Notes: a model not told the origin generated them from the letters alone. Positions 1-64,000 are shown, counted from the first letter of the stretch. The stretch: DNA of 64,000 bases from a virus (IMGVR_UViG_3300010399_000006:8851-72850); one strand, 5' to 3'. Translations and numbers: made by a program.

Positions 1-2230
1 ACCACAACTATCTCCCCGCGACGTAGCAGTAGATACCGAATCCCGATTGGATGGTAGTCATATTTGGGGCGGCAGCTACTCCTTCCATCCAGGTAGCGGC
101 GCTGTGATCAGAGCGGCCAATCGCCGTCTGTTACCATCGTTCAGAGATCTGCTCTTCACCCACCGCATTGGTCTGCACAACGCCCCCCACGATCTACGAG
201 TCATAGCCAAGTGGTTGGGCCTATCTATCTACGATCTGTGCAGTCAGATGCGGTTCGAATGCACCATGCAGATGGCGTTCGTCTACCGGCTGCTGCCGTT
301 GGCGCTGAAGTCGATCGGCAAGCGATTCTTCGGCATGCCCACCAGAGATTACCGGGAGGTAGTGGGTCCGGCGGATCAGCAACTAGCAGTGGAGTATCTA
401 CTGAAGGTACTCGACAACCAATGTGTGGTGTGTGGGGGAGTTGGTCAACTAGTTGACGATACCCGCAAGCATAAGACCAGTGGGAAGTTGCTGGAACCCA
501 AAGCAGTACCGTGTTCTGAATGCGGGGGTGACGGTACTGGTTGGGATGCGCCTGAAGAGCAACTGAAATGGGACAACAAAAAGAAGCGCATGACGATCAG
601 TCGTGGGCAACGGATGGGGACCAGAGTTCGGAAGGCACTGGAGAGAGTAGATACGCTGGAGCTGGAGGGCGGTGCAGATAGTGCGGTTGATCAGTACTCT
701 CAACAGGAGATCGACGAAGGTGACGACAAGCCGCCAGCAGGATTGCAGAAGTGGTGGAGATCGCAGATGAAGTATGAGTTCCGGTTGCAGGCAGAGGAGC
801 AACTGGGACAGATACCAGAAGCCACGTTGCATGATATCGATCAGTCCGTAGCTATTGAATATAGTGCTTGTGACTCCGACATGACCGTACGGTTCTGGCC
901 CTACGTAGAAAAGTTGGTCAAGGACGAAGGACTCTGGTCAGTCTACGAAGTTGATCGCGACGCCATGCCGATGTTCTGTCAGATGATGGAGGTCGGTTGG
1001 AAGATTGACGTACCGTACCTGAAGGAGCTATCGAACCAACTCAGTAACCAGATGGATGTCAAGCTGTACGAACTGGAGCAACTGGTAGGTCACTACGTCA
1101 GTCCGAGCAGCTACACTCAGGTTGGAGATCTGTTGTTCGGAGAACTAGGGATGGAGCCGCTGTACATCACCGATAGCGGTGCTCCATCTACCAAGGACGA
1201 TGTACTTAGCGATCTGAAACTCCAAGCAGCGAAGCTGATGGACGAGAGCGAGCAGCACCGTACTCAGTTTCGGTCGATCGAACTGATTCAAGATCATCGC
1301 GAACTATCGAAACTGAAAAGTACGTACACCATCAAACTGCCTAGGATGGTGGACGACTCCGACAGAGTACATACCGAACTCAAACAGGCAGTGACGGAGA
1401 GTCGTAGACCGGCCAGCAGGAATCCAAATCTTGCCAACGTGCCAACTAGATCCGATAACGGACGACTGGTCAAGTACGCGTTCACTTGCGATCCGGATCA
1501 CGTCCTCGTGGAAGCGGATTTTTCCCAGGCGGAGTTCAAGGTTCTGGCGCACGAATCCGGTGAGAAGTCACTCATCAACGCCATCAACGACGGTCTCGAT
1601 CCGCACGCGCTGACGACCAGTAAGATCTTCGGCATACCCCTGAAGAAGGTCGATAAGAACAGTTGGCAGCGCCGGGTCAGCAAGATGGTGTCGTTCTTGA
1701 TTCTCTACGGTGGATCGGCAGTGCTGCTCAAAGCCAAGCTGAAGACCGAAGCGCAGATGGATGTGCCGGTAGAGGACTGCCAAAAGTGGATCGACGACTA
1801 CACGTCCGCCAAGGGGTACGCGGCGATCGGAGAGTACATACAGGATTCGATCGCGATGGCGAGAAGGTACGGTTACGTCGCCGACTCGTGGGGCCATCGC
1901 CGGTACCTACCTGGGGTGTACTCCGAGCTGTACGGGGTGCGAGCCGAAGCGGAACGGATCGCGGTCAACCATCGGATTCAGTCGTACGTCTCGGGAGTGA
2001 TCAAACAGGCGATGATTACTCTTTGGAACGACTCCCTGCCGAGGTTTCGGAAGCGGGCGTACTGCGAACCCCTCATGCAAATCTACGACAGTTTAGTGAC
2101 CGAAGTCCATAAATCCATAGCCGAGGAGTGGAGAGATGAGATGGTGCGGGTGATGTCGAACGTGGTCAAGCTGAAGGTACCTCTGACGGCGGAGGGGAAG
2201 ATCGGCACCCGGTGGTCGGAACTGGAGTAA
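1..2230 (+). CDS. polA: Family A DNA polymerase with 3'-5' exonuclease domain (5'-truncated)
   Basis: Frame is open from base 2 (PQLSPRDVAVDTES, ExoI). ExoII HNAPHD, ExoIII YSACD, motif A ADFSQAEFKVLAH, motif B RRVSKMVSFLILYG, motif C QIYDSL. Confidence 0.95.
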   Translation, partial: PQLSPRDVAVDTESRLDGSHIWGGSYSFHPGSGAVIRAANRRLLPSFRDLLFTHRIGLHNAPHDLRVIAKWLGLSIYDLCSQMRFECTMQMAFVYRLLPLALKSIGKRFFGMPTRDYREVVGPADQQLAVEYLLKVLDNQCVVCGGVGQLVDDTRKHKTSGKLLEPKAVPCSECGGDGTGWDAPEEQLKWDNKKKRMTISRGQRMGTRVRKALERVDTLELEGGADSAVDQYSQQEIDEGDDKPPAGLQKWWRSQMKYEFRLQAEEQLGQIPEATLHDIDQSVAIEYSACDSDMTVRFWPYVEKLVKDEGLWSVYEVDRDAMPMFCQMMEVGWKIDVPYLKELSNQLSNQMDVKLYELEQLVGHYVSPSSYTQVGDLLFGELGMEPLYITDSGAPSTKDDVLSDLKLQAAKLMDESEQHRTQFRSIELIQDHRELSKLKSTYTIKLPRMVDDSDRVHTELKQAVTESRRPASRNPNLANVPTRSDNGRLVKYAFTCDPDHVLVEADFSQAEFKVLAHESGEKSLINAINDGLDPHALTTSKIFGIPLKKVDKNSWQRRVSKMVSFLILYGGSAVLLKAKLKTEAQMDVPVEDCQKWIDDYTSAKGYAAIGEYIQDSIAMARRYGYVADSWGHRRYLPGVYSELYGVRAEAERIAVNHRIQSYVSGVIKQAMITLWNDSLPRFRKRAYCEPLMQIYDSLVTEVHKSIAEEWRDEMVRVMSNVVKLKVPLTAEGKIGTRWSELE

Positions 2231-2239
2231 AATTGGTGG

Positions 2240-2268
2240 TTGACAGCACGTCAGGTTGGATGTATGGT
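2240..2268 (+). promoter_or_regulatory. sigma70-type promoter
   Basis: TTGACA-17 nt-TATGGT with TG extension, just before ATG 2279. Confidence 0.55.
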
Positions 2269-2278
2269 ATATACCAAC

Positions 2279-2452
2279 ATGCGAACTGACACGATAACTA
2301 GAATCAAAGCCATGCTGGAACAGGTACTCGACGGGGAGATCAAGAGGGCAGAAATCGATCTGGTCGGTCAGGGCAAGATTACTGTCTACCGTGCTGGAAC
2401 TGTGGTACGTATCGATCTCCTGCCGGATGCCGATAACCCCGATATGTCGTGA
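2279..2452 (+). CDS. Small hypothetical protein
   Basis: ORF MRTDTITRIKAMLEQ... directly after the promoter. Confidence 0.6.
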   Translation: MRTDTITRIKAMLEQVLDGEIKRAEIDLVGQGKITVYRAGTVVRIDLLPDADNPDMS

Positions 2453-2461
2453 GGTGAAGGA

Positions 2462-2601
2462 GTTGATCTTTGAGTGTTCGTGATTGCAGCGGATTCCATC
2501 GAGGCCGCAAGAGACCACTACCGTTGATGGGCGAGCTGTACCCGATGATGGCGAACCCGTAGGTGTTGCGCGTATGCAGTCACGAACATCGAGAGATCAA
2601 C
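2462..2601 (+). ncRNA. Candidate structured RNA with long closing stem
   Basis: 2474-2488 pairs with 2575-2589 (15 bp, 2 G-U); 2462-2469 pairs with 2594-2601; intergenic. Confidence 0.55.
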
Positions 2602-2612
2602 ACGGAGGCTGA

Positions 2613-2849
2613 ATGACGTTTAGAGTAGTTACCAAGGGTGCCTGCGATCGGTGTGGACTCGCCGATGAACGCGATGGGGCGGAGTACGGTATACCGCCCA
2701 AGGGTTGGTCAGAAATTACGATCAACACCCGGAGTCGTGGGCGTGAGGACTCTGGCTGGACCAACTCCAAATCAACTAGATACCTGACTTGTCCTAGCTG
2801 TACTGATGCCGTCAAAGAAGTAGTTACCGCTACTGGAGACCAAACCTGA
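2613..2849 (+). CDS. Small zinc-finger protein
   Basis: GGAGG SD; CDRC...CPSC. Confidence 0.7.
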   Translation: MTFRVVTKGACDRCGLADERDGAEYGIPPKGWSEITINTRSRGREDSGWTNSKSTRYLTCPSCTDAVKEVVTATGDQT

Positions 2850-3277
2850 TGCCAACCGTACAAGTACCTCTCCAACCGTACACCGCGATCACCAAGCTCG
2901 CTAAGAGCAAGCGGTTCAAAGAACTCGCTGCCGAGAAGATCTCCCTCAAACAGCAACGCGAGAGGGTCGCCGCGCGGGAAGAGGAAGTCAACGCCGAACT
3001 CTATCTGGTGATGGACAAGGACATCGACGACGACGACACCAAATCAGTGGAGTTCGAGGGCTACATGCTGACGAAGATCGACGCCGGTACCACCAGCAAG
3101 TTCAGCAAAACCGATCTGATGAAGAGACCCATTCGCTGCACCGGCTGCGCTGAGTGCAAAAAGAAGAAGGTAACGCTGTTCGTCACGGCGGTAGACATCG
3201 AGGCATGTACTACCGAGGGGAGCAGGAAACCCACGGTGAGTGCTGAGAAGATCGATAAGGACAAAAAGAAGAAATGA
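2849..3277 (+). CDS. Hypothetical coiled-coil protein with Cys cluster
   Basis: Coupled to the previous gene; N-terminal coiled coil, CTGCAEC, Lys-rich tail. Confidence 0.75.
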   Translation: MPTVQVPLQPYTAITKLAKSKRFKELAAEKISLKQQRERVAAREEEVNAELYLVMDKDIDDDDTKSVEFEGYMLTKIDAGTTSKFSKTDLMKRPIRCTGCAECKKKKVTLFVTAVDIEACTTEGSRKPTVSAEKIDKDKKKK

Positions 3278-3522
3278 CTTTCGCCGCCACTGATACCTCA
3301 GCGGTATGTACCGCCCAACCGTGCATGCACTACGGCGAGGAGCAGCGTCACGATCGCCAGCACCAACTCCGTGAGCACTGCACGGTACCGGTGGTGATGT
3401 GCAGCAAGTGTCAAGTGGTACCGGTGGGGAGATCGGAAGAAGAGTTGCTTGGTGGTGGATGGATTAGAGTTAGTGATCAGAGTGGAATCAGTTATCGGTG
3501 CGGTACTTGTGGGGTAGCATGA
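3274..3522 (+). CDS. Cys/His-rich hypothetical protein
   Basis: ATGA overlap; CxxC pairs. Confidence 0.6.
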   Translation: MTFAATDTSAVCTAQPCMHYGEEQRHDRQHQLREHCTVPVVMCSKCQVVPVGRSEEELLGGGWIRVSDQSGISYRCGTCGVA

Positions 3523-3806
3523 TGGTGATGGAGATGGGAATGGAGCCGCGTTGCCGGAATTGCTGGCGACCGTACGCGATGCATACGGAGGGGCAGGATA
3601 AGCACGGCGGATGGCACATGTGGTGCCCCGACTGTCAGGACGAGTACGAGCCCGACGAATCGCCCGAAGCGCGCGTTCACGCAGCAGCGGATGAGTGGAT
3701 TGAACTCTGTCGAAGGCGAGGGTATGCGCCGGAAAGCGAAGTGTCGGAAGTTGAGCGACGGTTCGTGGCCGCTCTGCTAGCAATCGAGAAAGCAGCCAAC
3801 GAGTGA
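3519..3806 (+). CDS. Small zinc-finger protein
   Basis: ATGA overlap; CRNC...CPDC. Confidence 0.65.
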   Translation: MMVMEMGMEPRCRNCWRPYAMHTEGQDKHGGWHMWCPDCQDEYEPDESPEARVHAAADEWIELCRRRGYAPESEVSEVERRFVAALLAIEKAANE

Positions 3807-3846
3807 CAGCTTCGGCGGAACACCCGCCGCGAAAGGAGGAGGGAAG

Positions 3847-4230
3847 TTGAAGCCATATCCCTATCGGCCTAGCGTCGTGCAGAACCGGAAGTTGGTAGGC
3901 TTCATGGCCTTCAACCACGCTACCGGCGCGATGAAACTCTGCGACGGATACAGCCCGTGGCTCAAGGGGATGAAGCGACAAATCTTTGCGGGTGCCGGTG
4001 CCGACAAAGAGGCCACCGTTTTCAAGGACCCGTCGTCGGCGTTGCTTTGGATCAGGAGGACGATTCAACAGGGACGGACCGAATGGAAGCGACGTTGCCG
4101 AGAAGACGGTACGGCAACGCGCTGGCAGGATTCCGACTGGAAATGGTTGCATCGCGAGACGTGGTCTGTTATTCGGGTCTTCGTCGCGCTCAACTCCGAA
4201 CACCAACCGAACCGAAAAGGAGCCCCATGA
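3847..4230 (+). CDS. Hypothetical protein
   Basis: AGGAGG SD before TTG; stop overlaps the next ATG. Confidence 0.65.
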   Translation: MKPYPYRPSVVQNRKLVGFMAFNHATGAMKLCDGYSPWLKGMKRQIFAGAGADKEATVFKDPSSALLWIRRTIQQGRTEWKRRCREDGTATRWQDSDWKWLHRETWSVIRVFVALNSEHQPNRKGAP

Positions 4231-4715
4231 AACGAAGAATCGTCCCCCTGTTTCTCATCGCAGTTCTCACCACCGGTTGCGGCACGATGGGCAATATCTT
4301 CCGCCGTTCCGGCACCGCTACTGACGCGAAGACAGCATCACTCCAAGCCCTGTCCACCACAACGCGTACGGCGAAGCTACTGGTGACGGCAGCGGCAGCT
4401 CTCGCCGATGCCGGGGTGATCACCGAGCCCCAGTGGCGTAAGATCGCCGCAGCGTCAGTGAACGCTGGCAATGCCCTCCAGGCGTGGCACGATGCGCTTC
4501 AGGCCAACAAAGACGCGACCGAGTACGTGGCTGTCGTGGGGCAGGCGCTAGCTGTGCTGGAAGCGCTGATGCCCGAGCCGTCCGGTAAACGGTCGAGTCC
4601 AGCAGCGTCAGTTGCACCGGAGACGTTCACTCCCGGCATGCCGGTCTCACTCACTGAGTTGTCGTCTGCAATCTTCCAACTCTCCCATCCATCACTTTTG
4701 CGCCGCGCCGCGTAA
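4227..4715 (+). CDS. Putative lipoprotein
   Basis: AAGGAG SD; MKRRIVPLFLIAVLTTGC signal peptide with lipobox; helical body. Confidence 0.75.
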   Translation: MKRRIVPLFLIAVLTTGCGTMGNIFRRSGTATDAKTASLQALSTTTRTAKLLVTAAAALADAGVITEPQWRKIAAASVNAGNALQAWHDALQANKDATEYVAVVGQALAVLEALMPEPSGKRSSPAASVAPETFTPGMPVSLTELSSAIFQLSHPSLLRRAA

Positions 4716-4739
4716 CCAGAAAGCGCGAGGAGGACACTG

Positions 4740-4967
4740 ATGCCCGCACTGCTCCAATTCCTGACCGTCATCCTTCCGCTGGTGCCGGAACTGACTTCGC
4801 AGTTCCGATCGGCGTTCGTCCAAGTGGGCGGCGACCCAGCGGATTTCGACAAGATCCTTGCGGAGATCCAGACTGATATCGATGTACTGAAGAATCCCGA
4901 TTCGCTACGGAAACGCAAGACAGCAACAAGGGCGACGGGGAAAAAGAAAAAGGCGGAGCAAGCGTGA
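4740..4967 (+). CDS. Small amphipathic protein with basic tail
   Basis: GAGGAGG SD. Confidence 0.7.
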   Translation: MPALLQFLTVILPLVPELTSQFRSAFVQVGGDPADFDKILAEIQTDIDVLKNPDSLRKRKTATRATGKKKKAEQA

Positions 4968-5007
4968 ATCGACAGTATCAGACACCGTAGTTAGAGAGGA
5001 GATACCC

Positions 5008-5697
5008 ATGAAGGACGCGACAGACATCACAGTCATTCTCGATCGTAGCGGGTCGATGGATATGATCAAGGCAGACACTATCGGCGGGTTCAACCAGTTC
5101 CTTGCCGAGCAGCAGAAGGAACCCGGAGAGTGCTCACTGACACTCATCCAGTTCGACACGCAGAACGCTCAGGAGTACGTCTGCAACGCGGTCCCGATTG
5201 CCGACGTAAAGCCTCTGACGGAGTTGACGTTCGTACCGCGTGCTGGAACGCCGCTCTACGACGCTCTCGGTCAAGCGATCGTACGTACCGGAGAGAGGTA
5301 CGCTGCGATGCCAGAAGATCAGCGACCGGAGAAGGTGCTGTTCATCATCATCACCGATGGTGAGGAGAATTCCAGCAAAGAGTATGATCGCGCCAAGGTG
5401 TTCGCGATGGTCGGTGAACAGGAGAAGACGTATGGCTGGCACTTCATCTACATCGGAGCCAATCAGGACGCTATGGCTGTTGGAGCGAGCGTCGGCGTTC
5501 GCGCAATGGCTTCCATGACGTACGCTCCAACGCCAGATGCGATTCACGCGACCTACACCAGCCTGTCTGCCAACGTGAAGTCGGCGCGGATCGGTGCTCG
5601 GGCACAGATGGGAGCGAACCTCGGGTGGACTGACGAACAGCGGAAGAGGGCACGCGGTTCTGGCTCTGGATCTTCTAACAGGCCGAAGGGGCAATGA
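5008..5697 (+). CDS. von Willebrand factor A (vWA) domain protein
   Basis: MIDAS DRSGSM, GTPLYDA, IITDGEENSS, FIYIGAN. Confidence 0.92.
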   Translation: MKDATDITVILDRSGSMDMIKADTIGGFNQFLAEQQKEPGECSLTLIQFDTQNAQEYVCNAVPIADVKPLTELTFVPRAGTPLYDALGQAIVRTGERYAAMPEDQRPEKVLFIIITDGEENSSKEYDRAKVFAMVGEQEKTYGWHFIYIGANQDAMAVGASVGVRAMASMTYAPTPDAIHATYTSLSANVKSARIGARAQMGANLGWTDEQRKRARGSGSGSSNRPKGQ

Positions 5698-5975
5698 CCG
5701 TGAAACGTGCACTAGTCTTCGCTGCCATCCTACTTCTCGTCACGTCGTGTGCGTCAGGCCCAACACCGCGCGATCTTGCCCAACTCACCTACTACCGCAT
5801 GACCCACAAGGTGTTGGTGTTCGTGCCCGGCCCTGACGGTCTGGTGAGTTGCTGGGTGAGTGAGCGGAACATCCCGAAAGGTGCGGCGCAGTGCCAAGCG
5901 GATGCGTTCGCCGTGAAGTCGAAAGTACAATCGCAACCACAAACCCAAACATCAACGGGAGGAGCAGGACGATGA
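5694..5975 (+). CDS. Putative lipoprotein
   Basis: KRALVFAAILLLVTSC lipobox. Confidence 0.7.
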   Translation: MTVKRALVFAAILLLVTSCASGPTPRDLAQLTYYRMTHKVLVFVPGPDGLVSCWVSERNIPKGAAQCQADAFAVKSKVQSQPQTQTSTGGAGR

Positions 5976-6457
5976 GCAACTTCGCAGAACTTAAACAGGC
6001 AATCGATCAACTGAAGGCAGAGGTGGGCGGACTGCGAGACGACGTGAATCAAGTCCTCGCAGCGGCAACTGGTGGCGGCTTGCTCGGCGTCGGCGAGCTG
6101 AATGCCGGAGCACTCAAGGTGGACGCCGACGCACAGACCATCTTCGCCAAGCGGTGGAACTCGGCGGCGGAAGCGGAGCGGGACCTCGATCCGATCAACG
6201 CCGCGACCGTGACCAACGGCGGCCAAGTCTACAACTGGGGTCCGGCCTTCAACGAAGGCGGCAAGTTCATGGCGTTCACCAACCCGTCCGCCGAGGCGAC
6301 GAACTTCTTCTTCCAAGGCCCGCTGTACAAGGCGGCGGCGGCGAAGAAGGCGGCGCAGCCCGACACTCGACCGGCTGACGTGGACGTGGACGCGGGCAGT
6401 GCCGATCGTCAGCAGCGCGTGCAGTCGGCGACGGAGAAGGACGGGGAGCAACCGTAG
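5972..6457 (+). CDS. Hypothetical protein
   Basis: GGGAGGAG SD, ATGA overlap; MSNFAELKQAIDQLK coiled-coil start. Confidence 0.7.
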   Translation: MSNFAELKQAIDQLKAEVGGLRDDVNQVLAAATGGGLLGVGELNAGALKVDADAQTIFAKRWNSAAEAERDLDPINAATVTNGGQVYNWGPAFNEGGKFMAFTNPSAEATNFFFQGPLYKAAAAKKAAQPDTRPADVDVDAGSADRQQRVQSATEKDGEQP

Positions 6458-6460
6458 CCA

Positions 6461-6592
6461 ATGGGCGCCTCCCGCATCGATTGCTGTACCGAATGCGGCT
6501 GCGAGATCCCTGAGTGGCAGACGTGCGGGTGCGAGCACAGCGAGGGCGGTGGGCAGCATCATCGAGAGTGTTGTAGGTGGAGGCAGCGATGA
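6461..6592 (+). CDS. 43-aa Cys/His-rich microprotein (not in ORF track)
   Basis: GGGGAG SD; MGASRIDCCTECGCEIPEWQTCGCEHSEGGGQHHRECCRWRQR; stop overlaps the next ATG. Confidence 0.55.
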   Translation: MGASRIDCCTECGCEIPEWQTCGCEHSEGGGQHHRECCRWRQR

Positions 6593-6774
6593 CCAGATGG
6601 TCCGTGAACGAAGTCGGATGCCTGCCCGAAGAAGACGTGTGTAGCCTCCATAGTCAGCCGTTGGTGTGCGATCACGGCTGTGATAGCGCCAAGCCTCACA
6701 AGTGCGGGCCTGAAATGGTAGAGGTAGGAAGTGACACACCGTACACGGTCGTAGAGTCTCAGTTGAAGAGGTAG
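6589..6774 (+). CDS. Cys/His-rich small protein
   Basis: GGAGG SD, ATGA overlap. Confidence 0.6.
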   Translation: MTRWSVNEVGCLPEEDVCSLHSQPLVCDHGCDSAKPHKCGPEMVEVGSDTPYTVVESQLKR

Positions 6775-6880
6775 ATCGAATGCCCGCCACTTAGTGTGTT
6801 GCGGACAGAGCAGTGGCCGGGGAGCACGGGAAAACTCAAATACCGATGCTCACCCGGCTGCTGCGATTTGAAGGGCGCAG

Positions 6881-7129
6881 ATGAAGAAATGTAGACCACG
6901 ATGCTGGTTCACGGTGTACGGATGTCCGGGTGAGACAACTCCGTACTGCGTCCGGTGCGGTGCGAAGAATCCGCGCTGGCCCAAATTCCACTGTGCCTAT
7001 AAGTACGAAAAGGGTGGCTACTACTGCCACCACTGGCTTTCTGCTCATTCGGACTTACTCGATCACAAGCCTGTGGCGCTGAATTTCGGCGTGGACCGCA
7101 GAAGCGAACGCGGTGCATGTCCAAGTTGA
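6881..7129 (+). CDS. Cys-rich small protein
   Basis: CRPRC...CVRC...CHH. Confidence 0.55.
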   Translation: MKKCRPRCWFTVYGCPGETTPYCVRCGAKNPRWPKFHCAYKYEKGGYYCHHWLSAHSDLLDHKPVALNFGVDRRSERGACPS

Positions 7130-7202
7130 GCGATTCAGGACGAAGGAGATAGACGCACATGAAGCTATCTGAAGCAAGAGTCTTAGGAGTGCCGGTGGTA
7201 TC

Positions 7203-7838
7203 GTGAGGCGCCTTCGCTACATTCAGACGTGTGAGGTTTGCAACGTTGATTTTTGGATTACTCCATCCTTGGTGGGAGTGCGGTTTACGTGTTCTTTGCG
7301 CTGTAGAAGATCACTGGCTATCGCTCGTGTGTCGGGTGCCATCACTACATTCCTTACAGGCAATGATCAGTTCATACGCTGGCCATTGACCAAAAGAAAA
7401 GAGGCGCTTGTTGATACCAAAGATGTACCGCTAGTCGCTCAGTACAAATGGCATGCCGCCCAGTTCGGACATAACTGGTACGCACGAACAAACATCACGT
7501 TGGATAGTGGTGAACGATGCACCATTACCATGCACACACTACTTATGGGAAGTAGGTCTGGGCATGAAGTGGATCATAGGGATGGCAATGGTCTCAATAA
7601 CCGGCGACTCAATTTGCGCTGGGCAACGCGTACCCAAAATAGAGCAAACCAACGTCGTTCGTCGTCTACGTCCGGAGTGAAGGGCGTCTACTGGCATTCA
7701 CGCGACAAGACATGGCAATCAGCTATCGCCGGTAAACATCTCGGCTACTTCAACTCAAAAGAAGAAGCACAATCAGCGTACGCCGCTGCCGCAGAACAAC
7801 TATATGGAGAGTTCGCATGCACAACACCAATGTCGTAA
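7203..7838 (+). CDS. HNH endonuclease with C-terminal AP2-like domain (free-standing homing endonuclease)
   Basis: VDHRDGNGLNNRRLNLRWAT..QN (HNH); SGVKGVYW...HLGYF..KEEA..AY..AA..LYGEFA (AP2); N-terminal CxxC...CxxxC. Confidence 0.93.
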   Translation: MRRLRYIQTCEVCNVDFWITPSLVGVRFTCSLRCRRSLAIARVSGAITTFLTGNDQFIRWPLTKRKEALVDTKDVPLVAQYKWHAAQFGHNWYARTNITLDSGERCTITMHTLLMGSRSGHEVDHRDGNGLNNRRLNLRWATRTQNRANQRRSSSTSGVKGVYWHSRDKTWQSAIAGKHLGYFNSKEEAQSAYAAAAEQLYGEFACTTPMS

Positions 7839-7840
7839 AC

Positions 7841-8188
7841 ATGTCACTATCAACTGCGATCAGGCTGGGATCGATGTTGGGGCCGCAAGGATTCTTTCGT
7901 CGGCGACACTACGTAGATAGCGAAACAATTGCAACGTGTGCCGTAGGTGCGGCGGAGGCGGCGATCGATGGGAACGTTTTCATCGTGTTTCCGATTCTAC
8001 TCTCGCCATTTACTACCTGCTGCAAAGACGGATATTCAGCGGGCGATGTGTATGCACACATCTCTCACTTGAACGATCATCACCGTTGGACCCGCGAGCA
8101 CATCGCCGATTGGGTTGAGCGGATCGAGAATGCCCAAGAGCTGACGACGATCACGACTACGACGGAACTTGCTGAGGTGCCAGCGTGA
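7841..8188 (+). CDS. Hypothetical phage protein
   Basis: MSLSTAIRLGSML...CAVGAA...LNDHHRWTREHIADWV; coupled to the next gene. Confidence 0.75.
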   Translation: MSLSTAIRLGSMLGPQGFFRRRHYVDSETIATCAVGAAEAAIDGNVFIVFPILLSPFTTCCKDGYSAGDVYAHISHLNDHHRWTREHIADWVERIENAQELTTITTTTELAEVPA

Positions 8189-9795
8189 GCACTCTGTGGC
8201 CCAAGCCCGGCTCCACCACTTCCGCCGGTCTAAAAACCGCTACTCCACCCACCAATCTGAAGTGGCTCGCTCGTCTGCTCGACTCCAACTCGATCAGCGA
8301 ACTCCACCAATACCCCGGCACCCTGCGCGCCCGCAAGCTGATCCGCGTCCCATCAGGACTCGCCGCCAACCTCTCATGGGCAATCGTCCACTATGACAAC
8401 GCACGACTCGAACAACGATTGGCGACGGGCAATCCAATGCCCGACATGCGGATGTCGAACGGCGAGATGATCCTATCGCCAGATGGGCTGTTTAAACCCA
8501 AAGACAACTGGCCGGTACCTAGCGCGGATACCCACAGTCCTATCTCCAATCTCACCGTCGATGATCGCGGGGTGATGTATCTAGCGTGTGGGTTCTGGGG
8601 CTGGGGAGGGATCGTCTATCGAGGAGGCGGGTTGCAGTCTGTGTTCTACGTCCACCCCGATGCTGCTCTGGGGGTGGCACCGAATCCGACGTACGTACTG
8701 CCGTTCAAAGTAGGGACTAGGTATTTGGCGTTGGCATCGCAGGGCAACGTGTCAGCGCTATGGGACGTGACCAATCTGGTGGCACCGAAGCAGCTCGTCC
8801 GGTTTGAGTTCGGCGTCATCACCCACGCACAAGCGTCGGACGGCCGGATTGCGGCGGTGTGTGAAGACGGGTGGGTTCGTACGTTCACACCGTCGTCGCT
8901 ACTGGTCGGCAAGCTGGTTGGAGCGTTTGGCGGCGTGGGGTTGCCGTCAGCGGCAGCTACCGATGGAACTGACTTCTACTATACATCGAGCGCTCTAACG
9001 GTACTTACTTCGGACGGACGTACCCACAACGTGGTTATACCGTACGCACTGAATAGGTCGGGGGTCGATTGGAGCGAGAACTACCTGACACTGTGGGGAG
9101 TGGATAACACCGGCAAGACCCTCCATGTGTTCAAGACTCCATCACTGACTGAGATCCCGTTCGGCAGTTTCTGGCAGAAGTGCTACTGGCAGAACCGCGA
9201 TATCGGATTTGCGGTGCCGCAGAACAGTGGGTTCGATCAGTCAGCGGGGCAGTGGTCACATGGAGTGGTAGTGGGTGGGAGGTTGCATACGCTGGTTGGT
9301 GGGTTGTGGGATGTGTGGGGGCTGGAGACGGGTACTGGAACGGTTACGACGCAACCTCCCGTACATCCACCTGTTCAGCCGCCAGTTCAACCACCCACTC
9401 CTCCTCCGGTGACTCCACCGCCTCAGCCCCCACCGGTAACTCCACCAGTCATCCCTCCGGTAACTCCTCCCCCAACTGGTACTGGTCTGACGGCAAAGGC
9501 GTCGAAGACCACCGTACTGGTCGGCGAGAGATTCGTCCTATCAGTAGGTGGTATCAACCCAATGCCGAGCGGCTGTAGGTGGCTGTTCCTAAAGCGCCCA
9601 TCTACGGTGGTCGTAGGTCAGGTAGCTGGGGCCAGTACGATCAGTCACCAGTTCGACTCAGTAGGTGAGTACGTAGCGTCGTGCATCGTCGGTGGATTGG
9701 AGACCAGTCCAGTGACTATTACTGTGAATGGAGTAGCTACCGTGAAAGCTGGTTCTGGTTCGGGTACGGTTAGGGAACGGGCGGTACGTACATGA
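8185..9795 (+). CDS. Beta-rich (propeller-like) protein with Pro-rich linker and C-terminal Ig/PKD-like domain
   Basis: Repeated beta strands, (PPV[QT]PP)n linker, HQFDSVGEYVASC (PKD-like). Fold calls are inference. Confidence 0.65.
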   Translation: MSTLWPKPGSTTSAGLKTATPPTNLKWLARLLDSNSISELHQYPGTLRARKLIRVPSGLAANLSWAIVHYDNARLEQRLATGNPMPDMRMSNGEMILSPDGLFKPKDNWPVPSADTHSPISNLTVDDRGVMYLACGFWGWGGIVYRGGGLQSVFYVHPDAALGVAPNPTYVLPFKVGTRYLALASQGNVSALWDVTNLVAPKQLVRFEFGVITHAQASDGRIAAVCEDGWVRTFTPSSLLVGKLVGAFGGVGLPSAAATDGTDFYYTSSALTVLTSDGRTHNVVIPYALNRSGVDWSENYLTLWGVDNTGKTLHVFKTPSLTEIPFGSFWQKCYWQNRDIGFAVPQNSGFDQSAGQWSHGVVVGGRLHTLVGGLWDVWGLETGTGTVTTQPPVHPPVQPPVQPPTPPPVTPPPQPPPVTPPVIPPVTPPPTGTGLTAKASKTTVLVGERFVLSVGGINPMPSGCRWLFLKRPSTVVVGQVAGASTISHQFDSVGEYVASCIVGGLETSPVTITVNGVATVKAGSGSGTVRERAVRT

Positions 9796-10991
9796 GTACC
9801 GAATTTGAGTTTGGGGAGCCATGCGCTTGTGGCGATGCGACTATTGGCAAGGTCACTTATTCTGAACACCTAAGCCATCCAGACAAAAAGCTGTTTACGC
9901 GCAGACAGGTCCACAACAGCTACGGGTGTGTTAATGGCGCTGCGCCGTGCATACACTCACAATCGATCGCGGACAGGCCAACTACAGATCTGACGGCCGG
10001 TGAGGCAGCGGGACTAGCGAGTGATCCTATCTACAATCCACTCCAAGAGCAGTGTTGTGATCGGTGGCCGCACGATCTGCGGACTGCATGCACTACCGGT
10101 GTAGGAGATGATCCGGCGAAGGTGGCAACGGAAGGTCTATGCAGGTACTTGCGCGAGTATACCGGACACGGTATCTCTCCGGACTCGGTTGGTGCCATCA
10201 TCCGAGCAGCGTATGCCGACCAAACGGCGGAGTTGGAGGGGTGGAGCAAAGCTGTTGATGCTGGCCTTTACGCTCATCTCGTCTGCGTTGATCTCGCGCT
10301 CAGTTCATGGCCGTGTGAGCGGAATGTGAATGCGGTTGACTGTGGGCATCAGTACTGTCGCGATCACGCAATGTGCCAAAAAATCACCGATCTCCAGTGC
10401 CAGCTCGCCGAACGAGATCGCAACGCACAGGCCGCCGTGGATGGCTTCAGTGAGACGCGACGCACACTCCAGGGAGAGCTGGTGCGCCGTGACCAGCGCA
10501 TCGCCGAATTAACGACGCAACTCGCAGCATGGGACTTACACGAGAAGGTTGATCACCCCGGCTGCTACGGTCCACCACTGACCACACCCGAGAGCCGCGT
10601 ACCGCAGATGGATTGGGAGCAAGTGCGGCAGAACGGCGGGCCGCCGTGCTATGCGCTACTCGGCGAGACGATGCCGGACGGCGAGACGGCCAAGTATTGT
10701 GGACGGGCGAAGAGGTGGGCTGGGCATTATGTCTTGGCAGGGCATCCGTTTGTCGCAGTCCCCTTCCCACAACCGCCAGAAGCGCAACCGTCCGATGGGA
10801 CAACGGCGGCGGTCGATCGCCACTCCGGTGCTCACGGACTGCTATCCGAAACTGAATCCGTCAGCCGTCCTAACCGAATCAAGCCCGGCTGGATGTGGTG
10901 CTACAACCCAATCTGTAACTACACCGCTCCGGCGCTAGGATGGTGCGTAGAGCATCAGAAACTCGATACGTGCTGGTCGGTTACAGCTTGA
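9792..10991 (+). CDS. Modular Cys/His-rich hypothetical protein with coiled coil
   Basis: 399-aa ORF, ATGA overlap. Confidence 0.7.
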   Translation: MSTEFEFGEPCACGDATIGKVTYSEHLSHPDKKLFTRRQVHNSYGCVNGAAPCIHSQSIADRPTTDLTAGEAAGLASDPIYNPLQEQCCDRWPHDLRTACTTGVGDDPAKVATEGLCRYLREYTGHGISPDSVGAIIRAAYADQTAELEGWSKAVDAGLYAHLVCVDLALSSWPCERNVNAVDCGHQYCRDHAMCQKITDLQCQLAERDRNAQAAVDGFSETRRTLQGELVRRDQRIAELTTQLAAWDLHEKVDHPGCYGPPLTTPESRVPQMDWEQVRQNGGPPCYALLGETMPDGETAKYCGRAKRWAGHYVLAGHPFVAVPFPQPPEAQPSDGTTAAVDRHSGAHGLLSETESVSRPNRIKPGWMWCYNPICNYTAPALGWCVEHQKLDTCWSVTA

Positions 10992-11160
10992 GAGTGTGAA
11001 GTAGCGGAGCTACGAACTTCACCAGTACGTAGATGACCGTCACCGCAATAACGAGGGCGACGATAATACGCTTGATCGTTACGTCCATTTGGATCATAGA
11101 TACCAAATAGAGAGCAACCCCGACGATGATAAGAAGAATGATCAGTCCGATGAGGCTCAT
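10981..11160 (-). CDS. 59-aa two-TM membrane protein, holin candidate (not in ORF track)
   Basis: MSLIGLIILLIIVGVALYLVSMIQMDVTIKRIIVALVIAVTVIYVLVKFVAPLLHTLKL; last gene of the lysis cluster. Confidence 0.75.
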   Translation of the reverse strand: MSLIGLIILLIIVGVALYLVSMIQMDVTIKRIIVALVIAVTVIYVLVKFVAPLLHTLKL

Positions 11161-11432
11161 ACGGTAGTGTTTCCTTTCTTCGCTGCGAGGTTGTCTTGGG
11201 TCTTCTCCGCTGCGTCGCTCACCGCTGCATCCGGTGGAGATTTAGTTAGTCCCATTACGAACGCGTTGGTAGTTACCGCTACCAGTCCGAAGATCGGTCT
11301 GTACTTCTCCCACTCCTTGACGTTCCCACAATAGACCATAGCTGAGTTGGTCACCGTCAGGAACAGAATGAAGACGGAGCGCTTGGTGCGGGTCCACCAT
11401 GCTGGACGGGTAGCACGGCGGCGGATCGTCAC
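11157..11432 (-). CDS. Putative holin
   Basis: Basic N-terminus, two hydrophobic stretches, charged C-terminus; near the endolysin. Confidence 0.55.
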   Translation of the reverse strand: MTIRRRATRPAWWTRTKRSVFILFLTVTNSAMVYCGNVKEWEKYRPIFGLVAVTTNAFVMGLTKSPPDAAVSDAAEKTQDNLAAKKGNTTV

Positions 11433-11878
11433 CCTTCCTGCTCTTTCCGCTGCAGCGCGTTGTGCTCGATGCCGAGCGCTTCGAGCTTCTTGTTCACGTT
11501 GTTCGCCTCGCGCGACGCCTCCAGCGCGTTCACGTTCGCGTCACGGCTGATGGCGGTGTTCTCCGCGATCATCGCCGTGAGCTTCTTGTTCTCGGCGAGG
11601 AGGTCGCGGGCGACGATGCGCGCGGCTTCCTTGGCGACGGCAGCGACCGCCGCGGCGAGCCGTTCTTCGCGCTCGCGGACTTCCGTCACAGTCATCTGAT
11701 GCTCAGCGCTGCTCTCGTTGCGGAGGGTGCGCTGCCTGCTGCCGAGTATGAGGGTGGCGAGGACTTGAACGGTTGCCATCACGGCCAGCAGGACGGCGGT
11801 GTTGACGTTGCGGTCGAACCAGCCTTGCGGTGGCAAGTCGGCGAGTTGAATCACCAGCAGGAGCGTGATAAGCATCAC
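11429..11878 (-). CDS. Membrane-anchored coiled-coil protein of the lysis cluster
   Basis: Hydrophobic N-terminal segments then heptad coiled coil. Confidence 0.6.
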   Translation of the reverse strand: MMLITLLLVIQLADLPPQGWFDRNVNTAVLLAVMATVQVLATLILGSRQRTLRNESSAEHQMTVTEVREREERLAAAVAAVAKEAARIVARDLLAENKKLTAMIAENTAISRDANVNALEASREANNVNKKLEALGIEHNALQRKEQEG

Positions 11879-12315
11879 CCCGGCAACTCCGCATGCGGCA
11901 TGTCGTTGAGCGACTCGTCAGGATCGGGAACGACCGGCCAGCCGTCCCCGTCCCAATCGCCACCCCAGCGCAATCCGAACCGCTGAAAGAGTTGCCCGAG
12001 GCTCCAGTAGAGAGCAACAAGCATCGCCCTGTCGAAGCCCTCAACGTTGTCGATGTACGCGCCGTCGCTCAGCCGGAAGATCCCGAAGTCGATCGCACGC
12101 GTCGGTTTCGTGTTGTGCTTGCTCTTTCGCTGAACACCATCGAAACGTGACCGGCCCGCCTTGAACGCGACCATCTGCTCATCGGTGGATCGATACACTT
12201 CGATTGGTCGAGTCTCGTATCCGAGCGGTCGGAACGTCGCGTTGAACCGGTCGGTAGCGGCGGTCGCCTTTGTGACCAGCGTTGGGTCGGCGTCGGCGTA
12301 GTCTCGTGTCGGCAT
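11875..12315 (-). CDS. Endolysin, peptidase M15 family (L-Ala-D-Glu peptidase-like)
   Basis: YRS..EQ, SKH..AID, WGGDW, D.PH.E zinc motifs. Confidence 0.9.
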   Translation of the reverse strand: MPTRDYADADPTLVTKATAATDRFNATFRPLGYETRPIEVYRSTDEQMVAFKAGRSRFDGVQRKSKHNTKPTRAIDFGIFRLSDGAYIDNVEGFDRAMLVALYWSLGQLFQRFGLRWGGDWDGDGWPVVPDPDESLNDMPHAELPG

Positions 12316-12321
12316 GACAGG

Positions 12322-12624
12322 TTACGCTTGTGGCAGCTTCCCGTGCGCGAGATCATTGATCGCGGCGCGGATTTCGGCGGTCCACTTCCGCATCAGATTT
12401 ACATCCTCGGTCCCGTCGCCAATCCACCTGATGAGTAGCTGTGCCTGCTCACACCCTTTGAAGCCGTCGAGTGACGCTGTGATCCCGAGCCAGGACAGGA
12501 TGTTGCGGTAGGCATCGGCGGTCTTCGCGAGTTCGGCCGCGTCGGGGCCGTCTATCAGTTTGGCGAGTTCGGCGATGAATCCACCGTTGTTGATGATCTT
12601 CTTGATGCTTGGGTCCATGTTCAC
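12322..12624 (-). CDS. Hypothetical protein
   Basis: AGGAGG SD, GTGA coupling. Confidence 0.65.
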   Translation of the reverse strand: MNMDPSIKKIINNGGFIAELAKLIDGPDAAELAKTADAYRNILSWLGITASLDGFKGCEQAQLLIRWIGDGTEDVNLMRKWTAEIRAAINDLAHGKLPQA

Positions 12625-13109
12625 TGTCCTCCTAGTTTGGGCGGATCGGGGATGTTGGGAGTTGGCAGCCCTCGTAGCCGCATTGTCGTCGTAATCTCGG
12701 TCATAGACTTATTCACGTTGAGATTGTATGCGTACTGGTCACGAATAAAGTCCCACGCGATTTTTTGATTGTCTTTGAGATAGTTGATGTCCTTGCTCTG
12801 AGCGGTAAGGGCGTTGGACGTCGTTTGGTTAATAGAGACGATGTTCTTGTTCATCTCCTTCATTTCGTCGAGCATCTTGTTGGCAATGAAAAGCACGAGG
12901 GTCAGAAGCAGTCCGCAGACGCTAAGAAGTATACCGAATGCTGCCATCCACGTCTTCGGATCTTGCCATGCACCAACTGGCCTACTCTCCCGGCGATCGT
13001 CAATGCCCGAAGTACGCCTGTCGATATCGTCGGCCATTACACCGCCCTTCTCGGTCTCGCCACTGTCAACAGCATGAAGTAAATAAGTCATGATAGCAGA
13101 CCCAACCAC
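12621..13109 (-). CDS. Single-TM coiled-coil protein
   Basis: WMAAFGILLSVCGLLLTLVLFIA TM; true start may lie further in. Confidence 0.65.
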   Translation of the reverse strand: MVGSAIMTYLLHAVDSGETEKGGVMADDIDRRTSGIDDRRESRPVGAWQDPKTWMAAFGILLSVCGLLLTLVLFIANKMLDEMKEMNKNIVSINQTTSNALTAQSKDINYLKDNQKIAWDFIRDQYAYNLNVNKSMTEITTTMRLRGLPTPNIPDPPKLGGQ

Positions 13110-14711
13110 CTACTGTTGCTGGATAGCACCCAGTCGGGCGGGCTCCTCACTGTCTCTACTCAACCGGTCAAAGATATAGCCACTACCGCCGAGTGTATCC
13201 GCCAGTAGCTTGTCCAGCTCTGCTCCCAAGTTCTTACCAGCACCAGCACCACTCGGTAGGTTGAACTGTTTGGTGGCTGCTGACCAGTTAGTACTGGCCT
13301 GTTGGCGTAGACGATCGAGTTCTACGGCGGTGAGCGGTCGCTGTTGGCCTTTGGTGATGCCGGAGATCGACGCTCGCATGCGGTTGGCGAATGAGGTAGT
13401 GGCTGCTTGGAGGCGAGCGTCAGGACGAACATTGGCGGGTGTAGTGGCACCGGTTGTAGGGGTCGTAGGCGGTTTCTGCTCAGTGGTCTGTTTGACCAGC
13501 CGTTCGGCGTCGAAGATCGGCTTCTGCGTCTCTGGGTTGGTAGACAGTAGACCGGCAGAACCACTGACAGACATAGGAGTGGCCGTCGTACGTGCAACGG
13601 GCGGAGATCCAGTGGGTGGTCCTACAAACGCGTTCGATTGGCCACCAACGTTGCCACTCTCGCCCCTGGTAGCGTCACTCATGTACTGATTAAGTAGCCA
13701 ATCGGCCGATGAAATGGGCGGCTGAGTTGACGGCAATGGCGATGGTTCGGCGAGCGGGATTGATCCGCGAGATCCGGGATCTCCAGTATATGGAGGGCTG
13801 TACTCCGGTACCGGTCGCGGACTTACGAACGCGTTCGTCGCACTGCCTGATTGAGAGGGAGCGTCACCAAAGGCGGCCGATTGGGAGAGATCCATGCTGC
13901 CGATCTGTGGAGTGACTGCCGGAGTAGTAGTAACTTGTGGCTTAGCGATACGTCCCTTGATGAGATCGGAGACAGCCGGACCTACGGTTCTGCCAGCAAT
14001 ATCTCTGATCAGGTACTCACCGACCTTGGCACGAAGTGACGGAGGAGCAGTGGTAGTTACCTCCGGTATCGTCTCTCCGTACACTGGCATGAATCCGGAC
14101 GGAGGTGGGCCGTTCCACACTTCCGGTAGTGCTGTAGGTGCCTGAGTTGGGGTGCGCGTGGCGAATGAAGACGCATCAGCCATACCGCCCACTCGACCGC
14201 TGATGTTCTCCATAGCCTTCGGGCCGCCACCAGCTAGAGCGGCAATGATCGTCGGCGTCAGTGTCCCCAGAGCACCACTATAGTTACCCTCTCCAATTTG
14301 AGTCATTGGCAGAGCCATCGGATTGGCCTGATTGATGACAGCTAGCCCTTGCGCTGGAGTCTTAGCTTTGAGAGCACTGTCTTTCATCGCTAGTGCCTGT
14401 TCCAGTCCAGGTACCCATTGCGGACCGGGAGTGAGACGATGCTTGATCTCATCCACGCTGGTGGGTCCACCGACTGCTCGCCACGCACTACCAAAATACC
14501 CAGGGGTATCTGGTCCGGCCGGTTGGCTAACACCGCGTCCAGCCTTAACGTCTTCCGGCGTCAATCCGCGTGCAGCCAGTCTAGCTCTCGCTGTCTCTGC
14601 TGGAGTGGAACGTAGCGCTGCTAGACGAGACTCAAAAGTCGATGACTCTACGGACGGTGCTCCACCGTTGGAACTTCTCATCGCTTCAAGTCTCTCGGCG
14701 AACGATGGCAT
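13110..14711 (-). CDS. Putative internal virion/DNA ejection protein
   Basis: 533 aa, Ala/Pro/Gly-rich; last of four such genes after the tail genes. Positional inference. Confidence 0.55.
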   Translation of the reverse strand: MPSFAERLEAMRSSNGGAPSVESSTFESRLAALRSTPAETARARLAARGLTPEDVKAGRGVSQPAGPDTPGYFGSAWRAVGGPTSVDEIKHRLTPGPQWVPGLEQALAMKDSALKAKTPAQGLAVINQANPMALPMTQIGEGNYSGALGTLTPTIIAALAGGGPKAMENISGRVGGMADASSFATRTPTQAPTALPEVWNGPPPSGFMPVYGETIPEVTTTAPPSLRAKVGEYLIRDIAGRTVGPAVSDLIKGRIAKPQVTTTPAVTPQIGSMDLSQSAAFGDAPSQSGSATNAFVSPRPVPEYSPPYTGDPGSRGSIPLAEPSPLPSTQPPISSADWLLNQYMSDATRGESGNVGGQSNAFVGPPTGSPPVARTTATPMSVSGSAGLLSTNPETQKPIFDAERLVKQTTEQKPPTTPTTGATTPANVRPDARLQAATTSFANRMRASISGITKGQQRPLTAVELDRLRQQASTNWSAATKQFNLPSGAGAGKNLGAELDKLLADTLGGSGYIFDRLSRDSEEPARLGAIQQQ

Positions 14712-16312
14712 TAGTCAGTGACCTTATAGCCAGCGGCGGTGGCTTCCTGTTCGGTAGCGCCCATCCGCTTCAGTTCCGTACGGGTGACGGTTTTAGATGC
14801 AGAATTAGAACCACCACCACTAGTGGTGGACGCACCCGGAGCGGAAGTGGCGCTGGTGGAGCTGTTGCTGAAAGCAAAATCAACAGTAGATGGATCTACC
14901 TTTAGCACATTCGCGAGAATGGCAACGTTGCGCGGACTGAGTACGGTGAAGTCGCGTCCACGTCCCACGCCGGTCTGATACTGAGCATCTGCCTCTGCCA
15001 GACGATCCTGCATCAATTTGACGGTCATTTCGATGGCGCCCTGACGTGCCGCAGGGGAGAGGTACTGACTAAGAGACTCGCGCATCTTCTCGCGTTCTGC
15101 TTGACCGGAGATCGACGATCCTCTGAGCATGGTTTCTGTTTCGTTGGCGACGGCATCCGCCGCCCGGTTGTATGCGGCGAGGCGTTTCTGAAAGTCGGGG
15201 CTGAACTGATTGGCTACCATGTTGGTAGCGCGGTTAGTTACAGATGGGAGGAAGTTACTGTTGTTGAGAGCATCCCCAGCGATTTTCAGTTCGCCGACGT
15301 GATCGATGAGCTGGCGAATGGTCTTTAGCGCATCGCCGTTCTTTCCAGAGGTGAAGTTCTTCTTCGCCGCAACCTGCGTTGGGTAGTCGCTCATACTGAA
15401 GGCAGGGTCGAGCTGCTTGACCTTAGTTTCCAGTAGAGCCACGACTTCCGGTTTCCAGCGGCGGAGCAGCATGGGGTCGAAGTCGCGGCTGGCTAGATCT
15501 CTCACCATCTGATCGGCACCATCAGCGCCACCTGGAGCGGAACTGGCGCCGTAGCCAGAACCATACCCGGAGCCTCCAGCAGCGGAACCGGCACCACCTG
15601 ACAGGGAATTCATGAAGTTGTTCTGCAACTGCTGACTTCTAGTTTCTGTACCGATCTTCGCAGTGAGAGCGTTCCTCTCTCGTGCCTGCGCTTGGGCACT
15701 ATCCGTCTGCGCTCCCTTTAATGTGACATCAGCACCTTTCACACGAGTAGCCGCTTGGGTATCTACTGTTTGCGGTCCGGCAACGTAGTCAGCCTGAGCG
15801 CCAGCGTGACGGCCCTGTTGTCGCTTCAGTTCGATATCGGCCATACCGATCGGACCGGTGTTGTCATATACCTTGTTCGCATCAGGTATCACCTTGGCTG
15901 ATACACCCTGGGCGGTGGCGAAGTCCTGCGGCGACAGATAGCGGCGAGCAGCAGTGGTTTGAGTATAGTCGGCGTTCGGATTTAGACCGGTGAGGTTCGT
16001 GGTAGCTATGATGTCCGACTGGAACCGGTCCGGAGTGAACCCTTGCTGGACCGACATGTTCTGCCTAGCCAATAGATCCTTGAACTCCTCTTCAGGGGTT
16101 CGAGCGGTAGCTGATTGGGGAATCGTGAGACCACGCGATGCATTCGGGTTGGCCTGCATCAGTGCCACGCGACGGTCGAACGGCTGGCCCTGCATGAGCG
16201 CGGCGAGGTACTGGCGCTTAGCCTGCTCCTCATCAGCCGCACGCTGTTGGAGGTGCGACAAAGAGTCGGAGATGGTCTGTAGACCTTGGGGGCGTGGATC
16301 GATGATTTGCAT
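14711..16312 (-). CDS. Putative internal virion/DNA ejection protein
   Basis: 533 aa, Ala/Gln-rich and helical; positional inference. Confidence 0.6.
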   Translation of the reverse strand: MQIIDPRPQGLQTISDSLSHLQQRAADEEQAKRQYLAALMQGQPFDRRVALMQANPNASRGLTIPQSATARTPEEEFKDLLARQNMSVQQGFTPDRFQSDIIATTNLTGLNPNADYTQTTAARRYLSPQDFATAQGVSAKVIPDANKVYDNTGPIGMADIELKRQQGRHAGAQADYVAGPQTVDTQAATRVKGADVTLKGAQTDSAQAQARERNALTAKIGTETRSQQLQNNFMNSLSGGAGSAAGGSGYGSGYGASSAPGGADGADQMVRDLASRDFDPMLLRRWKPEVVALLETKVKQLDPAFSMSDYPTQVAAKKNFTSGKNGDALKTIRQLIDHVGELKIAGDALNNSNFLPSVTNRATNMVANQFSPDFQKRLAAYNRAADAVANETETMLRGSSISGQAEREKMRESLSQYLSPAARQGAIEMTVKLMQDRLAEADAQYQTGVGRGRDFTVLSPRNVAILANVLKVDPSTVDFAFSNSSTSATSAPGASTTSGGGSNSASKTVTRTELKRMGATEQEATAAGYKVTD

Positions 16313-16354
16313 GATCAGTTTAGATATCTATTACTGTACTAGTTACGATACTAG

Positions 16355-17866
16355 TTATGGTGCTACATATCCGGTCGGATTGAAGTTCGGCACCAGTCCA
16401 GCCGGTGGGAACGTCATACCGCCCATCAAACCAAGTAGATACTGGTAGTAATCGGACGCCAGTTTGTCCTGACCGAGTTGGAAATCGTAGCCCTTCCACT
16501 TGTCCTCGTACGGCAGACCGGTGATGAACTTCTTCCAATCGATATCGCTTGCGTATTTGGATGCGTCAGCAGCGGCGCTAGCTCCGGCACCAGCGGTAGA
16601 TGCACCGATCTGCGCAGCTTGGATGCCGTACTGACCGCTGATCTCCGCGAGGGCCTTTTGCAGCGCTCGGTCCTTGGCGGCTTCGCTCGATTCGTACGTC
16701 CAACCGGCGAGACCGGACTGTTGCTGGTTGACTAGATCAGCCAGACCGCGCGATTGGGCCATCGAGTAGGCACCGGAGTTGATCGCACCGGAGTTGCCGC
16801 CAGCGGTGGCGAGTGCTCGGAGGTAGTCTTCTTGCTCTTGCTGCCACAGAGGGCTCATCAGGTTGCGGAGGTAGGCGAGGGATTCGGGGTCGCCACCCGC
16901 ACCAGTAACTCCACCAGCGCCACCAGCTCCACCAGCAGCGGCGCCGCTCTCACCGCGAGGACCAGCAATAGCATTGGGGTCAGCAGTGCGGGTGGGATCT
17001 AGTGCGGGATTCCACGCGTTGCCACCACCAACGATACCTCCACCGCCAACTCCACCAGTCAGGTCAGGTGGAGTAGTTGAGACGATCCCACCGGGAGCAC
17101 CACTGTCGGGCGGCTTGGTGCCAGTGCCGGGCATACCGGGTAGACCGCCGATTGCTCCACCCATCGTGCCGGGAGTCAGACTACCGGTACCACCAGCGGA
17201 GAGCTGGTTGAGGTACCAGTCTCCGAATGGCACGTTGACCTTACCGGCTAGAGCTAGACCGCGAAAGTCATTGACGTCTTTGGGGGTGATGTTGGCGAAT
17301 GCAGGATTGCGGTCGGCGAAGCTACGGTAGTACTCCGCCATTGCATTGAGGTCGTTCGGATCGCTCGGTGGCTGCATCGGAGTGACTGGTTGGACCGGTG
17401 CATGCGGTTGGAGGGTGGGGATGCCGGTAGTAGGTACTGGAGTAGTAGTTGGAGTGGTCTGTACTGGACCCGGCACTCCACCTGGAATACCCGCGCCGAT
17501 ACCACCGCCAACGGGTGATGCCTGCTGATACGGTTGTACATCTGCTTCGGGCATCGCCGTCGCCGTGGACTGACCAACGAATGCCGAAGACACCGGTAGC
17601 TTGACGGGCATCGTCGATACCGGTACCGGTGCCTGCGTTGGTACTTGACCACGCTGTGGAGTGAGCATTCGAGCCCACGCCTGCGCGGCGTTGCCGAACG
17701 CCGAGAAAGCGTCTTTGCCGCCACCGGGATTGGATTGCACAGCAGCATTGGTGGCTGATGAACCGGTCTGTGAGCCCTGTTGGCCGTTACCGGCAGCTCC
17801 ACCATACACGCTGTCTTGGGTGGAGTATGGATTGGTGTTTGCGTCGTATGGATTGTAGGGAGGCAT
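16355..17866 (-). CDS. Putative internal virion/pilot protein
   Basis: 503 aa, Gly/Pro/Gln-rich; positional inference. Confidence 0.55.
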   Translation of the reverse strand: MPPYNPYDANTNPYSTQDSVYGGAAGNGQQGSQTGSSATNAAVQSNPGGGKDAFSAFGNAAQAWARMLTPQRGQVPTQAPVPVSTMPVKLPVSSAFVGQSTATAMPEADVQPYQQASPVGGGIGAGIPGGVPGPVQTTPTTTPVPTTGIPTLQPHAPVQPVTPMQPPSDPNDLNAMAEYYRSFADRNPAFANITPKDVNDFRGLALAGKVNVPFGDWYLNQLSAGGTGSLTPGTMGGAIGGLPGMPGTGTKPPDSGAPGGIVSTTPPDLTGGVGGGGIVGGGNAWNPALDPTRTADPNAIAGPRGESGAAAGGAGGAGGVTGAGGDPESLAYLRNLMSPLWQQEQEDYLRALATAGGNSGAINSGAYSMAQSRGLADLVNQQQSGLAGWTYESSEAAKDRALQKALAEISGQYGIQAAQIGASTAGAGASAAADASKYASDIDWKKFITGLPYEDKWKGYDFQLGQDKLASDYYQYLLGLMGGMTFPPAGLVPNFNPTGYVAP

Positions 17867-17890
17867 AATTGGTAATTCTTACTCTCCCTT

Positions 17891-18823
17891 CTACGGTTGG
17901 GTGACGTTCATGCCGCCACCGCCGACGTTACCAGTTCCAATACCTAGACCACCGCCAACTCCAGCGGCGGGCTTAGCACTGTTGATATAGGACGTAGCGA
18001 TGGCGAGAGCTACCTGTGGGTCGATACCGTAGGTGGATGCGATGGCGGTGGCAATGCCTTGGACACCAGTTTGGGTGATCTCTGGGTGCTGGCTGAGCCA
18101 CTGGGCGATGCCGATGGCTTGCTGCGTGCCGCCACCAGCAGGAGCGCCAGTACCAGCCGGGGTACCGGGAGGGCCAGCAACGCCAGCAGCGTTCGGCGCA
18201 CCGTTACCACTCATCCACGCTTGCTGATTACCGGTGGACTGTCTGATGAGGTTCTGGTAGTAGTCGGCATTGGTACCGCCCGGTGATCCAGACGGACTCA
18301 GTGTGGGCGGCGTCAAACCCTGATAAGCCATTGGAGTGGCTGATGTGCGGTTCCACGGCAGAGTGGGAGCGACGCGGCCGATCTCCGATTTGCCGATGTC
18401 AGACACGATTCCGGCGTTGTACTTAGTGGCGGGGTTGTCGAACGCTTGAATGTAGCGGCGATAGAGTTCACTCTGCTCGGGGGAGAGCGGAGTCTGGTGG
18501 TACGTGGGTTTCTGGAGTGCTTGGTATGCACCCAGACCGAACTGCCCAGCAGTAGCGAGTAGGCCGTAGTTATTAGCCAGCCAGCTACCGGCACCGGCGG
18601 TTTGGGCGGGCATCTGAGTTACGCCGGTAGTTACCGGTACAGAGGTAGTTTGCGATGTGCTGCTGCCCATCCCCGGTGCACCGCCACCGGGAGTACCGGT
18701 CGTGCCGGGGGAACTGGCCGGACCCGACTTCTTCATGTTCTGGATATCGCCCAGACTGAATCCGTGAGGAGCCAGCCATTGGGCGGTATCGTCGTCGAAT
18801 CCGTACTGCTGCGGTTGGGCCAT
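17891..18823 (-). CDS. Putative internal virion/pilot protein
   Basis: 310 aa, Gly/Ala-rich; positional inference. Confidence 0.55.
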   Translation of the reverse strand: MAQPQQYGFDDDTAQWLAPHGFSLGDIQNMKKSGPASSPGTTGTPGGGAPGMGSSTSQTTSVPVTTGVTQMPAQTAGAGSWLANNYGLLATAGQFGLGAYQALQKPTYHQTPLSPEQSELYRRYIQAFDNPATKYNAGIVSDIGKSEIGRVAPTLPWNRTSATPMAYQGLTPPTLSPSGSPGGTNADYYQNLIRQSTGNQQAWMSGNGAPNAAGVAGPPGTPAGTGAPAGGGTQQAIGIAQWLSQHPEITQTGVQGIATAIASTYGIDPQVALAIATSYINSAKPAAGVGGGLGIGTGNVGGGGMNVTQP

Positions 18824-18925
18824 CTTAGATCACTCTCGATTTCTGCCCTGGGTGATCCCGTACGATGGCGGTTCAGGACTGTACCAAATCGGATTGTACA
18901 TCAGTAATCAGTAGGAGAGAAGTTT

Positions 18926-20620
18926 CTATTGCAATGAGATCCAGATTGTGAATGAAACATGGATGTTGTTCGTACCGTTGGGCCAGTTGCCGAGGTTGGC
19001 GTAGAACACTCGTACGTACCCCGTGCCGACCGCTGTTTGAGCGAGACCGGTACCGTATGTGGTAAAGCCGTCCACTGAGTAGGTATAGGGAGTGGAAGCG
19101 ATTACTGCTGCTAGACCGGATGCGGGGATAGCCACGCGGAGTTCACTGGGGGTAGTGGCAGTGGTCGTGGAGTCGAGTTTGACCATTAGGCACATCAGCT
19201 TGGGGCCGATGAGGAAGTAGCGGTAGGTGGTCTGGTCGGCCGATTGGACAGTCCAAGTGCCGGTGCCGGAAGTGAAGTTGCCGGATGCGTATGCTACGTC
19301 AGTGGGGGTGGTGACGAGAGCTGTTTCGGTGGCGAGGGTGCCACCACCAGCGGCGTTCTGATGATTGTGTGTGGAGTTAGTGAATGACGCAATGGTGGGG
19401 GTAACGATCGTCGGCGAGGTGCCGAACACCAGTGCACCAGATCCCGTCTCGTCAGTGACAGCGGCGGCGAGGTTGGCACTCGACGGAGTAGCTAGAAACG
19501 TCGCTACATTCGCGGCCAGTCCACTGACTCCAGTGCTGATCGGCAGTCCGGTGCAGTTGGTGAGAGTGCCTGATGTGGGGGTACCGAGGATTGGAGTAAC
19601 TAGTGTTGGGGAGGTGGCGAAGACGTTAGCGCCAGAGCCGGTTTCGTCAGTCAGTGCGGCGGCGAGATTAGCACTGGAGGGCGTGGCGAGGAAGGTAGCT
19701 ACGTTCGACGCTAGACCACTGACACCGGTACTGATGGGGAGACCAGTACAGTTAGTAAGTACTCCTGCGCTGGGGGTGCCGATGTTGGGGGTTACTAGGA
19801 CTGGACTGGTATCTACGACGAATTTGGTACCGGTGCCTGTTTGAGAGGCAATGGAGGTGGCATTACCTACAGAAGTAATTGGTCCCGTCAAGTTTGCGTT
19901 GGTGACCACTGTCGTTGCTAGGGTGGCCGTCGCTGCGTTGCCGGTCGTGTTAGCGGCGTTGTTCGGGATATCACCATATATTTGTTTGTCAACGATGCAG
20001 CGTCCACCGAGAGTGGACTGTTTGACAATCTGGTTGGCACCACCGGTAGTGGAGAGATCAGCAGCAGTTCCACCGCGAGCCAGGGCGAGCTGGCCGGTAG
20101 CTATTTTCGATGCGTCTAGGAACGGCACATCGGCGGCAGGTATCAGCCCAACAGTAAATACCGCACCGACTCCAGCTTGCTTGACGTACTGACCAGCGCC
20201 GCCAGTGGCTGATAGGTCGGTGCCGGTGCCGCCGAACGCCAATCCGGTGATGCCAGTTCCACTAGTGGGCGATAGACCAGTACGAGATCCTACCGGTATG
20301 GCGTTGTCGTACGCTCTGATTCTGATCTCGCACGGTGCTTGGGCGATCGAGCACCGCACCATCACCACTCCCTGTTGGGTGGAGGTGTTCGGCGTCCAGA
20401 GCTGGCGGTCGCACTCGTAGTAGTAGATGAAACCGCCCGACATGACCGTACCGGCGATGCTGTTCGGGGTGATGCCAGTGGGCAGGGTATGGGGGACGCT
20501 AAACGCCGTACCGGCAGCAGCCGGAGAGTCGATCGCGGTGACCGACTCGTAGGCTAACTGGCCGAGCAGGCGTTGGAGTAGCGATTTGGCCTTCTCCCAA
20601 TCGAAGAAGGTGACACGCAT
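18926..20620 (-). CDS. Tail fibre protein
   Basis: Thr/Gly-rich; tandem ~65-aa repeat (TSP.LVTP..GTP..G.LTNCTGLPISTGVSGLA.NVATFLATPSSANLAAA.TDETGSGA) and duplicated GGT..DLS.TGGA.Q.VKQ. Confidence 0.8.
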   Translation of the reverse strand: MRVTFFDWEKAKSLLQRLLGQLAYESVTAIDSPAAAGTAFSVPHTLPTGITPNSIAGTVMSGGFIYYYECDRQLWTPNTSTQQGVVMVRCSIAQAPCEIRIRAYDNAIPVGSRTGLSPTSGTGITGLAFGGTGTDLSATGGAGQYVKQAGVGAVFTVGLIPAADVPFLDASKIATGQLALARGGTAADLSTTGGANQIVKQSTLGGRCIVDKQIYGDIPNNAANTTGNAATATLATTVVTNANLTGPITSVGNATSIASQTGTGTKFVVDTSPVLVTPNIGTPSAGVLTNCTGLPISTGVSGLASNVATFLATPSSANLAAALTDETGSGANVFATSPTLVTPILGTPTSGTLTNCTGLPISTGVSGLAANVATFLATPSSANLAAAVTDETGSGALVFGTSPTIVTPTIASFTNSTHNHQNAAGGGTLATETALVTTPTDVAYASGNFTSGTGTWTVQSADQTTYRYFLIGPKLMCLMVKLDSTTTATTPSELRVAIPASGLAAVIASTPYTYSVDGFTTYGTGLAQTAVGTGYVRVFYANLGNWPNGTNNIHVSFTIWISLQ

Positions 20621-21160
20621 TTACTTAGCCTTCTTCTTAGCGGGCTTCTTCTTCTTAGGAGTAGATACCGGAACAGGTTCCTCTTCGGCTTCCTCAACTT
20701 CCTCTTCCGGCTCTTCGACTTCTTCGACTTCTTCGACCGGTTCTGGCTCTGACTCTGGCTCTGGCTCTGACTCGGGTTCCACTTCCATCTCGACTGGCAG
20801 ATCGGCCTTCGTGACAGGTACCACTCGTCCTGTCTCAGGTTCCGGTTCAGGTTCTGGCTGGAGATCGGGAATCGGATCTGGTTCTACTGCTGGTCCTACG
20901 TCGATCACCGGATTGGAAGTGTCGTTGGTGGGCATGACGCTAGTAGGTACCGGTGCGGCGGTGGGGTGTTTCTTGAACGCGTTCCGAGCGGCGTTCGACT
21001 GATCTGCTGTCAGGTGGTCGCACGGCTTACCGAATGCCAGATCGCACGCCAGCGGGTGGAACTCCACACCGGCCGTGGCGCAGTACTGTTCCACTGCTTT
21101 GGCGGTGGCGCCGCCTTCGACCATCGCTTCGATCACACGCATCGTCTTCCTGTTCATCAC
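20621..21160 (-). CDS. Hypothetical protein with acidic Pro/Glu tract and basic tail
   Basis: GAGGAGG SD before GTG/ATG at 21160/21157. Confidence 0.7.
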   Translation of the reverse strand: MMNRKTMRVIEAMVEGGATAKAVEQYCATAGVEFHPLACDLAFGKPCDHLTADQSNAARNAFKKHPTAAPVPTSVMPTNDTSNPVIDVGPAVEPDPIPDLQPEPEPEPETGRVVPVTKADLPVEMEVEPESEPEPESEPEPVEEVEEVEEPEEEVEEAEEEPVPVSTPKKKKPAKKKAK

Positions 21161-21167
21161 GTCCTCC

Positions 21168-23300
21168 TCATAGATTGCTGGACACTGCTGTTGGGTTGGA
21201 CCTCTGAATACGCTCACCGAGGATTTGTACGGTAGCACTGGCACCGGAGAAGTTGAAGTACTCCGGTCCAGCCTTACCGGTGTGCTTGATAGCGATAGTC
21301 ATGCGTTCGTCTGATTGCCACAGGTCAACGGTCATCGGTTGGTAATCCCCCGACGCCAGCGGAGCAATCTCGATAGTATTCTCCGCATCCCACGTCGTGC
21401 CACCATCGAACGACACGCGATAAGTAGTCGTAGAGTCTGTTTGGTCTCCGGTGATCTTGTGGTCAATATCGATGGTCTCCACGAGGAAGGTTTGTTTGGG
21501 GTCTTTGGTGATCAGTGGCCGCACCCAGTACTCGGCGGTTACTTCACGTTCGGTACCAGTGATGTTGTCGAGAGTCTGACCGGTGCGGAGTTTGATGATG
21601 TCTTTGGTGTCCTTCAGCGCAGCCCACATCTCCCGCCGAGTCTCGCCTTGCGGCTTCATGTACATCAGGTCGTTGATCTCCAGATCAGCGCCATCCACTC
21701 CGGTGATGGTGATCGGTCCAGTCCACGTCTGCGTGATCAGACTATAGACATACAGTTTCCCCGGCTGTAGGTATACCCATACTTCTTCGTCGTCAACGTT
21801 GATCCGTAACAGTGGGTAAAGACCACCGGAGTTGGCTACCTGGAGTGGTGCCGTAGCTGCCAGTGTGGTGGAGTTGAACAAGGTCTCGCGCATACCGGGA
21901 CCGGCCAGCGGGGTGGGATTGCCGTCGCCGCTCCATTCGTAGACTTCGTTCTCTCCGACAAAGTACAGCCGGTTGCGGAAGTGGTCGATTGCCGTGGTAG
22001 ATATGCAGCCGACGTTCTCCAACAGTCTCAGGAAGACAATTGGTAGATCGGCGTTGTCCTGCTGGCCGAACACCCATATCCCGTTCGACTTGAACGCACA
22101 CAACATTCCGTTGATGGATCTGACAGTTGTAAGCGGTCCTTCGATCTCCCGGCAGTCGTAGTAGGCGTTTGGTCTCCAGTTCGATGGGCTATCGACTTCG
22201 CACCACATCAACCGGGACATATTCATGACCTGATCGCCGAGCGGTTCGGCCGAGTTGCAGTAGGACTTGGTGAATACGAACCGCTCTTGGTAGAACGCTA
22301 GTCCCTTGCCGACACCCGTTTTGTCGCCTACGTCCACTGAGCCGGTGACGGCAGCTACGCTGGCGTTGCCCGGCTTGTACTTGATGTAGGCGGTCACTCC
22401 GGCTGGCAGGAGGAACGACTTGACGAACGTCTGCCACTCCGGGTTGATCGACGACGACGCCACCAGTATGTCCATCGATCCCCACACCGTAGTCCCAGCG
22501 GCGTCTTCCACGGTCACGGTGAACGGCATGCTGGTAGTTGCACTTCGGGCCTTGAACTGTGGGCGAACGGTGACCCAATTGGGCTCGGTGGTGGTAAGTA
22601 CGCTACCGAACGTCTTAGCGGAATCACCAGCGGCGGCGATGGTCAGAGTTCGGACATTACCCGTTACGGCGACGGTGCAGCCGGTGAGGGTCCACTTGGC
22701 AGCATTCTCAAACTGAGTGGCAACGTCTGTACCGTTCAGCAGATTGTTGAACCCACGAGCCTCAGCTATACCGGCTAGGAAGAGGCGGTGGTTGTAGCTA
22801 GTGATCGAGTTACCACTGAATCCGGACAGGACTCCAGCGCTGATCGTACCGAAGGCATTGGTATCGACCGTGGTGCCGTCGTACGACACCCCAGTGTCGT
22901 ATAGGTTGGGGTGCTGGAGCATATACACCTTACCCAGAAATCCCACACTGTCAACCGCGTAGAAGTTGAGAGATCCTATATCAGAGTACGTACCGTCCGT
23001 AGCTCTCAAAGACATATATCCGCCAGTCGTGTTGGACGACGGAGAGGCAATGAGCTTGTCAGTACCGGAAAGAACGTCAGCAGCCGTGTAGTGGATCAGT
23101 CGTCCGGTCTGCGCGGATGGTTGGTCCGAGTCTCGCATCCAACCAGATCGCATCTCAACGCGCGGTCCCGATCGAATAAAGACATTCTTAGCCATCGGCG
23201 TGGCTCCCGGTGGGATCTTCGCCAGATCACCTGCCGTGAACAGACCCGCACCAATCGAAATTGGTAGCGCCTGACGGTTGGACTTGTATTTAGCTGCCAT
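21168..23300 (-). CDS. Tail nozzle / tubular protein B-like (P22 gp10/T7 gp12 class)
   Basis: 710 aa, beta-rich, VGCIS..AI....RLYFVGENEVY; follows the adaptor gene. Confidence 0.7.
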   Translation of the reverse strand: MAAKYKSNRQALPISIGAGLFTAGDLAKIPPGATPMAKNVFIRSGPRVEMRSGWMRDSDQPSAQTGRLIHYTAADVLSGTDKLIASPSSNTTGGYMSLRATDGTYSDIGSLNFYAVDSVGFLGKVYMLQHPNLYDTGVSYDGTTVDTNAFGTISAGVLSGFSGNSITSYNHRLFLAGIAEARGFNNLLNGTDVATQFENAAKWTLTGCTVAVTGNVRTLTIAAAGDSAKTFGSVLTTTEPNWVTVRPQFKARSATTSMPFTVTVEDAAGTTVWGSMDILVASSSINPEWQTFVKSFLLPAGVTAYIKYKPGNASVAAVTGSVDVGDKTGVGKGLAFYQERFVFTKSYCNSAEPLGDQVMNMSRLMWCEVDSPSNWRPNAYYDCREIEGPLTTVRSINGMLCAFKSNGIWVFGQQDNADLPIVFLRLLENVGCISTTAIDHFRNRLYFVGENEVYEWSGDGNPTPLAGPGMRETLFNSTTLAATAPLQVANSGGLYPLLRINVDDEEVWVYLQPGKLYVYSLITQTWTGPITITGVDGADLEINDLMYMKPQGETRREMWAALKDTKDIIKLRTGQTLDNITGTEREVTAEYWVRPLITKDPKQTFLVETIDIDHKITGDQTDSTTTYRVSFDGGTTWDAENTIEIAPLASGDYQPMTVDLWQSDERMTIAIKHTGKAGPEYFNFSGASATVQILGERIQRSNPTAVSSNL

Positions 23301-23361
23301 AATTACGGGAATCTACCGTACGATGGTTTCACACTTCACTTCGCAAAACAGGAGACTGCAA

Positions 23362-23694
23362 ATGAAGAGAATTTCTCTGACTATGGTCGTACTCTTTGCC
23401 CTGGCTACCAGTGCCGTACCTGACTGCTTCCAGATCTGCTACCAGGAAGGCTATTGCGTGTGGATCTGCGACGGCCGGGACTACAACCAGGAACTCACCG
23501 AAGTCCCTAACTGGTGCGTGTATGACTCCGGCGATCGGGTGTTCGTTCATTCGTCTGGGCCGTTCCAACCGGACAAGTGGTACGTGGTGCATTACGACGA
23601 TCCAGACCAGAACGCTAAGGCGTATCAGTACTCTCTCAACGGATGGTCCGTAGACTGGTACGTTGGCGGGTGCTACATCTTCAACTTGTCGTAG
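23362..23694 (+). CDS. Secreted Cys-rich protein, antisense to the tail operon
   Basis: AGGAG SD; MKRISLTMVVLFALATSA signal peptide; 6 Cys; fills the gap between two - strand genes. Confidence 0.75.
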   Translation: MKRISLTMVVLFALATSAVPDCFQICYQEGYCVWICDGRDYNQELTEVPNWCVYDSGDRVFVHSSGPFQPDKWYVVHYDDPDQNAKAYQYSLNGWSVDWYVGGCYIFNLS

Positions 23695-23710
23695 ACCACT
23701 GACATCAGAG

Positions 23711-24433
23711 CTAGTTACCACCGTACACCCCAACTCTATCAATAAGTCCTTCCACATCTATGTGCTGCGACTGCGCCGCATCTTCCACAGCACCGATGTT
23801 GAGGGACAGATCCAACTTAACCTTTACCTCAGCGTCCCACGCCGCCATCTTGTCCAACCACCCCTTGGATCTAGCACCGATCGCCGCTGCTAGGAGCACG
23901 GCGGTGTCGTGCCACAAATCAGACATCACTGGAGCGTCGTCATCGGCACTCATCGACGGCTCTCGCTGGATACCGTGGTAGAGCAGTAGAGTTCGGTAAT
24001 CAGTTGGAGTTACTGATGGCGTTGGGTAGTAGTAGATACTGTGGCCGCGCATCGTCCATAGCGTGGGAAAGCCTTTGCGAGTTGCTGGTTTGGCGACGGT
24101 ATCGAACTTCTCCGGACGGAAGTAGCTCATCGGTTGAGCGCGGTCGAAGTTGTGATTGGGGGACTGTTTGTTGTACGTACCTACCGATGTAATTAGCAGC
24201 TTGTCGCCGGGCATCGCTTGGTTGTTGATGCCGTCGATGGTCAACTCAGAATCCCATGAGCATCGGAGTTCGGGGAAGAGGTCGATGCCGCGCTCCAATC
24301 CCTTGATGCCCATCAGTACCACGTCGTTGAGCCCACGGTTGACCCACGACTGGACATCGGCATAGAACGGATCAGAGGTACGCATGTTGACTAGCATGCG
24401 CATCACTTCTGATTTCATTTCGAGGTTGTTCAT
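23711..24433 (-). CDS. Head-tail adaptor / tubular protein A-like
   Basis: 240 aa; WVNRGL, G.P......SIYYYPTP, WHD..VL.AA pattern seen in podoviral adaptors. Confidence 0.7.
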   Translation of the reverse strand: MNNLEMKSEVMRMLVNMRTSDPFYADVQSWVNRGLNDVVLMGIKGLERGIDLFPELRCSWDSELTIDGINNQAMPGDKLLITSVGTYNKQSPNHNFDRAQPMSYFRPEKFDTVAKPATRKGFPTLWTMRGHSIYYYPTPSVTPTDYRTLLLYHGIQREPSMSADDDAPVMSDLWHDTAVLLAAAIGARSKGWLDKMAAWDAEVKVKLDLSLNIGAVEDAAQSQHIDVEGLIDRVGVYGGN

Positions 24434-24490
24434 CTTGTTTTAGTTTTCGTACGGAAGTTGAAACTAGTTAGTGTTCGAGCTGGTCTTGTT

Positions 24491-26335
24491 TTAGTTAACG
24501 CTGACTCCGGGGGTCTTGACGTTCACCACTTCGATCAGCGCTACGGCATCGTGATTTGTGCTGGCCCCGGCTGAGCGGACGATCTTGCAGTCGATAGTGA
24601 ATGTGTTGACCGCCGTGATACCACCACTGACTGCTGATGCTGTGAGTTGAACGTCGCAATTGGCAGTAGCACCAGCGGTAGCAGAGGCGACGGCTTCGGA
24701 TGAAGCAACCATTTTGGCGTTAGCTCCGGCGATGCGGCTAACAGCGAAACTGTACGTAGCAGATTGAGTGGAATCCTGATCTCCGAGAGCACCGATGAGT
24801 CGAATGAAGATACCAGCGGCGTGGTTGGCATTGGGGACGGTGACTGTAACGAGGGTGGTAGTGGTGTTGTCGGCGACGTTGAACAGGAACCTGTTCATTC
24901 GTTGGCTGCTATACGAACCGATTGTGGTTGACCACGTTTCACTGGTACTTACCGGCATGTTGCCACTGGAGGTCCAACGCGTACCCCGCTGGTCGGTCTG
25001 GATCAGGCTGTTCCAGTTGACCGTGGAGGATGGATTGAGCCAACAGTTGCGAACAGTGAGATCTATGCATCCATCGGCGTTTATAGCTTCAGAGGTACCA
25101 GTGTAGATACAGCTCTCAACCAGGGCACGGTCGAGACCACGAAGGTAGAAGCCCTTATTGGTGGTGAGTAGTCCTCCGGTAACCTTTTTAATGGTGACAC
25201 CGCGTTGGACGGATGCGTCGCGAGCGATGTAGACATGGTAGCCAGCGGCAGTGGCACCCTCCCACCGGATGCCGGATATGTCTACCCCGTCACCGGTAAC
25301 CGAGGAGGCGCCAACACCGGTGTCGTTCCAGTAGAAACCAGCGGTGCCGCCGACGAAGGCGTTCCGGCCATCCATCGTGAAATTGGTGACGTTGACACCC
25401 TTGACGATTTGGAACGCGGGGTTGCCGGTGGGGAGAAGGTCCAAGTCGTGGAAGTGGGCGTGATCGTTGTCGATCGTCAGGTTCGGGTCGTCGTTGCAGA
25501 TGATCGGGATATTGGCGGCGATCAGCGAGGTACCGCAATCGAGCAGTTCTCGCCCACGGTAGTCAATACCGATGGACGCACTGGTAGCGTCGTAACAGCC
25601 GTTGATATGGCAACGGGTGAATGAGAACGTCGATGAATCGACGATCTTCACCATCGTTTTTACGTACGTAGTGTCGGCGGAACGGAACTCCAAGTCGCGG
25701 ATAGCGCAGTAGTTGATGGAGATCGCGGTGGACATCTGGAACGTCAGGAACGTCTTGTTGGTGGCGGTGGGTTCGAAGCGGAGTTTCGACGCGGAGCGGC
25801 CATCGCCCAGGAAGGTCATGCCGTGGAAAGCGACGACGGATTCTCCGGTGAACTTGTATACACCGGCCGGGAAGTAGATCACCGCTCCGGTGGTGGGTAG
25901 ACCTGGAGTTTTGGCGTTGTAGACGGCGAGGATAGCGTTGAGCGCGGCGGTATTGTCAGTGGAGTTGTCGCCGATCAAACCGTGGGCGAGGACGTTGACG
26001 AAAGTGGGTTGCAGATCGGAGGATTGGATTCTCCAGTATGTCTGGTCCCACAGGAGGGTGATGACGCCGTTCTCCGGTACGTCCGGTGGGAGTGGGCCGA
26101 CGATGTTGCCACCAGAGCCGAAGAGCCACGTCGAGCCTGATTTCTTGATCAGATATGAGACGTTGGAGTTGTGGGCGTAGCCGCCGTTGATGGTCGTGAT
26201 GGTCGCTGAGCCGGAGACGACGTGTACAGCGTCGGTAAGAGTGATAGAGGTGGCGGCAGTGAGTTCTGCACCCAGTCCACCGGAGAAGACGTAACCAGCG
26301 GGGGCATATGCACTGTTGTTGTTGTTGGTCGGCAT
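24491..26335 (-). CDS. Tailspike with pectate-lyase-like beta-helix
   Basis: FVNVLAHGLIGDNSTDNTAALNA...VIYFPAGVYK...FLGDG motif. Confidence 0.85.
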   Translation of the reverse strand: MPTNNNNSAYAPAGYVFSGGLGAELTAATSITLTDAVHVVSGSATITTINGGYAHNSNVSYLIKKSGSTWLFGSGGNIVGPLPPDVPENGVITLLWDQTYWRIQSSDLQPTFVNVLAHGLIGDNSTDNTAALNAILAVYNAKTPGLPTTGAVIYFPAGVYKFTGESVVAFHGMTFLGDGRSASKLRFEPTATNKTFLTFQMSTAISINYCAIRDLEFRSADTTYVKTMVKIVDSSTFSFTRCHINGCYDATSASIGIDYRGRELLDCGTSLIAANIPIICNDDPNLTIDNDHAHFHDLDLLPTGNPAFQIVKGVNVTNFTMDGRNAFVGGTAGFYWNDTGVGASSVTGDGVDISGIRWEGATAAGYHVYIARDASVQRGVTIKKVTGGLLTTNKGFYLRGLDRALVESCIYTGTSEAINADGCIDLTVRNCWLNPSSTVNWNSLIQTDQRGTRWTSSGNMPVSTSETWSTTIGSYSSQRMNRFLFNVADNTTTTLVTVTVPNANHAAGIFIRLIGALGDQDSTQSATYSFAVSRIAGANAKMVASSEAVASATAGATANCDVQLTASAVSGGITAVNTFTIDCKIVRSAGASTNHDAVALIEVVNVKTPGVSVN

Positions 26336-26370
26336 CTTCCGCTTTCTGTTTGACGGTTACAGTTCGCTGA

Positions 26371-26985
26371 TTACGGTAGAGTTAGCGTTTCGATGTGAAT
26401 CGATCCGGTGCTGCCAGTGGTCTGATCCAAGTTGGCAACGGTGGCGATCAGATGTGCTTTGACGGCCGTGGTCGCTGTGTACGACGGTAGATCGTACCCA
26501 GTCAGATTGGCCCCCAGGTCACCTACAACCGCTCCATAGATGGTATTCACTGCTGCCTTGATGGAGACGGCAATGATGTAGTCGATGTAGAGGGCAGAGG
26601 TGCGACCGATTGCCATGGTAAGGGTAGTCGGCCCAGCAGCCTGTCCGGTAATTACCGACCACACCCGTTTGACTACCGTCTTAGCTGGCAGGGTACAGAT
26701 CGTGATATCGCCGGTCAGATTGGCGCCCAATGCCACAACCATGGCGTTGGTCCAATCGAATCTGTGAACGACGGACTGTGCCAGTGAATTGGCGGAGTAC
26801 GTCATGGTCCCAGGCGTAAGGGCTCCGGTAGACAGAGATAGGGATGTAGCTGAAGCCACTCCTAGAGTTGGAGTGGTCATCGTCGGACTGGTGATGGTTG
26901 GAGTGGTAATCGTCGGCGACGTGGCACGGACAAGACTGTCCGTACCGGTGGTGGAGCCGACGATGCCGTGTGAGAGGTCGCTCAT
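26371..26985 (-). CDS. Virion structural protein (fibre-like N-terminus)
   Basis: TSPTITTPTI repeat shared with the fibre gene; in structural operon. Confidence 0.6.
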   Translation of the reverse strand: MSDLSHGIVGSTTGTDSLVRATSPTITTPTITSPTMTTPTLGVASATSLSLSTGALTPGTMTYSANSLAQSVVHRFDWTNAMVVALGANLTGDITICTLPAKTVVKRVWSVITGQAAGPTTLTMAIGRTSALYIDYIIAVSIKAAVNTIYGAVVGDLGANLTGYDLPSYTATTAVKAHLIATVANLDQTTGSTGSIHIETLTLP

Positions 26986-26995
26986 GGTGGGTGAC

Positions 26996-27313
26996 CTACA
27001 CTGTTACTGGCGAGATGGCGATCTTCGCGCCGGAGGTATCACTGTCCCACCACACGTTGGGCAGGTAGACAGAATTACCTTCTGGATTACCGGCGATCGT
27101 GAATGAGCGGTCAGTGGAGTTGAGCGTTACGTCGTAGACGGTGGAGGAGACGGAGTTGGCCTTGCCGAGCGGCTTGGGCAGGCCGATGTAGATGTTGGTG
27201 CCGCTGATCCACTCGATGGTGCAGCGCTGGCAGGCGAACTCGGTTGGGAGGTTGGTCAGCGGAGTGACGAACGCCTGCCGGGTACCAGCAGCAGTGAGGG
27301 TTAGGACTGGCAT
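26996..27313 (-). CDS. Small structural protein
   Basis: GGAGG SD; beta-rich. Confidence 0.6.
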   Translation of the reverse strand: MPVLTLTAAGTRQAFVTPLTNLPTEFACQRCTIEWISGTNIYIGLPKPLGKANSVSSTVYDVTLNSTDRSFTIAGNPEGNSVYLPNVWWDSDTSGAKIAISPVTV

Positions 27314-27334
27314 CGTATGGCCTCCAGTATCGAG

Positions 27335-27910
27335 TTAGGTGACGCGAAAGGCGTCTGGGAAGCGGGCACCGTTGAAGTAGAAGATGTAGTTGCCAGTTGG
27401 AACTAGACCGGACGCCGCAACAGTGAGAGTCCATGAGAGCTGATCGGTGGAGATCGTACCGGCGCTGAACGTGATACCGGAATGGGAACTGGTGACTACG
27501 TCAGAGGTGGAGAATCCGACACCGGTTAGAGCGAGAGACACTGATGGGCCTCCGGAGACTAGTTGGATCTGTACTGGGTAGATGGTCGAACCGGACGCTA
27601 GTTTGGTACATACCGATACGCCATCCATCAAGCTGTAGAGATTGCCCCTGCCGAGGCGTTCGGTGTTGCGTTCTATGTTGTCGGTAGTGAGTCGGGTGGC
27701 TTCCAGTTGAGCTTCTGCTGCGAGGCGTTCGCGTTCACTAAGCGGCGTGTCGTGTGCGCAGTTCGGCTTGCAGACTTTGTGGCCGTCTTCGATGACCAGT
27801 AGGTCGAACGGGTACCGCCCTTCGCAGGACTCGCAGCGAAAGTCAAGTAGTTGACCATCTGCTAGACGGTCATCGTCGAAGACGTTCGGCGAGATGGATG
27901 GGTGGCTCAT
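27335..27910 (-). CDS. Zn-finger plus Ig-like structural protein
   Basis: CESC...CKPNC; C-terminal beta strands (LTGVGF...GITF...PTGNY). Confidence 0.6.
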   Translation of the reverse strand: MSHPSISPNVFDDDRLADGQLLDFRCESCEGRYPFDLLVIEDGHKVCKPNCAHDTPLSERERLAAEAQLEATRLTTDNIERNTERLGRGNLYSLMDGVSVCTKLASGSTIYPVQIQLVSGGPSVSLALTGVGFSTSDVVTSSHSGITFSAGTISTDQLSWTLTVAASGLVPTGNYIFYFNGARFPDAFRVT

Positions 27911-27969
27911 TTGATTGTTTAAACGCCGTTATCGTGATTGGTCAACTAGTAGACTAATTCAGAACCTAA

Positions 27970-28001
27970 TGGGGTAGGGACTCTGCGCCATCCCCACCCC
28001 A
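27970..28001 (-). terminator. Hairpin after the major capsid gene
   Basis: TGGGGTGGGGA/TCCCTACCCCA stem; weak U tract. Confidence 0.5.
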
Positions 28002-28029
28002 CGCTAAGTACTCCCCCAGCACACCCGAA

Positions 28030-29019
28030 CTACACTCCGGCGCAGCGGACGATGTGACGGAACGACAGGAAGTCGATGCCGTGGATGGTGGTGCATTTGA
28101 AGATCACCCCACCGGTCGCGATGTCTTTCTCCTTCTGGAACGTCGGAGGGAGGAATTCGAACTGGTACAGCGGGTGATTCTTGCGGTCCATGATCATCCA
28201 CGACGTGTCGGTGTCGGCGAGGTAGTCGTTGATGAGGTACGAGTAGCGGCGCTTCTCAGCGTCCTTCGGGCCAGATGCCACCAGCGGGTTGATGTTGTTG
28301 TTGAACGTGTCAACCTGCTTGTCGGTGCCGAAGATCTCCGCCAGTCTCCACTCCCACCACTTACCAGCGACAACGAGGATGTCGTTGGCGGGCGGCTGAG
28401 GGCGTCCCTCGTCGTTCTTCATGTTGCGCAGCATCGTCACGCCCTCTTGGATGGCAAGTTGGCTGATGGGCTGCGAACCCTGAATGTTGGAAATGGTCAC
28501 GACGGGGGTTTTGATCGACGTGTGTGATGCTGAGAAGAGAGCCAGTCCGTCGCGACCGGTGCCATTCCACGGGCCGTTCTGCGCGGTGGACGTACCAGCG
28601 GTCTGCGGCAGGGTGCAGATGACTTCTTTGGTCCACTGCCACGTGTCCTTGAACTCCTGGTTGATGTCCTCGAACATCTTCACCTTGTCCTCGTACACGC
28701 GCTTGTTCCGCGCCATGTACCAGAGGAGTTCTTCGCCGACGATCACGCCGTTGGTGAACTTGTACCAACTGGACGTACGGTCCTGGCCGGGCTCGAAAGC
28801 GTCCTTTTTGAACTGGCCGAACTCCGGAGTCTGCTGGAAGGGGCCGAGTCCAACAGTGGTCGTAGAGCGGTAGTCCTGACCGCGACTCGTATCACCGTCG
28901 TGGGTGAACTTGCCGCAAATGTCAGGGAGCAGTGTTTTGGTGTCGCGGAAGTTGAGATCCTGAACTCGCGACAACAGGTTTGCGAACTGAGCGAGTTGGT
29001 TAGGTGCGCTGACTGCCAT
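28030..29019 (-). CDS. Major capsid protein (HK97 fold, Mu gpT-like)
   Basis: 329 aa, GAGGAGG SD, biased codons, GRDGLALFSASH, NNINPL, YL.D...W; follows portal and scaffold. Confidence 0.85.
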   Translation of the reverse strand: MAVSAPNQLAQFANLLSRVQDLNFRDTKTLLPDICGKFTHDGDTSRGQDYRSTTTVGLGPFQQTPEFGQFKKDAFEPGQDRTSSWYKFTNGVIVGEELLWYMARNKRVYEDKVKMFEDINQEFKDTWQWTKEVICTLPQTAGTSTAQNGPWNGTGRDGLALFSASHTSIKTPVVTISNIQGSQPISQLAIQEGVTMLRNMKNDEGRPQPPANDILVVAGKWWEWRLAEIFGTDKQVDTFNNNINPLVASGPKDAEKRRYSYLINDYLADTDTSWMIMDRKNHPLYQFEFLPPTFQKEKDIATGGVIFKCTTIHGIDFLSFRHIVRCAGV

Positions 29020-29031
29020 GTCGTCCTCCTC

Positions 29032-29487
29032 TTAGAAGCCTTCGACGTTCGCAGAATCGAACGTGAAGAGCACTCGCGGGTTGGTGTCAGAAAGGGTGGA
29101 CCCCGGAGCGAGGGCGACGACCTGTGCGGTGTCTTCGGTCTGCGCCGTGTCGAGATACCAGAACTTGGTGGTGGAGTCGCGAGTGAAGCCGACGTTCGCG
29201 TAGAAGTCAGTCTGCGCGATGGTGCCAATCCACGTAGCTTCGTAGAGTCGTCCCGGCTTGATGGGCCAGTACTCTACGGGCGCGCTGGTAGTACCACTGG
29301 CGGCTTTCTTTGCGATGCCTCGGAGTGCGGTGGGATCGGCGGATGCCTCGGCGAGCTTGCCGGAGGCGTTGACCAGAAGCGCTCCCTCAACCCACGCTTC
29401 GGTAGCGTCTTCGACACCCATCTGGGTGCCTTCGCGGATCAGTTCGAGATCCCAGAGTGCGATAGGACCGATGTTGAATGTAGTCAT
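29032..29487 (-). CDS. Capsid decoration/cement protein
   Basis: 151 aa, directly upstream of the major capsid gene. Confidence 0.6.
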   Translation of the reverse strand: MTTFNIGPIALWDLELIREGTQMGVEDATEAWVEGALLVNASGKLAEASADPTALRGIAKKAASGTTSAPVEYWPIKPGRLYEATWIGTIAQTDFYANVGFTRDSTTKFWYLDTAQTEDTAQVVALAPGSTLSDTNPRVLFTFDSANVEGF

Positions 29488-29571
29488 GATGTCGTTTCAC
29501 CATTTCGGTCCTCCAGTGGTTGTTAGTGGTTGAGCCGCTTTCCACGACGGCATTGGGTCAGTAGTTAGTGG

Positions 29572-30492
29572 TTAGTAGAGACTGGCGATTGGTTGAGTGG
29601 TGGCGACGAATGCGGTCGGTAGAGGGCTGATGGCCGTGACGCCGATGGTGGCTGAAGCCTGAACGATACCGAAAGCCGTGCCGATCAGATGACAGTTGGG
29701 CCGGGCGCTGGCGCTGGAGTACTGGAATCCGATGAGGTACTTCGCAGGACCGACAGCAGCGTACGGCGTCGCGAAGGGGATCGACTGATAGGCGTCAGTG
29801 CCGGAACCGGCGGTGGCGGCTGACACGGCGGCGGCGATTGCGACGCCCGCAGAGGTATAGAGCGCAACGGTGATGTTGCCGGTTACGTCCGAGCCGTTGA
29901 AGTGACGAACACCGGTCAGAGTCATGTTGCATGGAACGAAGATCTCTACGGTGTAGACGCTGGTCGTGGTGGGGGTCAGCTCAGAACCGTCAGCAGCGGC
30001 CGTAGCTGGAGCGCCACCGGTGTGGATCTGACCGCACGGGGTGGCCGAGAATCCGCCAGCAGCAGCTACACCGCCAGTGGGAGTGATGGCACCACGGACG
30101 GTAGTAGCACCGGAGTCGAGAACGGTGATGTTGGTGTTGGCGTTGGCGTGATCACGAAACAGCAGTGACGTGACCGGCTGGACGATGGACTCGGACGTAC
30201 CGTTGAACACGATACCGTCGTCGGTCAGGATGATGCCGTCATCGGTGATCGTCAGGCCGTCGTCGGTGATGGTAACGCCACCATCAGTCACCGTGAGACC
30301 GCCAGCAGTGACAGTGAGGCCACCGGCAGTAACGGTGAGACCGCCCGATGCTACGCTCAGCCCAGACAGGAGAGCGAGAACGTCGGCGGTGAGGGTTTCG
30401 AGCGCAGCAACGCCAATTGCGGTGACCGCACCGGAGCCGGGCGGTCTCGTGATCGACGTACCCGCTTGGGGCGGAGACGGAATTGCAGACAT
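29572..30492 (-). CDS. Virion structural protein (possible head fibre)
   Basis: (GGLTVTA)n and (DDG.TIT)n 7-aa repeats. Confidence 0.6.
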   Translation of the reverse strand: MSAIPSPPQAGTSITRPPGSGAVTAIGVAALETLTADVLALLSGLSVASGGLTVTAGGLTVTAGGLTVTDGGVTITDDGLTITDDGIILTDDGIVFNGTSESIVQPVTSLLFRDHANANTNITVLDSGATTVRGAITPTGGVAAAGGFSATPCGQIHTGGAPATAAADGSELTPTTTSVYTVEIFVPCNMTLTGVRHFNGSDVTGNITVALYTSAGVAIAAAVSAATAGSGTDAYQSIPFATPYAAVGPAKYLIGFQYSSASARPNCHLIGTAFGIVQASATIGVTAISPLPTAFVATTQPIASLY

Positions 30493-30563
30493 GAGTTTGG
30501 TCCTCCGTTAAATGGATAACGGTAGGATCAATACGTACCAGCGTAGTAACTACTAACTACTAT

Positions 30564-31157
30564 CTATGCTGGTTGCTTGACCCTCACATCATCCACGTTG
30601 TACCGGTGTTCAGATACCGTCATCTCCGGAGGAAGGACCGAGACGCCTTTGTCGTCGAACGACGAGCCGATGCGTTTTGCGGAATCCGGAAGGATCGAGT
30701 CCATCTGCTGAAGTTTCGCCAGTTCCGAGAAGTAGCGTTCAGCGGGACGAACCATTACCACTTCGTAAAGGTCTTTACCCTGGGCGTTGCGCCCCACGGG
30801 GAGACAGATACGATTATCAACTACTTGGTAGGCTTTGCGCAACTCTGGGCCGAGACTCCACTCTTCGGCCTTGCACTCTTCGAAGCCTTTTTCGAAGGTC
30901 AGCAGCATCCAGAGCTTGCGGGACTCGGTAGAGCCGTCGTCACAGTAGCGAGTGAAGTTGAACTCCAGGGTGGGGTCGGGGATGTAGACGATATCTCCGC
31001 GCCAGAACGACCCGAGGTAGTACGAGGAGCCGGTGAGGGACTTGCGGGTCTGGTCCAGAGGGATACCCAGTCGGGGGTGAAGTTTGGGGATGGTGCTGGT
31101 GATGGCGATGTCTCCGCCGTACAGGTAGCGGTTGGTGTCATTGATCTCGATAGGCAT
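30564..31157 (-). CDS. Hypothetical head-module protein
   Basis: AGGAG SD; lies between scaffold and capsid genes. Confidence 0.7.
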   Translation of the reverse strand: MPIEINDTNRYLYGGDIAITSTIPKLHPRLGIPLDQTRKSLTGSSYYLGSFWRGDIVYIPDPTLEFNFTRYCDDGSTESRKLWMLLTFEKGFEECKAEEWSLGPELRKAYQVVDNRICLPVGRNAQGKDLYEVVMVRPAERYFSELAKLQQMDSILPDSAKRIGSSFDDKGVSVLPPEMTVSEHRYNVDDVRVKQPA

Positions 31158-31228
31158 GATTGAAGTTCTCCTGCTTTCCTGATCGGTAATGTTGGTATGT
31201 ACTGATTACTGATTACTGATTACTATGT

Positions 31229-32269
31229 TTATGACTCGTCGGTCAGACCAGCAGTCTGATCAGCGTACGCGATATCGCGGAATTCCTCAAGGGTGTACGG
31301 TTTGAGACCGCGACGAGTGCGGTTGACGTTCCACGCATCCAAGTGCTCTTTGAGAGCGTTGTCCATGTGCTTGTTGCCGGTGGATGCGGGGCGCTTGGCA
31401 GTGGGGGTGGTAGTTACCGCTGGACGGCCATTACCGGCAGCGGGGGCAGCGGGGGTTACGCTGGTGGTGGCGGGGATGAGTTTGGCGGCGTTCTGCCGAA
31501 GCATATTACCGGCTAGTACCCAGTTCTCGGTGACGGTGGGGTCGGCACCGTTGTTCGCCATGACGGTAGCCAGCCACGGACGTACCGACAGGAAGGTGGG
31601 TTCGTCCATCTTCAGTAGTTCGCGCGCTTTGACTTGGGCAGTTTCGGCGCGGATCTGTAGGTTCTGGTTGGCGAGACCGGCCATCTGCTGCTGTAGCCCT
31701 TGGGTGACTTGCGCGACTTGCTGGTTGACCTGTTGGGTGACAAATTGGGGGATGGCGTTGAGAACCGTACCCGGAGTGGAGAAGAGCTGCTGAGGGTCTT
31801 CGATGCCCAGTTGGGTATACGGCTGGGCAGGAGTGGCCGGAGGAGCGCCAGTTGAGGCTCGGATGCGGTCCAGCTCGGCGAACATTACATCGTTGAGTCG
31901 CTTCTGTGCTTCGTACTGCGCGACGGCTTCGTTCTTCTGGAATCCTGCTTGGTGCTCACGAGCCAGAGCGCCTTTGAGAGTGCTCCACGCTTCCTTGCGG
32001 GGTTTGCCGCGTAGTGACGGTGGGAGATCGTCGTCGTCGGCGGGCTGGTCCCAAAAGTCCACCGGCTGAGCGGGAGTGGCCGGAGTGGTATTTACCGTAG
32101 CTCCGAGTTCAGTACCGGTATCCGTAGCCGATGTGGTATCTGCTGGCGCTGCCGGTGTCTGTGCCGGTTCAGTCGTTGTGGTTGTGGTGGGCGCTGGATC
32201 TGTCGGTGGGTTCTGTTCATAAAACGTATCCATCTCTGCTCGGGGGTCTGCTACCGGTGTGACTGTCAT
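31229..32269 (-). CDS. Putative scaffolding protein
   Basis: Disordered N-terminus, LPPSLRGK, coiled coil; between portal and capsid. Confidence 0.65.
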   Translation of the reverse strand: MTVTPVADPRAEMDTFYEQNPPTDPAPTTTTTTEPAQTPAAPADTTSATDTGTELGATVNTTPATPAQPVDFWDQPADDDDLPPSLRGKPRKEAWSTLKGALAREHQAGFQKNEAVAQYEAQKRLNDVMFAELDRIRASTGAPPATPAQPYTQLGIEDPQQLFSTPGTVLNAIPQFVTQQVNQQVAQVTQGLQQQMAGLANQNLQIRAETAQVKARELLKMDEPTFLSVRPWLATVMANNGADPTVTENWVLAGNMLRQNAAKLIPATTSVTPAAPAAGNGRPAVTTTPTAKRPASTGNKHMDNALKEHLDAWNVNRTRRGLKPYTLEEFRDIAYADQTAGLTDES

Positions 32270-32303
32270 TGTTTCAGTCCTCTCTTTCTCTTACTGCTAT
32301 CAC

Positions 32304-32588
32304 TTACTGCTCTTCTACTTCTTCTGGTTGCTCTGTATCCGAAAGAATCGTCTGCGGTACGGCGAGCGCGAACTCCAATCCCTTGATGAACCCCTGCATC
32401 TCCCGCCAGTCTCCGTCGTCTTTACCTCTCCTCCGGCTACGCTGGTAGATTTCCGACCGCAGGAGCCGCACCCATTCCTTGACCACTTGGGAGCGGCTGA
32501 AGGTTGTCCAGTCCCGAGGATTGATCGACACCGGCAGGAACAGATCCGTTGCCTCCGGCATTTGGAACAGGTCCAGATTGAGACTCAT
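32304..32588 (-). CDS. Small helical protein overlapping the portal 3' end
   Basis: GGAGG SD; ..REMQGFIKGLEF.. pattern common in post-portal genes. Confidence 0.7.
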   Translation of the reverse strand: MSLNLDLFQMPEATDLFLPVSINPRDWTTFSRSQVVKEWVRLLRSEIYQRSRRRGKDDGDWREMQGFIKGLEFALAVPQTILSDTEQPEEVEEQ

Positions 32589-34803
32589 TAGTACCTCCCA
32601 TTGGGGATGAGGATGTAGATGTGGGTGTGGTGGTAGGCGTTATGTTGATACCGGCCATCTGAGCGATAGCCATGACGAACTCCGGTGGTAGCTGACCAGA
32701 CAGAGAGATCTTTACATCGGGTACTTTCGGCGTTTCTGATGGCGGCGGAGCGCTGGCCATCTTCTTTTGTAGTGATTCGATATTCTCTCGGATCATCTCC
32801 GGCTTCATGGCGTACTGAGATACGTCGTGGCGGCGGGCGTTCTTGAACATGGACGCCAGCATGAGTTCGCGGCGAGTGATCCAGAAGATGCCCATCTCCT
32901 GGAACTCTGACGGGACACCGGGGAGCATGATCTGGCCGGTAACAGCCATGGCGAACTGGTTGGCTCCGTCGATCTCCTTACCGAGTACCAGATCTTGCTG
33001 GAACATGGCTTCTGGCGTCTGGTCGGAGGTGGTCGCTTTGAGTACGAATCGGAGCTGATCGGTGATTGCTTCTCGCGGAAGGTGGATGGTACGGCTGATC
33101 ACCGCATCGGTCTTGTCGTCGAACGACGGTATGGTCTGCTCCGGTGCATACTGAGCTAGTGACTGTACGTACATCAGGGCGAGGTCACCGATTCTGGTTG
33201 CCAGTCCGGCATAGATCTGCTTGGGTTGCAGTTTGGAGAGATCTTGCTGTTGGGCAAACGCACCAGATGTAACACGGGACAGGTCGGCGGTGGCGTTGTC
33301 GTACTGAGTGGAGAGGCCCATCTCAGTGGCGCCGTTTTTGAGGAACGTGATCTCGCTGGCGATGGATTCGATAGGCGTACCGAGTGGAGTTAGCTTCACG
33401 TCCTCCATCTCATCAACAGGTACGACCATGCCCGGACGGATGTTCGATCTACGGGAGAGGAATGTAGCGGTAGATGTACCCTTCCGCACCATGATCACGG
33501 AGACGTTGCGCATCACCATGTTCTGGACTTGCAGGTGAAAGAGGTTCGAGGCGTAGCGTTGGAACGGTGCTACGTCTTCGACTGTACAGGTACCGGAGTA
33601 GCTGTTCGGTCGCTGGCGCATGAACCAGTCGATGTACGGGCGCTTACCGTTCCACGAATCGAGCAGCCAGCAGGAGAGCAGGGTTTCGGTTTTGACGTGG
33701 AAGTCACCGACCAGTTCCATCCACGTAATGGTGGTTGGGTCGTCTTCGGTGAGGATGGGCCAGCGGAAGTTGACTTCTACCACTGGGTGGGTTTTGGCGG
33801 GGTCTAGTTCCCGGCGCTTATCGACACGCTCGGTGACTCGTTTCTTGCGTTTGGTGGAATCGGTAGTGGTGTCCTCTGCTGAGTAGAGAACTCGTTCGAT
33901 ATCCTCGTCGGACGGTCCTACTGATTTGCCATCGCCGTCAACCTCGTCGGGATCGGTGCAGAAGTCCCACTCACCGGAGGAGATCTTCATCCGTACGGTG
34001 GAGGTATCCGGTTCCATTCGCATGCCGATCCACGGGGACTTCTGGATGTCGGTGTGGCCGAATGGAACTAGGAAGTCGTCACCGGGGACATTGATGATCT
34101 GAACGGATTCGCCATCGACGATGGTGCGGTACTCCGGGGCGTTGATGATCTGAATGGGCTGACCATTGGGGGTCTCTTTGACTGTACCGGTCTCGTCGGC
34201 GGACAGGAACGGGAGCATCCGGTTGGCGATGCGGATGCGCTGTTCGTCGTGGATGATTTTGAGTACGGCGGGGAACGTACCGTCTTGGAGTCCTTCCATC
34301 GCCCAATCGGATAGGACTTTGCGGATTGGCAGACGGTGGGACCACTTGAAATGGAGGAGGGATTCGATGGCATCGGCTTCTTCAGAATAGGTTACGGTTA
34401 CGTCTTCAACGATGCCGGTGTCGGGGTTGGGAGTGGTGATGTGGAAGACGCCATCGCCCAATGGGAGTACCGATACGGTGGGCTCGGCGGAGAACACCCG
34501 ATCCATCAGCCATGCGTGCTGCTGGTTGGCTTGCTGGCGGGAGAACGGCAAGGTGATCGTCTCGCCCTTGCCGGCGATACCTTCGTAGGCTTCTATGTTC
34601 TTGGAGCGTTTGGTGAGGGCGTTCTCGCGGTCGTCGGAGCACTTTTTGATTTGACGCGAGAGGTAGGTTTGGACACGGGATTTTTCGTCGTCGATGAAGA
34701 CGATCTTTTGGTGGAGGTTGTACTTGTCGGCGACGATACGTGCGTTCGGTTTGCCCGAGTCTACGAGAGAGGCTGTGGGGTCGAGAGAGGAGAGATCTAG
34801 CAT
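32437..34803 (-). CDS. Portal protein
   Basis: 788 aa after the terminase genes; RPYI...RPNSYSG...PFQ..S pattern of P22-like portals; disordered C-terminus. Confidence 0.8.
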   Translation of the reverse strand: MLDLSSLDPTASLVDSGKPNARIVADKYNLHQKIVFIDDEKSRVQTYLSRQIKKCSDDRENALTKRSKNIEAYEGIAGKGETITLPFSRQQANQQHAWLMDRVFSAEPTVSVLPLGDGVFHITTPNPDTGIVEDVTVTYSEEADAIESLLHFKWSHRLPIRKVLSDWAMEGLQDGTFPAVLKIIHDEQRIRIANRMLPFLSADETGTVKETPNGQPIQIINAPEYRTIVDGESVQIINVPGDDFLVPFGHTDIQKSPWIGMRMEPDTSTVRMKISSGEWDFCTDPDEVDGDGKSVGPSDEDIERVLYSAEDTTTDSTKRKKRVTERVDKRRELDPAKTHPVVEVNFRWPILTEDDPTTITWMELVGDFHVKTETLLSCWLLDSWNGKRPYIDWFMRQRPNSYSGTCTVEDVAPFQRYASNLFHLQVQNMVMRNVSVIMVRKGTSTATFLSRRSNIRPGMVVPVDEMEDVKLTPLGTPIESIASEITFLKNGATEMGLSTQYDNATADLSRVTSGAFAQQQDLSKLQPKQIYAGLATRIGDLALMYVQSLAQYAPEQTIPSFDDKTDAVISRTIHLPREAITDQLRFVLKATTSDQTPEAMFQQDLVLGKEIDGANQFAMAVTGQIMLPGVPSEFQEMGIFWITRRELMLASMFKNARRHDVSQYAMKPEMIRENIESLQKKMASAPPPSETPKVPDVKISLSGQLPPEFVMAIAQMAGINITPTTTPTSTSSSPMGGTNESQSGPVPNAGGNGSVPAGVDQSSGLDNLQPLPSGQGMGAAPAVGNLPA

Positions 34804-34962
34804 CTATTTACGTTCCGATCTGCTGGAGCTGTTGGGCTTGAACCCGGCTTCGTTCCGATTCACGACCAGCACACGTCCATCCGGAGTAAAGATCTTCACA
34901 CTGGTGCGCTCTTTCGATTCGACCGTTACTGTCTTCTGCCACACTGCCGGATCATCACTCAC
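34804..34962 (-). CDS. 52-aa protein (not in ORF track)
   Basis: GAGAGG SD, GTG start; MSDDPAVWQKTVTVESKERTSVKIFTPDGRVLVV... Confidence 0.55.
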   Translation of the reverse strand: MSDDPAVWQKTVTVESKERTSVKIFTPDGRVLVVNRNEAGFKPNSSSRSERK

Positions 34963-35324
34963 CGTTCAACCTCTCGATCTGCCGCGTGGTGGAAAGCGTC
35001 CGCCCCGTCCACTGGAGGATCTTCCATTACCCGTTGCGCCGCATCACGCGGCAGATCCAAAAGTCGAGTGTGAATTGCCACGAAATGTCTCGTTGCCGAG
35101 CAGGAGTGAGTATCCCAATACGGATTCGTCGGATCGGCCCACGGCACATCAAACGTGTCAGCGTAGTTGCCAGCAAACACCTGTGGGCACGCGGTACATT
35201 GAAGAAAGCCGAGGGCGTTTCGTTCAGTTACACGTACTTCTTCACCATCGCCCAATAACATCGTTATTCCGGCTTGGACTTCGGGCTTGCAGACCCCACC
35301 AACTACACGGTTGGTCAGTTCCAT
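34959..35324 (-). CDS. Hypothetical Zn-binding protein
   Basis: ATG overlaps the TerL end; CTAC...HSC. Confidence 0.65.
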   Translation of the reverse strand: MELTNRVVGGVCKPEVQAGITMLLGDGEEVRVTERNALGFLQCTACPQVFAGNYADTFDVPWADPTNPYWDTHSCSATRHFVAIHTRLLDLPRDAAQRVMEDPPVDGADAFHHAADREVER

Positions 35325-37249
35325 GTGAACTCCATAGGATCGAACGACACGTCGATCATCGTTGCCGGATCGCAATCCCGTGTCACCTGGGCGAGCTGAT
35401 CTCGGGCGTACGATTCAGTAGTACCAGCTACGTCTTCGCCGGTTGGCTGGCCGAAGAGAGTGACCATCATGGCGATAGCATCCAGAATGTCGTCTTCTGG
35501 ATCTTCGGACGCGGAGTTGTAGCCGAGCATTTCAGTATCTCTGTCGTGATCCTCGGGATCTAGCAACAGCGTCATCTGAAGCAGACCGGCGAGAACGCCG
35601 TTGTAAATGCGCATCGTCTTCTGGATTCCACTGGGGGACAGCTTGACGATTCGCCGGGCCAGAAACGAGAACTCTTCGGCGCGTTGCATCCACACCGCAG
35701 TGGTTTGCTGAGCGGCATTCGACTCGATACCCACTTTTCGCGGCGGGTTAGATCTACCGCCCCACTGGTTGAATACCATAGGTATGGCGTTAAGCAGATC
35801 AGCGTAACCTCTACCGCGACCAGCACGGCCTTTGAGGGCGTAGATATATCCTTGCGGATCTTGGCACCCAGCAGCTACCGCCCACTTGTCGCCCTTACCG
35901 CTGACTGCTTGGTCTACAGCTAGAACTCTAGGTAGGGTAAGTGGGTCGTACTCGACGTACGCGTGCTTGTTGCCGCGACTGCATCCCATCCAGCAGCGAC
36001 ACTCATCAGTGGATGGTTCCAGTTGGGGATTGGTTTTGGGGATCTTCTGCCCTTTGGCGTCAACGGTCCATAGATACCGGCGTATGAATCGCCTGTGTTC
36101 CTCTTTGCCGGTACGCTGACTGATGGACTTTTTAACTACCCATGTGAAGTACGACCTGCGGAGCAGTTCGGTGGAGAACTCCATCGATCCGGCTTCGTGG
36201 GCAGTCATGCAGAAGTTCTGCATCCACGAGATAGCGCCGTGTTTGGGGTTCGAGAGGGTTTCCTTCCGCATCTCTCGAATGGCATCGAGACTGTTGAGTT
36301 CTGGCAGTACTGGTATGCCATCGTCGAGAAGGTTGGATAGGTTCCACGCTGCCCCGGCGTGGTGGCGCCATATCGGAATGACCAGAGAGATGTATCCGGC
36401 GTCCGGAGCACTCAGTGTGGCGTGGTCGTCCTTGGCGCCTTGAATGGTGCCGTTGAATACGTACCGCGCTCCGCCCCAACGCTCCGCCATCGAGATGCCG
36501 CGAAGGGATGCGATGAAGCGGTTCGCGTCGTCAACCGTGGCGTCACCCTGTTTGGCTTCGGTGGAGGAGAGATCGTCCCCGTAGATCAGATGGTAGTGCT
36601 TGGAGTACCACTGGGAGTTGACGCCGCGCGCCTCGATCGTTTCCTGCTCCGGTACGGTGCGGCCGTACATACGAATCCACTTTTTGGTGATCTGTGCTTC
36701 GGGATTGACTGGGAAGAGTCGATCTGGGTAGTACGTACGGTACTCATCGGTGCGCATCATGTTGCCGATCGCCTCGCACATTGCCCATGCGGCATCGTCG
36801 GACTTGGAGACGATGGCGATGTTCCTGTTGGGATCAACGCTGCCGGTCCAGAGAACTACGTCGCGTCCGATGGTGGTTTTGCCGGACGCACGGGCGATGC
36901 GGTCGTTTACTTTTTCCAAAATCTTTGCTAGCTGGCGGATACCGGTACGGGTGTTCCAATCGACCGGTGGTGACTGGGATCGGAGGAAGCGACGGATTTG
37001 GGTGACTACTTCTGAATCGTAGGTGTTGAGGCACGCTGCGAGTCGTACGGCGTCCCCGGCGAGTAGATACGCGAGTGGTCGGTGGAACCGTTCGATGTCC
37101 TCCGCCCCGTGCTTACACACCCACTTGATGAACAACCACACATCGGCGTCCATCGCTCGGCGGCGTTCGCCGATCTGTTCGGATGTGAGTATTACCCGAT
37201 CTTCGATCTCCCGAATTTCGGCTGTAGCAGTGGCGGTAGCGGGACTCAC
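35315..37249 (-). CDS. terL: Terminase large subunit
   Basis: Walker A ARASGKTT, Walker B LIYGDD, motif III NGT, nuclease LAVDQA, IESNAAQ, DDILDA. Confidence 0.92.
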   Translation of the reverse strand: MSPATATATAEIREIEDRVILTSEQIGERRRAMDADVWLFIKWVCKHGAEDIERFHRPLAYLLAGDAVRLAACLNTYDSEVVTQIRRFLRSQSPPVDWNTRTGIRQLAKILEKVNDRIARASGKTTIGRDVVLWTGSVDPNRNIAIVSKSDDAAWAMCEAIGNMMRTDEYRTYYPDRLFPVNPEAQITKKWIRMYGRTVPEQETIEARGVNSQWYSKHYHLIYGDDLSSTEAKQGDATVDDANRFIASLRGISMAERWGGARYVFNGTIQGAKDDHATLSAPDAGYISLVIPIWRHHAGAAWNLSNLLDDGIPVLPELNSLDAIREMRKETLSNPKHGAISWMQNFCMTAHEAGSMEFSTELLRRSYFTWVVKKSISQRTGKEEHRRFIRRYLWTVDAKGQKIPKTNPQLEPSTDECRCWMGCSRGNKHAYVEYDPLTLPRVLAVDQAVSGKGDKWAVAAGCQDPQGYIYALKGRAGRGRGYADLLNAIPMVFNQWGGRSNPPRKVGIESNAAQQTTAVWMQRAEEFSFLARRIVKLSPSGIQKTMRIYNGVLAGLLQMTLLLDPEDHDRDTEMLGYNSASEDPEDDILDAIAMMVTLFGQPTGEDVAGTTESYARDQLAQVTRDCDPATMIDVSFDPMEFTWN

Positions 37250-37824
37250 GAAGCAACTCCCTCCGCTACGTCCCCAACCACCTCAGCGTCGATGGCATCA
37301 GCAGCGACTACTCCAGCGGGCAATCTACCGAGCAGGCGTTGGGACTTGATCATGTCGATCTCCTGCTCCTGAGCTGCTAGTTCCCGTACTGTTTTGGGAT
37401 TGAACACGGCGTGCATGATCCCGCCAGAGTGCTTGATATCGAGACTCCCCTTGGGCTTACCTTCGATGTACTCAATCACTCTCCACGCCGAATCGATATC
37501 TCCGTCTTTGATCGCTGCGACGATCTGGCTCCACGCCTCGCCGAGCTGTTCTTCCATCTTCGCCCGTAGGCTCTTGGCGGTGACTTCGATGGTAGATACC
37601 TGCTTTTCGCGCTTGGCCAGTAGTGCCCAATCGAGCAGTCGTTGGTACTCGGATTTGTGTTGGGGGTCATTGAGGTGCTTGTAGAGCATCCGGACGGAGA
37701 CGCCGGTTGGCTTGTTGCTGGTGGAGATGCGGGCGGCGATCTCTCCTTCGTTATGTCCGAATGCGCGCAAGACGATCATCTGCACACAGAAGAGGCACGC
37801 GGTATCTGGAACTCGGGCGGTCAT
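37246..37824 (-). CDS. terS: Putative terminase small subunit
   Basis: Directly upstream of TerL; N-terminal HTH-like segment, helical core, LDIKHSGG tail. Confidence 0.7.
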   Translation of the reverse strand: MTARVPDTACLFCVQMIVLRAFGHNEGEIAARISTSNKPTGVSVRMLYKHLNDPQHKSEYQRLLDWALLAKREKQVSTIEVTAKSLRAKMEEQLGEAWSQIVAAIKDGDIDSAWRVIEYIEGKPKGSLDIKHSGGIMHAVFNPKTVRELAAQEQEIDMIKSQRLLGRLPAGVVAADAIDAEVVGDVAEGVAS

Positions 37825-38020
37825 AACGTGATCACGCTGGTGGGGGTAGAGGTAGGTGTGGAGGTGTCGGAACCGCCCGTTGGAAGGGCCGGTATGAGGG
37901 CGATTGAGGTGGTTGGAACGGACGGTTCTGACACTACCGATCAGAGTGAGGTTGGTATAGACCGGCTGTCAATATCGATGCGTCCCCAGACAGAGTGGCG
38001 GTAAGTGGTTGGTAAAGTAG

Positions 38021-38049
38021 TTGACTAGTTGGTGGTGTGGATCTAAGAT
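38021..38049 (+). promoter_or_regulatory. Rightward promoter at the strand switch
   Basis: TTGACT-17 nt-TAAGAT; a divergent TTGACA lies on the - strand near 37970. Confidence 0.6.
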
Positions 38050-38212
38050 GCGTTTCCAACGTGGCGGCCAGAATTCGCAAAAGATGCTCGAATTGCAGGT
38101 TGAGGGCGTCAAGGAAACGTGATTTGTGCCCAAGATGCTATTCGAAGGCACGTCGGAACGGACTTCTGCCAGTACTGCCGAGCAAGATACCGCCGAGATC
38201 GAGGAGGAACGA

Positions 38213-38641
38213 GTGACTAAGCAAATAACTAAATCGGAAATGGCAACTGAAGAGGAAAAGATCGCCGAAGCACAGCGGAGGTACCGGTTGTGTGCTGGAC
38301 GGATTCTGGTGGCGCGGGATCAGGTACCGGTTGCGGCGGATGGAGAGTATGTGGCATCCAAGGTGGTCACTGCTGGTGGGCAAGAGGTAGCAATTCTGGG
38401 TACTCAGGAGCGCGGCCAGATCAATCAGGCGTTCGAGCCCTGGGGGCAAGTGCTGCTGATTGGGAATAGATACAAACCGGGTGACTACCGGCCGGACGTG
38501 AAGATCGGCCAGCGGGTGTTCTTCTCACCAACTGGAGCGAGGGATCTGGAGCTGGTGGTGGGTGAGGAGAAGATGACGGTGACGATGATTCCATTCGAAG
38601 CAGTAGTGATGGTAGATACCGGAGAGAAGGTAGACGCGTGA
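38213..38641 (+). CDS. GroES/Cpn10-like co-chaperonin
   Basis: GRILV...GQVLLIG...DVKIGQRVFF...IPFEAVV pattern; GAGGAGG SD before GTG 38213. Confidence 0.75.
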   Translation: MTKQITKSEMATEEEKIAEAQRRYRLCAGRILVARDQVPVAADGEYVASKVVTAGGQEVAILGTQERGQINQAFEPWGQVLLIGNRYKPGDYRPDVKIGQRVFFSPTGARDLELVVGEEKMTVTMIPFEAVVMVDTGEKVDA

Positions 38642-39228
38642 ACGACGAGCAGAAAGCATACGCGGCGACTCCATCGGCTGATCTCGAACGGCAGATCATG
38701 GACTCCAGTGTACCGAAGAACGAACGCGAACGCTGGGCTTCGCATGAGATCCACAGACTGAGAGACATCATCGATGGTGGATGTCCGATGCATCCAGTTG
38801 GTGGGATTGGACGGGCGAAGAAGAAGTTCCTATCGGTGTGTGCGGAGTGGGCAGATGCGCTGATCGGAGATGCCGTTAGGACGAAGGAGTATGGCTACAC
38901 GATCAAGTTCAAGCCCGAAGATGTGATCCCCAAAGTGGTCTACGGTGAGCCGGAAGCGGAAGCGTCGATGGCTACCGAACTTCTCGCCATCATCCGAGAA
39001 ATGAATGGGACTCTATCTAATTCGACTCTACCGGCGGAGATCAGGGTTGGAATGGTACGTACTCTAGTCAACCAGACTGTGGAGAGATACCGTAGTGACG
39101 TAATCATGAAGGGCATTCGTATCGACGAACTACCGGACGTTCAGCGGAAGGTGTGGTTGGCTGGATGGCAGTTGATGGTTGATGCGTGGGACGCCACACC
39201 GACTTCAGCACCGGAGATCTCACCTTGA
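38638..39228 (+). CDS. Hypothetical protein
   Basis: GTGA overlap, 196 aa. Confidence 0.65.
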   Translation: MNDEQKAYAATPSADLERQIMDSSVPKNERERWASHEIHRLRDIIDGGCPMHPVGGIGRAKKKFLSVCAEWADALIGDAVRTKEYGYTIKFKPEDVIPKVVYGEPEAEASMATELLAIIREMNGTLSNSTLPAEIRVGMVRTLVNQTVERYRSDVIMKGIRIDELPDVQRKVWLAGWQLMVDAWDATPTSAPEISP

Positions 39229-39370
39229 AGGCCAGATTCAAACCGAAACACCCATTCTCGAAACGTGAGCTACTGCGAAAACTCCAGAGGTTCCTGTGGG
39301 TCGTGTTCGGGTGGATAGCACCAGAGATCACAACCAGAATGTGCGAGAGACTAGGAAAAGTGAGGGTTGA

Positions 39371-39703
39371 ATGAAAACCTGTGCGCGATGTGAAATCGAA
39401 AAACTGACGTTCGCCGTCAAGGCTCAGTACCGAATCCTCTTCGAGCTGATACCGCTCGTTGGGCTGAGTTCTACCGAGCGCCGTATCGAGCCAGCGCGGG
39501 ATCGGGCGATGAAAGAGCTGAACGGGATTGTGGAGAACTGGAGGACTCATGTCTGTACGCACCAACCAGCGATCAAGCCGGAAACAGTCAGACCGGAAGA
39601 AGTCAAGCCGGAACCAAAAGCGGAAGCAGAAGAGCCAGCCGAAGAATCGACCGAAGAGCCGATCATCGAATCGTCAGCCCCCAAAACCAAAAAGAAGAAG
39701 TAG
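39371..39703 (+). CDS. Hypothetical protein with acidic tract and basic tail
   Basis: CARC at the start; EEP..KTKKKK at the end. Confidence 0.65.
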   Translation: MKTCARCEIEKLTFAVKAQYRILFELIPLVGLSSTERRIEPARDRAMKELNGIVENWRTHVCTHQPAIKPETVRPEEVKPEPKAEAEEPAEESTEEPIIESSAPKTKKKK

Positions 39704-39938
39704 ACCCTCGGTATCTACCACTAGTACTGATCTGCCGGATGCGGTACGATTGGACGTTGTGGTAGGTACTCTCTCCACGCAGATCCCAACGGAGTGGTTG
39801 GGAGACGGGAAGAAGATGGCTGAGGTGAAGGCGAAGATGCTGGGTAAGGTTGGTGGGGAGATAGATCGGGTGATTGGTGGGGCGGTGGAGAAGTGGATGG
39901 AGCTAACTCGATGACTCTAGATATCGGAGGATCGTCTG

Positions 39939-40460
39939 ATGGGCGGAGACGCTAGTCACCACACTGATTTCGAGCCCACCGCCGAGGATCGAGAGATGGC
40001 AGAGAAGCTATCCGAACTCGGAGACCTGTTCGCCGATGTCTTTGCCGATGTCCCACGGGACGGAGACGTGAGTACGGTCACTAGTCTGCTGAAGGATCGG
40101 GCGTATCTGTTTTTCTATGGATCGTTGACGACTATGGAGTTGTGGACGAGAGTAGCTAGGGCATTCCGTATTGCCGGATTCAAGATCGACTTCGGAGCGG
40201 GCAGGAGAAATCCACACGAGCCGTATGAGTTCCGTGCCCAGTACATGTGCGAGCCTCAGCGTCCAGTACCGGGTACGTACTGCCGTAGATGTGGACATTC
40301 AGATCCGATGTACATGGATCGGATGGCAGCCAAGGTACGTAGAGATGGTGATGGACGTACGGAGTTACCGTGCTGTGGCAATAAGCATTGCTTATGTACA
40401 TCGCACATGGTGGAGACGTACACCGTAGATACCACGTCTCCGTGGCCTTCGCTGCGTTGA
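39939..40460 (+). CDS. Hypothetical protein with C-terminal Zn finger
   Basis: GGAGG SD; CRRCGH...CCGNKHCLC. Confidence 0.7.
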   Translation: MGGDASHHTDFEPTAEDREMAEKLSELGDLFADVFADVPRDGDVSTVTSLLKDRAYLFFYGSLTTMELWTRVARAFRIAGFKIDFGAGRRNPHEPYEFRAQYMCEPQRPVPGTYCRRCGHSDPMYMDRMAAKVRRDGDGRTELPCCGNKHCLCTSHMVETYTVDTTSPWPSLR

Positions 40461-40471
40461 TCTTTCGGTAG

Positions 40472-40501
40472 TTGACTGGTACGTACCATCAGTGGTAGCA
40501 T
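40472..40501 (+). promoter_or_regulatory. Promoter containing the GGTACGTACC palindrome
   Basis: TTGACT-18 nt-TAGCAT; ATG 7 nt downstream, no SD. Confidence 0.7.
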
Positions 40502-40508
40502 CCTCAGC

Positions 40509-41279
40509 ATGGATACCACCAGCAGTTCGCAGCCACAACCTAAAGATCCACGGCTCAACCCTACTCTCGCGGACAAGGTAGCGAAGGCGAGGGCACGCTG
40601 GGAGGGTCGTCGGTCGGGCGGTGGTGGTAGAAGTAAGATCACTGCATCATTCGACGATCTGTTGGATCTGATCGTGCCAGACTGCTTGACGTGGAGCGAC
40701 ATTGGATCAGAGCTGGGTGTATCGCGAGAGCGAGCGCGGCAGATCTTCCGTGATTACTTCTCTGCACTGTTCCCGAAGTATAGGTTTCCGGGTAGAAAGC
40801 GGCGACGAGTCTGCTCCATTCAGAGGCGAGTGGAGCGGATCAAGGCGTTGGAGCCGGTTGGTAACGCCGCTGAGGCTGCCCGGCGAGCATGGTTGGCCGG
40901 TATCGCGGACGTTCGGGCAGTTACCTACCCCAAGAGCGTGAGAGCTTCATCGCTGCGTCTGATCGTGAACGGCAAGGCGGTGACGGTACGTAGCAGTAAA
41001 AGCCCATCCATAATGCACCCCCGTTCATTGGTTGGTTATTACCGGTTTCCGACTACGGCGGGCCAGACCCTACCGTGTGAGTTCGTGATTCTGCTGGCTG
41101 GAACGCAGACATTCGTGATGCCGCGTGATGTGTTTATGTCATGGAATGGTAACCTCAGCGGAAATGCAGTTAGGGATAGGTACATACCTGAGCATCCGAA
41201 CACGTATTGGATGAACGCCCATCTGGGACAGACAGACTGGTTGTGGCAATACCGTGAAGCGTGGCATCTACTGAAGTAA
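40509..41279 (+). CDS. Sigma70 region-4-like HTH protein
   Basis: LTWSDIGSELGVSRERARQI. Confidence 0.8.
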   Translation: MDTTSSSQPQPKDPRLNPTLADKVAKARARWEGRRSGGGGRSKITASFDDLLDLIVPDCLTWSDIGSELGVSRERARQIFRDYFSALFPKYRFPGRKRRRVCSIQRRVERIKALEPVGNAAEAARRAWLAGIADVRAVTYPKSVRASSLRLIVNGKAVTVRSSKSPSIMHPRSLVGYYRFPTTAGQTLPCEFVILLAGTQTFVMPRDVFMSWNGNLSGNAVRDRYIPEHPNTYWMNAHLGQTDWLWQYREAWHLLK

Positions 41280-41543
41280 ACAGGTGTGTACCAATGGAAC
41301 TCTACCGCTCGTACGACTGGATCACCGCACTGCTGTTCTACCTCGGATTGGCCGGACTGGTAGTGCTGGTGGATTGGGCATTCTGGGGTAGAAACGGAAA
41401 TGGAGATAGCCGTGGTCGTGGAGGTAGACCATGAAATGCGATGACGATGATTTCAACGAAGACGCAGGTGATGTGGTGCTGGCTATTCGTGGGTTTAAAC
41501 GGTGCGGGTGTCGGAGATCGAATCGGTTGGAGCCAATCGTCTA

Positions 41544-41786
41544 ATGGCCGTCAGAATCAGACTCGGCGGTAGTCCCATCGTCTGCGCCGCGATGCACCCC
41601 GAACTACCCGGAGATGTCTACATCGATGATCCACTCCACTATCGTCTCAGTACGGAGTACGGCATCCTCGTCAGCGAGTACATGGAGCGGCACAAACTGG
41701 ACGGGCTGTGGTGGTGGTACGACGAGGTACCGGAGGGTAGAGTGATCGATCCGTTCTACGCCGGTCAGAGGGGGTCGATTTGGTAG
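41544..41786 (+). CDS. Hypothetical protein
   Basis: MAVRIR...CAA.HPE.PGD.YIDD.LHY.L; GGAG SD. Confidence 0.65.
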   Translation: MAVRIRLGGSPIVCAAMHPELPGDVYIDDPLHYRLSTEYGILVSEYMERHKLDGLWWWYDEVPEGRVIDPFYAGQRGSIW

Positions 41787-42061
41787 ATACCGGTAGTGGT
41801 AAGTTCTACCGACCGGTCGGCGCTCCAATCAACCCTACTGCCACCAAACTGACCGGCCGCTGTACCGGCTGCAAACAATCGTTGGGCTCCCAAGTAACTC
41901 AACTCCGGGTGGGTAGGATCTGCTACCTGTGTGATCGGGTGATCCTCCGCCATGAGAAGTACTTTTTCTCGGAGAGTGGTGTGCGGCATCGGGATTGCGA
42001 CGATCCAGAGGGGTACGGAGCGGTGGTAGTGCCGATGGATACGGTGGTGGAGACCGGTAGA

Positions 42062-42099
42062 TAGGTGAGTAGGTGGGTAGTAGGTGAGTAGGTGGGTAG
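42062..42099 (+). repeat. Perfect 19-bp tandem duplication
   Basis: TAGGTGAGTAGGTGGGTAG x2. Confidence 0.9.
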
Positions 42100-42118
42100 A
42101 TCGAGTGGTAGTTGGTGG

Positions 42119-42148
42119 TTGACACCGGTACGTACCACAGACTACACT
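42119..42148 (+). promoter_or_regulatory. Promoter containing the GGTACGTACC palindrome
   Basis: TTGACA-18 nt-TACACT. Confidence 0.75.
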
Positions 42149-42158
42149 CTACACCAAC

Positions 42159-43934
42159 ATGAAGAAGCTACACATCGCTGACGATCTATCCCTACCGGTT
42201 GACGCCGCAACCCAGACGTTCGCGTTCATCGCACGCAAGGGTGGCGGGAAGACTTATGCGGCCGGGAAGCTAGTCGAGCTGCTAATGATCGCTGGAGTTC
42301 AAGTGGTGGTCATGGATACCGTGGGTAACTGGTACGGTCTGCGGCTCTCTGCCGACGGTCGCAGTAGAGGATTCGACATTCCCGTGCTCGGTGGTCTGCG
42401 CGGAGACATCGATCTGGAAGCACGCGGTGGAGAGTTGATCGCTGACATCGTTGCTGATACCGGTAGGAGTTTGGTCCTAGATGTAAGTCAGTTCTCGATG
42501 ACCGACCGAAAGAGGTTCGCCGTTGCGTTCGGTGAACGTCTCTGGCGCCGAAAGAAGGGCGAGCATCACCCCACTCCGCTACATCTCGTGATCGAGGAGA
42601 GTCAGCTGATCGTTCCTCAGTTCACCGGCAAGACCGGTGGAGACGACGCGCGGATGCTCGGTGTGTACGAGGAGATCATCCGACTAGGCAGGAATTATGG
42701 AATTGGCGTGACTATGATCTCCCAGCGACCGCAATCAGTAAATAAGGAAGTCCTCAACCAAACGGAGTGTCTGTTCGTCGGTCAGGTCAACGGGTCGCAG
42801 GAACGCGATGCTCTGAAGAAATGGATCACCCACCAAGGGATGGATGTTGGACTGGTTGATGAGTTGCCGTCCCTGGCGGTAGGTACGATGTATGTGTGGT
42901 CTCCTCAGTGGTTGAGGATTCTACGCAAGGTACGTATCGGTAAGAAGGAGACGTTCGACGCCAGTGCTACGCCAAAGGTCGGTGAGAATCGTCCGAGACG
43001 TGAACTGAAGCCGCTCGATTTGGATGACCTGAAGGAGAAGCTGACAGCTACGATAGAACGGCAGAGGGCGGAAGATCCGAGGGAGCTGAAGAAACAGATT
43101 GCTGATCTGAAACGGCAACTAGACGCCAAGCCAGCGGTAAGTAGGTCGGAGGTAGATCCGGCGAAGGTACGTGAGCTGGCTGGTAAATTGGCGGATCGTG
43201 CAGTGGCGAAGGCGCTACGGCCCATCCACACGCTACATCGGAAACTGGCAACGGAGTTCTCGTCTCTGTCGCTCGACTTCGCGGCAATCAACACAGAATT
43301 CTCAGATCTGGTGGAGAAGGCCAAAGAGATCGAACAGCCTGATTTGGATCTGGAAGAGCCTGCGATTAGAAGGGCGGTGGAACCGACAGTCGAACAGCGA
43401 CGACCAGCACCGCCTACCGTGGCGTCCACGCGCAATCCGGTACCGATTCGTAATCGACCCAACGGTGACGACGGTAATCAGAAACTCCCCATCGGCGAAC
43501 GGGCCTGTTTGATCGTCGCGGCGATGCGACCGGACGGAGCAACTAGAACAGAGATCTCTGTCCAGACCGGATACAAGCGCTCTACTCGCGATGCCTATAT
43601 CCAGCGGCTACGTGAGAAGGGCTACGTCGAGATATCGAGCGAGAATGTGGTAGCTACCGATAGCGGTATCGACGCACTGGGCAGTGACTACGAGCCGCTA
43701 CCAACGGGTAGTGCTCTCCGGGAGTGGTGGATGGGCAGGTTGCCGATCGGCGAGGCTCAGATTCTCGGGCATCTGGTCAAGGTCTATCCGGACGGCATGG
43801 ATCGGGACACGATCAGCGATCTGACGGGGTTTAAACGATCTACGAGAGATGCATATCTAAAGCGGCTATCGACCAAGAGGTTGGTTGTTGGCGATCGTGG
43901 ACCGGTAGCTGCGAGCAGGATTCTCTTCAACTAG
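42159..43934 (+). CDS. HerA/FtsK-superfamily ATPase with coiled coil and tandem winged-HTH C-terminus
   Basis: Walker A ARKGGGKT, Walker B LVIEES, GRNYG, SQRP; duplicated TG[YF]KRSTRDAY..RL. Confidence 0.9.
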   Translation: MKKLHIADDLSLPVDAATQTFAFIARKGGGKTYAAGKLVELLMIAGVQVVVMDTVGNWYGLRLSADGRSRGFDIPVLGGLRGDIDLEARGGELIADIVADTGRSLVLDVSQFSMTDRKRFAVAFGERLWRRKKGEHHPTPLHLVIEESQLIVPQFTGKTGGDDARMLGVYEEIIRLGRNYGIGVTMISQRPQSVNKEVLNQTECLFVGQVNGSQERDALKKWITHQGMDVGLVDELPSLAVGTMYVWSPQWLRILRKVRIGKKETFDASATPKVGENRPRRELKPLDLDDLKEKLTATIERQRAEDPRELKKQIADLKRQLDAKPAVSRSEVDPAKVRELAGKLADRAVAKALRPIHTLHRKLATEFSSLSLDFAAINTEFSDLVEKAKEIEQPDLDLEEPAIRRAVEPTVEQRRPAPPTVASTRNPVPIRNRPNGDDGNQKLPIGERACLIVAAMRPDGATRTEISVQTGYKRSTRDAYIQRLREKGYVEISSENVVATDSGIDALGSDYEPLPTGSALREWWMGRLPIGEAQILGHLVKVYPDGMDRDTISDLTGFKRSTRDAYLKRLSTKRLVVGDRGPVAASRILFN

Positions 43935-43953
43935 AAATTGGAGGTAGATACTG

Positions 43954-44112
43954 ATGGGAATGTTCGATCCACCCGACCCGCCCGATATCAACGATGGACC
44001 AGATCCAGAAGAAGAGCGCCAACGCTGGTTGGAGCAGCAAGTGGAAGAGGAACGGGAGTACGGTCTGTATCTAGCCGAAGTGATGGATCGGGAAGGACTG
44101 CCGACCGAATGA
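43954..44112 (+). CDS. 52-aa acidic protein (not in ORF track)
   Basis: GGAGGT SD; MGMFDPPDPPDINDGPDPEEERQRWLEQQ... Confidence 0.6.
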   Translation: MGMFDPPDPPDINDGPDPEEERQRWLEQQVEEEREYGLYLAEVMDREGLPTE

Positions 44113-44313
44113 ATAACTACTGTCCGCCAGAACTCAGGTACGCCTTGGAGATATCGAGAGTCCTTTCTGAGAAATGTACACACGGATGTCGGTACTCTGG
44201 CGACTGTCCCCAATGCAGGGTGACCAGGGCGGAGAGACTTCGAGCCTTGGACGTAGCCTACGGCAAGAAGAATCGTGATGTCACGTCCTATCGGTAGTAC
44301 GTTAGTTGACCAC

Positions 44314-44342
44314 TTGACATCCTACGTACCAGTAAGTACTAT
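44314..44342 (+). promoter_or_regulatory. Promoter with near-palindrome CCTACGTACC
   Basis: TTGACA-17 nt-TACTAT. Confidence 0.7.
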
Positions 44343-44386
44343 CTCGTACGTACAACTGAGTTGGAACTGATTTCGGAGCAGAACTG

Positions 44387-44719
44387 ATGAGCAGAACCTA
44401 CCGCAACCACCAGAGCCGTACCAAATCAAGGGGGGAGCGAGTTGTCTCCAACAGCAATAGCAACAGCAATAGCAATCGAGATAGATCCTTCCGCCAGTTC
44501 CAGCTCGTCGTCCACGACCGAGTTACCGACGACGAGGCCGACAGAGGCACTAAGCTCGAACTTGACCGCACTGACATCCGTAGATACGACTGTGCCGAGC
44601 ACGGGACGGTCGTTCCTCTACCAAACAGCTATCGATGTCCGTACTGCCTGCCGGTCGCCGAAGATGAACACAGTTTTGCTGTCACTGTGGGGAGTAGTGT
44701 CGTTCTCAATCCGTCGTGA
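44387..44719 (+). CDS. Zn-ribbon protein with (SN)n tract
   Basis: CAEHG...CPYC; GGAG SD. Confidence 0.65.
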   Translation: MSRTYRNHQSRTKSRGERVVSNSNSNSNSNRDRSFRQFQLVVHDRVTDDEADRGTKLELDRTDIRRYDCAEHGTVVPLPNSYRCPYCLPVAEDEHSFAVTVGSSVVLNPS

Positions 44720-44779
44720 TCGTACATTTGCCGGTCACTAGTAGTTGAATCTGAAAGTCGAAAGCGAGGTAACTAATCT

Positions 44780-45307
44780 ATGGGCCGTACATTCACCAAT
44801 CTCCACATCCGCAAGTCTCCCAGCACCGACTCCGACACCTTCTGCGGAGGCAGCCACTCCGAGCTGTGGAAGATCGAACTGCGATCGGTGGCGCCGAATC
44901 AGGCCAGCAAGCTGAAATCAGATGATCATCCCTGTCGGCGGTGTCTGAAGGCGTTCAACGCCAAAGTGGCTACTGATGCCAAGCCGAAGAAAGAGAAGAA
45001 AGAGAAGTCAACCAAAGCAGCAAAGACGGCGAAACCGGCGAAGGCCGCAAAGTCCGGTACGAAGGCGGTAGCGAAACCGGCTGCGAAGGCCGCTGCGAAG
45101 ACTGCACCGAAGAAAGCAACAGAGAAGAACGCCAAGCCGACAGCGAAACCGAAGGCGAAGGCCAAAGCGGCCAAAAAGAGCACTGCTGCTCCGCCGTCCA
45201 CCCCGTCTGCTCCGACCACTCCGATCAGCACGCCAGTACCGGCTCCAGCTCCGACTCCAGCCGTCGAGCCCGTTGAAGCAGAACCGGACGAACTCGATTC
45301 ACTGTAA
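44780..45307 (+). CDS. Histone H1-like Lys/Ala/Pro-rich protein
   Basis: AKPAAKAAAKTAPKK tract after an H..C..CRRC domain; GAGGT SD. Confidence 0.75.
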   Translation: MGRTFTNLHIRKSPSTDSDTFCGGSHSELWKIELRSVAPNQASKLKSDDHPCRRCLKAFNAKVATDAKPKKEKKEKSTKAAKTAKPAKAAKSGTKAVAKPAAKAAAKTAPKKATEKNAKPTAKPKAKAKAAKKSTAAPPSTPSAPTTPISTPVPAPAPTPAVEPVEAEPDELDSL

Positions 45308-45315
45308 ACTAGTCT

Positions 45316-45445
45316 CGTCAGAGAACCGGGAAGGACCAATTGACCTACCGCCACGCTGAACTCGCCCAAAGCTCTCCAGCTACCAGCGCGGCGGTCCTCC
45401 TGACGGCCTTCCCAGCCGAATAGGTCACCTTCCCGGTTCTCGACG
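45316..45445. ncRNA. Candidate structured RNA closed by long inverted repeats
   Basis: GAGAACCGGGAAGG 45321-45334 / 45428-45441 (perfect 14 bp); TGACCTA 45341-45347 / TAGGTCA 45421-45427; inner stems. Confidence 0.6.
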
Positions 45446-45469
45446 TTTCCACCGAGGCAGCGGCAAACC

Positions 45470-46289
45470 GTGTATCGACAGTTCCTACTCAGTTCCGGCA
45501 ACACCCGTCTCTATACTTGGCTGGAGGACGACCCACGTCTGAAGTCCGGTACGGAACTAACTCTGAAGGGAGACGACATGGAGTGGACCGTCGTCGAACG
45601 GTACTCGATAACCAGAGAAGATCCACCGGACGTGCGGTGGAGGGTAGGTGGATTGGTATGAACGGCATGCCGAGGTACGACAGTAACTACGTACTAAGTA
45701 CCGCTGATGATCTGGAACGCACAGCCAACGAGAACGATAGAGCCCTGTCCGGAATCTTGGTGGTACTGCTGATTGAGTCGGCGGAGATGTTACGCGATTA
45801 CGCCGAGTCCGGTGCCATCGAGAACACCAATCGACTGGAAAACGTCGTTAGAGCCGAGATCGCCAAAGAAGTGAACATCGGACCACTAGCGTCGCGACTG
45901 CTTCATCGGCTGGACAAGCCGTGCGGGTGTGTCGTGCAGTGCGGATCGGAAGTAGAGGCTGGAGTGGTCCACAACCGATGAGTCAACCTATCTACGGACG
46001 GTGGTTCGATGCCAAGACCGTCCCCGGTCCCTCCAGTCCAGACGTGTGGTACGTGACCGCCCAACGCAACCAGGAACGCGAGCTGGGTACCGGAGCCGTC
46101 ATCACGTACACCACTGTTCGAGCACATCTACCGGGCGGACACTTTCCTGATTCGGCTGAAGTGTGGATGCGGATACCGCCACCGCCGTGGCTCTGGAGAT
46201 CCGGTGGAACGACCTACTCACATCTGCACGACAGCGGCTGTGCCTACCGTGGGTGTGAAGATCCGACGCACGAAGCTCCGACCGAATAG
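45470..46289 (+). CDS. Three coupled hypothetical genes (45470-45661, 45658-45981, 45978-46289)
   Basis: ATGA overlaps with SD-like sequences. Confidence 0.6.
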
Positions 46290-46331
46290 CTCAGGTACGT
46301 ACTCCACCAATCAGTGTGGTAGAATCCCCAT

Positions 46332-46460
46332 TCAGCGGCTCACGCGTAGTGCGTCGCGGCATGATCTTTTGCGTGCACTTCACTGGAACTGAAGACAGAC
46401 ATCAATCGACTTTGGGGAGTCGGGTCGGTCACAGGGCACGCGCTTGGCCGACCACCTGAA
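46332..46460 (+). ncRNA. Candidate multi-hairpin small RNA or structured leader
   Basis: Follows TGTGGTAGAAT (extended -10); five consecutive hairpins, closed by TTCAG/CTGAA. Confidence 0.45.
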
Positions 46461-46552
46461 CCAACCAACCATCAACGCCAGTATTAGGAGATCGACGATG
46501 CTCATTCAGAGGGAGGTGGCTATGCGGACAGTTTAGAAAGGAGAACTGACGC

Positions 46553-46720
46553 ATGGCTGCTCAAGACAAATCGACGAAGGACAAGCAGATGGCGGCGTAC
46601 ATGAAGGCCCACAAGATCGATCGCACCACCGGACGTTGCGCACTCTGCTACCGCGAAGTGACCATCGACAATCCGGCCAAGGGAACCAAGTTCAATCACC
46701 GTTGCGGCATCGTCAAGTAA
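46553..46720 (+). CDS. 55-aa Zn-binding microprotein (not in ORF track)
   Basis: AAAGGAG SD; MAAQDKSTKDKQMAAYMKAHKIDRTTGRCALCYREVTIDNPAKGTKFNHRCGIVK. Confidence 0.75.
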   Translation: MAAQDKSTKDKQMAAYMKAHKIDRTTGRCALCYREVTIDNPAKGTKFNHRCGIVK

Positions 46721-46736
46721 AGAGTTCGTGAGCTAG

Positions 46737-46802
46737 GCCGCTGAGGAGCGCGCGTCCCAAGGATAGGCTCCATCGGTCCCGAATGGTGCGGCGAATCGGG
46801 AC
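46737..46802 (+). ncRNA. Candidate pseudoknotted RNA element
   Basis: GCCGC/GCGGC closing stem, two inner hairpins; loop GTCCCGA is complementary to downstream TCGGGAC. Confidence 0.5.
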
Positions 46803-46811
46803 ACTATCAAC

Positions 46812-46888
46812 GTCTCCAGAGCATGATTGGACTATGCATCAGACTTCTAATCTGAGGGTTCCGAGTTCGAATCTCGGTGGGGACACCA
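46812..46888 (+). tRNA. tRNA-Arg(UCU)
   Basis: GTCTCCA/TGGGGAC acceptor stem, GCAT/ATGC D stem, TCAGA-CTTCTAA-TCTGA, CCGAG-TTCGAAT-CTCGG, ACCA end, A20. Confidence 0.95.
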
Positions 46889-46899
46889 GAACTTATAGA

Positions 46900-47227
46900 T
46901 CCCCCACAGCGGTACTGGTGGGGAGTAAGCCCAGAAAAGACATCAGGAACGTCACAGGCTCGTTGATGATGCTGACGACGGGAACCCGAAGTCACCCCGT
47001 TAGCTCCGCAATAGGGTCTCGTACATGCGCGGGACGGAGGGGTGTCTACGGACCTGATGAAACGTGCTGGCAGGGCCGAGGGCGCCTGAAACGAAGTCCC
47101 TGGAAGCTGGTCGATCCCGTAGGCCAGCAAATTGCGGTCTGCCGTTGGAGGGCACCTAGGCCCGCTCGCACATCGGTATCTAAAGCCGTGAAGCCCGGCA
47201 CGGAACTGCGAACCGGGCACCTGAACT
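46900..47227 (+). ncRNA. Candidate large structured ncRNA
   Basis: No credible gene; many hairpins plus long-range pairs CATCAGG/CCTGATG and CCGCAAT/ATTGCGG. Confidence 0.5.
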
Positions 47228-47266
47228 ACTGAGTCGAGTCGAACGGTACCTACCCACTACACCGCA

Positions 47267-47683
47267 CTACTCGGGACTGTTACTCGACACCGAGAACGGA
47301 AATGGCGGCAACCACACGTTTTGCCCTGGATCGGTCTGCTCACCCTGAATAGCAACGATCCTCTCTGCCCACGCCAGCGCCCGCCCGTAGTGCTCATCCC
47401 AGCATTCGCGGAACACCAGCTTGCGGAGGGCATCGAACTGCGTCTTGGGCAACCCCGCCGCCTCCAGCACGGTAAGCACCCCGCCGACCAGATGTTGCGT
47501 GTAGTCGCGCAGCTCCCGGACGGCGAACAGCTCGGCGGTGTACGAACTGACGGGGATGCGCGGTGAGGAAGTGGATTGAGGTTGGTCGGCACTGATTGCC
47601 GCTGGTGACTGGGGCTGGTTGACGGTGAACGTGGCGCCGGACGCACCGGTTGAATTACCTGAAACTGCTGGGATCTCTGTCAT
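47267..47683 (-). CDS. Solitary minus-strand hypothetical protein
   Basis: GAGGAG SD; disordered N-terminus and helical core. Confidence 0.75.
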   Translation of the reverse strand: MTEIPAVSGNSTGASGATFTVNQPQSPAAISADQPQSTSSPRIPVSSYTAELFAVRELRDYTQHLVGGVLTVLEAAGLPKTQFDALRKLVFRECWDEHYGRALAWAERIVAIQGEQTDPGQNVWLPPFPFSVSSNSPE

Positions 47684-48377
47684 GGAATGTCTCCTCTCTA
47701 CTCTCTAACTCAGTATCTACTGATCTCAAACTTAACTGGTGTTCGACTCGACTTAGTAGCGATACTAACACCAACCAGTCCAGTAGTCACTGCTCGCGGT
47801 ACAGTTCACCTCCCAGCACCTACCACCACTCTCCATCCACCACCACAACTGAACTTCCCTAACCCACTGATTCCTAACTACTTTACGCCATAAAGTAACC
47901 ACCACCGATACCTCGACCCACCGACCTGCACGCCGTGAACTGCTACCCGTTGATTGGTATGTACTGTTTGTGATTTTTTGTTGCGTAGCGGTAAGATGTT
48001 GCGCCCCACCACTTCTCCGCCTCGAATGGGACATGGGCTAGGGTGCCTGATGGACTTAGTTACACACCTATTCACTAACTGATAGGTGGTGGAGTGGTAG
48101 TTGTGTAAGTGCTAGATGCTGACCAGTGGTCAGTAAACTGAGCGGTGGTTAGTGAACGTGTTCAATAGTTGATAGCTACCACATCTATCTACCGCGCGGC
48201 GGTGGTGGGTCGTGGGGATATGCCGCTCTCGCGGACCTTGTGAACCTGGCGACGTGACGGATCGGCAGGCGAGCGGACCGTCTAACCGTCCAGCCCCTCC
48301 AGCCATCGAGCCGTCCGGCCCTCGATAGCGCGGCGGAGCGGTACGCGGGCAGTGCCGCCAACCCCTGCCAAATTAGT

Positions 48378-48507
48378 TGGGAGTCCATTCAATGGGAGAC
48401 CATACGATATTGCATGGGAGACCAAGTAATAACGTATGGGATACCAAGCAATCGCCCCGCCAATCACCGTGCGGCAGATGTATGGGAGCCAATTGAATGG
48501 GAGTCCA
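48378..48507 (+). repeat. Array of six TGGGA-N(1-2)-CCA motifs
   Basis: Copies start at 48378, 48393, 48415, 48437, 48483 and 48498. Confidence 0.8.
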
Positions 48508-48635
48508 TCCATCTGTGGATCAGTCCATCAGAGGTACGTTCACAGTGGTTAAGGTGGAGGGAGAGAGGTGCGGGTCGTATCTACTTCCGTCATCATTGGA
48601 ACATAGAAATAGTTCGCTGATGTGGCTAATTCATA

Positions 48636-48664
48636 TTGACTTTGGTACATACCGGATGTATATT
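48636..48664 (+). promoter_or_regulatory. Promoter of the early-type gene block
   Basis: TTGACT-17 nt-TATATT with TG; ATG 6 nt downstream, no SD. Confidence 0.75.
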
Positions 48665-48670
48665 GATTGC

Positions 48671-49219
48671 ATGCAAACCGAGCAAAAACTCCTACACGCC
48701 ACCTGCCGTCGTTGCGATTGGGAACGCCGTGAGGACGAGTACGAAACATACTGCCGACCGGATGTGCTGCATGATTACCCGACGCCGGAAGGTATTGCAG
48801 TCAGCACGCGACGGGCGGCCCTGCGAGCATGGTTCGAGTCTCATCCTAACGCAATGTACGCGTATGAGTTCTTCGACGGGCGAATCATCGAAGAGTCAGC
48901 CTACGTTGCCTCCCTCACGTCGCGCACAGCGCGGCTAGTAGCTATCGCGTCGGACGGCTTTCCGGCGCTGAGATCGCGCTATACGGTGGATCTGCCGGCG
49001 GCCGTGCGGAAGCTGCAAGAGGACATCGCAGCGGGATACGCGGCTGCCGCGCGAATCGGAGCAAAGTCAATCGTGCGGTTCCACGGGCGGCGCAGCATCG
49101 AGCAGGAGCAGGACCAGGGGGAGCAGGAGTTACCGCCGTGCGTCCTAGCAATGGGTTGCTACTGCGCCGGGCATGCACGCGGGAATCCGAGCAGCGCGGC
49201 GTGTGATACGACCGAATGA
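48671..49219 (+). CDS. Hypothetical protein (likely leaderless)
   Basis: MQTEQKLL... start fits the promoter. Confidence 0.65.
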   Translation: MQTEQKLLHATCRRCDWERREDEYETYCRPDVLHDYPTPEGIAVSTRRAALRAWFESHPNAMYAYEFFDGRIIEESAYVASLTSRTARLVAIASDGFPALRSRYTVDLPAAVRKLQEDIAAGYAAAARIGAKSIVRFHGRRSIEQEQDQGEQELPPCVLAMGCYCAGHARGNPSSAACDTTE

Positions 49220-49249
49220 AGCGGACAAAGGAAGAGGAGAGGAACGGCA

Positions 49250-49667
49250 ATGAACGCGACGAACAGAGTACCGGTTGGAATCAACTTCTGCGACCACGGA
49301 CACCATACCGACGACGAGACACGATTGCTCCCGATCGGTGGGGGTGGCAACGTCATCGTTTGCTTCACTCACTGGGAGTATGAACTGCGATTCAGGCGGG
49401 AGCGCATCGCGGCTGGCGTGCCTTTCGATCTGCCTGAGTGGAAATCGCTGGCGATCTACGGCACTGAAGCTGTGCAGCAACCGGCCCGGCGAATCGGCGC
49501 CGGAGAACTGGCAGCGTACGAGCGAGTTCCCAGTGTTCGGGTACAGCTGCACTGCCTGTGGCGGGCGGTTTCGCAGCGACGAACGGACACCCTACGCGAA
49601 CCTGAACGGTAAGCCGTTCGAAGCGTACCGCTGCGACGTTTGCCACAACGCGGCAGTGGGCGTGTAG
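49250..49667 (+). CDS. Two overlapping Cys/His-rich reading frames (49250-49612 and ~49470-49667)
   Basis: Strong SD before 49250; the second frame has CTAC...CDVC but no clear start. Confidence 0.5.
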
Positions 49668-49734
49668 CGGGCGTTGACTCTCGCGCACTCCTCACCACGA
49701 GTAGCGGGGTGGGGAGGGTGGGAGGTTCAAACCA

Positions 49735-49875
49735 ATGGATCAAATTCAGAGCACTACGGTTCAGGTTTCCTACTTGCTTGAAACCGCCGTTGCTATAGTC
49801 GCATTCAGCGTCGGCATCACCGTTTGGCTGTTGTTCGTGGCGTGGCCGTGGCCGTTCGCTGTTTCGGTGGGTTGA
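49735..49875 (+). CDS. 46-aa single-TM microprotein (not in ORF track)
   Basis: GGGAGG SD; MDQIQSTTVQVSYLLETAVAIVAFSVGITVWLLFVAWPWPFAVSVG. Confidence 0.65.
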   Translation: MDQIQSTTVQVSYLLETAVAIVAFSVGITVWLLFVAWPWPFAVSVG

Positions 49876-49950
49876 CGACAGTAAGGTGACGGTTGCGCTG
49901 CTGCACACTCGCGAACCCTGGGCGACTGTGCAGCGAGCGGAGGTGTCACC

Positions 49951-51211
49951 GTGAGCGGAACATTCAAAGTGGAGTTCAGTACCGATAACGCAGCATTCGA
50001 GTGCGACGGAGCGACGGTAACGGGTCGCAACATCGAGATCGCCCGCATTCTGCGTCAGATCGCGGAGCAGGTGGACAACGATGAGGAGTCCGGCAGCGTG
50101 CGCGACGCGAACGGCAACAAGGTCGGAACGTGGGGTGTCAAGTGAAGCGGGCAAGCATCGCCACTGCTCTGCTGTTCGTCGCCACAACCGCCGTAGCAGC
50201 CGTCACGCCCACCACTCCGCCGAAGTGGTACGTGGCCCGAGTGCGCCACGTGCAGGGCACCGAGATTCGGCCGGCGTGTGGTGAGCTGTATGGGCCATTC
50301 CGCAAGGGTGAGATCGCTGCCGAGTTCTGCTCGCACATCCCGACGCCCGCCTACAGTTGCACCGTTGAGCCTGTGCTGCCGCGTAGTGAGTGGATGAGGA
50401 AGGGGGCACGATGAAAACGATCTACAAGTACCCCTTCCGTCCGACCGATCGAATCGTTATCGACATGCCCGAGGGAGCCGAAATTCTCTGCGTCCAGATG
50501 CAGCACGGCACCCCGCAGGTGTGGGCCGTGGTCAATCCCGATGCGATGCCGAAAGCTCGCGTTCTCTGCCTGCGTGGCACTGGTCACGCGATGAAAGGTA
50601 ATGAGGGCCACTACGTTGGCACGTTCCAGATGGACGGTGGAATGCTGGTGTTCCATCTGTTCGAGGCGGTGCAGTCATGAGCGCCACCTACGCCGACTCC
50701 CTCCGCGAGTTGCAGCACGCCGCCCAGGACACCATTGACCGGATCGAGCGCAAGTACAACGGCAGGACGCGCGTCGAGATGGTCAGGCGGGAGTGTGAGA
50801 GGGAGAGTGATGTGGAGATCCGCGCGGCGTTGCGCGAAGGAGGTACCCGTGGCTTGGATTGATGCGATGCTGCCTGCCGAACAGTGGCACCGAGAGAACG
50901 TCATGCGCGAGACGTGGGGTCATCTCGCACCGAAGCGGAACAAATCCTATCGCGGGTTCATCACCTTCGCGATCGGCTGCTACGACTCCGGCGAGCTGAA
51001 TCCGACCGTCCTGGCATGCGAGCTGGACGAGTTAGAAGACTCGCCATGGCTCTACGACGAGTTGAATGATTGGTTGCAATCTACGTCCGACCAGTACCAA
51101 GTTGGATGCGTCTACAGGTTCGTCGGCAAGTTCCGAAACTACCAGTTCGTCGGCGAGACCGTGAAGGTCTTCGATAGCTCCACGGCGTTGCGCGGGGCGG
51201 TGCAATCGTGA
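49951..51211 (+). CDS. Five coupled small genes (49951-50145, 50142-50414 with signal peptide, 50411-50680, 50677-50862, 50849-51211)
   Basis: Each has an SD and a start/stop overlap. Confidence 0.7.
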
Positions 51212-51368
51212 CCACCTCCGCCCCCTGCCCCGTATGCCAGTCGCCGACTCCGATCCAAACGGACAGCGAGAACGGCGAGCGGTACTTCGCCATCCACTTC
51301 GACGAAACAAGCATCAGTCCCGATCCCGGCGTGTGCGCTGGGACGTACAAGGATTTTGAGGAGGTTCA

Positions 51369-51833
51369 ATGAACACTTTTGGTTATCGGCACGCCCGCGC
51401 AATGGGAATTCCGACTCGTCGCCGTCGCCGCGTCGTGACCCGCGCGAACAGCAAGCGAGCGCACAACCTAGCACCGCCGTCGTGGGTCGATGAGGTTGTC
51501 GCCGAAGTTCGCGATCTCATGGGGTTCTACTCCAAGCGGCTTCTTATCCTGTGGCGCAAGTCACCCACGTCAAAGCTCAGCTCCGGCCATACGAAAGTGA
51601 AAGCGGGCGAGATCGTCATCACCGCCGGTTCGTGCGAATGGGACCAAGGCGATACGCTGCTCCATGAGCTGGCGCATTGGCTCCTGCCGCGCGGCGTGAA
51701 TCACCGGCTCCGCTTTTGGCGGTTGTATTGGCAACTCATCGATCACTTCGGGTTGGATCGCGGCAAGGCCCTTCAGCGCGCGGAGGCGTACCGGAAACGT
51801 GCGGCGGTGGCATTCACGGAGACATCGCTATGA
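51369..51833 (+). CDS. Zincin-type metallopeptidase-like protein
   Basis: TLLHELAH...H...FW motif; GAGGAGG SD. Confidence 0.75.
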   Translation: MNTFGYRHARAMGIPTRRRRRVVTRANSKRAHNLAPPSWVDEVVAEVRDLMGFYSKRLLILWRKSPTSKLSSGHTKVKAGEIVITAGSCEWDQGDTLLHELAHWLLPRGVNHRLRFWRLYWQLIDHFGLDRGKALQRAEAYRKRAAVAFTETSL

Positions 51834-54800
51834 CCCTCATCCACACAGCAACCGTGAAGCTTTCCCCGCGTTGGATCGAGCACTCACCCGACACCGACCG
51901 TAACGGGATGATGCAGTGCGGGAAGGTTCCGCCGCGCACGCCCGCCGCCGTCATCCGCTCAGAGGCATGGGTCTGCCCCGCTGATCTCATTGGAGAGCGG
52001 CACACGCACTGCGCGGGTTGCGGACGCCTCGTAAGCAGTGGTGATTGGGACGCGAAGTCGATCGCGGAATTCACGCTGGGCATCGGAGGCCCATCGTGAC
52101 CACCTGCCCGAAGTGCCACGCCACATTCCGGGTCGCGGTGCCACGTTGCCCGTATTGCGGAACGAAGAGGAGAACGAAATGACGCGAGAAGAATTGGCTA
52201 CCGAAATCGAGCGATGGGAGCCGTATATGTCCAGTGCGTCGCTCGTCGTTTTGTCTCAGATTCGGCGCGGGTTGAGGCTGACCGGCACGCCCGTCGAAGT
52301 TTCCGAGTTGTTCGCCGAACTGATAGCGCCGCACATGCGCGAGCAGGCACGAATGGAACTGCGCCCGCTCGATGAGAATCTGAAACCCGCCACGACGAAG
52401 GCGGAAAGGATGGATCGCTCATGAGCTTCGTTGACGATTTCGATTTGGACAACTACGAGACAGTTGAAGAGTTGAGGGAAGCGCGTTCGGACATTCGGAG
52501 CGAGATCAGTGTCCTAAATCAGTACGTGGCTGGTATCAACGCCAAAATCATTCTGCTCGAAGTAGCCGAGAGCGACCGACTCGACGCGATCGACGCGGAA
52601 AGGATGGACGGGCGATGAGCAATCAGCCGAAAGTTGCCTACGAAGAAACGTACAAGCGTGGTGCGATGGTAATCATGAAAGACCATCTGCCGGTGTGTGG
52701 ACATCTGATGAGCGGCGCCGTGGTCCTCTCCGCTGAGTTGCTAAAGGCGGGCACGCTCGACGACGGGACCGAATTCCAGAACATCCGACTGGTCATTCAG
52801 CCGCCACCCGACACCGCCGCGAAGGGGGGCGAGTGATGCTCTGTTTGGAATGCAAGCGACTCCGTCAGAAGTGCCCTACGTGCCGACTGGTAGGCGAGCG
52901 TGACCGCCTTAAGCGAGAGAACGCGACGCTTCGGAGTGCGCTGGAGCCGTTCGTGCGGTTCATCGTGACTTTCGATGCGATGGGCTTGGCTTCGAACGAT
53001 GATGTTTTCTACGTGGCGCGCTGCGAGAAAACTCGCGCGTCGCTCCGGCTGTCGGAGTTCCGCACCGCCCGCGAAGCACTCGCATCGCTGGACAAGAAGG
53101 AAGGTGAGTGATGGCGGTACCAGAAACGAAGGCTGAGACGTTGCGGCAATGGGTCGTTAAGTGGCTCATCGAGGCAGACTACTGCAACACAAACGGAGTC
53201 ATTCACGGTGACGGCGTTGGCAGCGAGTACACCGTCCATGTGCTGCCTGTCGGTGAGTTGGAACGGTTGCGGAAGCACAACGAGCTGCTGCGTCGGGATG
53301 TAGTTTATCGTGCCGAATTGGGAGGGCGGCAGTCCGTGCTCATCGAGAAGTACGAGATCCTACTGGCCGACGTTCACGCGCTCATTTCGAACGGTACTCA
53401 ACGCGCCAGCATCATCGCAACCATCGACAGGCGGCACGATGCCATCACTGAGTACGATCGCGAGACGAAGCGTGAGACGAAGGGAACACCATCATGAGCA
53501 AGAGCGAGAAATGGGCCACGCGATACCGTACGATCAAATGCCGCAACTGTGGACGCACGAGGGCTATCGAACGTCCGAAGGTAGTATGCCATCGTTGCGT
53601 AGATCATCGTTGGCAGCGTGAGCGCGGCGGTTGTACGGCCGAACTGCACCACGGTCCTGGGCATCAATCAACCACGTACTGTGAGGTCCAATCCGGCAAG
53701 CACCGGAAAGAGGGCGGACGGATAGTCCACTCGGCCCGCTACAATAGTGGCGAGATGGTATGGCATGGGCGGCACGGATGCACTGGCTACTTCGATGAAC
53801 CGACTGATGACCCGAAAAGCGGCGAACGGTGGGAAGGGGCCAGAGGTGCGCTCTACTCGTCGAAGACGCGGGCCGATGAGAGTGAGAGATGAGGAAGAGG
53901 GACGAAGCGATGAGAGAGACGAACGAACAACCAGACATGATCCACATCGCCGTGACCAAGAGAGCGGCGGAGTTCTACGCACTACTGCTGACCCGATTGG
54001 GCGGCAATCCGAACGGACCACGAAAAGAGATCGCCACTGACGTATTGGATCAACTAGAAGTGCAGGGCGTGACGTTCTCCGGACTGCCGAAGTATCTTGA
54101 GCTACGGGAGTACTTCAATCGTGGACAAGATCCGGTGCTGCCGTATCTAGCGGAGCGGTGGCCGGAAGCCGTACGCGAGAGGAAGGGGACGAAGTGATGA
54201 CCGGTGACGGTAACAATCGACCACCATTCTGGCAGGCAGTTGACTACGGAATTGAACGGGCACCAATCTTAGGTGGATGGCTGGTCCGTACGTACTTCAC
54301 GATTTGGGATGATCGCGGAGGGCGTGAGGACAGGAACGCCGGAATTACGTTTGTTCCAGATCCAAAACATGTGTGGAGTCCGTTCTTCCCGAAAACGGGA
54401 GAGGATGACAGGTGAAGCGAATGCGACAACTCTCATATTGGATTAAAGAGCGGTGCAACCCACAACTCGGTACGTACTACGTAGCGTGCGGACAGTTGAC
54501 TGTTGCCGAGGCTAAGCGCATGGAGCGCACTATCTACGGCGACAACACCATGCTCCGGTTCGCTACCAAAGAGTTGTACGACGCTAAGCTGGATGAGTTG
54601 CGCAAGGCCGGAAAGCGGGTGCAATCGTGATGATTGCATTCTTCCGTCTGCGGTGTGAGTTCGGTTGGTATCGATACGCCATCCGTCGCCACATCTGGAG
54701 GGCAAAACCATGAAGGGTCCAACGAAGATAGAGGATCGTATCGACCAGCTATACCGGTGGATGCAGACCGTTCACGCAGACCGGTACGCACGAATGGGCC

Positions 54801-55619
54801 AAGGACTACCGGCCGTGGAACGAGAAGCCGAAAGACAAGCGGCACAGGTGTGCGGAGTACTGCGATCATTCTGTCTATCACATCGAGTGTGGGTGTGGAG
54901 TGGGTCGCAAGGCCACCAAGGAAGAGTTCAATCGAGCTAGTGAGGCATACGGTGGTTACTGAGGAGGAGATACGATGAGCGGGGTACTGAATCCAGCAAT
55001 GCATGCGCAACGACCAACCAAACAGGCCGCCAGCACAACCGTGTCACTACCACCGATCGAGATGGTAGAGGTATCAGTCTCTTTCAGGTGTAGCACCCGG
55101 CGATGCTTCAAAGCCAAGATCCGGCTGCGTACCAAAGACATTTTCGAACACTCGACGGTGATCTGCTCCAATTGCGGTTGTACGTACCACGTCAGAGCGG
55201 TGGTTACGTCGAGCAGAGAAGTCAGACCGGCGCGGTGGTGGAGAGAAGCTGCAAAGGAAGGGAAGAAGTAGATGAATTTCATCGATAGAGACGACATCGT
55301 AGTGAGGGGAGTAGATCCGGAGCGGTTGCAAAGTATCGCGAAGTGGCTGGCACCGATCTTCGCTGCCAACAACTGGGAGTACGGTATGCCCGGTCACGGT
55401 ACGGTACCCACGGAGGGCGAACTAGTCTCCACCATGTTGGAGCTTGCTCAATATCTAACACCCGAGAATCGTTGGTGCGGAACTGGCCGAATCCGCGCGT
55501 GTCTCGATCTTCTATCGAGCGATTTTGCGATGGTGGAATTCTACCTAGAGCTGGGAACTCCAAGTCCATTAAATAACGGAAGTAAGTCACCAACTCTATA
55601 CGATAATGACTACCACTAA
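51830..55619 (+). CDS. Run of small coupled hypothetical genes (51830-52099, 52179-52424, 52421-52618, 52615-52836, 52833-53111, 53108-53497, 53494-53892, 53889-54197, 54194-54415, 54412-54630, 54710-54940, 54975-55271, 55272-55619)
   Basis: Contiguous + strand ORFs with SD and ATGA/GTGA overlaps; several CxxC motifs. Confidence 0.65.
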
Positions 55620-56020
55620 TCAGTCACGTTTCCGCCCGTTATCCACCACGTTTAATGACACCTGAAAGTGCCATTAAAAAACCGAATTCCATCCCCAATT
55701 CCCCACTCCATTGGTGTTTCCGTTACTGGTTGAAAAGTCTACGTAGAATTTCGTACGTATACGTCTTTAAACCTATGACTAGCACCATTCGTACCCGTGT
55801 AGTAGTATCTTTGGAAGAACTTTTCTGTCTATAAAAAGTGAATGGCCGGAAAAACTGCCGAGGATTAGATGATCTCTTTTTGCCGTCCCCAATTAGAAGC
55901 TGAGTGCTGGTGCGGGTTGCGGTGATATTTGGATAGATCCAAGCCAGAAAAAATACCTGTATATAGGGGTTACTTATAAGGGTAGTTGAGAGTACTCAGA
56001 TGAGTAGCCAAAAGGAGGTC
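55620..56020. other. AT-richer non-coding segment (origin or regulatory candidate)
   Basis: No ORF; A/T runs; short palindromes TCTACGTAGA and CGTACG. Confidence 0.4.
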
Positions 56021-56024
56021 GAAA

Positions 56025-56552
56025 TTGGTTCTGAGACGTGCACGAGAACGAGCAACAGAGGTTGATGAAAATGGGGTCGAAAACGGCCCCGAAATCGATC
56101 CGGTGATTGGTGACCAATCTGGTGGTGGATGGGAAGTCGATGATGAACGCCGGACCATCCGCCGCACGCGCCGCACTGATGTCGTCCGCGTTCGGAAGCT
56201 CAGCTCCGGTCCCACCCCATGCGTGGGGATAACCATTCCCGCCAAACTACTCCCCGAGTGCGGATTGGATATCGGCGATCGGGTGTACGTGCTGCTGGAG
56301 GAGGAAGGGCGGTTGATCGTCGAACGGGTCAGCACAAAACTTTTAGCTAGACAGCGTGATCGAGCGCAACTGGTTCCCCTCCACCCCCAGGAGCGGAAGC
56401 AGATTCGCGAAGCTCTGATGGAACTGGTATATACTCTGGAGTCGGAGTCGGTGCAGATGGACGGAATAGGGAACAGGAAAGCGGCGAGATTGAGGGTAGG
56501 TAGGGCGGGTAGGCTACGGTGGTTGGCTAGGAAGATTGGAGGGCAACGGTAA
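56025..56552 (+). CDS. AbrB/MazE/SpoVT-type DNA-binding protein
   Basis: VRKL...VGITIPAKLLPECGLDIGDRVYVLLEEEGRLIVERV; start codon uncertain. Confidence 0.75.
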   Translation: MVLRRARERATEVDENGVENGPEIDPVIGDQSGGGWEVDDERRTIRRTRRTDVVRVRKLSSGPTPCVGITIPAKLLPECGLDIGDRVYVLLEEEGRLIVERVSTKLLARQRDRAQLVPLHPQERKQIREALMELVYTLESESVQMDGIGNRKAARLRVGRAGRLRWLARKIGGQR

Positions 56553-57262
56553 TGGGATGCGACATTCATGCAGCAATCGAGTTTCGAGCCGGTGAGGACA
56601 GCGGGTGGGAGCCGGTGAAGGTGCCTAATCCTTACTTCGGTAAGTACGGAGACGAGAAAGAGTTCCGCTACGCGCTGGACATCGATCGTGATTACGATCT
56701 GTTCGCCATCCTCGGCAACGTCCGCAACGGCTACGGGTTCGCTGGTATTGACACTGGCGACGGGTTCGTGCCGATGTCAGACCGGCGTGGTTACCCCACG
56801 GATATGTCCCCTGAAGTTGGAGACGAGGAGCACGGCGCGATGTCTCACGAACACTCGGCGACGTGGGTCACTCTCGCTGAGATCCTTGCGTACGACTGGA
56901 CACGTACCACTACCAAGCGTGGTGTGGTCGGTGCGGTGCAGTTCGAGGAGTGGGACCGGATGAAGGAGTGGAGAGCTGGACCGACTAGCTACTCCGGTGA
57001 TGTGTTTGGTCACAACATCAAGCACGTTACCCAGGACGAGATGCGAGAGCTGGTTCGAGCAACCGTCTCCAACAAACGCGGTGCGGAGTGGACTGAGGCG
57101 GTGGCCGCACTACCTACGAACGTCTTCTGTCGGATTGCGTGGAAAGAGGGCTACGCCGAGGCTGGTGCGCAACTGTGGTCGAAGGTTCTGCCGCTGATGC
57201 TCAAACTCGGTAACCAGCACGGGTATGCCAATGTGCGGCTCGTGATGGATTTCGACTCGTAG
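56552..57262 (+). CDS. Hypothetical phage protein (MGCDIH...FDS type)
   Basis: MGCDIH, RDYDLFAILGNVRN, RGYP.D, HSATWVTL.E, VRLVMDFDS. Confidence 0.8.
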   Translation: MGCDIHAAIEFRAGEDSGWEPVKVPNPYFGKYGDEKEFRYALDIDRDYDLFAILGNVRNGYGFAGIDTGDGFVPMSDRRGYPTDMSPEVGDEEHGAMSHEHSATWVTLAEILAYDWTRTTTKRGVVGAVQFEEWDRMKEWRAGPTSYSGDVFGHNIKHVTQDEMRELVRATVSNKRGAEWTEAVAALPTNVFCRIAWKEGYAEAGAQLWSKVLPLMLKLGNQHGYANVRLVMDFDS

Positions 57263-57294
57263 GTTCAATTCGTAGGGATTGGAGGGCAACGATA

Positions 57295-59965
57295 GTGAAC
57301 AAGCGAGAACTGAAAGCGAACGTCCTGCGTGGAGTGAAGCTGCTCGACGAGAAAGATCCATATTGGTGGAATGGTGGAGAGAACACACCACCGGCTATCG
57401 TCGGGATGGTTGGGCACATCGACCTGGACGAGCTTGATCTGAACATGCCACGGGCGTGCGTGCTTGGGCAAAGGCACGTCGATGGCTACGACGCTGGTCT
57501 GAACATGCTGGGATTGGTTGACGGTGACGACGGTGACGTTGTGGAGTCGTCGGACAGGTATGGGTTTTCGGCGTACGAGTACCCCAACGATAGCTTGCAA
57601 AGCTGGTCGTTCCTCACCGAGTTGTGGACCGCTGTCATCCAGTCTCGCCGCTTCCCCGAGCGTGAGATAGCGAGTGATCCATTCTGCGTGAAGGCAAACA
57701 AGAGTTGGGTACGTACCCAATCAGAGGGGAGTGTCAGCAAATGAGTAACAGCAATGGCAGTAAGTCGGTAGATCCAGTAGATCCATTCGATGGTATGGAC
57801 CCCAACGCAGCACGGGTGTTGATCGCGAAGGACGTAATTAAGTGGCTACGTCTGGGTAAGTTCAAAGCCACTCCCGGTACGTACGTCGAACTGAAGACGC
57901 CGAAGGACCGAGAGATGATGTCCAAGCCAACTGATGCCAAAGATCTACTCAACCTCAGCAGCAGACTGAAACCGTGCTACGTCTGCCAACGGGGTGCTCT
58001 GATGTTGGCGGCGGTTGATCGGTTCGACAAGTGCGAGGTTACCGTTGGTCACTCGTTGGATTGGACACTGGACGCGGCAGCCAGCTACGACGAACCCGAT
58101 GGACTCGGTCAGTTCTTCTCGGTTGATCAATACGAGGATATGGAGTGTGCCTTCGAGGGCAAATGGCTAAAACGCTATCCCAAGGCATCTGATCGTATGG
58201 ACGCCATCTGCCGGAACCTGATCAAGAACAACGGGGTGTTCATCATCGACGATATTCCGAAACCACGACCGAAGCCGCGACCAAAATCATCACCAGCTCA
58301 GACGATGGCGGTAGATACCGAGTTGTAAGTTGGCGGAGTTGTGGTATGATCTGGTACGTACTGGAGGGTACAACCGATGATCAGATGTCAGTCTCGAATC
58401 CAGAAGGAGTTCAAGTCGCGCAAAGCTGATTCGCATTGGCCCATCTCAGCGTGGCCCGATCTCAAACCGGACGCCCCTCAGCACGCCAACATGAAGCTAC
58501 CGGAGTGCGGCGGTAAGATCGTCATTACCGTGGAGATAGAAGTGGAACCGTACATGGGCGGTGAAGATCATCGACTGGCAATCAGTATCGTGTGCTCTCG
58601 ATGCAAGTACCCGTATGTGGATGGTTATCAGGATCTACGGCACAGCGTGGCGATGGGCGGGAAGTTGGACGTGACGAAGTTACTGGAGGGCTGAAGATGA
58701 CAACCAGAAAGAGAATGCGGAAGGTCGATACGTGGATCAGACCAATCAATCTGCATCTGGATAAGACTCACGACACCTGCGAGGCACCGATCAAACAGCG
58801 ATCAGTCTGCATTCAAGTGGCGAGTGGGTACCGGATGGATCTCTGGTTGGAAGACGACGGTAGCCTCCACATGGTACCCAGTACGCCGAAGACTGAGATC
58901 ATCGTCACTCGTGGTGCTGGCGGTGATGGGTTTGAAGTACGAGTGGAGAAGATCCGATGAAGAGCAAAGCCAAGATCCCTAAGACCATCAGTGCTGCGTA
59001 CCTGAAGCGTCACGGTGCTTGCGAGAGAGCTATCGTTCAGTTCGTGGAGCTGTTCGGTCCGAAGCCGGTACCGATCACTCGCGATAACTGGCTGAAAGCC
59101 AAACGCTGGCGCGGTGGACTTCTGGACCCGCACTGGCTTTGTAATCTGCTGGACGTGTGCGGCGGCTACAACTCGAATTGCCCCGACACATCAGCCAAAG
59201 TCTTCCGCAAGATCTTCGGGGGTACCTAAAGGTGGCAACTAGACCAACATCATTCCGTCAAGCACGTATCCGCCGACTCTCCCGATCGCTGGCTGAGGAG
59301 GTCAACCCCGCCACGCTGGAAGCAATGCGGCAAGCCAACGTCAAATTGGAAAACCGTATCGATGCCCTCCAACAGTTACAGGATGCCGAGCGAGAGTTGA
59401 GGGCAGCGGTACATGAGTGGTTCATGCGAGAAGAGACAGAGTTGGTAGTGGATATAGTGGAGGAGGGAGCCGGATATACTGAGTACATACCAGTAATTCT
59501 GCACTGGTTACGTGAAAATGAGAAGTACGCACTGCACTACTGGGTGTTCGAAAGAGTACTCGGTGGAGAGCTGCCGAGATACCTGTGCGGGTACTGTAGA
59601 GATCCGAAGTGCGGCGGTGCGTGGGCATGTAAGAAGTTCGTGGCAGAGGCGTGCGAGAGCGGGATGATGGAGGGAGAGCTGATCGATCACGAACGTCAAG
59701 TACGTATGCCGGTGCGAGTGAAGAAGGCGATACTGACGGTGGTACAGGCACGGGGGAGGGTTAACCAGTGAAGGAGTGGTACATAACTGGGTATGTATCT
59801 GCTGCCCTGACGCTGATCGTTTGTAGCAGTATGGGGTACTTCTGGATTCACTACAGAGCAGGCTGGTTTGGGTATGCGTTCGGAGTATTCTGCATCCTAT
59901 ACGGTGTGGGTATTGCCACTTTATATATCGTCACGATTGGCCGAAGTGGATGGTGGACGAAATGA
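57295..59965 (+). CDS. Run of hypothetical genes (57295-57744, 57741-58328, 58377-58694, 58697-58960, 58957-59229, 59232-59771, 59768-59965 membrane protein)
   Basis: Contiguous ORFs, most with GGAGGG-type SDs or overlaps. Confidence 0.65.
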
Positions 59966-60567
59966 AATCCGTTCATCAGACTCGCGAACAGTGGTTGAGT
60001 GCCGCCACCACTATCTTCCGCGACTGGTTCTCCGCCCTCAACTACGACCTACCAAAACTCATCAGAGTCAGCGTAGGGTTTCCATCCCGCAACGCTCTAT
60101 CTAATCGCAACCGCGCTATCGGTCAGTGTTGGTCGGCGCCAGAATCCAGTCCTGACGGATCGTGTCATATCTTCATCAGTCCAGTTCTCGGCGATGCTCT
60201 ACGGGTGGCTGATGTGCTGATCCACGAACTCTGCCATGCGTCAACTAAAGACCACGGACACCGTAGTGCGTTTAAACAGGTGGCGGTGGCTATGGGTCTG
60301 ACCGGCAAGATGACCGCCACTGAAGCAACACCAGAACTAGTGCGGCGGTTGGATGGAGTGATGAAGCAGCTTGGTGAGTATCCGCATTCGGTGTTAGATC
60401 CGAAGAACTCACCAATGAAAAAGGCCAGAACGAGGCTCCTTAAAGCTGAGTGTAGTGGTGGTAAGAGATCTGGTTGCGGGTACATCATTCGGGTGACGCA
60501 GAAGTGGATCGATAGCAGTGGACTGCCGACGTGTCCGTGCGGAGAAGAGTTTGAGGTGATGTCATGA
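59962..60567 (+). CDS. SprT-like zinc metalloprotease with C-terminal Zn ribbon
   Basis: IGQCW, IFISP, VLIHELCH..GH...FK, C...CGY...CPCG. Confidence 0.85.
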   Translation: MKSVHQTREQWLSAATTIFRDWFSALNYDLPKLIRVSVGFPSRNALSNRNRAIGQCWSAPESSPDGSCHIFISPVLGDALRVADVLIHELCHASTKDHGHRSAFKQVAVAMGLTGKMTATEATPELVRRLDGVMKQLGEYPHSVLDPKNSPMKKARTRLLKAECSGGKRSGCGYIIRVTQKWIDSSGLPTCPCGEEFEVMS

Positions 60568-62061
60568 CAGACGCCTTTGTACTTCGTCAGCTTCACTATG
60601 ATCTCGATCGCGACTTGAAGCGAATAGCTAAGCGGTTCAAGAATCCGAAGATCACGCTTGTGGTCCGCAATCTAGATGTGGCTGATGGTGACGTGGTGCT
60701 TACTGACGACGACACCGAGGCTGCCATTGCTGCCATTCGCAAACTCTATCCGACTGAGGTAGTATCGTGAATGACGGTACGTACCTAGTCGCCTATTGCA
60801 AATCTGGTTGTGTAGTGGGCTGGTCCAGTCTCAAACCGTCCATGCTGCTCATCGACGTACAGAAGTTCGCCAGTACTGCTAGGCAGCACGGATACCGGAT
60901 CGATGAAGTTAGTGGTAGTGGCGGTCCACCGGAGTACGTGAATCTGTGGTGCGGACACCGATGAACAGGAGAAACTGATGGCACACTACTGCACAGAGGA
61001 TGAAGAGGATCGGTATACCACCGTGGATGAAGATGGAGACCGGTTGCTTGAGGTACATATCCCAGGTAGTGACGGCCGCGACGATTGTCCTCACGCGTAC
61101 GTGTGCCTGCCACACCAGTGTGACCGATGGGTAATTGGTGGGGCAGCGGAGGTCCGCGCTTTGATGAAGGACTTGGAGCAACTGCTGCCGCGTCTGGTGG
61201 AGTGGGAAGAGTCGAGTGGAGCAAAGAGCGGAGTATCGAATGATTGATCTACTCTTCGGCATCCTGATCGGTCTCACCGTCTACCCGATCGGCCAGTGGC
61301 TGTTCTCTAAGTGGCTGGACCGCCCCAGACCGTTCAGGATCGATCGGGATTTCCGTAACCCATGTCGGGATTGCACTATCGGGAGGGCGTCCTGAGCGAC
61401 GTGGGAGTGCTACAGAGTGGGTCATTTGGTGAGCAGTATGGGTCAATTGTTGACCAACTTACCCGATAAGGAATTAGGTTGATGGCCGTAAGTGGGTACC
61501 GCAATTGGGAACAGAAAGCAGCGTGGAATGGCCGAGAGGTAGTGCGGTATTTACGGCTGGCTAGACTGGCTAGCTCCAAGCGGCAGTTCGTGAGTAGGTT
61601 GCACTGGGCTGTAGTGCACGCTACGGCGGCGTGGAAACTAGCAGTGAAAGCAACTGCGGAGACTGCGAGATAGGGATAGGCACGCTTTCCCCTCCCTGTC
61701 CCGCAATTCGTGAGAGGATGAAGGAATGACGACGATCGACGATAGCGACTGCCCTCTCCACGTGCGGCTACATCCAGACGAGAAATGTACGTGCCCACAG
61801 AAACCGCCCGGTAATCATCTGCCGCCCGGTAATTGGCACGCAATCGAAGGGCCCAACGGCATGTGCGCATGCGGTCCGATCAACGGATGTCCTGAGCGAC
61901 TGAACGCGCACATCGCCAATCTCCTAGACGACGAACGAAACAGCGTGCTGGAGGAGATACCGGATGTGTGGCGTCGGTCGCCAGGAACGTTGGTCGAGAA
62001 AGTCCGCGCAATGGTTTCGTTCTTCGCAAGCGATTCCGTGCCAACTCCCCAAAACGAGTAG
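60564..62061 (+). CDS. Small hypothetical genes (60564-60770, 60767-60964, 60978-61247, 61726-62061)
   Basis: SD sequences and coupling. Confidence 0.6.
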
Positions 62062-62085
62062 TCACCACTCTGTGGGGGTAATTCT

Positions 62086-62589
62086 GTGATTCGACACTAC
62101 GCCAATTTGACGAACGGCCTTGGATGGTGGACTCGTATGCCAGAGCCGCGCTCAGTCATCCGTATCCCTAGTACCTACCTAGAGCAAAAGCTCTTCGACG
62201 ATCTCTTGCGAGGTCTAGATGCTGCTTTTCTATTGGCTATCGCATCTGGCGATGAATGCATTGTCTACGATCAGGGGGCGCGCAAACCAACGTCTCGGGC
62301 AATCTGGCAGGGATTGCCGTTCATCGTAGCGGCACTCAGTTGGCGATGGAGACGTGTGGAGGTGCCGGTCGTTTGGCGTGGACATGATGCATCGGTGTAC
62401 GCCCACGGTCAGATTCGTCAGCTCGACCCGAAGACGAAATCGTACCTCGATTACTTCAAGCGGTACGACTTGGGGGGTCCGATCGTTGTTCGCGGTGTGT
62501 GCGAACCTACGGACAGGGATGGGGATAAGCGGTACTACGCTGATGAGGTTAGCGACCGATCGGGCATAGGCGAGGAGGTAAGTACCTAG
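62086..62589 (+). CDS. Hypothetical protein
   Basis: YANLTNGL...IRIPST.LEQ...VYD.G...SRAIWQG; globular composition. Confidence 0.7.
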   Translation: MIRHYANLTNGLGWWTRMPEPRSVIRIPSTYLEQKLFDDLLRGLDAAFLLAIASGDECIVYDQGARKPTSRAIWQGLPFIVAALSWRWRRVEVPVVWRGHDASVYAHGQIRQLDPKTKSYLDYFKRYDLGGPIVVRGVCEPTDRDGDKRYYADEVSDRSGIGEEVST

Positions 62590-62603
62590 CTCTGGTTGGG
62601 GTC

Positions 62604-62633
62604 TTGACAGAACGTCAGTAGTCCTCATATGCT
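62604..62633 (+). promoter_or_regulatory. sigma70-type promoter
   Basis: TTGACA-18 nt-TATGCT; shares TTGACAG.ACGTCAG with the 2240 promoter. Confidence 0.65.
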
Positions 62634-62679
62634 GGTGGCTTGCCGAATCACACCATCAGCTCTGGGGAGGGATCGCCGA

Positions 62680-63552
62680 ATGCCGACGATCGGTAAAGCT
62701 AGAAGACGTACTTCCGCCGTCGTTCCCGCTTCCACTTCCCGTCCACGCCGCACTACCCACCACCGTACGTTCTCGTCTCTCCAACCAGAACAGGAATCAG
62801 AACAGCCATCTCAGCACTTCCAGGTAGATTCCCAACCACCAGGACGGATACGCCAGTACTTACCACCCGACGACCCCAACTCCGAATGGAACCAGCGCTC
62901 TCCCGAGACCCCCGAAGGGCGGCTATCCGGTCTCAAAGAATCTGACTGGTCAGTACCACAGGGGGATGAGCCCTACCTTAGAGACGATGATGGGAGCAGA
63001 TCCGGCTCTCGATCAGGCAACGGCGAAGGCCAGCAATACGACAAGCGCTACCGAGCTGAAGACTTCCACGTCGCCACCATTAACTCCTACGACCATCAAG
63101 TCACGATCAGCGTACCGATGACTCGCGAGATGTTGGTGAGAGTACAGACCATTCTGCGGTCGAAGCGGTTACCGTTTAGTTCTCGCGAGAACTTTGTAAA
63201 CGTAGCGGTGTTCGAACTCATTCAGATCTGCAACCGTCTCGAACCGCTACCTGATTCGCACATCGCCGTCTTGGAGTCGATGAACGATCTCAACCACAAC
63301 TTCAAAGTGATGGTGGACTACGACTACACCATACGGCAATCGTGTCGAGTGATACATGATCTGGTAGAGCAGCGACTAAAGAATAATGCCAGAATTATGG
63401 TGCATGATCTGCTGCGAGATATTCAGCGGATCAAGAGTAGAGAAGTACGGGAGAAGCACCGCAAACGGGTGGTTGAGGAGTTCGGATCGCTGATCGGCGA
63501 GGCGAAGCCGGTTAGTGGTAGGCCGGTACGTACCAACAAGAAAAGACGTTGA
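62680..63552 (+). CDS. Protein with disordered N-half and ribbon-helix-helix-like domain
   Basis: GGGGAGG SD; VTISVPMTREMLVRVQTIL....FSSRENFVNVAVFELI. Confidence 0.65.
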   Translation: MPTIGKARRRTSAVVPASTSRPRRTTHHRTFSSLQPEQESEQPSQHFQVDSQPPGRIRQYLPPDDPNSEWNQRSPETPEGRLSGLKESDWSVPQGDEPYLRDDDGSRSGSRSGNGEGQQYDKRYRAEDFHVATINSYDHQVTISVPMTREMLVRVQTILRSKRLPFSSRENFVNVAVFELIQICNRLEPLPDSHIAVLESMNDLNHNFKVMVDYDYTIRQSCRVIHDLVEQRLKNNARIMVHDLLRDIQRIKSREVREKHRKRVVEEFGSLIGEAKPVSGRPVRTNKKRR

Positions 63553-63577
63553 CAATCCGGTACGTACGACTTATACT
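63549..63577 (+). promoter_or_regulatory. Promoter containing GGTACGTACG
   Basis: TTGACA-17 nt-TATACT; ATG 6 nt downstream. Confidence 0.8.
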
Positions 63578-63583
63578 TCTCCC

Positions 63584-63886
63584 ATGAAGATTGAATTCGA
63601 CGTTGATGACAAGACCGTGATCTCTCTGGCGCACGATGCCATCCGTTCTAAGCTCGGCCCCAAGGGAACGGTCCCACACCTGCTCAGCGTAGAGATCGAT
63701 AAGCAACTCGCCGAGGTAGTCGCCGGGATGGATCTGCGTCAGACCATTCGCGCTCGGATCGACGAGGTAACCAAAGAGATCGTCGCCGATGCAGTCAACA
63801 ACCGGCTACGTGGGATTGCTCGCACCATCGTCAATCAGGAGATCGAAAGGGCACGCGCTACGGCCACTCTGGAAGCGACTGCGTGA
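63584..63886 (+). CDS. Helical hypothetical protein (likely leaderless)
   Basis: MKIEFDVDDK... start fits the promoter. Confidence 0.7.
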   Translation: MKIEFDVDDKTVISLAHDAIRSKLGPKGTVPHLLSVEIDKQLAEVVAGMDLRQTIRARIDEVTKEIVADAVNNRLRGIARTIVNQEIERARATATLEATA

Positions 63887-63891
63887 TCATT

Positions 63892-63985
63892 CAGGGGTTA
63901 GCTCAATTGGTAGAGCGTCGGCGTGCTAGGCTTCGGCCTAGCCACATGCCGGAGGTTGGTGGTTCGACTCCATCACCCCTGACCA
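63892..63985 (+). tRNA. tRNA-like RNA with an 18-nt hairpin inserted in the anticodon loop
   Basis: CAGGGGT/ACCCCTG-A-CCA, TA, GCTC-AATTGGTA-GAGC, TCGGC/GCCGG, AGGTT, GGTGG-TTCGACT-CCATC; the anticodon loop holds 25 nt. Confidence 0.88.
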
Positions 63986-64000
63986 AATCACCGTTCAGCA

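What the first reader, a model, noticed from the sequence alone, without database searches (positions are those of the whole stretch)
63892..63985. Intact tRNA body with a perfect UUCG hairpin plugging the anticodon loop
Seen: acceptor stem, U8/A14, G18G19, G15-U48, T arm and encoded CCA are all in place. Between the anticodon-stem strands are 25 nt, GT-GCTAGGCTTCGGCCTAGC-CACAT. The 18 nt at 63925-63942 form a 7-bp stem with a cUUCGg tetraloop. Deleting them gives exactly 76 nt with a 7-nt loop GT-CAC-AT (U33, CAC, A37) and A73, which fits tRNA-Val, although G32 is atypical and C1-G72/A73 is also Pro-like. Unspliced, the arm folds as one long helix with a small bulge and has no anticodon. Known: 18 nt is far too short for a group I intron, and there is no bulge-helix-bulge motif. 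Inference: either an anticodon-less tRNA mimic (decoy for anticodon nucleases such as PrrC/RloC/VapC, a sponge for synthetases or EF-Tu, or a non-ribosomal aminoacyl donor), or a caged tRNA activated by a cut-and-ligate step. It sits 5 nt after a gene driven by a near-consensus promoter, so it is probably transcribed.
Basis: partly seen in the sequence, partly recalled or inferred. Interest (0 to 1): 0.88.

Follow-up and report, generated by a model that had tools for sequence, protein, structure and literature searches.

The report
Hairpin-plugged valine-type tRNA look-alike
A soil phage carries a well-formed tRNA gene whose anticodon loop is blocked by a tiny hairpin; other phages carry different inserts at the same spot, next to the same small enzyme gene, so it is probably a valine-type tRNA look-alike and not a working tRNA.

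Summary
Window 63892-63985 is a 94-nt cloverleaf (Rfam tRNA 53.3 bits, cut-off 29) with an 18-nt perfect cUUCGg hairpin in the anticodon loop. The hairpin is unique in the genome, and a second assembler reproduced it.

Three points are new.
1. The host is bacterial, and no splicing or ligase gene was found in the complete 72.7-kb phage.
2. The element is not an orphan. It belongs to a family of phage tRNA look-alikes with C1-G72, A73 and N-A-C-A in front of the 3' anticodon-stem strand. They carry inserts of 0, 18, 30, 78-108 nt at the same site, and each lies directly upstream of one conserved small metal-cupin gene (phrog_4786).
3. The tRNA sequence lies inside that gene's open frame. No canonical start codon follows the tRNA. 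A GTG overlaps the upstream stop, and an ATG sits at tRNA positions 37-39.

Uninterrupted relatives have G33, not U33, so decoding is unlikely. The valine identity set (A35, C36, A73) is kept throughout.

Best reading (0.45): a non-decoding, probably valine-chargeable tRNA mimic whose transcript also serves as the 5' end of the cupin mRNA. An excised intron (0.2) is not excluded. No RNA data exist.

The parts
63549..63577 (+). Sigma-70-like promoter TTGACA-17-TATACT, with the palindrome GGTACGTAC in its spacer
   Evidence: 11 of 12 matches. One search shows the same design at four other + strand sites. It is a consensus match only.
63584..63886 (+). Upstream ORF, 100 aa, no family found. Its TGA stop (63884-63886) overlaps the next GTG.
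   Evidence: no Pfam or PHROG hit.
63883..64000 (+). 5' part of a 181-aa open frame. It starts at GTG 63883 as GTGA with the upstream stop, is cut by the window end, and continues at genome 124-551 (locus L004:6-551). Residues 42-164 form a small metal cupin (phrog_4786).
   Evidence: E 1.4e-36; pLDDT 95.8; TM1459/KdgF-type cupins. In-frame canonical starts are only GTG 63883, TTG at tRNA position 16 and ATG 63946.
63892..63985 (+). 94-nt tRNA-like gene. Acceptor 63892-63898 / 63975-63981, D arm 63901-63916, T arm 63958-63974, A73 at 63982, CCA at 63983-63985.
63918..63952 (+). Extended anticodon arm: stem TCGGC/GCCGG, G32 U33, insert, then C34 A35 C36 A37 U38.
   Evidence: -21.6 kcal/mol, z -4.18.
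63925..63942 (+). 18-nt insert: 7-bp perfect stem closed by a cUUCGg tetraloop.
   Evidence: Relative to the uninterrupted relatives L173 and L181 the extra bases lie just 5' of the shared ACA.
63943..63947 (+). CACAU, the conserved N-A-C-A-N stretch (valine-type positions 34-38).
   Evidence: Present in 12 of 12 family members.
63946..63948 (+). ATG at tRNA positions 37-39, in frame with the cupin.
   Evidence: The same ATG is seen in L146, L171a, L173, L176a, L177 and L178a and in the protein P0013.

Best explanation
The element is a non-decoding, valine-type tRNA look-alike. It belongs to a conserved phage module made of an odd-anticodon-arm tRNA-like gene followed head-to-tail by a small metal-cupin gene. 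The 18-nt UUCG hairpin is the shortest known version of a variable insert domain. That domain sits just 5' of a conserved N-A-C-A stretch in the anticodon loop. It is tolerated there because the RNA is not used for decoding.

Proposed working (inferred): the transcript from the promoter at 63549 has two exclusive fates.
1. Folded, it is a substrate for RNase P and 3' trimming. This gives a stable CCA-ended L-shaped RNA. It keeps A35, C36, A73, G45 and G3-C70, so ValRS can probably charge it. The ribosome cannot use it, because the loop is a 14-bp helix with a CAC bulge.
2. Kept unfolded by ribosomes that arrive from the upstream gene (GTGA overlap), the same bases are read as the first ~35 codons of the cupin.

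Shown here: the structure, the family, the synteny, the open frame, the lack of a later start codon, and the conserved valine-type bases.
Inferred: processing, charging, the switch between the two fates, and any role in trans.
For: Family and synteny:
- Of 37 loci with the cupin motif (this phage included), 19 have a tRNA-like gene ending 20-90 nt upstream. 17 were found by ARAGORN; L145 and L197 were found by Rfam. L173=L174=L175 and L156=L190 are duplicates.
- The 3' halves are 58-82% identical to this one and the 5' parts 59-78%.
- The acceptor stem has 7/7 pairs in 14 of 16 and 6/7 in 2, with different sequences. C1 is found in 14 of 16, A73 in 15 of 16 and an encoded CCA in 7 of 16.

Inserts at one site:
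- Loop plus insert measures 25, 37, 85, 92, 96, 114 (four times) and 115 nt, against 7 nt in L173 and L181 (alignment).
- In the ten interrupted relatives the insert folds on its own and 5 or more loop bases ending in N-A-C-A-N stay unpaired in front of the 3' strand (L156 6, L179 6, the three 107-nt 'a' members 9). In the window's own arm only CAC is left unpaired, because A37 and U38 pair with U33 and G32.
- The 107-nt class has 8 of 56 pairs with compensatory changes, 3 of them inside the insert.

Valine type:
- N-A-C at 34-36 in 12 of 12: AAC 8, CAC 2, GAC 1, UAC 1.
- A35, C36 and A73 are major valine determinants, G45 and G20 minor ones, and the G3-C70 pair matters (review PMC9976931, passages read).

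Against decoding:
- The uninterrupted relatives have the loops AGAACAU and CGAACAG, so G33.
- A34 predominates.
- Neighbouring paralogues have 11-nt loops.

Coding overlap:
- The frame is open from GTG 63883 through the tRNA into the cupin.
- The PHROG match starts at residue 42, and the modelled fold starts 3 residues after the tRNA with pLDDT above 90.
- 9 of 14 distinct loci have no ATG, GTG or TTG in frame between the tRNA and the domain. In 8 of those 9 the frame is open across the whole tRNA-like gene. The baseline is 309 of 897 tRNA-frame combinations open, 34%.
- A 4-nt start/stop overlap is the house style of this genome: 15 ORF pairs.

A close relative keeps the insert:
- Protein P0013 (80% identity, another assembly) reads MIQGLAQLVERRRAWFRPRHMPEVGGS.
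- It has the same 17 codons from D arm to T arm, hence an 18-nt insert.
- Its amino-acid changes fall on stem positions whose partners are silent third positions. The 3 of 7 pairs that can be read remain Watson-Crick (my back-translation).
Against: - There is no RNA evidence of any kind.
- In this phage, unlike most relatives, exact removal of the hairpin would give a textbook 7-nt loop (U33, CAC, A37). The body also scores higher (53 bits) than its relatives (29-47 bits). That is what a true tRNA with a recently acquired intron would look like.
- There is no Shine-Dalgarno sequence in front of ATG 63946, and only a weak GGAAG in front of GTG 63883.
- The open frame through a 94-nt tRNA has a one-in-three chance on its own.
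- The insert of P0013 is inferred from protein, not seen as DNA.
- G20 and U4-A69 of the E. coli valine set are absent.
- C1-G72 with A73 is the proline pattern in E. coli (recalled).
- The function of the cupin is unknown (generic fold).
- A link between the cupin and the RNA beyond position was not tested.
Confidence: 0.45

Rival explanations
1. It is a tRNA-Val(CAC) gene with a short intron (a 'caged' tRNA). Host or phage enzymes cut out the insert and ligate the halves, as must also happen for the longer inserts of relatives. This would be the same phenomenon as the 'enigmatic introns' of Lak megaphage tRNAs.
For: - The inserts are variable and unrelated, sit at one site in homologous bodies, and uninterrupted alleles exist.
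- The flanks here restore U33-CAC-A37.
- The valine anticodon is kept in 12 of 12.
- The 107-nt inserts are structured with covariation.
- Precedent: introns were reported in Lak phage tRNAs, including Tyr(GTA), with no mechanism given (PMC6784885, passages read).
Against: - Neither a bulge-helix-bulge nor a group I core is present: 18 nt, and no Rfam family in the inserts at E up to 0.5.
- RtcB, RNA_ligase and tRNA_int_endo were not found in the complete genome. The T4 Rnl1 search is uninformative because its control rang nowhere.
- The host is bacterial by promoters and Shine-Dalgarno use.
- The uninterrupted relatives have G33 and mostly A34, so even insert-free members look unfit for decoding.
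- An 18-nt hairpin cannot catalyse its own removal.
Confidence: 0.2
2. It is a free-standing decoy or sponge. The processed anticodon-less RNA soaks up an anticodon nuclease, a synthetase or EF-Tu, or donates valine to a non-ribosomal enzyme. The overlap with the cupin frame would then be incidental.
For: - The L-shape elements, A73 and CCA are intact. Those features matter only for a free 3' end.
- The valine determinants are kept.
- It lies among early genes that include candidates for counter-defence, such as NADAR, a SLOG protein and an HNH nuclease.
- Phage tRNAs as answers to tRNA-cutting defences are an established theme (PMC10264068, abstract in the listing).
Against: - No target is known, and I know of no valine-specific anticodon nuclease (recalled).
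- It does not explain why 9 of 14 loci lack a start codon after the tRNA yet keep the frame open.
- It does not explain the ATG at positions 37-39 preceded by GGAGAGG in the 107-nt class.
Confidence: 0.2
3. It is a dead or dying tRNA gene: a palindromic insertion inactivated it, and it persists only as spacer or coding filler.
For: - It is a single copy in a phage with only one other tRNA.
- The closest helicase relatives of the phage have no tRNA at all: 0 of 15 loci and 0 of 4 records.
Against: - The body is flawless (53.3 bits, 7/7 acceptor pairs).
- Family members keep covarying stems and the N-A-C-A motif.
- P0013 keeps an insert of the same length despite 20% protein divergence.
Confidence: 0.1
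4. It is an assembly artefact at the joined ends of the contig.
For: The whole tRNA lies within the 123-nt terminal repeat. Depth is only 7.5.
Against: - A second assembler gives the same bases and bridges the end by 5.6 kb.
- A relative from another assembly encodes the same-length insert.
Confidence: 0.02

Closest known systems
'Enigmatic' introns in tRNA genes of Lak megaphages (Devoto et al. 2019, PMC6784885; abstract and passages read, supplements not seen)
   Same: Phage of a bacterium. Extra sequence inside otherwise good tRNA genes. The insert is conserved between relatives, no mechanism is known, and it is found only when intron-aware settings are used.
   Different: Those are 540-kb phages with about 30 tRNAs. 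The sizes and sites of their introns are in supplementary tables that I could not read. No link to a cupin gene or to a reading frame was reported.
Archaeal and eukaryal tRNA introns (bulge-helix-bulge, cut by EndA/TSEN, joined by RtcB)
   Same: Short insert in the anticodon loop. Anticodon-side bases pair with the insert. A 3-nt bulge lies next to the anticodon stem.
   Different: The site is 32/33-34, not 37/38. The second bulge is missing. The motif's cut sites would give an 11-nt loop. The host is bacterial and no EndA or RtcB is in the phage.
Bacterial Y RNA YrlA (Rfam RF02553), a tRNA mimic bound by Rsr
   Same: A T arm, D arm and acceptor-like helix, plus a long helix with internal loops where the anticodon arm would be. 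It is non-decoding. YrlA-like partial matches lie beside related modules (L143:1390-1457, 38 bits, E 4e-5).
   Different: YrlA is circularly permuted, with a closed acceptor and open ends in the long stem. This RNA has an open acceptor with CCA. It scores 15.6 bits against a cut-off of 69. No Rsr/TROVE gene is in the phage.
Valine-accepting tRNA-like structures of tymoviruses (TYMV TLS-Val)
   Same: A viral tRNA mimic that keeps A35/C36 (CAC) and is charged by ValRS without serving in decoding (PMC9976931, passages).
   Different: That is an RNA virus of plants, the element is a 3'-terminal pseudoknotted acceptor, and its anticodon loop is normal.
tRNA-like leaders in mRNAs (E. coli thrS operator)
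   Same: A tRNA mimic placed on the translation start region of a gene (PMC9976931, passages).
   Different: thrS mimics only anticodon arms and controls a synthetase gene. Here a whole cloverleaf overlaps the first codons of a cupin gene.

Membership tests
Canonical tRNA (Rfam RF00005) | Covariance-model score over the curated cut-off | tested here: met
   53.3 bits against 29, model positions 1-71.
Canonical tRNA (Rfam RF00005) | 7-nt anticodon loop with U33 that presents a triplet | tested here: not met
   25 nt lie between the stem strands. The minimum-energy fold is a 14-bp helix with a CAC bulge.
Archaeal-type BHB intron | Two 3-nt bulges separated by a 4-bp helix, with cuts that restore a 7-nt loop | tested here: not met
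   One 3-nt bulge only. A continuous 7-bp helix follows. The geometry rule itself is recalled, not taken from a call.
Archaeal-type BHB intron | Splicing endonuclease and RtcB available | tested here: not met
   PF01974 and PF01139 are absent from the phage. The host genome is unknown, and many bacteria do have RtcB.
Group I intron in tRNA | About 200 nt or more with a P1-P9 core | tested here: not met
   18 nt. No Rfam match in the region at E up to 10 other than tRNA and three chance-level hits.
YrlA / Y RNA | Rfam RF02553 score over 69 bits and a permuted layout | tested here: not met
   15.6 bits, E 0.85. The layout is not permuted.
tmRNA | tRNA-like domain plus a tag reading frame | tested here: not met
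   ARAGORN with tmRNA search finds none.
Valine-identity tRNA or mimic | A35, C36, A73 (major); G20, G45, G3-C70, U4-A69 (minor) | tested here: inconclusive
   A35, C36, A73, G45 and G3-C70 are present. U20 and G4-C69 are not the E. coli bases (against PMC9976931). Charging was not tested.
Phage module 'Val-type tRNA-like + phrog_4786 cupin' (defined here) | tRNA-like gene ending less than 90 nt upstream of the cupin domain, N-A-C-A before the 3' stem strand, A73 | tested here: met
   Gap of 35 nt, CACA, A73.

The most novel reading that the evidence does not exclude
This is a so far undescribed class of bifunctional phage transcripts. A valine-type tRNA mimic has an anticodon loop that is a docking site for exchangeable RNA domains, from an 18-nt hairpin to a 107-nt structured domain with its own Shine-Dalgarno sequence and AUG at positions 37-39. 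The same sequence is also the translation start region of a phage-specific metal cupin. tRNA processing and cupin synthesis therefore exclude each other. The module would sense or exploit the state of the host's tRNA-processing, charging or translation machinery, possibly as a counter-defence.
Probability: 0.3. Interest if true: 0.85.

Novelty: new variant of a known kind. Interest (0 to 1): 0.74.

Why it matters
Phage tRNA genes are usually read as codon supplements or as replacements for tRNAs cut by host defences. Here a family of them keeps everything a synthetase and the processing enzymes need, but gives up the anticodon loop. It is also welded to one protein gene, sometimes so tightly that the gene has no start codon of its own.

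If the RNA is charged but not decoded, it is a bacterial-virus counterpart of the plant-virus valine tRNA-like structures. If it is spliced, bacteria or their phages have a protein-dependent tRNA splicing route that nobody has described. Both outcomes can be tested with a northern blot and a charging assay.

There is also a practical point. Gene callers routinely translate these tRNAs into false N-termini (...EVGGSNPSPLT...), which both hides the RNA and mis-annotates the cupin.

Tried and rejected
- **Archaeal virus with a relaxed BHB intron.** Rejected. The proteome is not acidic (median pI about 7.9). GGAGG-type sites precede many starts (42 of 103 crude ORFs). TTGAC(A/T)-N16-18-TAnnnT sites lie 9 of 10 on the coding strand. 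The cut geometry does not fit.
- **attP or host tRNA copy as the reason for the repeat.** Gapped patterns with fixed stems found 0 matches in genome contigs, metagenome contigs and viral contigs. An acceptor/D-arm pattern found one match in genome contigs, a chance match in a Terriglobia MAG that is not a tRNA.
- **Close relatives of the phage through the adjacent helicase.**
  - A single-protein scan found nothing.
  - The protein search found 11 homologues, the best non-self one at 37% identity.
  - The first alignment was too diverse.
  - 15 loci were recovered, with 0 tRNAs in them and 0 of 4 whole records with a tRNA.
- **blastn against 50,697 phage records.** Only partial body matches, best to tRNA-Trp of Pseudomonas phages. 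None covers 80% of the query.
- **Trp-like body with an insert.** One unrelated odd tRNA, L142.
- **RNA evidence.** No RNA holder is listed for the stretch, so expression is untested.
- **Raw reads.** Not available, only contigs. Heterogeneity and physical ends could not be examined.
- **Cupin function.**
  - No Pfam hit.
  - PDB profile hits were weak, E 0.4-1.
  - Foldseek gave generic small Mn/Fe cupins at 13-18% identity.
  - The Atlas shows virus-dominated unnamed clusters.
- **More relatives that share the tRNA-encoded N-terminus.** Only P0013.
- **Literature.** The terms found no description of this module. Those searches cover open-access text only.

Full report
**1. The thing itself**

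Window 63892-63985 reads as a complete cloverleaf. The parts are:
- acceptor CAGGGGT/ACCCCTG, with C1-G72;
- U8, and a D arm with A14, A15, G18 and G19;
- anticodon stem TCGGC/GCCGG;
- variable loop AGGTT;
- T arm GGTGG-TTCGACT-CCATC;
- A73 and an encoded CCA.

Between the anticodon-stem strands lie 25 nt: GT, then GCTAGGC-TTCG-GCCTAGC, then CACAT.

Rfam's tRNA model scores 53.3 bits (cut-off 29) over all 71 model positions and puts the extra bases in the loop. ARAGORN gives 'tRNA-Pyl(cta)' by default and 'tRNA-Ser(gct) + 18-nt intron' with introns allowed. Both names are artefacts of where the program puts the cut. An in-silico deletion series gives Val(cac), Val(gac), Gly(gcc) or Ser(gct), depending on the register.

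The fold is far better than shuffles: z -3.83 for the whole RNA and -4.18 for the arm. In the minimum-energy structure G32-U38 and U33-A37 also pair, so the arm is a 14-bp helix with CAC as a 3-nt bulge and a UUCG cap. The hairpin is not a repeated element of the genome.

**2. Where it sits**

The window is bases 8851-72850 of a 72,850-nt virus record with identical 123-nt ends. The record is rated complete. The tRNA lies wholly inside that repeat.

Logan's separate assembly of the only public run that holds the stretch, a soil metagenome and probably the source, matches 62000-64000 without a difference. It continues 5.6 kb beyond the window end at depth 7.5. So the molecule is circular or concatemeric in the reads, and the tRNA occurs once per unit. 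A repeat of 123 nt equals the largest k-mer of an assembler setting that I recall. The chance that a random 123-nt window holds the whole 94-nt gene is 30 in 72,727, which I cannot explain.

**3. The host is a bacterium**

My first suspicion was an archaeal virus with a relaxed intron motif. It failed on four counts:
- The predicted proteome is not acidic.
- GGAGG-like sites precede many starts.
- Ten sites fit TTGAC(A/T)-N16-18-TAnnnT. Nine are on the strand of the genes behind them. Five carry a GGTACGTACC-like palindrome in the spacer, including the one at 63549 that drives the gene in front of the tRNA.
- Only one 3-nt bulge exists. The cuts that a bulge-helix-bulge would dictate give an 11-nt loop.

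Pfam finds an SU10-type portal, a pectate-lyase-like fibre, an XPD/DinG-like helicase, an ERCC4 nuclease, an HNH nuclease, and NADAR and SLOG proteins. Six-frame family searches of the complete genome find no RtcB, Rnl2-type RNA ligase, splicing endonuclease or Ro/TROVE protein. The T4 Rnl1 search proves nothing because its control was silent.

**4. No near copy, but a family**

Patterns that fix the stems and leave the loop open found nothing in the viral, genome or metagenome collections. A looser acceptor pattern gave one chance match. The phage's nearest helicase relatives (35% identity) carry no tRNA. By blastn the body is nearest to phage tRNA-Trp genes, with a T arm nearly identical to that of Pseudomonas phage D6, but the acceptor differs.

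The turn came from the reading frames:
- A 181-aa frame starts at GTG 63883, overlaps the stop of the upstream gene as GTGA, and runs through the whole tRNA and beyond the window end.
- Its residues 42-164 match phrog_4786 (E 1.4e-36).
- The fold is a confident small cupin with an HxH...H site (pLDDT 95.8). It is nearest to TM1459, KdgF and DddK-type metal cupins at 13-18% identity and belongs to virus-dominated unnamed clusters.
- No ATG, GTG or TTG stands in frame between the tRNA's 3' end and the conserved domain. The in-frame starts are GTG 63883, a TTG in the D loop, and ATG 63946, which is tRNA A37-U38-G39.

**5. What the relatives show**

*Proteins.* 188 homologues of the cupin exist. 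At least twelve of the 17 that I aligned have N-terminal extensions that are translated tRNA: '...EVGGSNPSPLT' from the T arm and 'LAQLVER' from the D arm.

*Loci.* DNA for 27 viral and 37 metagenome loci shows the following:
- Of 37 loci in which my motif search found the domain (this phage included), 19 have a tRNA-like gene that ends 20-90 nt upstream. Several others sit inside tRNA arrays.
- Sixteen such genes compared keep 6-7 of 7 acceptor pairs with different sequences. C1 is present in 14, A73 in 15 and CCA in 7.

*Anticodon arms.* In twelve arms of the main type, the five bases before the 3' stem strand are always N-A-C-A/G-N: AAC 8, CAC 2, GAC 1, UAC 1.
- Two arms are uninterrupted, with loops AGAACAU and CGAACAG.
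- The other ten carry 18 (this one), 30, 78, 85, 89, 107 (four times) or 108 extra bases 5' of that stretch. Each insert folds on its own.

*The 107-nt class.* The four members share a consensus fold with 8 of 56 pairs changed on both sides, 3 of them within the insert. They end in GGAGAGGGUAUUUAAC-AUG, a Shine-Dalgarno-like run that is paired in the fold and is followed by the AUG at positions 37-39.

*Insert site.* Alignment with the two uninterrupted members places this phage's 18 nt just 5' of the shared ACA.

**6. Decoder or mimic?**

For an intron speak:
- the constant site;
- the unrelated inserts;
- the existence of insert-free alleles;
- in this phage, the clean U33-CAC-A37 loop that excision would give.

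Against it speak:
- a bacterial host with no known protein-dependent tRNA splicing;
- no ribozyme-sized or Rfam-recognised element;
- no ligase or nuclease gene in the phage;
- above all the insert-free relatives, which have G33 where elongator tRNAs have U33, and A34 in most. Neighbouring paralogues have 11-nt loops.

Selection has therefore kept A35, C36, A37 and A73 but not the features needed for the U-turn and wobble reading. A35, C36 and A73 are the major valine determinants. G45 and G3-C70, also present here, are lesser ones. G20 and U4-A69 are not present. I conclude that charging by ValRS is the conserved property and that decoding is not.

**7. The coding overlap is probably not an accident**

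- In 9 of 14 distinct loci no canonical start lies between the tRNA-like gene and the cupin domain. In 8 of these the cupin frame is open across the entire tRNA-like gene, up to 184 nt. In the ninth it is open from position 11.
- Among 299 ordinary tRNAs in the fetched loci, only 309 of 897 tRNA-frame combinations are open. Seven or so independent lineages all being open has a rough chance below 0.001.
- A start codon stands exactly 9 nt before tRNA position 1 here (GTG), in L173 (ATG) and in L179 (GTG after GGGAGAG).
- An ATG at positions 37-39 recurs in L146, L171a, L173, L176a, L177 and L178a.
- L145 has its ATG directly after CCA.
- Four-base start/stop overlaps are common in this genome: 15 pairs.

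So ribosomes must enter the cupin frame from within or before the tRNA sequence. That is incompatible with the same molecule being cut out as a tRNA. Hence my proposal of two exclusive fates.

**8. The one close relative**

P0013 (80% identity, 182 aa, a 3.6-kb contig of another assembly) begins MIQGLAQLVERRRAWFRPRHMPEVGGSTPSVLTN.
- The spacing from D arm to T arm is the same 17 codons, so it has an 18-nt insert too.
- Back-translation shows changes at stem positions 4, 7 and probably 16. Their partners are third codon positions.
- The three pairs that can be read (2-17, 5-14, 6-13) are intact. The loop can still be UUCG.
- The Pro-to-Val change in the acceptor 3' strand can be matched by a silent change in the Gly codon opposite plus a G-U pair.

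This fits selection on RNA pairing. It is inference from protein, because the DNA could not be fetched. No other protein shares this N-terminus.

**9. Known things**

The nearest published observation is the report of 'enigmatic' introns in tRNAs of Lak megaphages, said there to be the first in phages (PMC6784885; abstract and passages read). The intron tables are in supplements that I could not open.

My searches found no description of a valine-type tRNA look-alike fused to a cupin gene. They cover open-access text only.

In working terms the closest analogues are the valine-accepting tRNA-like structures of tymoviruses, the thrS-type tRNA-like leaders and the bacterial Y RNA YrlA. YrlA-like partial matches lie next to related modules, but this RNA fails the YrlA model.

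**10. Verdict**

The finding is real and unusual, and it is not an isolated curiosity.
- Non-decoding valine-type mimic that doubles as the 5' end of the cupin message: 0.45.
- Excised intron: 0.2.
- Free decoy with an incidental overlap: 0.2.
- Relic: 0.1.
- Artefact: 0.02.

Nothing here shows transcription, processing, charging or translation. All four can be tested with standard assays.

Noticed in passing
window 40472, 42119, 44314, 48636, 63549 (+ strand; genome 49322, 50969, 53164, 57486, 72399): Five sigma-70-like promoters TTGAC(A/T)-N17-TAnnnT share a GGTACGTACC-like palindrome in the spacer, probably an operator for one repressor. Three others (genome 2883, 11090, 71454) share ACGTCAG instead.
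   Followed up: partly
window 63878-64000 and genome 1-123: The 94-nt tRNA lies wholly within the 123-nt terminal repeat of the record, with 14 nt before it and 15 after. A random break would do this 30 times in 72,727. No explanation was found.
   Followed up: partly
L156/L190, L158, L185, L191, L193; also L173-L175: Relatives of the cupin gene have an in-frame TAG within the first codons (ATG TAG ... or ATG AAA TTC ACA TAG). A tRNA with anticodon CTA stands next to the module in L156/L190 and L173-L175. These are probably TAG-recoded phages.
   Followed up: no
L143:1390-1457, L148:616-730, L156:1176-1232: Sub-threshold matches to the Y RNA-like family YrlA (38.2, 25.3 and 25 bits; cut-off 69) lie beside the interrupted tRNA-cupin modules. 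In L143 the order T arm, then hairpin, then D arm is visible in the translation.
   Followed up: no
L171:1307-1383, L176:1310-1386, L178:1250-1326: A second tRNA-like gene lies between the 107-nt-insert gene and the cupin. It has an 11-nt anticodon loop: CATAACAGTAA in two loci and ATAAAACGTAA in L178.
   Followed up: no
L026, L043, L063, L039, L095, L024/L068 (viral contigs of 32-362 kb): These are other phage-like tRNA genes with short hairpins or palindromes in place of the anticodon loop. Examples: GGGG-GAAA-CCCC in L026, a GCAA-capped hairpin before GAA in L043, and a 22-nt perfect palindrome in L063. They were found with the pattern TTGGTAGAGC-N35-60-GGTTCGANTCC. Most of the other 120 matches are eukaryote-type tRNA-Tyr(GTA) genes with introns, many of them in giant-virus records.
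   Followed up: no
L040, L079, L101, L130, L134: tRNA genes with anticodon TAT and a long, hairpin-forming variable region, ending in ACCA.
   Followed up: no
L046, L103, L127, L137: Four tRNA-like genes share a related insert of about 50 nt (…TCAAGG.GAAGGGCC.AAA.GC.GGG…) after the D arm.
   Followed up: no
L147-L152, L155, L157, L159, 600-1000 nt upstream of the cupin: ARAGORN calls 'tRNA-Phe(gaa)' genes with inserts of 131-200 nt at position 32-33, sometimes two in tandem. They may be mis-parsed permuted tRNA-like RNAs.
   Followed up: no
genome 2527-2886, 4755-5192, 6076-7038, 7035-7532 (before the window start; locus L004): The genes just after the module encode an HNH nuclease, a NADAR domain protein (95 bits), an ERCC4 nuclease and a YpsA/SLOG protein.
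   Followed up: no
L173:1210-1282 and L181:1172-1246: The insert-free members can close position 32 with 38 (A-U, C-G), leaving a GAACA pentaloop. From memory this resembles the GNRNA loops of phage boxB hairpins. Not tested.
   Followed up: no
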